From Minutocellus sp. GHC0000111 (Eukaryota), in contig OZ361260.1 of the NCBI GenBank assembly GCA_977018835.1, forward strand, positions 3,162,001 through 3,226,000: 64,000 bases of DNA, given 5' to 3'. A program made the translations under genes and the position numbers. The notes under the pieces were generated by a model. The model searched no databases. It saw nothing but the letters and a program-made list of their open reading frames with translations, and was not told the origin of the DNA. Shown piece after piece: positions 1 to 64,000 of the stretch (its first letter is position 1; every line of letters starts with the position of its first letter).

Positions 1-1052
1 CGCCCCGGGTAGATATTGATAAATCAGTTTGATTCTGGAATGATTTCGAATGGATTCGACGTCTCCCTTGCCACAATAGATGAGCTCAAGAGTGAGGCAT
101 ATGGTAATGATATTCACGACGAGAAGGCCGAGTGTGAAATAGAACTGCAAAAGAACAAAAGAAATGCATGTCCAAAATGTGGAAATGTGGAAACGAAATA
201 AGCTTGATTTGGCTAGACGAATAGGGATACTGGATGTCTTCGCAAGTACAAATGTGTATGCGAAATATCTCCACCGAACGAACCCTCTACGTAGTAGCAA
301 GGACTCACATTATCAGCGCTCGACGGATCACTCATAATGTAGATAGGATCAATATGTATAATGGACAGGCTTACGAAGAGAATTCGCAAAATATTGACGA
401 ACTGATGAAAGTAATCTCCAGTGGCGTACCGAGACTGATACAAAACGCTCTCCTCCCAGGCAATGTAGAGGGAACCAAAAATCGCAACGAAGTACATTAC
501 TCCCTTCTTGTAGAGGTCAGGTTCCAGAGAGGAGGTGAGGAGATTACCTAGATTGTATGCCGCAGCGACGTAGAAGAGATCGTAAAATAAATCGCCCCAC
601 TCCGAATGCTGAAGTGCCACATCATCTCCCCACTTTTGTCTCTGGCGCGGAGGAGAGTAGAATGGACGGCGTTGATATCTCAACTTGCTGCTTTGTCTGC
701 TGCCCCCCACGCACTCGGCCTCCTTCTGATTGAGCTCGAGAAGCATGGCGCTGATCTCCTTTGATTCTAGGACGCTCGTGCCTTGATTCGCAAAGCGACG
801 CACGCGGCTTAGGCCTTCCTCTTCTTGCAACAGGTTGCGACCTCGTTCCAGATCGTCGGTCTTTTCCACCATGCTGCCGCCACCCTCCAAAACACTAAGG
901 GCCACGCTAACAGCATCGGTCAGACGACGCTCTCGCTGTTTCTGCTTCATACGTCTTAGCTCAGCTGTCACTTCATCGTTGGACGAGCCTGTGGTGTCAC
1001 CACCGGAACTTCTCAAGCTGGCGGAGGCGGTTTTGTCGTTCGATAATGACAT
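1..1052 (-). CDS. LtrA (low temperature requirement A)-like membrane protein, 3' end runs off the window; intron about 145-308
   Basis: HSEWGDLFYDLFYVAAAYNLG motif and several hydrophobic helices; GTGAGT donor at 308, polypyrimidine-CAG acceptor at 145; the frame stays open to position 1. Confidence 0.7.
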
Positions 1053-2037
1053 CGGGGGCGGATGCTTCTTTCGCAGCGTACAGTGTAGGGATGATAGCTT
1101 AGGAATTCCTAGCTACGCTGGAAACAGAATAAAACTCACTGTCTTGTGCTAGTAATAAAATCACGCACACTCAACCTCAGAAAACCACCGACATACCAAC
1201 CGATAGAGCACTCTGAGAGGGTTCTCCTGATGTATTTTGAGCCGATGCAATCGAGTTGGTGATAGCAATTAGTTGCCTTGAACATGACCCTTTTTCGCTA
1301 ACTTCGCCTGCGTGAAAAATGGCCACGTCATGGAGAAAGCGAACATAAAATTTATCAGGTTGGAGAAAATTATATGTTTCAGAAAATTGGCGAGAAAAAA
1401 AGATGCTAACAACCGCCTAGTGAAACAGAAAAGGTTCATTGCCCCAACAACCAAGGCAGATAGAGCAATTCTGGAAAAACTTTACTTGAATTGTTTTCTT
1501 GAGGAACAGTCCTGTCGTTGCGACAAAAGAAAAAAATCGTTTCTTTTTGCCGATTTCGAAAAAACACCCCCCCAAAAGGACCGACCGCTTTCCGGCCGTT
1601 TCCAGACTTTGTCGCAACGACCAATCGAAAGAACGCATAAATTTACCTGGGGTAACTCTGTTCGACTTGTGCCGTATCTCTAACCGTTCGGGGGGCAAAG
1701 AGGGTGTCCCACCTCGGCAGTTTCTTTCATTCTCGTTCCAGCGTGTGTGCAGAAAAGTTTGAGTTGGTCCCATTTTGGGTGAGGCGCAGGTCCCGAAAAA
1801 TGGACATTCGTCTTTCCGTCGTCGGATCACTGCATTAAAATGCAGGTTATTCAACAGCATTTTTCCCCTTAAATAAATGACACTTGGATAACTTCTTTGC
1901 CAACAAACTGGACATGTCCCCATTCTTCGACATCTGAAGAGAGGGGACGTAGCAAGACCTGTGGCCAAACTCGCGTTCATGAGCAATAAAGGGGGAAAAT
2001 CAAGCAAAAACCACGGCCACTCGATTTTTGCGAGACC

Positions 2038-5000
2038 ATGACCGACGGAAAGGAAGAGACCAGCAATGGCAAGAAATACTCCCGAAAGGAGTCTAGAGAG
2101 AGGGCGAAGTAGGAAAGACTGCGACAGCAGAGACAGGCTCGGAAGACGCCTGCTGCATCAGCCTCTTCCAACCCTCATTCTTCATCCTCGCCTCCCGGAA
2201 ATAATGACGTGACGACAAGGACGTCGTCCGAACCATCCGCCCCGTCAAACGACGATACCTCCGCTTCGTCCACCGCCGCCCATACTCTCACCAAAGGCCG
2301 ATCGATGCGACCATCGACGCGTAAACGATCTGCTGCTGCCGCTGGCATCGCGAACGATGCGTCCTCATCCTCATCCTCATCGTCGGACCACGAACGCACC
2401 GGCCGCACTACCGGACCGCTCCATCCACCAGCACCACTCCCCGCCGGCGCACAAGCGGATGGTAGACGCCGCACACTTCGCTCATCGCCATTACCACCCA
2501 CTGACACAATGGTGATATCAAGGTCTCAATCGTTCTTAGCTATCCCGCCATCCCTTCCCGACTGTACTGGTACTCCGCATCCGGCAGACACATCCGCCAT
2601 CTCCACGTTCTGTTTTGGTACTTGCGATTGTCCCAGCACATGCGACAAGTGCAGCAACCCATCGCCCAGCACCTTTCCTTCCGCATCGGAACTCTTTCCT
2701 GACGGCCCTCCTCGCGCTCGCGATCCGGTTGGCCCTGGCACTTCCAATGCAACAGCAACAGCTAGCACCGACATGTCTGCTGTGGGCTCTGACCGTGCTG
2801 GTCCACATGCAGCGGCAGATTCTGATGGAGCAGCGGCCGGAGGAGCCATTCTTGCATCATTGGACGGCACTTCTACCGGTATTGATGGCATCGGAAAGAG
2901 CATTGGGGACGTGCTGAAGGGTGTCGAGGTCGGAGCTGCCGGATCAGATGCAGTCGGTCGTTGTTTTCATTTGATGATGACTGCTCTCAAGGATGGAATC
3001 AAGAGTGGTAGCCTAACCGGCGATGCTGCCGCTATAGGCAATGAAATGGTATCTACTATTTCTTCTATGCCTGTAGTATCGAGATTGGGAGCTGCATCAA
3101 GAGAGGAGGAGAGAGCAAAAAGAAGAGGCAACAATCTTCTCGTTCCAACAATAAATTATTCTGCCTTTGATGTCAATCAGCGGAACAATCAGCCGAGGAC
3201 ATCCGCCGATGCCATAAGAAAGGCAAAGGAACGAGCAGCTAATGTAATATTGAATGCTGTCCAAAGCGTTGGCGATGAGCAAGTTCAGGCCTATGCCCTT
3301 CGTTTATTTGCCAACAAGCCGCAAGCAGCTAAAATTGTTCTCGGTTCTGGACTGAAGGTGCCGGATAATACGGAAAAGAAGCTGCAGATGCTCGATAACT
3401 TGACCTCCCACGCATCTGAACTATTCAAGAGTGACGGTGCTGCAAAAGGACGGGTAAATGATGATCAGTCCAGCGCCCTGCAAGTGTTGTACGATGCAAT
3501 AGTTGAGCCATGCAATGCCAATGCTGCCTCTACCGCTACCTCTACCTCGAGCACTCCAAAGCTTACAACAACTGACTACCAGAAGGTGCTTCCAGGGTCA
3601 AGAGCTACGGTTCAGCGGCGAGTAAAGAAATCAAAGGATCGAAAGACAAAGTTCAAAGTAGGAGCAAAAGAAGAAGGGCTAATGTATTCTCGTGTTAAAA
3701 AGAGGAAGGGGTGGAGCAAGGTGTCCAAAGAGCTCCAGAAAAAAGTAGTAGAGTGGCTAAAGAATCATCCCTCAATCGTCGAGTCTCCAACAATAAAAGA
3801 CACTATTCTCGTTCGCGATGCCAACACCGGAGAGAAGGTTCGTGTGCGAAAGAGGTTGATGATGTGCTCTATTCGAGAGCTCTACAACAGCATGTACGAG
3901 GGGCCGCTCAAAATACCGGAGGCTCGTGACGATCGAGGAAGGGAGATAATATCCGACACGAAGTTTCGAGCCATCATCCCGCCCAACTTCGTCGCTATGC
4001 GAGAATCTCACAAGGTAATGTGCGGGTGTGAGTATTGCATTATTATGAAACGGCACCAGGCTTCTCTGAATGCCTATCGTCGTCGTCGCGTAAAGAGAAT
4101 GAAGGACGCTGTTGATAATTTTGGTGAGGTCGCCGAAAATTCTGCGGAGAGAGAGGCCGCGGAAGAGAGGTACCAAAGTTACAAGGCCAAGACGACGAAT
4201 GAGGATGGGAGTCCGACACACCCACATCCAAAGGACGCTTTACTTTGCATCCAATGTGGCAATGTCGAAGGCTTTGAATTTCCTCATTGGAGTTGTGTCT
4301 TGAGACGATGTTCAGATTGCCCTGCCTACGAAGTCATGCCCGAGGAGGCCGGTGAGGCTGCCGACGATGACCGCATAAAGTTTCACACTTACGAGAGTGT
4401 TACTTCATGCCGCTCTCATCCAGAGCAGCAGCTACCTCTACGTAGCAAGTCTTGCCCAAAATGTGATGAACTTATTGAAACTTACGAGCAAAGATTCGGA
4501 GACGATCCTGACAGCAAGGTGCCAAAGCCAAAGGCCGGAAAGATTTCTACAAGAAAATATCTCATGGCTAGATCTGAACCGATTGGAATCTTTATCAAAC
4601 AACACTACCTGAAAGCGCTCGAAAAATATGCTTACCATCGTCACCATGTTCTTATTTTATCGAACTCCCACACCGGCAATGAGAGGAAGGAGGTTTGGAA
4701 GTCCAAGCCCGGTGACGTGCTAACCCACCGAGACTACGCAGAGAGACTCACTGCTGCTCTCAACAATGAGATTATGTCGATGCACTTCGGTGGTAACGCT
4801 ACAGTGTCGATGGAAGGTTGCTCGGTAGAGCACTGGAAGAAGGAAGCTTTGGAAATAATGAAAGAAATGAGTGACGATGAAATCACAGCTCATCTCGAGG
4901 AGATGGGTAGTGTAGATGAGAAGGTAGCCATGCAATTCCACGCTCACCTCGCCGATGACAAGATGCAGAATGCGTACCTAGGTACAGCACAAATCAGCAC

Positions 5001-6383
5001 ATGCAGGTACAAATCAATCATTTACTTCAGTCGGGGGTGTTGAAAATTGGTTCTACTATTTATGATGGCTCTGACGGCTGCACCAAGCAGTATCGTTGTG
5101 CGGTGGTCTTACTCTTTCTCTCTTGGTTGAGCGTCAAGTATAAAATTACTATCGATAGAGCTCTTGGGGCGCCAGGTCACGGAAAAGATCACGTTGATGG
5201 CCTCAATGCAGCCAACAAGGCATATCTCATTGCTCGGATGCGGGACATAATGACCCCTGATGTAGACTGTGATGCCATTTATGCTGACCGGAAGATGGAG
5301 CCACAGTTGTATCAAGATGGCCAGCACAAAAGCCTCGCGGTGGAAATGCAGCGCCTGCTAGACCAGCCTGACAGGAAAGATGGTGTCAAAACTGTGGGCA
5401 ACAAGAGACGGAAGCGAGAAGCAGATGAAGTGAGAATAAGTGAAAGGCACAACCACGTTCGAACGTCAGAAGATGTCAAGCACCAAAGTGTATTTGCAGC
5501 AATATCACCTCCTCTTGCTGTCCGCAACAAAGAATACACCGGAATCCGCGCTCACTACAATTTGCTCACCTCTTGGGAACTCGGAACAAACAAGGCCGCA
5601 GTGCGATTGATTCCTTGTGCATGCGATGGGTGTGTACAGCAGTCGAGGGAGAAGTGGATGAGCGATGGGAGGAAAGACGAGGAGCAGCCGAGATTCAAGC
5701 AGAATAAAGAATGCAAATATTGGAAGATATTTGAGGGATTGAATGATTGGAAAATAACATCAGTCCAAACAACAAACAAATCAGACCCCGATGAAATAGA
5801 TGATCTCAAGGAAGATACCCTTGAAACGGTTTCATCTCGAGAAGCAGGCCTGATTGAGGTCGGTGGGTATGGCGCGGTAGATGTAAATGACGATCCAGAG
5901 TATGACTACTATTTGGTGAGATGGGATGGATTGCCGTATGCAGATCAAGAAACGGGGGAAATGATGTGCGATGGCACTTACCTGTACAGAGTAGACGGAG
6001 CGCGATACTGGTGGTATCATCCGGAGGAAACTTTGGCAGCTCGGGCAAGGGCTACATTTTATGTATCCCATGTTCTGGCAGGCGACATCAAAATGCTACC
6101 AATATCTGATGACAACAATCTCAATCGACAGAGCTTGAATCCTGACCATCGCAACAAAGTGCTTACTCTAGATCCTCGGTATCTCGGGGAGGAAGCCCAT
6201 TCTCAAATCCTCGAAGAGATTGAGAGAAGAGGGTGCATGAATCGCACTATTACCTATGATGACGATGAGGGCGGGGATAGCGATAGAGAAGAGGAAGAAA
6301 CCGGATTAGATGGTGATGATGAAGAGTTGGCCATTGATGATTCATCAGATGAAGAGGGGGACGAGGATGAAGAGGAGCAATGA
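2038..6383 (+). pseudogene. Large DDD-type transposase, Sola2-like, disrupted by an in-frame TAG at 2110-2112 and an 8-bp insertion at about 4977-4984
   Basis: Motifs RDYAE..EIMSMHF, ADDKMQNA, SDGCTKQYRC and APGHGKDHVDG, plus Cys-rich clusters. ORFs 2209-5043 and 5001-6383 join in frame if 8 nt are removed. Superfamily assigned from motif memory; no TIRs identified. Confidence 0.65.
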
Positions 6384-7260
6384 ATGTACACATAAATATT
6401 TGGGCACATATTTAACACGTACCACTTACCAATTCTTCCATCAAGGCGGTTGATTGTTGATTCGTACGGCACATGTACATGTACATGTACCAATGTGCCA
6501 ATTTGCATCCTGTGCTTCATCCCTCTCTCCTCTACATGTGCCAATCATTCTGTCTCATTCTCCTCTGAATAAAAATAAAGAACGACCAGCTCGTCCCAGA
6601 AAATTCTGGGATGGGCTGGTCCCTTCGAAAAGTATTCCCTGACAGATGTCATTCCAGCTGTTCGCGCTGGTCGGTGGCAAAAATAAATGATGCCGCGTCT
6701 GTTTTATGGACCGAAGAGAGCGCAACTCCTCATCTCTACTGAGAGAGTTGATGCGAGCCGATGAATGGCGCCATCGTTTCGTTTTGGAGATGAGGGATGA
6801 TCGACCTCGATCAGGTTATGAGTCAAGATGAGAGATCTCTTCTCAGGGAATTCTCGGGGTTGATGGCAATGATGGTCGGTGAAGTCGGCGATTTTAAATC
6901 AGTCGAGTGAATCAAACCAAAAGATTAGAGGATCTTTTTGACAATTATTCGGGGTGTGAATGTCCATGAGTGCCTCACCTAACCGGACCAACTCGTTTCT
7001 CGAGACGCTGATGATGATCTGCAGACGCAAAGCTTTGAGAGACGACTCTGGTGGCATACCTTCCAGTCAAGTCAGACAAGCTATCACGTCGTAGCTGCGT
7101 AGAAAGTTATGAATTGTCGCCCTGAGCACGCACGGCCAGCTTCGGTGCGGCGAGACGGTCCGTTAGCGCTTTCTGCTTGCGCTTTGAGACAGCCGCCAGG
7201 CAGGAAGGGTCCAATAGGTCATGAGCTCAAGGTTACAGTAGTACGAACTGTACGTACGTA

Positions 7261-10200
7261 CCTTTCGAGTTCAGAGGATTTGAAAGTGACGTGATGATGA
7301 CGTATTAGAAACACGACCACACCAGACCAAAAATCCAAGCTCACTTTTTCTAACTCCGAGGAATAAATGACGGCCAAGATGGAAGTCGGGGCAAGAGCCA
7401 AGTTATGGTCACCAACTTCTACATATAGTCGAGAGATATTGTGCACCAGAACCAATAAATGTACATTATGTGATGATTTTTTTCGACATTTGCATTCATT
7501 CCTCACCCCGGGAAAAAACACATTTTTTTTGGAAGCACCAAATGTCAAAATGTAATGAGTAGAAATGGACATGCTATGATAAGTTATAGCAAATCAATGA
7601 CTCCATCGTCTTCATCATTTTCATCTATGTCGTCCTCAATGTCATCATCTTCGCCGGGAGCATCAATTGGCCAGAGTGGTTCACCATCCTCTTCAGCTTC
7701 TTCCTCGACAATTTTGCGAGACCAGCCTTTCCCCGTCTGGTCTCCACAAGATTGTTACCGCCACGACTTCTCTTGATGTTGTTATATATCACTGGAAGTT
7801 TTCCAAATACATTGAGAAAGGCCTCTTTTGATGCGACATTGGCCCACATACTTTCATCACAGTCTTGTCAAGAGCATTCGCATCATTCTTCTGACCGCGA
7901 TGCTCCTCCTTTTCGACGGCCGACTGCAAAGACATCCAGATGCCGAGATCAAGAACATTTGTCTCGGGCGACCGAGGAACCTGCTGGATTATCTCAATCT
8001 TATGTTTGTTTTTGAGGTCCTCGGTGTACTTCTCAACTGCTTCATTGGACCCATGACCGCCGGCATTGTCCATCATAAGATGTGTAACATCAGACTCCTG
8101 AACATTTTGTGGATCCCACTTCACCCAATGATGTGCGTCTCGAATCGCCTTCCCGACCTCATTCACAGTCTCCAACATCCATTTGGAGTCGCAGCTACAG
8201 TCCTTGGTAACCTTATCGCCCCGTTGATACCGCACCCCGAGCTCAAGGTCGTCGATCTCAACCTTCACCTTCTCTCCATTGCTGTCAGGAGTGTGTCGCT
8301 TGAGACTCGAGATCTTTTGATTGTAGCCAACAGCGGCATGCTTGCGACTTTTTGCCTGACCGTCGGATTTATAGTCCTCGTATTGAAGTTCCAATCGCTC
8401 TGTAACAAACTCAGAAAGGCCGTAGATTTCGGCAATGTGGTCGCAAAGATGGCCGGCGGTCATGTCAGCATTCTCGTCGTAAATGTCGCGCCAATCTTTG
8501 TCATTTTTTAGCGCATCGTTGACCTTAGCATCTGGAGAGAAATTCTGATTACGCGCAAGCTTTTCCACCTTCTGCTCCCTGGCGACTCTCTTGATCATGA
8601 TGCGCTTCATTGGTCGGCCAACAACTCCAAGACACATAACTTTGACAGGGTGTCTTCTGGATCGAATTTTCGGGCTTGCCTCGGAAGCATGGACAGACGC
8701 GAGGTTCTGACCACTTAGTTCTTCGTCAGAAAGTGGCAACATCTTGCTTTCGTCGCCGAGTAGCAGTGTAAAACCACTTTTCATCAAGATGCGCTACAGG
8801 AATGTTGGGATCGGTCGTAATGTCCTCCCACTTTTCGATCCAATCAAGTCGCTTCCTACAACATTCGGGGGGTGAGCCTCGGCTTCTCGATCGACGACTT
8901 CTCCTTGCCGCCTTGCTTTTTCCACCAGCGAAAAAGCTGAAGACGATGGAGACTAATTGTCAGCCTATCTTCATCTGGAGTAGCTGATTTTGCGCTCATG
9001 CAGTCAGCTAGCTCCTTAAAGGTTGCCATCGCACCCTTCATCCGAGCAGCACACCGACACAGAGCTCGCGGAGATTTCCTGGCTCCTTCTCCTCGATCAT
9101 GTCCGTGCATGCCTTCCTTCCACGAACCTCCTTTCTGCCGATGGGATTGCTGATGCCATCAGTAAGGCTTTTGTAGAGCTGGTCTCTCCACTTGTAAAGC
9201 TGAGAACCACCGGTTGACTTGGCATGACCGTGATCGCACGCAACTTGCCGACACGCGGCAGTTGCAATTTGTTGCCGGTCTTCATGCGTGCGAGTTGGGT
9301 CGCCGCATCCCCACCAATCCGCGAGAGCCACGGCGCTGAACCGCATTCTTTCATTCGCCTGCTTTTCTTTTCTTTTCTGATTGGTGTTGGTTCGGTGAAG
9401 GTTGCATTGGGACGAGGAGGACGGAGCATGTCATCGTTGGCCATCCGAACAACAAAGTCGAGGCCGAGAGCGACCTTTACCTGTTCATCAATGTCACTGG
9501 AGGTGGCACAGACAACGGAAGTATCGGCTCCTCCTAAACCTTCATCATTGGGGGAGGCTGCAGCTGCTTCAGTGGCGGAAGCATCACCAGTTCCCTTCAG
9601 CATGCTGAGGAGACTTGCTGGCATCCAACCCAGTTTCTTGGCCTCGTCGACTAGTGATTTTACTCTTGCTTCGCAACGCGCTGACTGCACCTCCTTTCTG
9701 TGAGCTGACAACCTCTCACCTAGCTTAGTAGCTAAGACAGTCGAGCGCCCAGAGAACAGAACTTCATCGGGATTTCTTTTCTCGTGCACCTTCTTTCCCT
9801 CCGGTCCAGAGAATTTAGGGTGGTTGTCCTCCTTCTTTTTACGCAACCTGTGAGCACAAACATAAAGCGCCCTGCGTCTTGTCTTCCCTCTCGGCCGACA
9901 CGTCGACAAGTGCAACTTCAAACTACAATGCTCCTTGAGATGTTGCTGCATATCCTTCCATTTTTCCTCGTTGTACTGTAGCTCATACTTTCCTCCACCG
10001 ACGGACTTGGAACGCAACAAGTCGGCCTCGATGAAAGCAGGGAGGACGTCTTCCCATTTCTGCCGAGAACCAACACAAATGTCATCTTTGCCGCAGGAAT
10101 CGGGGGTTACTCTCCACCACAGATCCTTACCAGCCCTTCGAATGACATCTGCTGCAAGGAGAAAGGCCATGGGGATAGGAGGAGGGGCCGTCCTCTTCTT

Positions 10201-10688
10201 CGCCGACGACGGTGACGGTTTGGCGGGCGAATTTTTGACCGTGGCCGCTTCTTCGACGTGTTTGCGCTCGGCGATGGTGTTTTCGGCTCAGCTGCCGCCT
10301 TTGCCGCCTTCCTGGATGCCTTGGTGTTGCCTCTCTTGCTCCCTGAGAACGAAGTTCTGCTGCGTTTGTATTTTTTGGGCGTGGTCTGGTTGGTCGTCGT
10401 CATCGTCACAAAATTTGCGGGTTGCGGTGAGGGTGTGCGGGGGACCAAAAAACACATGTGTTCCTGCCAGAATCTACTGGACCTGCGAATTCAGTGGATA
10501 CTACTGGTCGGTGGCAACCTACTGAATGAGCAGGTCCAGTAGATATCCACGAGTTGAGGAGTATTTGCGTTCCTCCCGAAGAGAACATCGACTAACAAAA
10601 CACGTGGTGGGAAATGAGAAATGGGTGCAAGAATGACCTTTTTAGGGGTTATTGGTATACCCTCTACAAATCCTCTGAAACCGAAAGG
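7261..10688 (-). mobile_element. Tc1/mariner DNA transposon, DD39D type, with frameshifted transposase (about 7570-10400)
   Basis: 22-bp TIRs CCTTTCG(AG/GT)TTCAGAGGATTTG at 7261-7282 and 10667-10688, flanked by TA on both sides. HLDEKWFY motif near 8790; MDNAGGHG...QVPRSPETNVLDLG has 39 residues between the 2nd and 3rd D. Confidence 0.9.
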
Positions 10689-11562
10689 TACATGCACAGT
10701 GCACACGGACTCACTCCTCGAGCAAGGTGCTTGTCTCACACGCTATCTGAGCTAGATCTACTGTACATGCACGCATCAGTGCTAATTCACACCGTCATCT
10801 TCGTCTTGGCGTACCGTAATGTGTACCGGTACTCGAACTAATCTTAGAAATCACATGTACCGTACTTTTTCCTAGACTGAACTTACAAAAACGCAGCGCC
10901 GCCACGTGACTTTCCCACAGTCCTCAGATTTTCGAAAACTCAGCTCACCGGATTTGAGCTCCTCTCGACGAGCTGCTGAATCCAGTGAGCTATCAATCAC
11001 CACTCAAAAATATATTCCGCATTTTACTACATGTAGTAGAAGTAGATCTGTGGGAGGCAATACTTTTACGGGGGGAAGTTAGTGCTTGTTTCTTACCGGT
11101 AATTTGGCAGTTTCAGAATCCGTCCGGCGATGCCGAAAAATCGAAGCACCCCCAAACTCATCGACGACATGGAATTTTTCCGCCGTTCAAAATTTTCTCT
11201 TGTTCTAGATCTACTCACCAAAAGCTACCCAAAACCGTGCCATTTGATACGATTTGACGAATAGATCTAGGATTCCTGTTTGTATTTTTATAGCGTTTCC
11301 TGTTTTCAATTTATTTCTTAATCCGACAATTACTCTACCGGTATTTGACGGGTCCATCCAATACATCAGGAGTACATGTACGAGTAGATGTAGTCTACAA
11401 AAACCACGCAGAGATCTACGCTACGTCGTAGATCTACTAGTCTAGTACTGGAAAAACGATTTCGACATACTGGGATGAGAATCTTCAGAATTTCAACATA
11501 ACGATATGAGATCTTCTAGACACTGCCATTGTACACAAATCTCGGTGGCTCTCTAGATCTAG

Positions 11563-11862
11563 CTAGATCTGCCCGGCACGCTTCTCCTCGAGCTTGGCCA
11601 TCTTGCCCGTCTCGACGAATTCATGGATCTTCAAGAGAGAGAGAGAGAGAGAAGGTATGCGTGTCAGCGACAATTTGAAGATGAATTTATGAACACAAGG
11701 TTCCCATGGAAATCCTTACCTTGTCTGCGCTGCCTTTCCCAATACCAGCAACTTTCGTCTTTCCTTTCCCCAGTCCCTTGGCATTGTCGGGAGTGATCTC
11801 ATAGTCGAGGTCTTTGATGGCATTGGCGACCTTGGTGTACGTGCCTCCTGTGAGAGATAACA

Positions 11863-11893
<31 letters not shown>

Positions 11894-13786
11894 GGTCGAA
11901 GAATGAGAAAATAGCAATAAGACCGCACAGTTTACTCCTTTCCAACATGGTAAATATAACTTACCAGCATTTGCGTTCCCTTCCTTGAAGTAAAGAGACG
12001 ACAGTTCCATGATGGCCTCGAGGACGGGCGCGTTCGCAGGACAGGCGCAAATGGTAGTAGCGGTTTTGGCCTTGACCTTGGACTGTTCTTCGTTCACTGC
12101 CTTTAGACCATACTCGTCAATGATGGCCTCGAGGACCTCGTCCTTGCTCGAGTTGGAGTGCATCATCAAAATCCGGCCGATTGCCATTCTAGCCTTTGCC
12201 TCATCGTCGGGGATGTCGACGATCCCCGTGATGGCAGCAACGAGATCACTAGAGGCCTTCTTCTTACCCGGCCCAGAGGACAGATCGAACTCATCGATCC
12301 CACTGACGAGTTTGGCGACAATGGATTTGGCATCCTTCCCAACGGCGACGGCCTCGGCGGATCCAGCCTTCGAAGCCTCCCACTGGGCTTCCATCTCCTC
12401 TTTCTCTTCCTCCGTCGGTTCCTCCGTGTAGAACGGCTGCAGGCGAGGAGCCTCAGCGGCGGGGGCCTTGTAGAAACAAGACTGCCGGACCTGCAACTCT
12501 TCATCGAAATAACCGCTGCAGAAAACAGTGGCTAAAAGGAGAGAGTGCAAATGGAAGAGTACGAATGGGAAATCGAAAGGATGAGAACGCACGAGAAAAG
12601 CTACAAGAAAGCAAAGGCGACGGTATCGAACTAATTCCAATGCGCGTTGTGTTGTAGTTAAGCATCAAAGTACGATCGCACTCACCACCGCCGTCCTCCT
12701 CGGTGAGCTTGATCCGGCCTCGGAGGCAAGAGGGACAACGGCCGAGACGACCATTGAGCTTTGCATCAATGATCCGGGCTAGGAGGGTATCCTTGTTGCC
12801 ACCTACAATCTGCTTGTTCCAACGGAGAATGTCCTTGAGCTCGTCAACCTTCTTGGACGAAAACATGCTCAGGATTTCGGCCTTGGCGCGCTCCGTTTCA
12901 GAGATTTCGGTCTTGATCTTCTTGGACTTGGGTCCATCTTCATCCTCCTGGGCGATGAGCTCTGCCGTGCGCTTGATCTTGTCAATGACATCCGAGGCGC
13001 CCTGGGGAAGTGTCTCACCGGTCTCGGCGTCGACCTTCTTCCGGCAACCCTTCTGCTCGAGGAGGGCGATGATTTCGGCGGCCTTCTCCTCGTCGTTGAG
13101 GATGCCCTCATCTGTATTATCCTCGAGAATCCCCTCTACGAAGCTCTGAACAGTCTCACCCTCCGACTTCAGCTTCCTTGGAAAGGGAAAGCACTCCACA
13201 TGGTACCACTTCTACATACAGCATGTATTGGACCAGGAAAAGGAGGAAATATGAATGGTACGAGTATGGTATTGGTGTTGGCAGAGATCCGATCAAAATA
13301 ATATTCGCAGCAACTAAATAAAGTAAATCCAATCCTCCACCTGACTTACTGTGATGTCGTAATCTCCAGGACCGGGGGCAGAGGACCCGATGCGAAGCTG
13401 GAATCGAAAATACCGGTAGAGTGGGAAGAGGAGGAAATATTAGTACTGCGAGTAGTAGCAATGTTTAAGGCCAGCAGTACAATACGAGCTCGTGCATACC
13501 ACAGAAGTATCTTTGCCCGCACCGCACCACCGCACCACCGCACGTCCCCACCATGCATACCACCGAGAAGTATCTTTGTCCGCACCGCACTACACACCGT
13601 GCCCCACACCGCACCACGCATGGCGCGGGAGCCAGCCGCACCTCTCCGAAACAGGCGCCCTCCCGCCAAACTCAATTATAGAAACACAAAACGTACCTCG
13701 CCCTTGTCGATCTTCTGCCCGCAGGCCTTGGTCTTGCAGCTGCTGCGGCCGCTCTTGGCGTGCTCGATACTGTAGGTCGTCGGCAT
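11563..13786 (-). CDS. Multi-exon DNA-break-sensor-like protein: PARP-type zinc finger + PADR1-like Zn domain + PolX N-terminal helix-hairpin-helix (HHH_8-like) domain
   Basis: YSIEHAKSGRSSCK..CGQKIDKGE(L)RIG...KWYHVECF; LKDILRWNKQIVGGNKDTLLARIID..GRLGRCPSC; VAGIGKGSADKIHEFVETGKMAKLEE; canonical GT-AG introns. Confidence 0.8.
13494..13625. repeat. Imperfect tandem duplication (about 60 bp x2) in intron 1
   Basis: GCATACCAC(C)..AGAAGTATCTTTG.CCGCACCGCAC occurs twice. Confidence 0.7.
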
Positions 13787-14159
13787 TTTGCGTGGAGTTC
13801 GAGTTGGAAAAATGAGGCAGCTGCTGACTGCCTTGCATCCTCGATCTCGCTGAGAGTTCGTTTCCGGGTTACTTTTAACGAACTTGAGTCGAGTGAGTCG
13901 CGCGGCATAGCGTACCCTACCCATTCTAATTCTCAATTCAATGGGTCTTCCCATTGGTGTACATGTACCGGTACACATGTAGATATCATGATGAGCCAAA
14001 CTCATGTAGATCTATCACACACGTTTTTATTTCCTTTTACAATTCCGTTCTAATTCCTACACATACGACAACTGGATATCCGCATTAATTCTCGTGATGC
14101 AATGGGGTTTCTGCCCTGCCCTGTCGGAATCCTAGATCTACTATAAACCCACTCGATGA

Positions 14160-15623
14160 TCAGGAGGGCTTTGGAGGCAATCTTCCCATCAAAGTATCTA
14201 TGGTACCTTTCACTTGCGTAATCTCTTCATTCTGCTTTTTGATGAGGGAGAAAAGTTGCTTGAACCGGTTGCCGTACTCTTCGGACAAGTGATCAAAGAC
14301 CATGTACTTTCCATCCTCTACCGAGTCGACATTTCTACAGCCATCAATTCCTAGCACTTGACAATCGATGCGCGTTCGTTGGCACGGGGGTGAACAACAA
14401 CGACATTCTGGTGTGTGAATTGCCTCCAGTTGAGCAATAGAGCTATTTGGCCAAGCGGCATTGACGCAGCACAAATTTGCCTGCCCCCACTCATCGTGAT
14501 TGGTAAGATAAGTCGACTCGTACTGCTTTGCCATATTGAGAGATACCTGATCAGCTCTACCCCAATTCACATACGGAAGCGGCCGTAGTGCTATGGATTG
14601 TTTATGGTGTGCCATCATCCAAGCCGCATATACCTCATACTCACTCAAGTAGGATTGCCGAGAGGGCAGAATATCTGTCGCAGGTCGGCCATACTTTTCC
14701 TCCAAGTAATCCAACATATCATCAAGATATTTACCATCAAAGAGCATGCGATGGGCTATAGCCGTGAACTTCTCATCACCGTAAACCGGGAAGGCCTTGG
14801 GAATGCCAGGACCGAACAACTCGGGAACAATGAAGTTCCCCGCATCGCAATCAGTGCTAAAGGCGCCAGAATTGTGAGAGGCAATGCTCATGAACCACCT
14901 GCCGTCTGTGTCTTGCATCCGTATTGGCCGAAGTACGACAGTATCAGCATCAATTTCAAGAAAGTGTCTCCGGAGCGGTATGCCTTGTTTGTTGAGCGTC
15001 CGATACACATACAGCTTGAGCATTTGCTGATAGACCCAGGACTTCTTGACGCTCACCGTATTCTGTATATCCTCCAAAGCGAACGGATATATTTTTTCCG
15101 AGATCGGCCTAAGCCTTTTCCATGCCGTGGTGTTCCCCTCTCGCTCCACCTTCATTGATTGGAGCTTCTGCTCGGCTTGAACGGTGCCCACGGCATATAT
15201 CAAACCGTCAAAATCAAGCAGATTATCTTCCAGGGACTGCAGCCCCCAATTGACAAAGGTATCCAAATCATCGTGATGGACAACTGTAACAACATCGTAG
15301 CCACGCACACTGTCACTATTGCTGTTTGTAATTTGAGTACTTACTTCCAGCTGTCGATCAGCATTGGCCGAGGTACTACCAGCGATAGCAGAAGAGGCGG
15401 TGGCATGTGAATTGTGCCCACGTCGTCGAACCCGAATCCGTTCCATCAATGGAGGCATTTGCTCCCCACCGCCTTTGTCAGAGATCAAGAGCACGAACAA
15501 TCCGATGTTGAAGATCAGCTGTGTGCCTATCATGACCAGGGCTAGGACGCTGCACTTGAAGACGTTATGCTTTTTACTGCGGCCCTGATGGTGCAGACTA
15601 TCTCGTCCGATTTGATCAATCAT
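14160..15623 (-). CDS. Type II membrane protein, putative nucleotide-sugar transferase (DUF6492-like)
   Basis: N-terminal TM helix; WVYQQMLKLY, DADTV (DxD) and SEYEVY motifs; 487-aa intact ORF. Confidence 0.6.
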   Translation of the reverse strand: MIDQIGRDSLHHQGRSKKHNVFKCSVLALVMIGTQLIFNIGLFVLLISDKGGGEQMPPLMERIRVRRRGHNSHATASSAIAGSTSANADRQLEVSTQITNSNSDSVRGYDVVTVVHHDDLDTFVNWGLQSLEDNLLDFDGLIYAVGTVQAEQKLQSMKVEREGNTTAWKRLRPISEKIYPFALEDIQNTVSVKKSWVYQQMLKLYVYRTLNKQGIPLRRHFLEIDADTVVLRPIRMQDTDGRWFMSIASHNSGAFSTDCDAGNFIVPELFGPGIPKAFPVYGDEKFTAIAHRMLFDGKYLDDMLDYLEEKYGRPATDILPSRQSYLSEYEVYAAWMMAHHKQSIALRPLPYVNWGRADQVSLNMAKQYESTYLTNHDEWGQANLCCVNAAWPNSSIAQLEAIHTPECRCCSPPCQRTRIDCQVLGIDGCRNVDSVEDGKYMVFDHLSEEYGNRFKQLFSLIKKQNEEITQVKGTIDTLMGRLPPKPS

Positions 15624-16065
15624 GATAATTCAATTGGAATCAATGCCTTGTTGCTCCCGCTCCACTTGGCGTCCCGTGGTTTGATTTGTACATACATGGC
15701 TGCATTCGCAGAGCAGCGTTGTTGTTCGTGGCCGAAGATACGGCCACGCCACTTGCGCCACGCCACGGCGGCCGCCAGAGCAGAGCGGCCCCCGGTAAAG
15801 TTCCTTGGTCATTACTATAGAGTACTTGCTTGTATTGGGTGAGTCGAGTTGTGGGAGGATAGTGCATTCGCAAATCATTTGATGCAAATGGTGAGGTCTC
15901 CCATCCGTTGGTAGTGTGCTAATAAAAACTCCGCCGTCGACCTGCAGACCTGCTTGTTCCTGCCTTCATATCATTCCCCGGCCATCGCATCCCTAAGGCA
16001 CGCCTGAGAGTTCCAACAGCATTCGAGCACGAACAAAGAAGAAAGAAGGGTGTTGATTCAATGCA

Positions 16066-17799
16066 ATGTCCTCATCGAAGAAAGTCGGCCCTGACAAAGT
16101 GGCGCACACGAGCAGCGGCAGCAGCACCACCACCCCGGGACGGTGCGATCTGTGCACGAAAAAGGATGGCTTCCAGGGGATGAAGCTGCTGAGGTGCCGT
16201 GAATGCGGCGTCTGTGTCCACGAGACGTGCTATGGTCTGCCCCCATCCGATGATAGTGATAATTCCGGGCATTCCTCCTCCTCCTCCTCCGCCATGAAAT
16301 GGATATGCAACGCATGCGATGCGGTGGGAAAGACCGTCGTCGTGAGCCGCAAAGGCCACCCGATCAAAACCATGAAGCAGACCTCGCGTCCGACCGATTG
16401 TGCGCTATGTCCAGTCATTGACGGCCAGAACGTCGCCGAGGGGGTCCACCCGTGGCATGCCATGCACAAGCTATTCGACACGCACGGGCCCAACGGACGC
16501 CAACTCGTCCTCAGGGCAGATCACAAGCGGAAGCTTCCCGAGCGGCTGGGCTGGGTTCACTCGGCATGTGCGTATGGGATTGGCAACAATCGGCTTACTG
16601 CTGGGTGCGTCTTTGGTTGTTTGGCTGATGGGACGTACGAGGGTGATGGCAGTTCGGACGACGAGGAAGAAATGTCATCGGACGAAGAGCCCTTTGCCGA
16701 AGAGTCGGAGTGGATCGGTGTTAAGAAGGGACGCCATGGTTCCGGGGGTTCGCCGCCTCGGAAGAAGAAGAAGAAGTCGTATGATGACGATGGCTCCAAT
16801 AATGATACAGATGCCATCCACCACTTTGTCATCTCCGGCAAGGAAGATGGCCAAGATACCTCTTGGACGATCAGAATCAAAGAGTGCCGAGAGCTTAAAT
16901 GCTTCCTTTGCGGCAATTCGCACTGCCCCCCGACGCAAATTCCAATTCAATGCTGTGCCAATGATCCCGGTGAGTTCTTTGAACACAAACCGCGTCATCA
17001 CGACAAAGCACCGTGCTTCACTGCTTTTCACGTGGGGTGTGCTCGAGGCTGGGATAGCAGATGCCCTGCTGTTCATCGGCGTGTTTATTTCTTCCCAGGA
17101 TCTCCAGGTGTCGACGATGCGCAGCAGCCGGTGACAGAGCATTATTGCAGCCGGCATGCCAAGGAAGTGCATGATAATGCGCCGAAGCGCAAGAAGCAGT
17201 TGCAGGAACAGTTCAAACCTCGGCAGCAGATGGCGAGATCGACTCGAGCCCTCAGCAGAACTGGCGGTGGTGGCGCCACGGAAGGCCCAGTAGCGCTACG
17301 ACGCGCATCGGCGTCCACTAAGATCCGTCCGACGGGGACCGTTCCTGCACCTGCAGGAGGATCACGGGCTGTAGCTTCCTCCTCTGTGGGAACGACAAGG
17401 AAGAAGCAAGCAGATGCCCCGAAGAGGAAGAAACCCGAGAAGGATTGGTTCGAAGATATTCGAGATGATGTTGTCAAGATAATCAGGAGCACACAGAACA
17501 AGGGAGGAGATGTAATTGAAGCAACCAACAAGGTCAAGGCTCACTGGAAAGATCCAGAGCAACGTTCGAAAATGGGAATGACGAAGAGAGACTTCAATGC
17601 CGTCTGGGAGAGGGTGAAGGATGCTGTCAGCCAGGTGCCAGAGCTCCAGCCAGACACAAGTACCGGTCCATCAAACAATGCGAAGAAGGCAGACGCTTCT
17701 ACAGCACAGAAAGTCAATCCATGGGCATCGGTATGGGAGCTCGGAGGGAAGAAATTTGAGTTCGGCGACTGGGATACTTTCGAAGAGTTGTCGTCGTAG
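16066..17799 (+). CDS. PHD finger + extended PHD (PZP-like) chromatin protein
   Basis: CDLC..LLRCRECGVCVHETCYG..WICNAC; CALC..WVHSACA..CFLC..IQCC..FHVGCA..YCSRH; basic NLS-like RKKKKK. Confidence 0.85.
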   Translation: MSSSKKVGPDKVAHTSSGSSTTTPGRCDLCTKKDGFQGMKLLRCRECGVCVHETCYGLPPSDDSDNSGHSSSSSSAMKWICNACDAVGKTVVVSRKGHPIKTMKQTSRPTDCALCPVIDGQNVAEGVHPWHAMHKLFDTHGPNGRQLVLRADHKRKLPERLGWVHSACAYGIGNNRLTAGCVFGCLADGTYEGDGSSDDEEEMSSDEEPFAEESEWIGVKKGRHGSGGSPPRKKKKKSYDDDGSNNDTDAIHHFVISGKEDGQDTSWTIRIKECRELKCFLCGNSHCPPTQIPIQCCANDPGEFFEHKPRHHDKAPCFTAFHVGCARGWDSRCPAVHRRVYFFPGSPGVDDAQQPVTEHYCSRHAKEVHDNAPKRKKQLQEQFKPRQQMARSTRALSRTGGGGATEGPVALRRASASTKIRPTGTVPAPAGGSRAVASSSVGTTRKKQADAPKRKKPEKDWFEDIRDDVVKIIRSTQNKGGDVIEATNKVKAHWKDPEQRSKMGMTKRDFNAVWERVKDAVSQVPELQPDTSTGPSNNAKKADASTAQKVNPWASVWELGGKKFEFGDWDTFEELSS

Positions 17800-17854
17800 C
17801 AGGGTGAATCAATCAAAACATAAACTAAATATAATACACGATCCTAAATATGAA

Positions 17855-20780
17855 TCAGATGAGGGTGCACTCCTCATCTTCATGCGACGGTGAGGTCGCC
17901 GCCCTCCCAAGATTGGCCATCACACGAACCCGAGCTTCACCGATGAGCCTCTCCTGAAGCTTCCTCTTTTCCGCCGACGCAACCTGCGCCCGTTCCTTCC
18001 ACACCTTCCGCGGTGCCTTCGTTGGATATGCACGTGCTAGCATGCCAACGCTGGCGAGAACATCGCATGGTGGGAACGGTGCAGACACAGGAGGGTAGAG
18101 AACCGAAGCATGCTGATCTTTCGATTTCCTCGGGCTTCGGCGCAAAACAGGGGTCTGATGGGCCGGTCCTTCACTCTTGGTGTTAGATTTCCTTGGACTG
18201 CGACGAGGAACTGGCCTCTGCTCCCCACCGACACCGGCAGTTTCAAGGATGCTTTCGACGCGCTTGGTATGCTTGCGTTTCTTGAGAGGCTGCCTTGGTC
18301 GGAATCGAGGCCTCCCTGCCGGTAGGCATTCAAGGCTAGACGGAAAACTTTCCGTTCTCTTTCGTTTCCCTGCAGCCTTAGTTCCGCTCCCCCCTCCACG
18401 CGCGACTTTTGCTTCATTCTTCGTCGGGGTACGAAGCGTCGTAGTAGGTACCGGCATATCTACCTCTGAGATATCATCCTCAGATACATCAGGCGAGCTC
18501 TTGAGCGATGGGCATGGTGATGCAGAGTTGTTGTCCGATACCAAAGGACTCTCAACAATTGAAGCAGTAGGCGACGGCATTTTGAGTGCCTGGCTGACAT
18601 CCATCTCCACCTCAGTCGGCTCAACGGCGGGCTTAGAAGAAGCTTGACTGACCGTCTCTACCTGCACTGATACCGGAGATGGAGTGACAAAACCCAAGCC
18701 CCCCGGTGACGCGCGAGGACTCATTCTGACACCAGCCTTGCTCTTTCCCTTGGAAGCTTCAACTGAAGGAGTCACAGCCGAAACATCATTGACCGCCGCT
18801 GTCTTGGAAATATCGCTTTGATCTGCCTTCGTTGCCTTCGCCTTCGATTTCTTCGGCAAAGACTTCTTTTCTCCGCTCATCTTTTCATTCTCATCAGGGG
18901 TCGATCCTGTCGTCTTCTCTTCGGGTTCATCAGGTGGATTCTTCTTTTCGGCACTGACTTTCTTTGCTCGGGGCTTCTTCACGACATCGTCCTTGGCCGT
19001 CTTTGACTTTGCCTTCACCCCACCTCTCTTCTTCTTCGCAATTGGTGGCTTGGCCTTCTTGGCAGTCTTGGTAGGAGCCTTCTTCCTCTTCATTGACTTC
19101 TTCGTATTGTCAATTGTCGGTGCGGGATCTTCTGGAACAGAGACTGGGACAGCCACTGGCTGTGCTGTTGCCTTTCCTTTCGTAGCCGCCGCCTTGGTCT
19201 TGGAAGGCTTCTTCGTTGCCTTCCCGACGTGATCGAATCCTCTTACAACGTCTAATGGATCCTTCAAACCGACAAATCCACCCTTGGTCACGCCAATAAT
19301 ACCGCTCGCCTTGCTACCCCGATATTCCGGATCGAACTTCTTCAGGGCTGTGAGCTTCATCATTCGAATATCCTCAAAGTCTTCAATTCCACGGAGGACC
19401 TGGATCACATCCTTCTTGGAGATATGCGCATCTTCGGCAGCGCTGTATGCCTCCTGGGGCTTGAACGTACAATAAATCTCCTCCTGCGCAATGTCCTTCC
19501 CAAATTGACGCTGCATAACGTTGGGATCGATGGAATTCGTTGCCGACCAAAGAGCATGCTCCGACAATTCCGATTTGTGAAGGAAGGAGATGGTATAATA
19601 CTTGGAAAGGAGGTCAATGGCCGCGGTCACCTCCTTGACGCAATGCAAGCAAAATGGCAGGTATACCACACCTCCACCAGAGCCGGACGTACTATGGGTT
19701 TGGAGCCGAGCATTGATCTTGCGACTGCTAGCCTCGGCATCGCTACTGGTACCACAGGAAAAATAAATCATTCCCTCGGTAACAAAGCTGGGGAGGATCG
19801 TGTCGAAGAAGGACCGGTTCCAGTGGCTCATCACCCACGTTCCACGAGGAATCCAAAAGTCTGGTGCCATGGAGAGGCAAGATGGTAAAAATGTAAGAAA
19901 TGATTGATGAAAAACAAAAGGTAGATCATCAAAGGCAAACAAATGCGGCGAGACTTACAATCCAGGATGATCTGCCGGAACTTGACCTTGCCCCAGCTCT
20001 TCTTCATCTGAGCGATGAACTTGACGCGGTTGAAGTTGGCATGGAGATGACGAAGACCGTACCGAGCTCCGTTCTCCAAAGATACACTATGCATATCCAA
20101 TTAGAATAAAACATGTGATATTTGGATGAGAATAAGTGACCACAACCAAAAAATGCATGCCGACAAGGCAGAATAACATCCCCCCAATTCATTCCAATTG
20201 AAAACGCACCAGTACGCCCTCGTGTCGTCACCCTCCTCCATGGCCAGACACCGGACCAAATCCCGCCCATCCATCTCCGTGAGGATGTTGCGCTGGACCA
20301 GCTCGACGGTCTGATCGACACCCTCGTCGGAATAGTGCAACACACGCGGATCGATTCTCTCGGCCAAGAGCTGTTGCTTGACGGAGGGGTAGGACACTCC
20401 CAAACAAAGGACGTTGGTTCGGATGGAGGGGGTGGACGCCGCCCATGCGTTGGGATCGTGCTTCCGCCGGACTCGTTTGCCGCTCGCTGTAGGTGAGTAA
20501 TAAAGTGGGAATGAAGATGACACATAATAAATATGTTGTTGTGCATGGTATGCGAATGAAACGAGGCAAGGAACATGACATCCATGAATTTTTGTCGATC
20601 GTCAAAGATACTTATGCACTTACCTCGACGAACACTTGAGACGGGTGCCGCAGATACAGATGATGCGGGATTGGCAGCCGTTGAGTGATCGGACCGAGAA
20701 CGCTCTGCAGTTGAAGTAGAACCGGCGTTGTTGCAATTTGATGCTGATACGATTTCATGCAGTGTCTTTTTTGAAGGCAT
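17855..20780 (-). CDS. Four-exon conserved protein with a possible class I SAM-methyltransferase-like fold and a long basic disordered tail
   Basis: The spliced frame gives VLCLGVSY...HLHANFN...FRQIILDYFWIP...GGVVYLPF; GT-AG introns join the frames; K/P/S-rich C-terminus. Confidence 0.55.
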
Positions 20781-21091
20781 GTAGGAAGCTCTACAGCTCT
20801 CCCTCCAAAAATTGATCATGGCGAGGCGATGGAAATGTGGACAGCATGCATGGAATGGAATGGACATTGAGCAAATGTTTCTCTGCACGACGACTACTCC
20901 CAGACTAGAAGCTAACTAGCGCTTGAGTTATTTTACATTTTCAGCCCCCTTCAGTTTGTACGTAGCCAGCGAAGCGATAGAGTTAAGATATTTTCTCCTC
21001 TTCCACCAAGCATCGTTATTTTTTTTCATTTCCTCTCTCTTTCCTACTTTGACACAAACATTGTACACAATATTTCCAGCCTTACATGTGT

Positions 21092-22015
21092 TTACCACGC
21101 CGCCCAATTCGCTGGGAGGGCTCCCTTAAACACACTCTCGGCCCTCTCCTTCCAAATATTCAGATTGGCAAGATTCTGAATTAGGTGGGTGATGTGGAAG
21201 AGGAAGCCGAGGAATGTCTCGTTGACGAGTCCTCCTTTGTTGCAAAATTCCTCGAACTCGGTGACAGCTGCCGCGGCAACTGTATTTTGCTCTTGATGAC
21301 TGACGTGAGAGTAATCTTCAGTTGTGCTGGGCTCGACGGAACGAATGGCGGTCTTGATGAGCTTGGTGCTTTCGGCTACATTTGTGGCGACCACATATCC
21401 CACAATTGTAGCGACGAAGAGAATCGTGACGACGGAAAGTAGCGACGACACAACGGTGCCAGAAGAGGACGAGTATTCTAGACTCTCGACGCACTCGTTA
21501 GCGTCTTCCTCGCTCCATTCAGATGAATTCGTCGACGCCAATGCAAGGGGAGGGGCATCCTTGGCCTTGATTTCCGATTTCATCTCAGGTCGGAAAATAC
21601 TAGAAGTAGATGACGATCCTTGCTTGATGTCATTGCTATTTCCATTCGAGGATGGAAACTGCGCCAACACTTCGTCATCCATGTTCTCGGTACTAGTACT
21701 CACATGGTACTTACCATCTTTGCCACGGCAAACCATAATCTGATAATCTTCAGCATCATCGCCAATGCTTTCGACGTCATTGATATCGTCTTCTTTTTCT
21801 GCTTTGGTAACTTTCACTTCCTCGTCCGCAGCATCGGTACTGGACGACGAAGTGAAAGTGCTACTGGTCCGATAGAAATGATTCTGGTTGGCATTGCGGT
21901 TCTCCCAGAACACGCGATCTTCCCATGGAGACGGCAAATCAAAGCCCCCACCGTGACCGTACTGCTCCTCATCATCGGAGTACGACGATTCAGTTGACGG
22001 ATTGTTCGAATCCAT
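21092..22015 (-). CDS. Hypothetical protein with one TM segment
   Basis: 307-aa ATG ORF, acidic/Ser-rich, hydrophobic stretch LLSVVTILFVATIVGYVV. Confidence 0.6.
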   Translation of the reverse strand: MDSNNPSTESSYSDDEEQYGHGGGFDLPSPWEDRVFWENRNANQNHFYRTSSTFTSSSSTDAADEEVKVTKAEKEDDINDVESIGDDAEDYQIMVCRGKDGKYHVSTSTENMDDEVLAQFPSSNGNSNDIKQGSSSTSSIFRPEMKSEIKAKDAPPLALASTNSSEWSEEDANECVESLEYSSSSGTVVSSLLSVVTILFVATIVGYVVATNVAESTKLIKTAIRSVEPSTTEDYSHVSHQEQNTVAAAAVTEFEEFCNKGGLVNETFLGFLFHITHLIQNLANLNIWKERAESVFKGALPANWAAW

Positions 22016-22642
22016 GTTCCTTGACTCCTTTTGATGTGCCTCTTTTGGAATGCGGGAAATGCTCTCGGGAACAGGTCGTCGAATGCAAAATTATCACGTC
22101 GCACGATAGTGCAAAGGGTTTACAGGGGCCGCCAAGTCGTCTTGGCCCTTGCCTTCTTCTCCCAGTGGCATCGATCTATTGGCAACTGCCTGATCTGACT
22201 TCGCTGAAGGCGCGAGTCGAGTCATCTTGCATGGCACAGATTTGTATATATCAGTCGAGTAAGTCAAACCGACAGCAAAGCACGGCAGCAGCAGCAGCAG
22301 CGCGGGGGCAGCAGCAGGGGTTCGAGGCTGTCATGTGCGGGTGCGGAGACATCCCTTCGCACACATGATCTACAGTACATGTACATGTAGAGAAAGAAGC
22401 TTTCACTGTTTTGCATTTAATTTAACAAATTACATGTATGAGTTTCTATTACACAAAAAATTCCTTTATGAAAACAAAACGTTGAAGGGGGTTAATCACC
22501 AAATTGCCGATGGAGTCAATGAGAGTAACGGTGAGCTCTCGTGGCTTCGATTGCAGGTAGAATCGGCTCAAATATTTCTGTCTCTTCCACGCATCAAGGA
22601 AGGTCGCAGTCAATTTTTCAGATGGCAAACCAATACCACGCC

Positions 22643-24128
22643 TTAGTCCTCAAAAACGACGGTGGCACCTGTTCGATCTTGACCGGTTCGAAGAATCGTT
22701 TCCCGGACCGAGCGCACTCCTTTGTTATTGTTGGTGGAAATGCTATCATTCTCTTCGTCATCACCCGAGTCTAGACTGAGCCAAACTGGTTTGGCTTTCA
22801 CCAAACCAGTCTCGGGATCATCCAGATCATCTGCTGTTACCAGCTCGTACATGTAATCACCATACAGCGCCAGGGCAGCATCGTGACGAGCTCTGCCGCG
22901 ATCACCACATGCGTCTGTTACCAAGAGAGTTCGGAATCCAGCCTCGAAGATGGAAAAGGCAGAATGCTGGACACATACCGACGTAATGAGACCACAGACC
23001 AGGACGGTGTCGATACCAGCACCCCGCAGCCACTGCATAAGCTTGGGATTTGCTGCTGGAGCTCCAACTGGTCTTGGGAAGAATCACATCGCCGCCCTCT
23101 GATGGAGGTACAGAAATGTGCGAGAAATTTGGAACACCCAAGGTGAGTATTGGACACGGCGCGCAAGATAATACATAATAACTGCAAATATCAGCATAGC
23201 ATAAGATCATATCACAAAATATGAAAATCTGACCAACCACAACTTACCAGGAGTGGCAAAGTCCTCCCAGGCAAACTCATCGTCGTCGGGATCGCAGGGT
23301 ACCTCACTTCGCATATCGGGGCGGCCGCCGTGAAGACGTTCAAATTGTGCCAGCCAGGGACTGTGGGTGTATCGATAATCGGCACGGACAAAGATGAGCT
23401 TGGCCCCTCGTTGACGACAGGTTTTGATGGTTTGGGCCAGCTTCTTCGGAAAGTGAGGAAAGTCCTTGCGGACGGATGCGCATTCACTCCAGTACTGTGG
23501 TTGGACGTCCTGTTTATATCAATCAAATGCAAGAGACGAGTGTATGTCAAGCAGCAGGTAGATGTGAGACCATATCTGGTTTGATAAAAATAGTGAGAAT
23601 GTCTGAATAGTGAGAATGTCCGAAAAATACTACTTACCACCACAAGGAGGGCAGTCGTTGCGGCCTCTAGCGGCAATCGCTTGGTAGGCGCAGTGTTGGC
23701 TTCGGCATCGATGGCTTCGTGGAAGGATTCAGCAAGATCGGTCGGTGCCTCGAGCGGCGCCTCTGTCCATTTGAGCTCCGAGTACGACATGGTCCGCTTT
23801 TTGAGCATGTTGCCGGAAGAAGATGACGACGAAGAATTTCCAGGAGAGCACGCAGGTTCTCCAGCAGCGGGGAGAATGGTTGTTCCTCCCATCGCAGCCA
23901 TTCCCTTCGTGACCGAGTCCAAATCGTTGGCATACGAGCTGTACTGGATGCTGGAATCGTCACTCGTCGAGAATTGTTCGGTGGTGATGACGAAGACGAT
24001 CGGATGTCTGTCGGCACGCCACTGCACTCGCCGCTCAGCATGTGCTGCTTCGAGGGAGACGATGCTGCCGCACCCTCGTCCTTGATTGGTACGAGGACTT
24101 CGCCCACGCGAATGCTGTTGTTGGTCAT
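22643..24128 (-). CDS. Isochorismatase-like cysteine hydrolase (multi-exon; 5' structure uncertain)
   Basis: TALLVV|DVQPQYW across an intron; GIDTVLVCGLITSVCVQHSA..GFRTLLVTDACGDR. Confidence 0.8.
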
Positions 24129-24447
24129 TGTTGCTTTTGCTCTGTTGGTATTTTGGTTGGTCGGCGTTCGTTTTTTTGTGGATGGTTGGCAGTCCTCCAG
24201 AACTTCTCTGGCGCTCAAAATTCTTTTTCCAAATTCTTCCGACGCAAACGTGGGAATTTTTGTACGGTGTCTCTCGGGTGGAAAAAGCTCTTCTATCACT
24301 CCCACTTTTAGTCTTTCTGTCGTCCGGGAAGAAAAAAAACGAGACCCTTGACGCGAGAAGAGAGAGTATTTTAGTATTGACCAGAGCGACGACGAAACGA
24401 CTGAGACGACGAGAGTAATTGACTAGTAGTCAGAGTCGACGCACGCA

Positions 24448-24775
24448 ATGGGAAAGGGAAGCAGCAATTCTCGCTCCGCCGGGAGCGGCGGTAATGGCGC
24501 CAAATGCGCATCCTCCAAAATCGAGCACAACTTCAGCGCATCCGCCAAGCAACATGCAGAACATACCGGGCCGGAGGAACCCCATCTCCCCACCATGATC
24601 GTCTTTGACCTGGATTTTTGTATCTGGTTGCCAGAGATGCACGAGCTGAGTGGAATGCCATCGGTTGAGGTCGAGGGACCGCTGGACCCAGATGGTGACT
24701 TTGCAACGACACCGCTGGGTTGTGTCGGCCTGAGCGTCCCCAAACGGCGTCGAAACGGGCGCAAAAACACCTCGT
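24448..24775 (+). pseudogene. 5' fragment of a magnesium-dependent phosphatase 1 (MDP1)-like HAD phosphatase
   Basis: LPTMIVFDLDFCIWLPEM (HAD motif I); similarity stops at about 24770, after which the ORF only reads antisense of the neighbour. Confidence 0.65.
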
Positions 24776-25911
24776 TTCTCAATTCCGTTCAGTTTGTTGT
24801 CGACATCTTCCTCCATTGCCACAACATCCTTCTTGTTGGCCGCAACCAAATCCTCTTGAGCTTGAATTTGTTCCACCTTGGACTCAAGTTCCGATTCGGC
24901 AGCCTGCAGTGCTTTGCGCAATTCTTCAATGCGTGCCTGGATCTGATCCTTTTCGCCAATCATCTGCGCGGCAGTCTTTTCATTGTTTTCCGTCTCCACC
25001 TCCTTCTCCTTCAAAGTTTGTTCAATTTGCTTGACGGCCTTGACCGACTTCTGAAAGTCTTCGATCTTGGCTTCCAGGTCCTTTCTGCAATCTTCAGCCT
25101 TCTTCTTGGCCTCCGTTGCCTTCTGCTCGACCGACTGCCGGACGCTCTGGATTTGAGCCACTCCCTCCTTGGCCTTGTTGAGCTCCACCGCAAGAGTATC
25201 AATAGCCGCCTCCGCACGACGGGATCGCGCAATGATCTCCTCGTCGATCGGTGGTTCGACCTCCACATGGTACTGCACCTTCTTCGAGTTGATCCAGGAA
25301 TACGCATTGTCAAACTTGAGCAGTACCGTTGCCGGAGCCTGCTCGACCTTGAACGTCAGAGCTGGTTCCGCCTCGCTTCCAATCGTGGTGATGCGCCGAT
25401 CGGCCTCGATGACCTTCTCGTTGGCGCTACCACCGGAAGCAGCGACACTGACGCCATATCCAACGTCGAATCCCTCGGAATGCTCGTCATCCACGCCGAC
25501 CTTGACAACGGTGACGGTGGAATTGGCCATCCAAACGGGCACCTCAACGTCACGCGTGGTACCAGCCGCCACATACACGTCATTGGCACGGAACAATGCC
25601 ACGGCATTGTCCAGGGTAGCGCCATCGGCGATCGGCCTCGGGCCGTCAATCTCGGCAAGATAGGCCATGCGGCCCTCTTGTGTGGGAGGGATGGTCGTGA
25701 TTTGCCTCACTGCACCGGCGTCATTGGTGGTTGCGGGATTGGCAGCAACGGCGGCGGCGGGAGGTTGAGGAGACGAGGACTCATGCTGTTCGCCGCCGTT
25801 GGTCAGCTTCTCGTCGACCTGTGATACAACCGCGTCTACAAGCTCCTTCTTCCAGCCACCGTCAGCAGCAGCGGTGCCATTGGACCTCGTCGGGGTTCCC
25901 TGGTCGTTCAT
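24776..25911 (-). pseudogene. GOLD-domain + coiled-coil protein, apparently 3'-truncated
   Basis: LLKFDNAYSWINSKKVQYHV (GOLD signature) followed by a long heptad region that runs into the antisense MDP1 fragment. Confidence 0.6.
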
Positions 25912-26165
25912 GGTAGCGGTTTTAAGTTCGTTGTTCGAGCAACGGTCAAGGCATTTGCGGTGTGCCGGTATCTTGCTCATCCAAACAACATTTGATTTCG
26001 ATGTGGGCATAATATAAAAAGCCTGAGCACGCGTTCAATGCGTGTTTAGTGCTGGTGCGATGATGTTCTAGTGGCTAACGCACGCTCAGGGAGGGGGTAC
26101 CAAATAACAAATAACAGGGTGGTCCACGCGCGTGCTTTTGCGCTCACCATGTTCGGCACTCTTTT

Positions 26166-29100
26166 TTGGGGGTGAATGTGGAATCCGTTAATTCTGGCCC
26201 AAGCGCGAAGGTTGGCAATGGGGCGGCCGCTCCGATTACACCGGCGTGTGACACCACAGGCATTAGTGGTGGTTCCACCGGTGCTGACGGTGGCGATGGA
26301 TCTGGCGTAGTGCCAATCTATGATGCGTGTCGGTCCGGTATTGGTGGCCATCCTCAGTTGTTGAGCGTGCTGCAAGCTGGAGACATTGGTCGTGGAGTGT
26401 GTTCCAAATACTTCTCTTTCACGCAAAAGGATGGAGCATGGCGGAGCCCGGACTGTTCGACATTTATTGGTGCAACTTCCGAGGCTCCGGTGGACGTGTG
26501 TGATGGCTGTGCAACCGTATTTTCTGCTATCAGTCCTGATAAATATCCGCGGCTGTACGACGAGGTTGGCTTGGTGCTGCCATCCGCCGCCGACTTGACT
26601 GCTTCACTGGTGCGAATGCACAGCATGCAAGGAGAGGGATTTGTTGCGTCCAAGGAGGGTCAGGCAGCAATGCGTATTTTGCGGGGGCAGCCATCGGTAT
26701 TTTGCTAGCGTAAAGCTAGGAGAAAGGAGTTGGGTCAATTTTTGTCCGTCGTTCGGCGACGCTTCGTGTGGGCTGGCCTCCTTAGGTGAATTCGAGCGGG
26801 ATGGCATTTTGTGTGGTCCGTGCTCGACTGAAAGGAAAAACTTCCTCCGACGGGAGAACAGGAAGCAACTGAATCGCGCCAAGCAGGTCGGCGCCAGCAG
26901 CCGAGCTCCGATCAAGCACCTGACCCCGACGAGGCTGAAGGAGCGCCAGCAGAACCAACGGAAAGCTGCCCGCTCCACCAGGGACCGCCTGCGCTACGCC
27001 AAGACAAAGCTGGAGAGTGATGCTTGCAAAGTCGCTTTTGACCTCGAGAAGGACGGCGTCATGCTTGACCTCTTCAAGACGGCTGCTGACCACGTTGGCA
27101 GCGACCATGCTTCGGCGAGGTCAGTGCTCTTGGAGGAGCTCGCCAAGGAGGCTGTCAAGGACGCTGCCGGCGATGCAGCTGAGCTGGCTCTGGACCAGAC
27201 GGCTGCAGTCGGCGACCTGGTGGGCTTCATTTTGGGTGAGATTCAAAACTCAGCTCGCCAGCTTGCAGGGAGGCCCCGCACGGCGCGTTTTTCTCCCAGG
27301 GTGGTGCGACTTTCGCTGGGCCTCTGGATGAGGAGCCCTGCAGCCTACAAGGTCCTCCAGGACTCAGGGCTCATGGTTGTGCCATCGGCCTCCACTTTGA
27401 AGCGACTCAAGGCAAAAGTTGCTGTTTCGGACGGCCTCTGCCCTGAAGTCTTTAGCTGGCTTGGCGACGCCTTCGTCTCGAGGGAGCGCAGCAGCCACGG
27501 AGAAAAGGGTCTGGCTGGCCACTTGATGTGCGACGAGATCAAGATCAAGTCTGGCGTTGCCTGGAACACTGCCACGCACGAGGCGGTTGGACTCGTTGGC
27601 GTTGAGGGGAAGGTCGAGCTCCAAGACGACTTGCGGGCCATCCTGAGGGGCGACAAGCCTCCAGGAGGCGACAGCGACGCCAGCGCTGGCGACGCCCTTG
27701 TTGCAGGAGGGACGAGCAAGCCAGCCACCTACGTGAACCAGTGGAAGTTTCGCTCCGTCTACGGAAGGACTTTTCTCCTCAACTTCTTCTTCAACGGTGG
27801 GTCTCTCAGTGGCGACGAGCTCCTCCGGCAGCTCACGCACCAAGTCCACGGGGTTGAGCTTGCCGGCGCCAAGGTCCTGGGGGTGTGCCTGGATGCTGGA
27901 GGGGGCAACAGTCGCCTCTGCTCCCTCTTGAGAGGAGGGCAAAAGGTCGGCGACGCCGCCTGGGTTTCGGCGGAGCTGGTGACGTTTGCGAGCCCTGCCT
28001 GCCCAAGCCGAAGCGTCGCAGTGTTTTTCTGTGCGACCCACGGCCTCAAGTCACAGCGAAACGCCTTCAGCAACAGCTCAGTCACCCCTGGTGCAAAAAA
28101 GAGAACTTTTGTGACCACAGAGGGAGTGGCTTTTGGCCTGGAGAGCATCGAGAGGTGCCTGGTGCGGGACCAGAAGCGGTCCGCCAGAAAGACCAAGCTC
28201 ACGCCAGCAGCGGTTCAGCCGAACAAGTGGGAGAAGATGAGAGTGGCCCTTGCAAAGGCCGTCTTTGACCCAGACACTAGAGACGAAAATATTTTTACAT
28301 TGGAAGTGAGCTTGGCTGCTTGGACGAGCTAAGGAGCAGTGGAGAGGGTGGAGGTGAGGTTCAAGGCCAAGCCCTCGCAAGAAGAAGGATCGAGGCCCTC
28401 AAAGTCAAGCTCGCGGCCGCTGCGGAGCGCCTAGGCGACGCCAACTTTCAACAGCTACGGCAAGACCTGGCTCACGTAGAGTACAACTTTCATGTCGGGA
28501 CTATTTTTATTGAAAACTTTTTGAATGGCGAGGTCAGTGTCACCCCAGACAACATCGACGAGAAGGAGAAAGAGACTAGGTCTGCTTTGGAGTGCTTCGA
28601 GGCTTGGCGACTCGCCTCTTTGCAGCTCAAGCAACAAGGCAACCCTGCGTGGGAGCAGTCCTTTATTTCTACCACCACGTACAAAAACCTTCGGATTGGT
28701 GTTTGCGGCTTCTTTCAATACTGCCGACTCGTCTTCCTGCTACCGAACCCTCCCTCGTACGTAAAATTCCTCCATGCCAACCAGTCATCGCTTGAAGCTA
28801 CCTTCTCACACATTCGATACTTGGGCGGCGACTCTGTCCACAACTATCCGTCCGCAATAACAGCCATCAACTCTCAAGACAGCATCCAGATTATGAACGA
28901 ATCCAACCCAAACTACGAAGGCGACACCACGGAGGTAGCAGTGTCATGGAATCGTCTGGAGTCGGTGATGGGGCGCACAGACGATCGCCGAGCTCTGGTG
29001 GTAAAGTCGTGGCGAGACGAGACTGGTGGTAAAGTCGTGGCGAGACGAGAAAAAGAAGCCGGCAGAGGCATCCATCTCGATACTTCCTCCTTGCGACGAT

Positions 29101-30282
29101 GAGGATGGCGAGGGAGATCAACCGGCGGTTGGCTCCACCGAGCGCATGCGCAGTCTGTACAAAACGATGGCGACGTACAACATTGATTCCAACTTCTCTG
29201 ACTACCTGCTGGATGACGAAACATTTGAGGGAATGGCAAGAGTGAGCGTTGGAACAGAAGAAGAGAAATGTTTCAAAGCAATCGCATCGTTAGATGAGGA
29301 AGACGAAGTGCTCTTCAATTTGGCGTGCCAGCAAATGATACTCACAGCATTTACATCACTAGACAAGAGCATCATGCAGAAGTCCGGCCATAAACAGTCA
29401 TTCTGGTGGCACCAGCATGACTTCATTACTAGCAAGAAATTTCAAGATCTGCGGAAGCTGCTGCCGGCGTCTCTGTCCCAGTCTCATCTTGCCGCCGCCA
29501 TCGTGGAGCAACATCTCGCTCGGCTTTTCAGTAATTGGCTCGATGAAGCCATCATCGATACTTTCATATCGCCCAGTGATTCCAGTACCGCCGCTATCAC
29601 CACCAACGGTAACGCAAAGGCATCCATCGACCAGGACGAAGAGAATTCGGAAGTAACCAACTTCGTCGGTTGGGCCATGAAAGAAGTGCTCGATCAATAT
29701 CGTGAGAAGTGGCAAGACTCTGAAAGCTTCTTCTACGAAGAAGACAACGAAGACGAGGATGAAAATACGTGTGAGAACAGTGATCGGAAGGCAGTGCTGC
29801 ATGTGAAATCAATGAGACTGTTGCATCGCGAAGCAATAAAAGACGCAGGATACTTACAGAAATATTACGCTCCAATCGACCAGATACGAAATCGCGGTGG
29901 CCTATTCCTCCTGGCCCCCCAATATGTGCCCTTTGGAAGGATGGTAATGAAAAGAACAAGGGAATTAGTGAATGAAAAGACCATCGAAGAAGTCGGCAAA
30001 GAGGCAATCAAGGAGGCATACAAGACCATCATCAGCGACGAAGACTTGTGGGGACTATTCAACAAAGCAGAAAACGATATTGACTTACCGGAAGGCGAAA
30101 AGAAGATAATATTCACCAAGATTGTCAAGAAAGCCTTCCATGCACGCGCTGGAGAAGCGACGCGACGATACAATGAGCAGCAGATTGATAAAGCCGACAT
30201 GGCCTTGCGAGCAAAATTGAAGGCGACAAGTGGAGCAAAGAAGAAGTTAGATTTTGAGGGAGATGTTGAAAAATGCACATAA
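26166..30282 (+). pseudogene. P-element/THAP9-family transposase with three frameshifts (about 26700, about 28310, and a 28-bp tandem duplication 28995-29050)
   Basis: LMCDEIKIK, VCLDAGGGN, CATHGLKSQRNAF, KMRVALAKAVF and NQSSLEATFSHIR..GG match P-transposase core motifs. Confidence 0.85.
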
Positions 30283-30956
30283 AATAATGTACATATTCGT
30301 ATCTGTACACAAACTTAGCAAAGCAAGAAATGGAAAGCGGGTGACTCCAGCGGCAAAAGGGGCTGACAAGATACGGACGCAAGGTCCCTTGTCGGCCACA
30401 TCGGCTGCCGCCATTGTTGACCGTGCTACCATTACCAGCTGAACTCAGTATGATTCGGGAGAATGAATACATGATGCCCAGCCAAGAACCGTCCATAGAT
30501 GCCCTCACATGAATAAATTCACGAACAGAATGTTTCTCACATCTCGATGGGCAGCACGCCGGAACCGATGGGTTGATCAATACAAAAGCACCGGACCTGC
30601 CAGTTGGCGGCAAAAAGTACGACGGGAGGGGGCGGCGGCGGCAGCTCGCGCTGACGGTGGGCAAGCAATCGCCCATTTGCTTAGGCAACGACGCCGCCGG
30701 ATCGGCGTACTTGTTGCAGGCACCACGCAAGAGGGCACCTGCACGCCATGGCGGCTCGTTCCGCCGGAAGGGGGATGTGGGCGACACGACGAAGCAGCCC
30801 TTTCGGCTTATGGCGTAGTAGTATTATTTGCGCGGTGCGCGTTGAAGATGAAAGATGCGCGCTTGGGCCAGAAATTAACGTCATCCACAATCACCCCAAA
30901 AAAAGAGTGCCGAACATGGTGGAATTTTCCCCTTGCTTTCTGCCATGCGTGCACCA

Positions 30957-31152
30957 TGCTAAGAGTTCCTAAAGCTAAGCTAGATAGATATAGCTAGTAG
31001 AGGTTAATAGGACCTACGTAGATGAAAAATGGGCCATCGGAGATGTCGTTGGCCCATGGATCAACGGTCAGGAGAGGGCACTGAGTCAGTGGTCTGATCA
31101 CCGTACGTACCGTACGTATGTATACGTACGAACGTATCCCACGGTGTCAACA
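30957..31152 (-). repeat. 3' LTR
   Basis: Direct repeat of 36969-37164 with about 8 mismatches. Confidence 0.95.
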
Positions 31153-31200
31153 CACCCTCGCAGATCAATGACTAGTGCCATTGAATCTACATGTAGAGTC

Positions 31201-33186
31201 CTAATTGGAATCTACATGTAAGTAGACTGGTCGCATGTCGACATGGTAGCGGGCGGGATGGTGCTTTGTAAAATAATCGGCCAAATTTTGCGCTCCTTTC
31301 TGCCAGCACACCTGGAATTGTCGTTGCTCTGTGGTGCGATCTTGGACCCCAGCATGGAGTCTCATGTCCACAGCCTTAGACCGTCTTTGCTTGACGGTTT
31401 TATTGGCGATTCCAGATGCTGTAGAGTTGTCAACGACGATAGCAGTAGGGGGCTGCGGGTGACCCATTTCTTCTAGTGCTGCCCGGATTGGTGCTGCATC
31501 TTTCATGTTGAAAAATAATCCTCCCAACTCGGCGGCTTCAGCGGCGGAGGACATTGCATGCTTGATGACATTGGCATTGACGAGGATGGCTCCATTCATT
31601 GGTGGCATGGGATCACTTGAGTCAGGCTGGCGGTGCGGGTCCTTAGGTCGGGAGCTTAGGTAGAAGCACCCTCCGAGCTTGCTTCTTGATTTCGGGGCTG
31701 ACAAGCAGGAGGCGTCGCCATGCACGTGCACATGTGGGATCATGTCTGACTTGACGCATCGAATGACTGCGTCGGGATGGGTTGCAAGGTAATCTAGAAG
31801 CTTCTTGGCATCTTGTCGAGTGCGCTCGGTAGCTTTGGATTGTTCCGCTGAGATGCTGTTGAGCGCCGGCAAAATTGTTGAATCAGTTGCTCGACCATGG
31901 TGCAAGGAGCTGCCCACCACCTGTTGAACTTCGTTGATGCCTTTGGCGTCGAGTGGTGGTGAGTCGTCTTCCGGTTCTGGCAGCTGGGGTCCCGGGCCAT
32001 GCGTCGGACGATTCCATCGACATGGCGCATGCTCGGGCCGTGAGGGGCGGTCGTGTTGGAACTTGTGGCGCATCTCCTTGACGTAGTTAGGCATGGATGG
32101 ATCCACCCATTTGGCCTCGTAGTTCCACTCGAGTTGAATGCCACAACAAAGTCGGCCTTCCCAATCGGCAGTGGTCTTACACTTGGAGTTGAGGGCCTGA
32201 ATGAGATGGTCTGCATGCTCTTTCCCGACACACTTTGCTCCAAAATCGTCAACGGTTAGGCAAAAGGCAATTGGGCGGGTTTTGTGCCTCCAAAGGCCGG
32301 CAGCACGCTTGCAAGGGAAATAGCCATGGGGTTTGAGATGCTTGACAAGTTGATCGCAGGCTAGGCGCCCTGCCTGGGGTAATCCATGCATTCCGCCATC
32401 GATTCTGACCAATGCTCGACCATTCTTTACTTTGTCGTGGAGGTCGTAGGCTTCCATGACTTCGTCGGGGATGAGAGCTACTGGCGCCCACATCCATTCT
32501 GGCTCTGGCATGGTGCTATTGAGACAGAAGTCACTGATGTCAATTCCCATGAAACAAGCGTTGTCTGTAGAGATGACGCTGTTGAAAAGTAACTTTGCAG
32601 TCAACATTTCAGCGGTCGGGGTCGAGACTGTGCCAGGGTAATGAATTTTGTCGCCTCCTGCAGTCCATCGAACTCGATTGGGATTTGGTTTGTGGGAGCG
32701 ACAGTCGGCGACAATGCGGAGGCATGTGGCTTTTTTCCCCCGAGGCAGTTCGGACCAGTGGACGAAAGCCATTGCATTGGAGGGAATGCTAGCACTGTTT
32801 CCAACTCGGCCGTCCGTTAGCCGTCCAATTTCATCGATGTTTGCTTGAATGAATTGGTCCCTCATGTTCGTTTTGAGGAGGTCGCGGTGTTCAAGCATTG
32901 CACCAGTGTCGGGATGGACGACGGCGTTAGCAAAGTGTTGGAGGTTTGGTAAAGGCGAGAAAGCTGCCATGTTGGCCACGTGGTGGGTACTACGACGAGA
33001 TGATGGCCGTGGGGGAGGGTTCCGATGTGGAATGTGCCCTCGCTGACGGCATGATCGTCGTCGAGGTGGTTTGGCGGTCGGTCGATGGTTTGGACTTGCT
33101 TGTCGATTTTGCTGGAGCTGGTAATGTTGGAGTGGCATCGATCGTTGGAGACTTGCGTTTACGTTGCCGACGGGAGGTGGGGGCAT
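31201..33186 (-). pseudogene. Copia reverse transcriptase + RNase H
   Basis: GM(H)GLPQAG, LTVDDFG, DAS(C)LS, SSAAEA(A)ELGG, VDNSTA, NLADYFTKHH; many conserved Tyr replaced by Cys/His. Confidence 0.92.
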
Positions 33187-33419
33187 TGGAACTTTGATTG
33201 GATGTTACGACGGTTGAATCGTCGTCATGATCATCATCATCGTCGCCGTTGGGCTCGTCTGCTGCAGCCAAAGGATTGTAGTAGTTGGAAGAAACTGACG
33301 AGCGAGGTGGCGCGTTGGATCGACGTGATCGACGGCTTTTAGTGGTGGCTGCATCACATGTGGAGGATTTTGCCACCCTCGGAGGTTGCTGGGGCTGAGG
33401 TAACGGAGCGTTGGGGTTG

Positions 33420-35389
33420 GAGACAAGGTGACGGCCTACTTCAGTCTCGTTCATCTCTTCTGCGTCGTCGTCCTCGTATTTGATTTTGTAGCACTTATGC
33501 TTCTTGTCAAATGCAACGACTCTACCCTCCAAACACTTTGGCGACGATGGTGCCGAGGCGGCATCGTTGGGAGTCGTCATCGTTCTCCAGCACCCTCGGA
33601 GCTGCGGTTGTCTGCATCGTCTCATCAGAGGCGGAGGTGGCAGATTCTGCTGGGGTCACGCTGTTGAAAATCTCGGAGAGCTTTTCTAAAGCTTGACGAT
33701 GCTCGTCTCGAAGGGGAGCAAGGGGTGCCGCTGGATGTGGATTCTGTAGAGCGTGCAGGAGTTCATGAGCTGCGACTATTGCTGCATCGGCCGACGACGT
33801 TTTGGGTACCGGAATCATTTTGGGGAGCCAGACGAGTGTGTTACCAGTGCGTTCCGCCCGAGTTTCCTCAATCCAAACCTTGTAACACCGGTAGTGTTCC
33901 ATGGCTGGACCGACATAGTACCCATCAACGCCATGCGGGGACCAAGAGCCGCGTGCCGAGGGCATCTCGTGAAAGATGACCTTGCATCCGAGGGGGCCGA
34001 GAGGCGTGCGATTGAAATCAAAGCCGCCATTGAGTTGCTCGTGCGCTGATAGTCGAGGGTTGACTCGGGATGCTCTCAGGAAATTGAGGGTCATTACCGC
34101 CTGCTCCAGCAATTTATCCCACAAGATGAGGGGAAAGTCGGGATCGGCACCACAGAGAATCGCAATGAAATGATTCTTAAAGGTTCGAATGGCTCGTTCG
34201 GCCGCATTTCGGCGGTGGGAGTGCGTTGGGGTCAATTGAAAATCTACATCCTTTTCTTCCATGAACTCCTTCAGCTCTCGACTCACTTCATTGTCCAATC
34301 GTTGCAATTTTGGGCGAAATCCTCGCTTGGAGAGGTGTTCGAAAATAGTTTGGTACGCTCGGCGCATTTCCGTTCCCGATCGGCTTTTCATTGGTTCGGC
34401 CAAGATGCTGTTGGAGTCATAGTCACAGACGACCATTATGTGCTGGTGGCCAGAAATAGACGACACCAAGAAACGGCCGGGCTGATCTGAGAAGATCTGG
34501 CCCGTTATGTCATGACAATCAGCAAAGACATAGTTGGTGCGCTGTTGGTGTTGTGCCGGGTGGAGATCCTGCTCGGTTTCGTCCACCCCAGGGAGAGATT
34601 TTGGCGTAGCCATCGACCGTTTGGGCTTGGTCGACCTGATGTTCTTGCGCTGCTGGTCTAAGTGACCTTTAATCATCGGTGTCGACTGTGGCATGTGCTT
34701 ACGTACAAGCTTTGATGTGAGGCCTGGCCAAGATCTATGAAATCCCGCATCGATTGCTTTGCACCAGGTAGATAGCTGAGGACTGCCAGCGCACCAATGT
34801 AAAAAGGCTACACGTTCCGGAACCGTCTCCTGGGCAATTGCGGCATTGGCAGCATGTTGGATGACGTTGGGGCCGGGGAGCGGCGACATGGTGGGCGAGC
34901 AATTAAGATCTACCATCCACAATTTCGTTGAGGGGTCTCGTTTGCCTTGCAAAATGACGGTGTTGTCCTTGGCGATGACTACCGAATCCTTATCGAAAGT
35001 GGCAACACATCCATCGTCACACAGCTGCCCAATCGATAGGAGCGATGATGCCATATTATTGAAAATATAGGCCTTGCTAGCCGATGGGGAAACCCCAGGG
35101 AGGCGAAGCGTGGCCTCGTGGGGGTGTTCGTCATTGTGCTGTTGTCCGGAAGGGTGACGCTGATAGGAATTGCTGTCTGTTGGACGTTGAAAATAGGGCC
35201 ATCGTGCGACAGGTGTTGGGGCTTCTGGACAAAATGTCCCGTCGTTCCAGTATCTGCTGCGAGGACGATTGGCTCTTGAGTTGGAGGTTTGCTTTTTGAC
35301 GTAAGAAAAGCTAACGAAGGCGGGGAGGAGGTGGATTCAGACACACTGTCCTCTATTTTATGCTGATTAACATCCACCGTCCCTCCCGC
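33420..35389 (-). pseudogene. Copia aspartic protease, integrase and a C-terminal Tudor-like segment (frameshifted)
   Basis: LAADTGTTGHF; FSDQPGRF, RLDNE, HRRNAAERAIRTFKNHF; EGRVVAFD..YKIKYEDDDAEEM. Confidence 0.9.
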
Positions 35390-36603
35390 TCAGTTACGAC
35401 GCGAGCTACCACCGCAAGGATTGCACTTGGTGGCGTTGTCAACGTGGTTGGGCCCTTTGCAAGTGCATTCAAAGCTGGGGTGGTTGGACGAATAGCCGCA
35501 CGTGTGGCAACAATGGCCTCTGGGGAGGATCGACTGCAGTTCCCGCTTCTCCTGGCGGTTGAGGTTAGGACCTTGGCCTGGGAAGTGGCCGGCGCCGTTC
35601 TGCTGGCCACCGCCGCGGTAGCCTCCACTGCCACCAGCATGGTTGCGTCCCTCACGCAGAACGCGAATCTCGGCCTTGAGTGAAGCTATTTCTTGGCGAA
35701 GTTTGGCAATGGCATCATCCTTCTCGTTGCTCTTTTTGGCGAGGTTCGCCATCATGGCTTGGTTGGTCTTGAGGGCTTCGGTGGTGTCAGCCAAAAGGAG
35801 ATCGGCTCGAGAAAGAAATGGATCGTCCGAGGCCGATGAGGCCAAATTCGCGCCATGATATCCTGCCGCTTCGGTGGTGGTGTTGGCCGTCTTCTTATCA
35901 CACCAATCGCGGAAGTCCGACTGCATGTTGGCCCACGTGCGTTCGGCCTCCGGTCTGTCGTCCCAGTCCTTGCATGCCTTCTTTGCCAATGAGAACCTGC
36001 GCACGGAGCGGTAGAACTTGGAGACCTTCTGCTTGTTGGTGAAGGGTTCGCCGGCCGTTTCAAACGCCTTGAAGACTTTGTTGAATATGGCGATGTGGGT
36101 GTCGATGGGTCCCCCGTCGTGCTGCTTCTCGAGCTGCTTCTCTAATTCCTCCTTCTGAGTCTCGTTGAATTTCAAGTAGCGATCGGTAATGCTGTCGATG
36201 ATTTGGCGGATGGTGACTGGCTGGAAACCGAGCATGTCATCTTCGAGATGATTGATGTAGACGGCGTCGATCGAGTCGAGGAGGAGATTCTTGAGCGCCG
36301 TGTTGACTTGCTCGTACAAGTTGTAGTGGCCCTCTTTTCGATGTAACATCCCCGGATTGCACGATCGCGTTGGTCTAGATTGGCCACGGCGGGAATGGTG
36401 GGGCTGGGGCCAGGATTTGCCGGAGGCACATGTGGTCGGCCGTTACTTTTGGTGGTGTGTTCGGCATCGCTGACGACGAGGCCCAAATGGCCGAGGTTGT
36501 GGTCATTGCACCCTGCTGCTGGAATGCTGGCCGCCGCTTGTTGAAGTTCCTTGAGCGCTTTGGCAACACGCTCGCGTTGGGGAGGTTGTCCTGGGTCATT
36601 CAT
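35390..36603 (-). pseudogene. Copia gag (frameshift near 36350)
   Basis: LGHLGLVVSDAE..PPANPG at the N-terminus; C-terminal Zn knuckle CHTCGY..HPSFEC..H. Confidence 0.85.
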
Positions 36604-36968
36604 ACGTTTGATTAACTTGGTGGGGAGAATCGGCGCTGCGCCGAGAGGTTGGCCAAAAAACTGCGTCGGGATTCATGCTGGTGTTTCAGTCAGAGCGAAG
36701 ACAGGCAGCACGGCGGTGTTGCTGCGAGACGTGTGATCGACAGAAGGTTCGATCCAGAGAAGTGTGATCGATTGGATGGGTCGATCTGGTCAGGACTTTC
36801 GGGGAAGGGATTGGATCGTCGTTCCAATATTGTCGAACGAAACGGTCGTTTTGGCCGATTGAAGATGTGTCGGTTTTTCTTGCGTGACGAGTGAGAACCC
36901 AAGACAAACCGGTGAGGTGCGAACCGAAATGGGGCGAGCACGGGTGGAAAAGATGTGTCACGTAGGTC

Positions 36969-37164
36969 TGCTAAGAGGTCCTAAAGCTAAGCTAGATAGA
37001 TATAGCTAGTAGAGGTTAACAGGACCTACGTAGATGAAAAATGGGCCATCGGAGATGTCGTTGGCCCATGGATCAACGGTCAGGAGAGGGCACTGAGTCA
37101 GTGGTCTGATCACCTTACGTACCGTGCGTATGTATACGTACGTACATATCCCACGGCATCAACA
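36969..37164 (-). repeat. 5' LTR
   Basis: Direct repeat of 30957-31152. Confidence 0.95.
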
Positions 37165-37604
37165 CACCACCCTGTTATTTGTTATGTGCTCTTGGGGGGT
37201 ACCCATCTGCGCGCATGCTAGCTAGAGATATAGCTTGCTAGCATTTCCTTTGTTCCGGCACGTAGTCAAATTCGTGTGGACAGTTGCGCTACAGCAGGTG
37301 GCCCGGGTGCCCCGATGAGTTGAGTGCGAGCACAAGCACGTTGCATTGTTAAAATCTAAGCAACGGAAAGCGTTTCTGTGTGTGTGTGCATAGTGCGTAG
37401 TGGTTTAGTCAGAAGGCACATGTAGTTTCAATGCTATGGCACTTCGTGCTAGTTTTCTCTCTCAGGAAACACTGTGCGGCACCTCGTGCTACATGCAGTT
37501 CCTATTACATATTTGTAACATGCATAAACTTTTCTTCACTGGAATGTGTGATTTTTTAGAGTCTAGATCCATGTCACAAAGTTGTAGTGTGTGCATGCAT
37601 TGCA

Positions 37605-37905
37605 TGTGTTTGACGGGCTGATGCAGGATGTGTTATTTGACGGGCTGTAGGAGGGCATCGCATAGAGGGCTGATGCAGGACATGCACTATTTGATGGGCT
37701 GATGCAGGGTGTATTATTTGACGGGCTGATGCAGGATGCATTATTTGACGGGCTGATGCAGGATGTGTTATTTGATGGGCTGAAGCAGGATGTGTTGTTT
37801 GATGGGCTGATGCAGGATGCATTATTTGACAGGCTGATGATGGGCTGATGCAGGATGCATTATTTGATGGGCTGGTGCAGGATGTATTTTTTGACGGGCT
37901 GGTGC
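37605..37905. repeat. Tandem array, about 27-bp unit TTATTTGA(C/T)GGGCTGATGCAGGA(TGTG/TGCA)
   Basis: About 10 degenerate copies visible. Confidence 0.9.
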
Positions 37906-37911
37906 GGGTGG

Positions 37912-50328: not shown

Positions 50329-50974
50329 ATGTAGATCTACCGGTGCTAGCTACTAGATCTACATGTACATGTACATGTGTACCGGCAGATGCTCTGATAG
50401 TGACGGATTCTCGGCTCGTCATTCGAGTCGAGAATATGGCTACTACGAGCAGTTTAGAGGTTTTAGGAGTGGACCTGAACGGCGCTATGAGTAATTATTT
50501 GCGGCTGGCTTTGCTGATCCTACTTTCTTCACTTCTCATTGCCTGATTATGTCGATCCTATAAAACGTCTATGTACCGGTAGAAAATTGTCATACATGTG
50601 TACCGGTACTACACATGTACCTACCGTAGTAGATCTAGGTAGCTAGTATACATGTAGCTCGTTGTGATTGGCGAAAGCTGCCTTGTCGGCTGCTACCATT
50701 GGTAAAGCACATGTCGTAGATCTAATACCAGTACTCGGCATCTAGGACATGAAAATGAAAACAACTCTTCTCTCAACTCAACTCCAAGCAAGCATACCGG
50801 TACATGTAGTTCCAGGCCCAACGGACGAACGTGGTGATTTTCTGCGACGTAAACTGTGCGTCAGAAAAATCAACGCGAGCCACGCAGATAGAGCCGCCGC
50901 GAGAGCGCCAGCAGCAGCAGAGGCAGCAAAAGATACGCGTGGCACATGATGTGAATGTACCAGTTCCAAAGGGA

Positions 50975-52141
50975 ATGGCGGACGATCAGCTCATCGCCGA
51001 GTGGCAGGAGATCCAAAGGGAAATAGCTTCCAAGGTTGTGGAGAAAAATAGTGACGACTTCTTTAGCCACAAGGAATATCTTACAGAGATTCCGCCAATA
51101 TCTTTTGGCGCCAAAGAAGGGGACGATGATGGGCATAATAACAGATTCAAGTACCGGCCACTGAACATTGACGAAGGCGGTCATATCAATGATGATTCAT
51201 TGTATGGTGGGGTCGACGTCTCGTTTGGTCCTCTTACAACTGACGACGCTGATCAAATTCACTCCCGGTGTACCGCCGTGGCGGTCTATGTCGTCCTTCG
51301 TCGTCAACAGAAGCAAAAGAATAAGCACAAAAGGCAACCAAACAGCGAGATATTGAGTGATGATTACGAGCTGGCTTATTCTGATTCCATTCACTACACG
51401 CCCAATGTGCCCTACATGTCAGGGTACTTGGCAATCCGAGAAATTGAGCCTCTACAAACTATGGTCCAACGTCAAATAGAGCAAAAGCCAGAATGCACCC
51501 CTCGAGTCATCTTGGTTGATGGAAATGGCATGCTTCATCCTCGAAAAGCAGGGATTGCTTGCTTTCTAGGAGTAAGAACTGGCGTCCCGACCATTGGGAT
51601 TGGTAAGAATTTGTGTTGTGTGGAACATTGCTGGACGGTCGACGGTGCGGAGGCTGCCGTTGCTTTAGGACTTCGGGATGCTGTGTTGGCTACATCAGCA
51701 AGAATGGCCGAATCAGACCAAGTAATTTCTGATACAAGGGATGTGAGGTTTGGAAAAACAAAGCATATTTATGATAACTGCAAGGATGTGCCGAGCATGA
51801 AGGAATCTGTGGATATGTTGGCTGCAACATGCAGGGGGTATGCTGTCAATCTTCAGGCATCGAATGGCAAAATATTGGGTGCAGCCGTGTATGGCCATGG
51901 TGGAAGAGCAAATGGCAAGCATGGGAAGCGAACTTCAAATCCAATCTATGTATCTGTCGGGCATAACATATCTTTGGGGGAATCAATTGTTCTCTGCACA
52001 AAGCTCTGCAATTCGAGAATCCCAGAGCCCGTTCGCGTTGCAGATCTGCTGGGTAGAAAGCTTATGCGCGAGAGTGAAACCAATGCCGTATATAGAGTGA
52101 TTTCACGAGAGAGCAGACACCCCCTCCGCGATGTTTCGTAA
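50975..52141 (+). CDS. ENDOV: Endonuclease V
   Basis: GGVDVSF, PYMSGYLAIRE, VILVDGNGMLHPR, PTIGIGKN, PIYVSVGH and RIPEPVRVAD. Confidence 0.95.
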   Translation: MADDQLIAEWQEIQREIASKVVEKNSDDFFSHKEYLTEIPPISFGAKEGDDDGHNNRFKYRPLNIDEGGHINDDSLYGGVDVSFGPLTTDDADQIHSRCTAVAVYVVLRRQQKQKNKHKRQPNSEILSDDYELAYSDSIHYTPNVPYMSGYLAIREIEPLQTMVQRQIEQKPECTPRVILVDGNGMLHPRKAGIACFLGVRTGVPTIGIGKNLCCVEHCWTVDGAEAAVALGLRDAVLATSARMAESDQVISDTRDVRFGKTKHIYDNCKDVPSMKESVDMLAATCRGYAVNLQASNGKILGAAVYGHGGRANGKHGKRTSNPIYVSVGHNISLGESIVLCTKLCNSRIPEPVRVADLLGRKLMRESETNAVYRVISRESRHPLRDVS

Positions 52142-52142
52142 A

Positions 52143-52229
52143 CATTGTACCAACTTCCTTTTATTGATGATCCTTACTCAGAAGGGTATTGCAGACCATA
52201 ATCAACAATAAAAGGAAGTTGGTACAATG
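52143..52229. repeat. Inverted repeat with 29-bp arms (28/29 match) and a 29-nt loop
   Basis: CATTGTACCAACTTCCTTTTATTG(A/T)TGAT at 52143-52171 and its reverse complement at 52201-52229. Confidence 0.9.
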
Positions 52230-53733
52230 ATCTTGGTGCTCTTTTAGCACATGATATAGATACGGTATTAGAGTGTTTCTTTTGGTACACTATTGTTTGA
52301 AAATTTATTTTTATGTCGTAGAATACACTTGTGCTGTTTCAAGAAAGAAAAAATACATCAAACTTTATAACGAAACAAAACCCATTTCGTTCAACGAATG
52401 GGGCCACAACATGTGTCGCCGACGTGCCTCCCATTGAGAACAATCAAGACTATGGGGCACCATACCCTTGTAATAGCCTTTCACAACACTGTGGTGCAGC
52501 AGGAGACTTGCAATTACTTTTTTGAGCCTTGAAAAATTCGTTCGCGTTAGACCCGATTTTTTCGACAGTTTCCGACGTTCCATCACGACCATGTTCGCCC
52601 GATGTACAGCACCACCCCGGCCATCGCATACACTCTGACCACCTAGATGCCTTCCTGAATATTACTGGAAGGGATTTTTGGGCGATAGCGGTGCGTCGGT
52701 GCGTGCCTGTACCGCGAAATGTGGCCCAGCGCCATTACCACCCCCATTACACCACCCATCCGAAAGTTGGTCCGGATGCTTTTATGCGGTCCATGCACCA
52801 CTTCCGTTGCACTGAGCCGTCGACGCTTCACCCATATATATACCAAGCGCATTTGAGTGGGGGGTGGTGGCATTTCTTGACAATTCATAGAGAAAACTAT
52901 TCCCAAAGTCCCGTGTCTGATGTCGGCACCAGATTTCACCTTCATTGCTTCTGCCACCCGAGAGGAACGAAACCGGAGAAAGCGGCCAAACCAACACGTG
53001 AGATCGATGGATGTAATATAGAATGAGCATCGTGCGTGCTGATATTGCGTGAAGGAACAGTGGTTGAGGCTTGAAGGGGGTTGTAGTTGGGGATTTGCTA
53101 CTTTCAGAGTTCACTTTCCATGATGACGGCCACAATGATACAAAGATGGGGCCCAATATCGACCCTCTGGCGCAAACTTGCTCCCAATATTACCCAAGTG
53201 AAAGTAATGCCGGTCAGGGAGGATTGAAATGGATGTAGACAAGCATCAGCCATCATTCTTTGCCATTTTGAGGGTAAAAAAATATTGAAAATTTCTGGGC
53301 ATGAGGAGATGTTGCTAAAATAGCACATGATGTACGAATGAGTTTGCTTTCAAGTATGCAATACTCACCTAACGCATGTAGTTGGCGTATACATCGGTTG
53401 GCTTGGAGTTATTTATCGTTATACCATCATTTGGTGGCCTTCTTGTGGAGATGAATTCTCCTTGCTTTCGCCGTGTTGAGAGAGGCCATTTAGTGGGTTC
53501 ATTTTTGCGCTGCATAAAGTATCGCACAAAAAAATTTCCTAGTGCCTTACTATTTACGGCGATTTTGTCGGCGGTCTCGTGGAATCACTCTATAATTTGT
53601 TCGTTATCGTTCAAATTATGCACTGATAAATAGACATTGCGTAGGGTACATGCTCTACGAAAAAATAGCTTTCTCTATCGTTGCGTGGTCTACGAGTATA
53701 AAAGAAGAAGAATGAATCTATCTGATGATAAAA

Positions 53734-54680
53734 TTATGCTGCCTCCAACTGATCGGCAACGACTGAAAGGGTTCCTCTCAGCACACTTGCGGCATCTGCA
53801 CTCATGTCACGTGGCACACACAATCTTGAAGCAACCATTTTCGCTGCCAAGGCTGCATCCTTTCGGGTATCACTCCCCAGCTCGATTACCGCATCCAAAT
53901 TTGCGTCCATAATGGTCGAACCGGACGAATCACAAGATCCCAAAAGAGCCTCTGCAACAGAACGAAGTACGAGATCAGCAGCCTTCGTATCTCTAGCGCG
54001 TCCAATGTGTTGCTGAGAAACTGGATCCGACCGAGTACAATCGGCAACGACAGCTTCATAGTTGGAAATGAGCTTGGTCGCAGCCTCTAGCGCATGCTTT
54101 CCACCCTCATCAGTTGCCATATTTTCAACGAATGAGGCCGACAATGTCTGGGCAGTCTCGTCAGCACGTTTGATTGCAGCAGCAATGTCAGGTTTGTCTT
54201 CCCCTCCTCCAAAGTACCGCAGGAACATACTATTTGTAGCGACCCAACTGTATTGATCTCCTCTCACTCTGCCAGCGTAAGGTGCGTAAGCATCCATTGT
54301 CTTGAACCAATCGACTAAACCTGGTCTACCGTCAAGAATATCAATAGCAGTAGTGATTGGAAGTTGGTAGCGCCATCTCTCCAAAGTAGGAATCACTATG
54401 GCATCAATAGCGGTAAACTCCTTACCAAGCCGAAAGGATCCCTCTCCTTGTCCCTGCAATGCCGCGTCCAGACGGTCCAATTCATCGAGAAACTTTGTTC
54501 GCCTTTCCATCTTGTCTTCTTCCGTCAGTGATGCATTCCTGCCACCATACACAAATGCCAAACCAGCCGATTGTAGATCCTCGTTCATTTGCAGTGCCGC
54601 CTGGAAGTTGGCGTCATCCTCGTGCATCATTTTGGGTGTATCTGGAAATTCCTCGTCAAGTGCTCTGAGAATATCAGTTA
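53734..54680 (-). pseudogene. Glutathione S-transferase-family protein lacking its N-terminal domain
   Basis: DILRALDEEFPDTP..LDRLDAAL..GSFRLGKEFTAIDAIVIPTLERW; RLCVPRDMSA; no thioredoxin-fold part or suitable ATG upstream. Confidence 0.65.
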
Positions 54681-55181
54681 TGAGGAAGTTTGGAAATATA
54701 TTCCTCAATCGTCTCAGAGTCTCGCCCCTGCCACAAAATGAGCAATAAGGCGCTCGAAATCACCCTCTCGCCCATAAACATAGAGCTGAATCTGTTCTTT
54801 GGGTAGCAACGAAAGCAAAACCTTGGCACTATTCCCGGCATTCAGATACTCCTTGTGATGCAAAAGAATTTCACATTGGGTAGAAGGTCAAGCACCAAAG
54901 GACCTGGCATTCGATCACAGATACAGCGAATCTCTCTGTCATACCAGCACGACGGGCAACGATTGGTGCGCTGCTCCACGACCCGGTAATTTAGGTTCAG
55001 TGTCGCCATCTTCTCGAATAGCGCGAACCCCTCAACACCTTCCTCGACGAAGGATGAACGACGCGACCGCATCTTTTCCACCGCTGCAAAGTAGGGCTGC
55101 GATGTCTCGTTCCTTTCTTGCGACTGCGAATCCTGTAGAGAAGTAGGATGCGAATGTGGAGGACACGTTGGCTCTGCCATT
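54681..55181 (-). pseudogene. 5' fragment of a DTW-domain (tRNA acp3U transferase-like) gene, frameshifted and truncated
   Basis: RCPSCW....CIC followed, after a frameshift, by HHKEYLNAGNSAKVL; the DxTW motif is absent. Confidence 0.6.
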
Positions 55182-55362
55182 TTTACTCGTCGCGGATACT
55201 CTTTGGAAGTGCTCAGTACCACCCCACGCTACCACTCGCAATTGAGTAATTGAGAGGCGGCAAGCTCGATCAAGCAAGCAAGCAAGGATGAGGACCGCTC
55301 CTTAGCACTCTGATTTTTACTTTCACGCCTCAATCCGCCACAGCATTTTCAGCCGCAAAACC

Positions 55363-55935
55363 ATGACGAACGCCACCGACTCCGACTCCTCGCCCCTGAC
55401 TTACTTTCTTGCTGGCGCACTACTGCCAACGCTGGCATATGTGTTCTTGTTTCGAGGAAAATCCACCTCCGAAGCAGTTACTTTCGATGGGCTCGATAAC
55501 GAAGACGATGATGACTCCTCGGACGACGAGTTTGGGGCCGACATGTCCTCAAGTCCAGCGAAAACTTGGGGCATGAAAGATGCACCGTACAAGATGGTTC
55601 TCTGTGTCAACACTTCTCTCGGCATGGGCAAGGGGAAAATTGCAGCCCAATGCTGCCACGCCGCTGTCGGGTGCTACAAGCGCGCACGGAAGAATTGTCC
55701 CGCCGCCGTCCGAGCGTGGGAAATGACTGGCTGCGCAAAGATTGCGGTCAAGTGTCCATCGGAGGATGAGCTTGAGACTATAATGGTAGCCGCTCATCAA
55801 CGAGGATTGCCCATGTACTTTGTTGCCGATGCGGGTAGAACTCAGATTGCCGCTGGATCACGAACAGTCCTGGGTTTGGGACCTGCTCCGGTATCTGCGT
55901 TTGAAGGTGTATCTGACCATCTGAAGCTAATGTAA
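55363..55935 (+). CDS. PTH2: Peptidyl-tRNA hydrolase 2
   Basis: YKMVLCVNTSLGMGKGKIAAQCCHA and VADAGRTQIAAGSRTVLGLGP; N-terminal TM. Confidence 0.96.
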   Translation: MTNATDSDSSPLTYFLAGALLPTLAYVFLFRGKSTSEAVTFDGLDNEDDDDSSDDEFGADMSSSPAKTWGMKDAPYKMVLCVNTSLGMGKGKIAAQCCHAAVGCYKRARKNCPAAVRAWEMTGCAKIAVKCPSEDELETIMVAAHQRGLPMYFVADAGRTQIAAGSRTVLGLGPAPVSAFEGVSDHLKLM

Positions 55936-56270
55936 CTGAAGATTTTTTATATAAGTTGTAGTCTTGCTATCTGTAGCTATGTTATTTTCCCACGATACTA
56001 CCCACTAGAATCTTCATCTAGCCTCGAGTATTCATTGCTTGCCGAGATATCCGAGCATCTGGATCCGACTTGCACCATCGCATGTATTTATCAACATACC
56101 GTCCATTGCTCAATCCTGTCCCTCTCGTCTGCACAAGTCGCAAATCTGCACAAGCCACAAAACTGCGCCAGCGACGTTCCACCGCTTCATTCATTGGTAT
56201 AAGATATTGTATATATGCACCGTTTCTTGTTCATGTATTGCTTTTTTTTCTTCCACACATTTCTATAAAT

Positions 56271-56982
56271 TTATGCGGTGAGCTTACCAAGGACGGCGGA
56301 ACCAACAAAGGAGGCGGCACCGGCGGCACCGAGAGCACCGACGGCGAGGGTCTGGGCGGCAACCTCAGCGACGGTATCGTCGGGGATGAGGTAAACGGCG
56401 CCGGCGGCAGCGGCGAGGGAGGCGATGCCGGCGGTCTGGAGGGTACCGGGGCTGACCTCGATGGCAGCACCGAGGAGGGGGAGGGCGCCGGGGGCGATCT
56501 CAACGACCTTGGGAAGGACGGGGAGGAGCTCGGGGCCGGCGGACTCGACGAGGATCATGACGTCCTTGTTGGAGGCCGCGAGGGCGAGGAGGGGCTCGAG
56601 CTTGGTGAGGGAGATGCCGGCAGCCTGGGCCTTGGAGAGGAGACCGGCCTGGGCGACCTTGGAGAGAAGGCCGGAGGACTCAATGTCGGTGAGGAGGCTC
56701 TTGACAGCGAGGTTGTTGCCGGTGGAGTCGACCTCGGGGGTGTCGATGCTCATCGGTCTTTGGGTGACGATGCGGGGGGCCTGGGAGCCAGAGGGGGCGA
56801 AGGCGGTGGCCGAGGTGGCGAGGAGAGCTGGGCATTGCCGGAAGTTGAAGAAGAAGAGGGAACAGAAACCATGTGAGCGAGGAAAAATGCGGGAAGAAAC
56901 AGATGTGCTCGAAAAGTCGTAGTGTCCGAAAACACTACCGATGCCAAAACTCACCACCGGTAAGAAGACCAAGCTTGACCAT
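56271..56982 (-). CDS. Plastid-targeted DUF1118-like membrane protein (intron 56828-56954)
   Basis: Spliced N-terminus MVKLGLLTGALLATSATAFAP (ASAFAP-type motif); GLLSKVAQAGLLSKAQAAGISLTKLE. Confidence 0.8.
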
Positions 56983-57321
56983 GATGAAGAGACTATTTGG
57001 GTGGGATTGCACAGACAGAAGAGTACGAGGCGAGAGCAAAGGCGGTAGCGCGGCGGCAACAGCTCGGCGCTCCGCTCGGCGTTCCACCATCGTTGGCGGC
57101 CAACAGCGTCGCCTACGTCACTGTGAGATGCGACGGTTATACGTAAGTATGCAGGCAAAATAGAAGTACAGAAAGCCAGATCCAAACACTTAGAGCCGAG
57201 CCGCATCGAACCAAGTGATCGAACCTTCGATTGAAGCCGAGAAATCAAAGGCTCGAAGCGTCACAACTGCTTGATGCCGATCATTCCTCAGGAATAGCGC
57301 ACAAACAATAATATCCCAAAC

Positions 57322-58540
57322 ATGTTCTCCTCCATCGCTCGTCAGGCTCTTCGCCGTGTTCCCTCCTCCTCCTTCCAGGCATCGCGCGCCTTCGCCTCCG
57401 CTGGCTTTCCCGCCCCCCGGCTCTTCGACTACGACACCGTCACGTCCAACCTAACGGTGACGGATGCCATCGAGAGCGTCGAGGAGGCCTTCGCCGCCCT
57501 GGCCAAGGGCAAGGTCGACGTCCCCATGCCGATGCACATTGGCATCGAGGAATCGGCCGTGGCCGGACCTGGCGATTGTCACATCAAGGGTGGATACGTT
57601 TCGGCTACGCCCACATTCACCGTCAAATTGGCATGTGTGTCGTTCTACAAAAATCTCGAGTCTGGTCTCCCCCCTGGATCGGGCATCTTTATCGTCGTCA
57701 ACGCTGTAAGTACGAATGCTTGCGCCTGCCTTTTTCTTTTTTGTGTAACTTGTCTCCGCTTCCTGGGTGCATATATCTCACACCATTCACAAATATTTCC
57801 TCCACAAATAATGCATAATAACCCATTGAATTGTCGGCGACAATTGCCGATTTGTCAATAAATAGGTGACGGGTGCACCACTTGGTGTCTTCCAGGAGAA
57901 CCGATTCATGACCGATCTGCGCACGGGTGCCGCCGGTGCCGTGGCCATGAAGCACTGCAGTAATGAGGATCAGAACGTAGTCGGTTTCATCGGCACTGGC
58001 GCCATTGCACGTAACATGGCCCGTGCCGCCGCGGCAACTCGTCCCTTCACCGGCATCTGCTACGGTCTTGATACGGACATGTCGGTCGAGTTTGCCGAGT
58101 CCATGTCCGCGGAGCTGGGCATGCCCTTCAAGGTAGCGGAATCAGCGCAGGAGCTTTGCGGAGAGTCGGACATTATCTTTACACAGACTACTGGTTCCAG
58201 TACCGTTCTCGAAAAGGATGGGCTCAAGGAAAGTGGCGTAACAATCATTGCATCGGGGTCGGATCAGCCGACCAAGCAGGAGATCCCCAACGATGTTCTG
58301 AAGGCATCGAAGTACATTGCCGATCTGGTCAAGCAAACGTCCAAGGTTGGTGAATTGAGAGGTCCATTGCAGGCTGGCGTCATGACCGAGGATGATGTGT
58401 ACGCGGAACTTGGAGAGATTGTCAATGGAGACAAGCCCGGCAGAGAAGGAAATGAAATCATTGTCGTCGATCTTACGGGCACCGGGGCACAAGATGCTGC
58501 TATTGGACAGGTTGCATGGGATAAGCTTTCAGTACTGTGA
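57322..58540 (+). CDS. Ornithine cyclodeaminase/mu-crystallin family protein with mitochondrial presequence (intron 57706-57865)
   Basis: MTDLRTGAAGA, GFIGTGAIA, ELGEIVNG..GR and DLTGTGAQDAAI; Arg/Ser-rich N-terminus. Confidence 0.93.
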
Positions 58541-58999
58541 AGGGCGTGACAAACAATCAACAATGAAATACGCACATACTACACATTTTTTGTCATCTGA
58601 GTGTGCATCAGTCCATCCTGAGAATAAACTAGTAAATGAGAAAGGCCAGACCTGGGTTATTAGCAAAACTTAAAGCGAAATCTCTTTCTGGTATTATATT
58701 TATGGGCCATCACTTACTAACACATACAGCTGTAGTAGGAACTGGAAGGCTTGGTTGAGAATTGAGCGCGTTCTTTTTTGCCGTCTGACACGGTCCCCTT
58801 ATACGGAAATTCGGGGATTGACGATCTGATCTTGACTACTGACTTGCTGAAGCTGCTGAGATAGCTTCGCTTTGCTGCCTGCTGCTCTGCGGCGATTGCC
58901 ACATCTATCTCGCCCGTTGCCTTCCAACTTCCAACTGCCACCGACTTGCTGCCCGACCTCCGAGGAACAATAAATAAAACACAATTATTGTGCGACAGG

Positions 59000-59875
59000 A
59001 TGATAAAAGAGTTGTCATATCTTATTTTCCAGATTTTGCTTTTGGTACCTAGCCAGGCTTTGTCTGCCGGCAGACAGCAGCCAGGTGCCACAAGTAGGAC
59101 TACAACCGGTGAAACGACCGGATCAAGGAAGCCTGTGCTTGTGATAGGAGCGACCGGGAGACTGGGATCGGTGATTGTACAAAAGTTGAGTTCCAAAAAT
59201 ATTCCATATCGGTGCTTGGTCCGGCGAAAGTCTCCGAATTTCGATCGTATTCAATATCCAGGAGGTCAGGTATTTGAAGGGGGCTTGGCAAATCCGAAAC
59301 ACGTGGAAGCCGCGGTCAATAGCGGCGACGGAATCAGCGGGTGTATTTGCGTGAGCGGCTCGTTCCGCAAAACTAGGATAAGCGATGTGTTGTTACCATG
59401 GCGATGGTCCAACAAGAGTAAGAACAAGGACACGACACATCCGTACACTGTCAATTACAAAGGAATGCAACACTTATGTACGTCGGTGAATGACTACAAT
59501 CAACAACACGAGAAGATCAAGATTGTGAAGGTATCAGGTGTCATGTTGAGCTTACCGAAATGGCACCATATCAACATACTTGGAAATTTGATCTACTCAG
59601 GTGTATTGCGTTGGCATAGAGCAGGAGAGCGCGAGATAATGAATAGTGGTGTTCCCTTCACGGTACTTAGACCAGGTAGCTTCCGAGACGACAAAGAAAG
59701 TGGCCACATAAAGAAGGGAACAGAAATAGTCGAAGATGGAGCCCTCAAACCTAGCTTACGCTTGAAGAAACCTGTAATAGGTATCGACGATCTTGCCGAG
59801 ATATGCATTGATTGCCTCGCTTTTCGTGATGATATTGATGGAAAAGTGCTTTATCCGAGATGGATGATATCATAA
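59000..59875 (+). CDS. Atypical SDR / NAD(P)-binding Rossmann protein with signal peptide
   Basis: VLVIGATGRLG and SGVPFTVLRPG. Confidence 0.85.
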   Translation: MIKELSYLIFQILLLVPSQALSAGRQQPGATSRTTTGETTGSRKPVLVIGATGRLGSVIVQKLSSKNIPYRCLVRRKSPNFDRIQYPGGQVFEGGLANPKHVEAAVNSGDGISGCICVSGSFRKTRISDVLLPWRWSNKSKNKDTTHPYTVNYKGMQHLCTSVNDYNQQHEKIKIVKVSGVMLSLPKWHHINILGNLIYSGVLRWHRAGEREIMNSGVPFTVLRPGSFRDDKESGHIKKGTEIVEDGALKPSLRLKKPVIGIDDLAEICIDCLAFRDDIDGKVLYPRWMIS

Positions 59876-59973
59876 AGCCTCAAAATGAATCTCAAACTAG
59901 GATAGAAATTGTAGCTACAAATTGCTTTCTATATAACAAATTATCTAAACATGTGGTATGAAACAATAAATTT

Positions 59974-62900
59974 TCAGTTCTTTTCTGTGTTAGGGGCCAA
60001 GGGATCCGAGCGCGCAAGCAGCTTGCTAAACTCCTGGTTCGCCAGGATGGGCTTGGCATATCGCTGGCACTGTTCTCCACTGTATCCTTCGGGAATGGCA
60101 ACCAAAATTTCACCTCGGAAAATATTGGCCGAGCCTCCAGCAACTGCACCGCTTGCCATGAGATCTAAATCGGTCAATATCGATGCAGCACTTCCTTCTG
60201 AATTTGGCCGGCAAAGACCGACATAAGCTTGGTGTCCCAAGAGTTGTTCTGTGGCGTTGTTTGGAATAAGATCAACAAGATCACCAATAGTAGCCACCGA
60301 AGGATAGTAAACAAGCTGGACGAGCTCAAAGAGCCGCATCCTGGGCTGAAGAAGAAGGACAAAGATTTTGTTTGTTGGTGCATGCGAGGGAAGTCCCTCG
60401 GTGACCACCGTGATCGCACTTTCACTGGATACCGTGACGGCGCGGGTATTCGGCGCTGCTGGGCCTGCATTTCTGGTTGAGGTCGAGCCTCGAACGGCTA
60501 GAGCACGTTCATTGCTGTTACCGAAGAGGACCAGGGCACTGCTTGGAGTGCGAAGGGGGGCGTTGTACTCTACCAAGGCGCTGCTGCTCGGTCCAGCTTC
60601 ATCGTCGTCATCATAAATTGTGTCTTCATTCAGGAGGGCGCTATAGGCAAGGCTGCTCATGAGGATGGAATTGGAAGTCTTGCGGTTGGCCCTGGGAATC
60701 GGTGGTGCAACGGGTGGCCGGGCTGCCTGAGCCGCAGTGGAGGCCTCTTGCAAGGAGCTGGCACCAGTTCCAGCCTTGGACTTTGCAACTTCCTCGCGAG
60801 TGGGAGGGTGAGTTTCATCGGCCGGCGATGGCACATGTGTCTTCGACACTTTTGTTGCACTTTCGCTCGTACCATTGGCTTTGGTGCCACCACCTCCAGT
60901 ACCCTCCAGACGATACACCTTCATGGTGGTACCCCCGGCTCCAACCATGTCGACACCCTTCTCCACAAGACTTGCCGTGGAATACGTAGTGGTATGACGA
61001 CCACAGGCATCGTACTGCCTACGGGACATTCCTCGGACAGGACTGTCAGCACTTTCCGAGGTGTGCTTGTGCACTGTCCTTCCAATCGCTTTGACTTCCT
61101 TATCCACGGCGTTGGGATCCATTCCAGTCATGTATCCTTGAAGAGGACCTGACATGAAGTTATTCAGGAAGTGATCTGTACCTTCCTCCATCACACCATC
61201 TCGCCCTCCGCCATAGGCATCTTCCTCTTCATCGTAGAGGCAGCCGGTGGGTCTGGAGATTCCAACACGAGAACCAACCGAAGCATCGTCGTTATTGTCT
61301 GCGCCATCAGACGAATCATCGTCGGTGTCGTACACCACAGCGGCGGCTGAGGCACATTTTGATCCATTCCGACTCAAAAAGGCGGCAAGCATTTTGGTGA
61401 TTGATTGGGACTTGTTGCTGGGAGAGGGCACAAGGGCGAGGGCGTTCTTTTCGGCCGGTGCTTCATCATCGGTCAACACGCTTTCATCGCCCCTGCCATT
61501 CACGACGAGATCTTCTTCACCATCGTACCACATGGAAAATGGGGTCATCTTCTTCTGCGATGCTTCCGGATGGCGGAATCTGTCTAAATCAGGACGCTTT
61601 TGATGCTCCTTGTAACTGGCGTCGTCCTCATCGTCAACCGAAGACGAAGCTACGACCAGAGCAGTAGAGGTCGCCGCTGGCACTGCATGTAGCCCGGGCA
61701 TCTCTAAATCTTCAGGACAGGCAAGGCCGTCCTCTTCATCGTCGTCGCTGTAAAGCTCATCGTAAGGGTTGTTGCCATATTCTGACTGATTCTGCGTCGA
61801 AGTCTGAGCGTAGCCTTCTGGCGATGGTTCAGCGGTATCATCTGCTGTGCTATTACCTCCGGAAGATGATGAATCTGCCTTTTTCTTCTTGCGCGTAATC
61901 CTCAACTTCTTACCCAGACTTTTCTTCCAGCTCTTCTTCCCTTTCTTGGTACCATCCTTGGAAGAGTTGGCTCCAGCGGGGTCATCTAATGGAGAGGAAA
62001 AGTCGTGATCGACGTCACCACCCTCCTTGACAATATCTGACGAGACGGCCGCCGCGGTAGCTGCCGTTGAAGATGACATGACTGCCAGGGTGTACTTACT
62101 TGAGGGAGATGGGCTATCTACGCTGTCGGGACTCAGAGGCGAAGCGATGGCACTTAGCTTGGTAGAGCTCCCGCCGACGTCGGCGGCCGGGGCGGGCGTT
62201 GGAGCTGCCAGATCGGGCCCATCGCGGAAGAACTTGGGCGCTCGGAAGGCAATATTGCCATGGGTGCGATGGTATTGATGGGGCTGCACCTGATGCTTCT
62301 TCGAGTCGTCCCTCCACGTGACTCCGGAGTCAACTCCCTGGGCCATGTTCATCTTACCGTTGGTGTTGGCGCTGGTCGTATCATCATCGGGGTCCAAGTC
62401 GGAGTCCGAGTAGTCATCCACGTCCATCAATTCATCCCTGGAGGCGGGGGTGATGGGAACGATGGCGGTAGTAGCAGCAGCATCTGCACCGATGGGAGAG
62501 GAGGTGCTGGCAATGTCCAAGTCGGAGAAGCCGGAGCAGTCCGACCCGTCGTCATCGTCCACGTCCATGAGCTCGTCGGGCGATGCCGGGCTGAGCGGTG
62601 CCACTACGTGGTCCGAGGTAGTCGAGTCCTCGTCCTCCTCCTTGCAAACTTCTTCCGGAATTTGGTGCTGCTCACCATTGCAGAGAAGCAGCTGCTTCTC
62701 TTGAGCATGGTGGTGATGCTGCCGATCGGCGACGGCCGCCTCGTTGGAAGCCGACGCGGCGCTCAAGATGAAGGAGAAGTACCCCTTCCCGGTCGTGGGG
62801 CGGGGCGCCTCGGTGGCAATCTCAATGGTCTTTATCGGCGGCGGAGCCGGGAGGACCAGCGGCTTGGACGATCCCGGAATGGCCATCTCTCCCAACGTTT

Positions 62901-63738
62901 GCATCGATTCGTATCGCTTGTTTTGAAGGGCGAGGAAGGCATCATCGCCGTCGGATGAAGGAGGAGCGTTGCTCGTAGCCGATCTAGTACTCTCGGCTGC
63001 TTTCGTCGGCGATGATTCCGCCGACGCGGTGGGACTGGAATCGGCGCTGGTAATTTCCGATGCCCTCCCCTGCTTGCTGGGGGTGCCGGGCAGACATGTT
63101 CCGATCAGACCATCCAGAGGTTCGGCTGCTGTTCCGCCTTCATTGTCGAGATCCTCCTCCTGGTCGCTCTCCTCCTTCACATCCTCCTCGTCATCACCAT
63201 AATCTTCCTCCTCCTCCTCCTCGCCATCACTCACTACAGGGGCCGAGCTGCTCACCATCCCACCATACCCAGCGATGTTGAGCTGCTTGGCCGGCTGCAC
63301 GTCGACGTCCAACCTCGTCAGCCGGCGCGTCGTCGGCGACACCCTCTGTGCCATCTGCTCTTCGGCCACCTGCAACGATCGGTTGTACTGCGACTGCATC
63401 CGTCGGATGGCCTCGAGGGACGGTCCGTATTCCTGCGGTTCTGCGGCGGCAGTGGTGGGAATATGGGCCGTGGTTGTGGCTGTGGCCGAGGGCCGTTCCG
63501 GGGTCGATACCGGCGAGGGACTGCTGCGTGGGACCGGTTCACGATCGTCCGTCTGTGCAGGTCCTTCTGTGCTCCTGGCATCTGCCTCATCTTCCGATGA
63601 CGACGACGAAGAGCAGGGGAAGTTCCGACCGGTTCCTTGGGGAACATCTGCCGGGGATCCAGGACGACGGCGGACGACATTTGGGCGGTGGTGGTGCTCA
63701 TGCTTCTTCCGTATGTTGATTTGATCTGTATCGACCAT
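59974..63738 (-). CDS. Large disordered protein with a conserved-looking C-terminal globular domain of unknown function
   Basis: 1254-aa ORF with a low-complexity body; C-terminal IFVLLLQP..FELVQL..YVGLCRP..GEILVAIP. Confidence 0.8.
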   Translation of the reverse strand: MVDTDQINIRKKHEHHHRPNVVRRRPGSPADVPQGTGRNFPCSSSSSSEDEADARSTEGPAQTDDREPVPRSSPSPVSTPERPSATATTTAHIPTTAAAEPQEYGPSLEAIRRMQSQYNRSLQVAEEQMAQRVSPTTRRLTRLDVDVQPAKQLNIAGYGGMVSSSAPVVSDGEEEEEEDYGDDEEDVKEESDQEEDLDNEGGTAAEPLDGLIGTCLPGTPSKQGRASEITSADSSPTASAESSPTKAAESTRSATSNAPPSSDGDDAFLALQNKRYESMQTLGEMAIPGSSKPLVLPAPPPIKTIEIATEAPRPTTGKGYFSFILSAASASNEAAVADRQHHHHAQEKQLLLCNGEQHQIPEEVCKEEDEDSTTSDHVVAPLSPASPDELMDVDDDDGSDCSGFSDLDIASTSSPIGADAAATTAIVPITPASRDELMDVDDYSDSDLDPDDDTTSANTNGKMNMAQGVDSGVTWRDDSKKHQVQPHQYHRTHGNIAFRAPKFFRDGPDLAAPTPAPAADVGGSSTKLSAIASPLSPDSVDSPSPSSKYTLAVMSSSTAATAAAVSSDIVKEGGDVDHDFSSPLDDPAGANSSKDGTKKGKKSWKKSLGKKLRITRKKKKADSSSSGGNSTADDTAEPSPEGYAQTSTQNQSEYGNNPYDELYSDDDEEDGLACPEDLEMPGLHAVPAATSTALVVASSSVDDEDDASYKEHQKRPDLDRFRHPEASQKKMTPFSMWYDGEEDLVVNGRGDESVLTDDEAPAEKNALALVPSPSNKSQSITKMLAAFLSRNGSKCASAAAVVYDTDDDSSDGADNNDDASVGSRVGISRPTGCLYDEEEDAYGGGRDGVMEEGTDHFLNNFMSGPLQGYMTGMDPNAVDKEVKAIGRTVHKHTSESADSPVRGMSRRQYDACGRHTTTYSTASLVEKGVDMVGAGGTTMKVYRLEGTGGGGTKANGTSESATKVSKTHVPSPADETHPPTREEVAKSKAGTGASSLQEASTAAQAARPPVAPPIPRANRKTSNSILMSSLAYSALLNEDTIYDDDDEAGPSSSALVEYNAPLRTPSSALVLFGNSNERALAVRGSTSTRNAGPAAPNTRAVTVSSESAITVVTEGLPSHAPTNKIFVLLLQPRMRLFELVQLVYYPSVATIGDLVDLIPNNATEQLLGHQAYVGLCRPNSEGSAASILTDLDLMASGAVAGGSANIFRGEILVAIPEGYSGEQCQRYAKPILANQEFSKLLARSDPLAPNTEKN

Positions 63739-64000
63739 AAAGATTCCGTTGGAGATTTATTGGCCGTTTTTTTAATGCTTTTGTGTCAAGGCGCGTCTTG
63801 TGTCGTATGCATGTGCCAGGAGAGCAGAGCCAACGAGGAGATTTCAATTCACTCCTCCTCTCTCAAGCCTCTGAGTGCAGATTGATGGGAGTATCGGGCT
63901 GTCACTTGCAGCAACTTATTTGGCCGATGGTGATGGTCTTGGTTGGGTGTCAGATAGATGATTCCTACCCTGATGAGAATCTGTGCCCTGCTGTGGAAGG

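What the first reader, a model, noticed from the sequence alone, without database searches (positions are those of the whole stretch)
31201..36603. Repeat-directed TpA->TpG/CpA hypermutation in the copia element (reverse-RIP-like)
Seen: conserved copia residues are replaced systematically at codons containing TA. Tyr->Cys/His examples: GM(H)GLPQAG (CAT at 32386-32388), LA(C)DQ, K(C)VG, L(C)CG, L(HH)GRA, IR(C)V, DAS(C)LS, G(C)FY, QV(C)W, integrase Q(H)IMVV(C)DYDSN and SA(H)EQL, gag GH(C)CHTCG. I count about 16 lost versus about 11 retained Tyr in RT-RH. Also Val->Ala (GTA->GCA: WT(A)GGD, FG(A)K), Leu->Pro (CTA->CCA: VD(P)SM, MI(P)H) and a cross-codon CAT-AGC->CAT-GGC (HSD->HGD). Ancestral residues are taken from my knowledge of copia motifs. 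Established: fungal RIP (CpA->TpA) and 5mC decay (CpG->TpG) run in the opposite direction, and RNA editing would be strand-biased. Inference: A->G in a TpA context on both DNA strands, i.e. a genome-defence mutator. Candidate mechanisms are DNA adenine deamination or Pol-eta-like WA-motif error-prone synthesis targeted to silenced repeats. It destroys protein function without creating stop codons. I do not know of a characterised system like this; the literature should be checked.
Basis: partly seen in the sequence, partly recalled or inferred. Interest (0 to 1): 0.92.

Follow-up and report, generated by a model that had tools for sequence, protein, structure and literature searches.

The report
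TA-erasing mutator hits diatom transposons
Copies of two unrelated transposons in this likely diatom genome have had many TA steps changed to TG or CA on both DNA strands, turning their tyrosines into cysteine or histidine, likely the work of a host defence enzyme whose footprint has been published mainly for viral DNA in one unrelated alga.

Summary
Real, and not an assembly artefact. The window holds a full-length copia element (30957-37164, minus strand). It has lost 12 of 20 conserved RT-RNase H tyrosines, 11 of them to Cys/His; 119 relatives show Cys/His in 14 of 2355 cells. Across 45 sister copies, A>G occurs at TpA 37 times more often than at ApA/GpA, on both strands, and different copies resolve the same Tyr to Cys or to His. 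A Tc1-like DNA transposon family shows the same spectrum, so reverse transcription is not needed. Short-read contigs, including Illumina RNA runs from two studies, carry TG and CA alleles. The hot motif is RTAY: 65% of such Tyr sites are changed versus 16% at YTAY, and host intergenic gaps keep RTAY. The process is not new. A 2026 bioRxiv preprint (Mettrop et al.) measured TpA>TpG/CpA hypermutation of viral DNA in Bigelowiella natans, and this scan has noted it in other diatom genomes. Not found in print: a transposon-directed form in a diatom-like host, caught mid-course across many copies, with an RTAY motif. The enzyme is unidentified; a TadA/ADAT-like DNA adenine deaminase fits best. No DNA-level host-gene control was obtained.

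The parts
30957..37164 (-). Full-length Ty1/copia LTR retrotransposon (CoDi-like), the mutated copy
   Evidence: LTR pair 96% identical, TG...CA ends, gag-PR-IN-RT-RH order; named integrase relatives come from diatoms
36969..37164 (-). 5' LTR
   Evidence: 8 differing positions against the 3' LTR, 4 of them fitting TA>TG/CA
30957..31152 (-). 3' LTR; TA-rich (O/E 1.55) and largely spared
30952..30956 (.). Target-site duplication CACCA, left copy
37165..37169 (.). Target-site duplication CACCA, right copy
   Evidence: empty-site joint in run X5 (table 5)
35393..36600 (-). gag region, frameshifted; not compared with sister proteins
   Evidence: (table 4)
33525..35377 (-). Protease-integrase region with Y/C/H tri-allelic sites among sister copies
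32990..33524 (-). Integrase C-terminal/linker region with a Tudor-like domain; several frameshifts
   Evidence: PF21743 on sister P0273; breaks seen
31204..32970 (-). RT-RNase H; no RTAY site left in 31740-32952
7590..10290 (-). Decayed Tc1/mariner-like DNA transposon copy showing the same TA>TG/CA spectrum
   Evidence: 82 of 84 sister proteins mapped; PF01498 on relatives P0399 and P0409
26090..37205 (+). DNA transposon (TNP-like RNase H transposase) in whose right terminal inverted repeat the copia is nested; its second half is little affected
   Evidence: inverted repeat 26145-26193/30873-30921; joints 30921>37166; sequence; RTAY O/E 0.71

Best explanation
Transposon copies in this genome carry many A>G changes at TpA on both strands, mostly in RTAY context, and these are likely made after integration by a host mutator, most likely a TadA/ADAT-like adenine deaminase acting on DNA. 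Shown: the spectrum, both strands, the motif, independent outcomes in different copies, two unrelated transposon classes, and retention of RTAY in host intergenic gaps. Inferred: (1) dA is deaminated to dI, which is read as G at replication, giving TpG on one strand or CpA on the other. (2) A changed site is no longer TpA and so stops mutating, which explains Cys or His but almost never Arg. (3) The enzyme is steered to a subset of transposon copies by silent chromatin or small RNA. (4) The effect is defensive, because Tyr codons (TAY) are prime targets and conserved tyrosines are lost. That the host is a diatom is inferred.
For: Sister copia copies: TA>G in 58 of 547 (coding strand) and 34 of 503 (template strand) copy-site opportunities, versus 14 of 5939 at AA/GA; sites hit 36 of 99 versus 26 of 955, p=5e-24. 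Tc1-like family: 58 of 1017 and 44 of 616 at TA, versus 40 of 11829 at AA/GA. TAY sites hit 35 of 66 versus TAR 9 of 70 (copia) and 34 of 54 versus 7 of 41 (Tc1-like). Tyr columns changed: 65% if RTAY (38 columns), 16% if YTAY (26 columns), p=3e-9. Both Cys and His at one column in 17 of 49 copia columns with 0 Arg cells, and in 19 of 32 Tc1-like columns with 5 Arg cells. DNA level: 29 of 36 transitions among the 40 rows shown (of 157) fall in the TA class, versus 21% expected, p=2e-14. RTAY share of TA sites: 0 of 22 in the RT versus 22 of 45-46 in three related loci; 12 of 120 in copia coding versus 102 of 334 and 74 of 202 in gaps between host ORFs. Burden varies by copy, from 11 of 11 Tyr kept to 2 of 15. 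The same spectrum was measured de novo in B. natans. An engineered TadA (ABE8e) gives A>G/T>C off-targets at TA sites in genomes (PMC13225742 passages).
Against: No enzyme was identified; no genome is held. No polymorphism control on host genes was obtained, so targeting rests on composition, and my 'gaps' are unannotated and may contain exons. Most rates come from protein differences with the window codon as reference, so they cover only non-synonymous changes, and copies share ancestry (p-values are overstated). LTR evidence for post-insertion change is thin: 2 clear sites, 1 TG/CA site that could also come from CpG, and 3 transversions. The LTRs keep 8 RTAY sites unchanged in both copies. 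Two other transposon stretches are little affected (RTAY O/E 0.64 and 0.71). Some changes are shared by all copies (Y189H in 7 of 7) and may predate insertion. Frameshifting short duplications are not explained by deamination. Defence versus by-product is untested.
Confidence: 0.55

Rival explanations
1. A modified base at TpA in silenced DNA (a methylated adenine or an oxidised thymine) miscodes or is processed by a biased repair enzyme, giving the same T:A>C:G outcome without a free-standing adenine deaminase.
For: The hottest class, RTAY, is a symmetric double-strand motif: a preceding purine also raises the Cys outcome (26% versus 11% of cells per column, p=0.02), as expected of a double-strand DNA reader. 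Short duplications in the same copies fit nick-based repair.
Against: No such mark at TpA was tested here or found in my searches. A second copia family shows the substitutions in long unbroken ORFs, so indels are not obligatory.
Confidence: 0.22
2. An error-prone Y-family polymerase (Pol-eta-like) fills repair patches in silenced repeats and misinserts G opposite T, also slipping to make short duplications.
For: Acts on both strands, and 8 of 12 distinct resolved sister frameshifts fit 2-4 nt tandem duplications.
Against: The WA motif (recalled) predicts ApA hits. AA>G is 3 of 1529 and 5 of 1029 versus TA>G 58 of 547 and 34 of 503. Transversions are few.
Confidence: 0.12
3. A genome-wide TpA mutation bias, or GC-biased conversion between copies, acts everywhere and is only visible where selection is relaxed.
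For: TpA is under-represented across the whole window (O/E 0.3-0.8). There is no direct polymorphism control.
Against: Gaps between host ORFs keep RTAY near expectation (O/E 0.89 and 1.16) while copia coding is at 0.17. Host synonymous RT|A sites keep T in 147 of 460 versus 13 of 73 in the copia, but unaffected relatives are also low (7 of 34, 7 of 39, 9 of 32), so that second test is weak. Conversion has no known reason to single out TpA.
Confidence: 0.08
4. Sequencing or assembly artefact, or RNA/cDNA editing during reverse transcription.
For: Several window alleles are absent from the short-read contigs laid (e.g. 31886, 32095), and the sister proteins probably come from one long-read assembly (shared contig lengths).
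Against: Illumina RNA runs X7 and X9 (two studies) and runs X1 and X5 carry TG and CA alleles at TA sites in both directions on the + strand. A DNA transposon has the same spectrum. A Logan short-read protein of another family shows it (P0328). Host ORFs up to 1260 codons are unbroken.
Confidence: 0.03

Closest known systems
TpA hypermutation of integrated viral DNA in Bigelowiella natans (Mettrop et al., bioRxiv 10.64898/2026.01.13.699255; parts 1-4 of 5 of the main text read)
   Same: TpA>TpG and TpA>CpA, both strands, in chromosomal DNA, local rather than genome-wide, uneven between lines there and between copies here. ADAT-like deaminase proposed but not shown. The paper already suggests transposons as further targets, from Pfam enrichment in TpA-poor genes.
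   Different: There: a rhizarian alga, single-copy viral insertions, rate measured de novo. Here: a likely diatom, multi-copy LTR and DNA transposons, inferred from copy comparison, with an RTAY preference that its main text does not report (no 'diatom', 'trinucleotide' or 'retrotranspos' found). Its supplementary tables, not seen, may hold flanking contexts.
Fungal repeat-induced point mutation (RIP); features recalled, and summarised in Mettrop et al.
   Same: Transition hypermutation that disables repeated elements at a dinucleotide motif.
   Different: Opposite direction (C>T, creating TpA); makes stop codons. The link to homology pairing and the sexual cycle is untested here.
TadA-derived adenine base editor ABE8e off-target spectrum (PMC13225742, passages)
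   Same: A>G/T>C at TA sites in genomic DNA.
   Different: Engineered enzyme, not targeted to repeats; shows only that the chemistry can give this spectrum.
ADAR-type A-to-I RNA editing with 5'-U preference (as described in Mettrop et al.)
   Same: A>G after U/T in repeat-derived sequence.
   Different: Acts on RNA; here the changes are in DNA assemblies, on both strands, and in a DNA transposon.

Membership tests
B. natans-type TpA hypermutation | Changes are mostly A>G/T>C at TpA | tested here: met
   37-fold over AA/GA; 29 of 36 displayed transitions; same in the Tc1-like family
B. natans-type TpA hypermutation | Both outcomes, TpG and CpA (both strands) | tested here: met
B. natans-type TpA hypermutation | Confined to foreign or mobile DNA, rest of genome spared | tested here: inconclusive
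   Composition supports it (RTAY O/E 0.17 versus 0.89-1.16); no polymorphism control; some transposons little affected
B. natans-type TpA hypermutation | Rate about 1000-fold above background per generation | not testable with these tools
   needs mutation-accumulation lines
B. natans-type TpA hypermutation | ADAT2-like candidate in the genome | not testable with these tools
   no genome held
Fungal RIP | C>T transitions that create TpA | tested here: not met
   direction fixed by conserved Tyr and TA-majority alleles
Pol-eta-type WA hypermutation | A>G at both TA and AA | tested here: not met
   AA>G 0.2-0.5% versus TA>G 6-11%
A-to-I RNA editing | Sense-strand only, absent from DNA | tested here: not met
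   both strands, genomic copies, DNA transposon
Ty1/copia LTR retrotransposon | TG...CA LTR pair, 5-bp target duplication, integrase before RT, RVT_2 family | tested here: met
   PF07727 on relatives; the window's own ORF no longer hits Pfam
CoDi lineage of diatom copia elements | Placement by RT phylogeny | not tested
   only similarity to proteins named from Phaeodactylum, Fragilaria and Mayamaea

The most novel reading that the evidence does not exclude
Diatoms share with the distant alga Bigelowiella an ongoing, chromatin-guided DNA adenine-deamination defence, a mirror image of RIP. It recognises RTAY on double-stranded DNA, strikes LTR and DNA transposons copy by copy, spares LTRs and host DNA, and would be a natural targeted A>G DNA editor.
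Probability: 0.4. Interest if true: 0.9.

Novelty: new variant of a known kind. Interest (0 to 1): 0.7.

Why it matters
A natural, targeted A>G DNA mutator would be a genome-defence route opposite to RIP and APOBEC, and a possible source of a new adenine editor. This genome helps because the process is incomplete: untouched and heavily hit copies of the same family coexist, so targeting rules and the motif can be read off directly. The RTAY share of TA sites works as a diagnostic where plain TpA counts fail. The process would also distort transposon dating and annotation; this RT no longer hits Pfam.

Tried and rejected
No whole genome is held, so no deaminase search and no genome-wide copy alignment were possible. 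No read data were obtained on host genes or on the flanking DNA transposon, which leaves the polymorphism control open. The search for related loci gave only 6 distant loci (43-61% identity), three of them used as unaffected controls for RTAY and five for TAY:TAR. Plain TpA O/E did not discriminate. ApT as a secondary target: not significant in the copia (6 of 198 versus 10 of 604, p=0.24), weak in the Tc1-like family (11 of 145 versus 17 of 534, p=0.03); not claimed. Duplications as part of the same process: tandem-repeat density is not raised (24.2 versus 25.7 per kb in host), the sites are not evidently TA-centred, and 8 of 22 junctions stayed unresolved; not claimed. Of 9 other copia clusters, 1 shows the signature clearly (P0018 cluster, 22 of 121 cells), 1 weakly (9 of 151) and 7 little or none. 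The TA/AT-poor island at 26860-28280 keeps its conserved residues and is shared by sister copies; not counted as evidence. The protein atlas did not give a host taxon. PMC10661471 passages gave nothing on TadA context. Paper searches found no description of this in diatoms; searches returned only the B. natans preprint; one search was for base-editor context.
Full report
Anatomy. The finding lies in a complete copia LTR retrotransposon on the minus strand, 30957-37164. It has 196-bp LTRs about 96% identical, TG...CA ends and a CACCA target duplication. It is nested in the right terminal repeat of a DNA transposon; contigs that join 30921 to 37166 show versions without it. The host is inferred to be a diatom. 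Named relatives of the integrase come from Phaeodactylum, Fragilaria and Mayamaea, and a neighbouring DUF1118 gene carries an ATAFAP stretch that I recall as the heterokont plastid-targeting motif. No genome is held.

Noticed in passing
window 26860-28280: Sharp GC-rich island inside the transposase ORF, almost free of TA and poor in AT (AAT O/E 0.12); conserved residues are kept and sister copies share it. One sister has a Tyr>Cys change (P0589). Cause unexplained.
   Followed up: partly
window 30957-31152 and 36969-37164: The LTRs are TA-rich (O/E 1.55), include GTAC repeats, and are largely spared while the internal region is heavily changed.
   Followed up: partly
window 50810-52141: Endonuclease V gene (inosine-specific nuclease family) 14 kb from the element; probably coincidence.
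   Followed up: no
window 31331, 31533, 31725-31740, 33075, 35120, 36332, 36513, 36692: Short tandem duplications in the copia copy, some in frame; similar ones break sister copies.
   Followed up: partly
window 37170-38400: TG/CA-rich flank and 27-bp and 39-bp tandem arrays right after the element (TGY O/E 2.0-2.35), possibly decayed by the same process or by CpG loss.
   Followed up: no
window 2113-6383: Two long ORFs with no Pfam hit that look like an unclassified DNA transposon (judgement from sequence); RTAY only mildly reduced (O/E 0.64).
   Followed up: no
window 33365-33529: Tudor-like domain (PF21743 on sister P0273) after the integrase, a possible chromatin-targeting module.
   Followed up: no
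window 28990-29050: Tandem duplication of about 27 nt that shifts the frame between the second and third transposase ORFs.
   Followed up: no
window 47967-48016 and 50827-50876: 50-bp two-copy repeat, 92% identical, near the starts of the F-box and Endonuclease V ORFs.
   Followed up: no
P0018, P0328-P0331: A second copia family from short contigs shows a nearly pure TA>TG/CA protein signature without frameshifts.
   Followed up: partly
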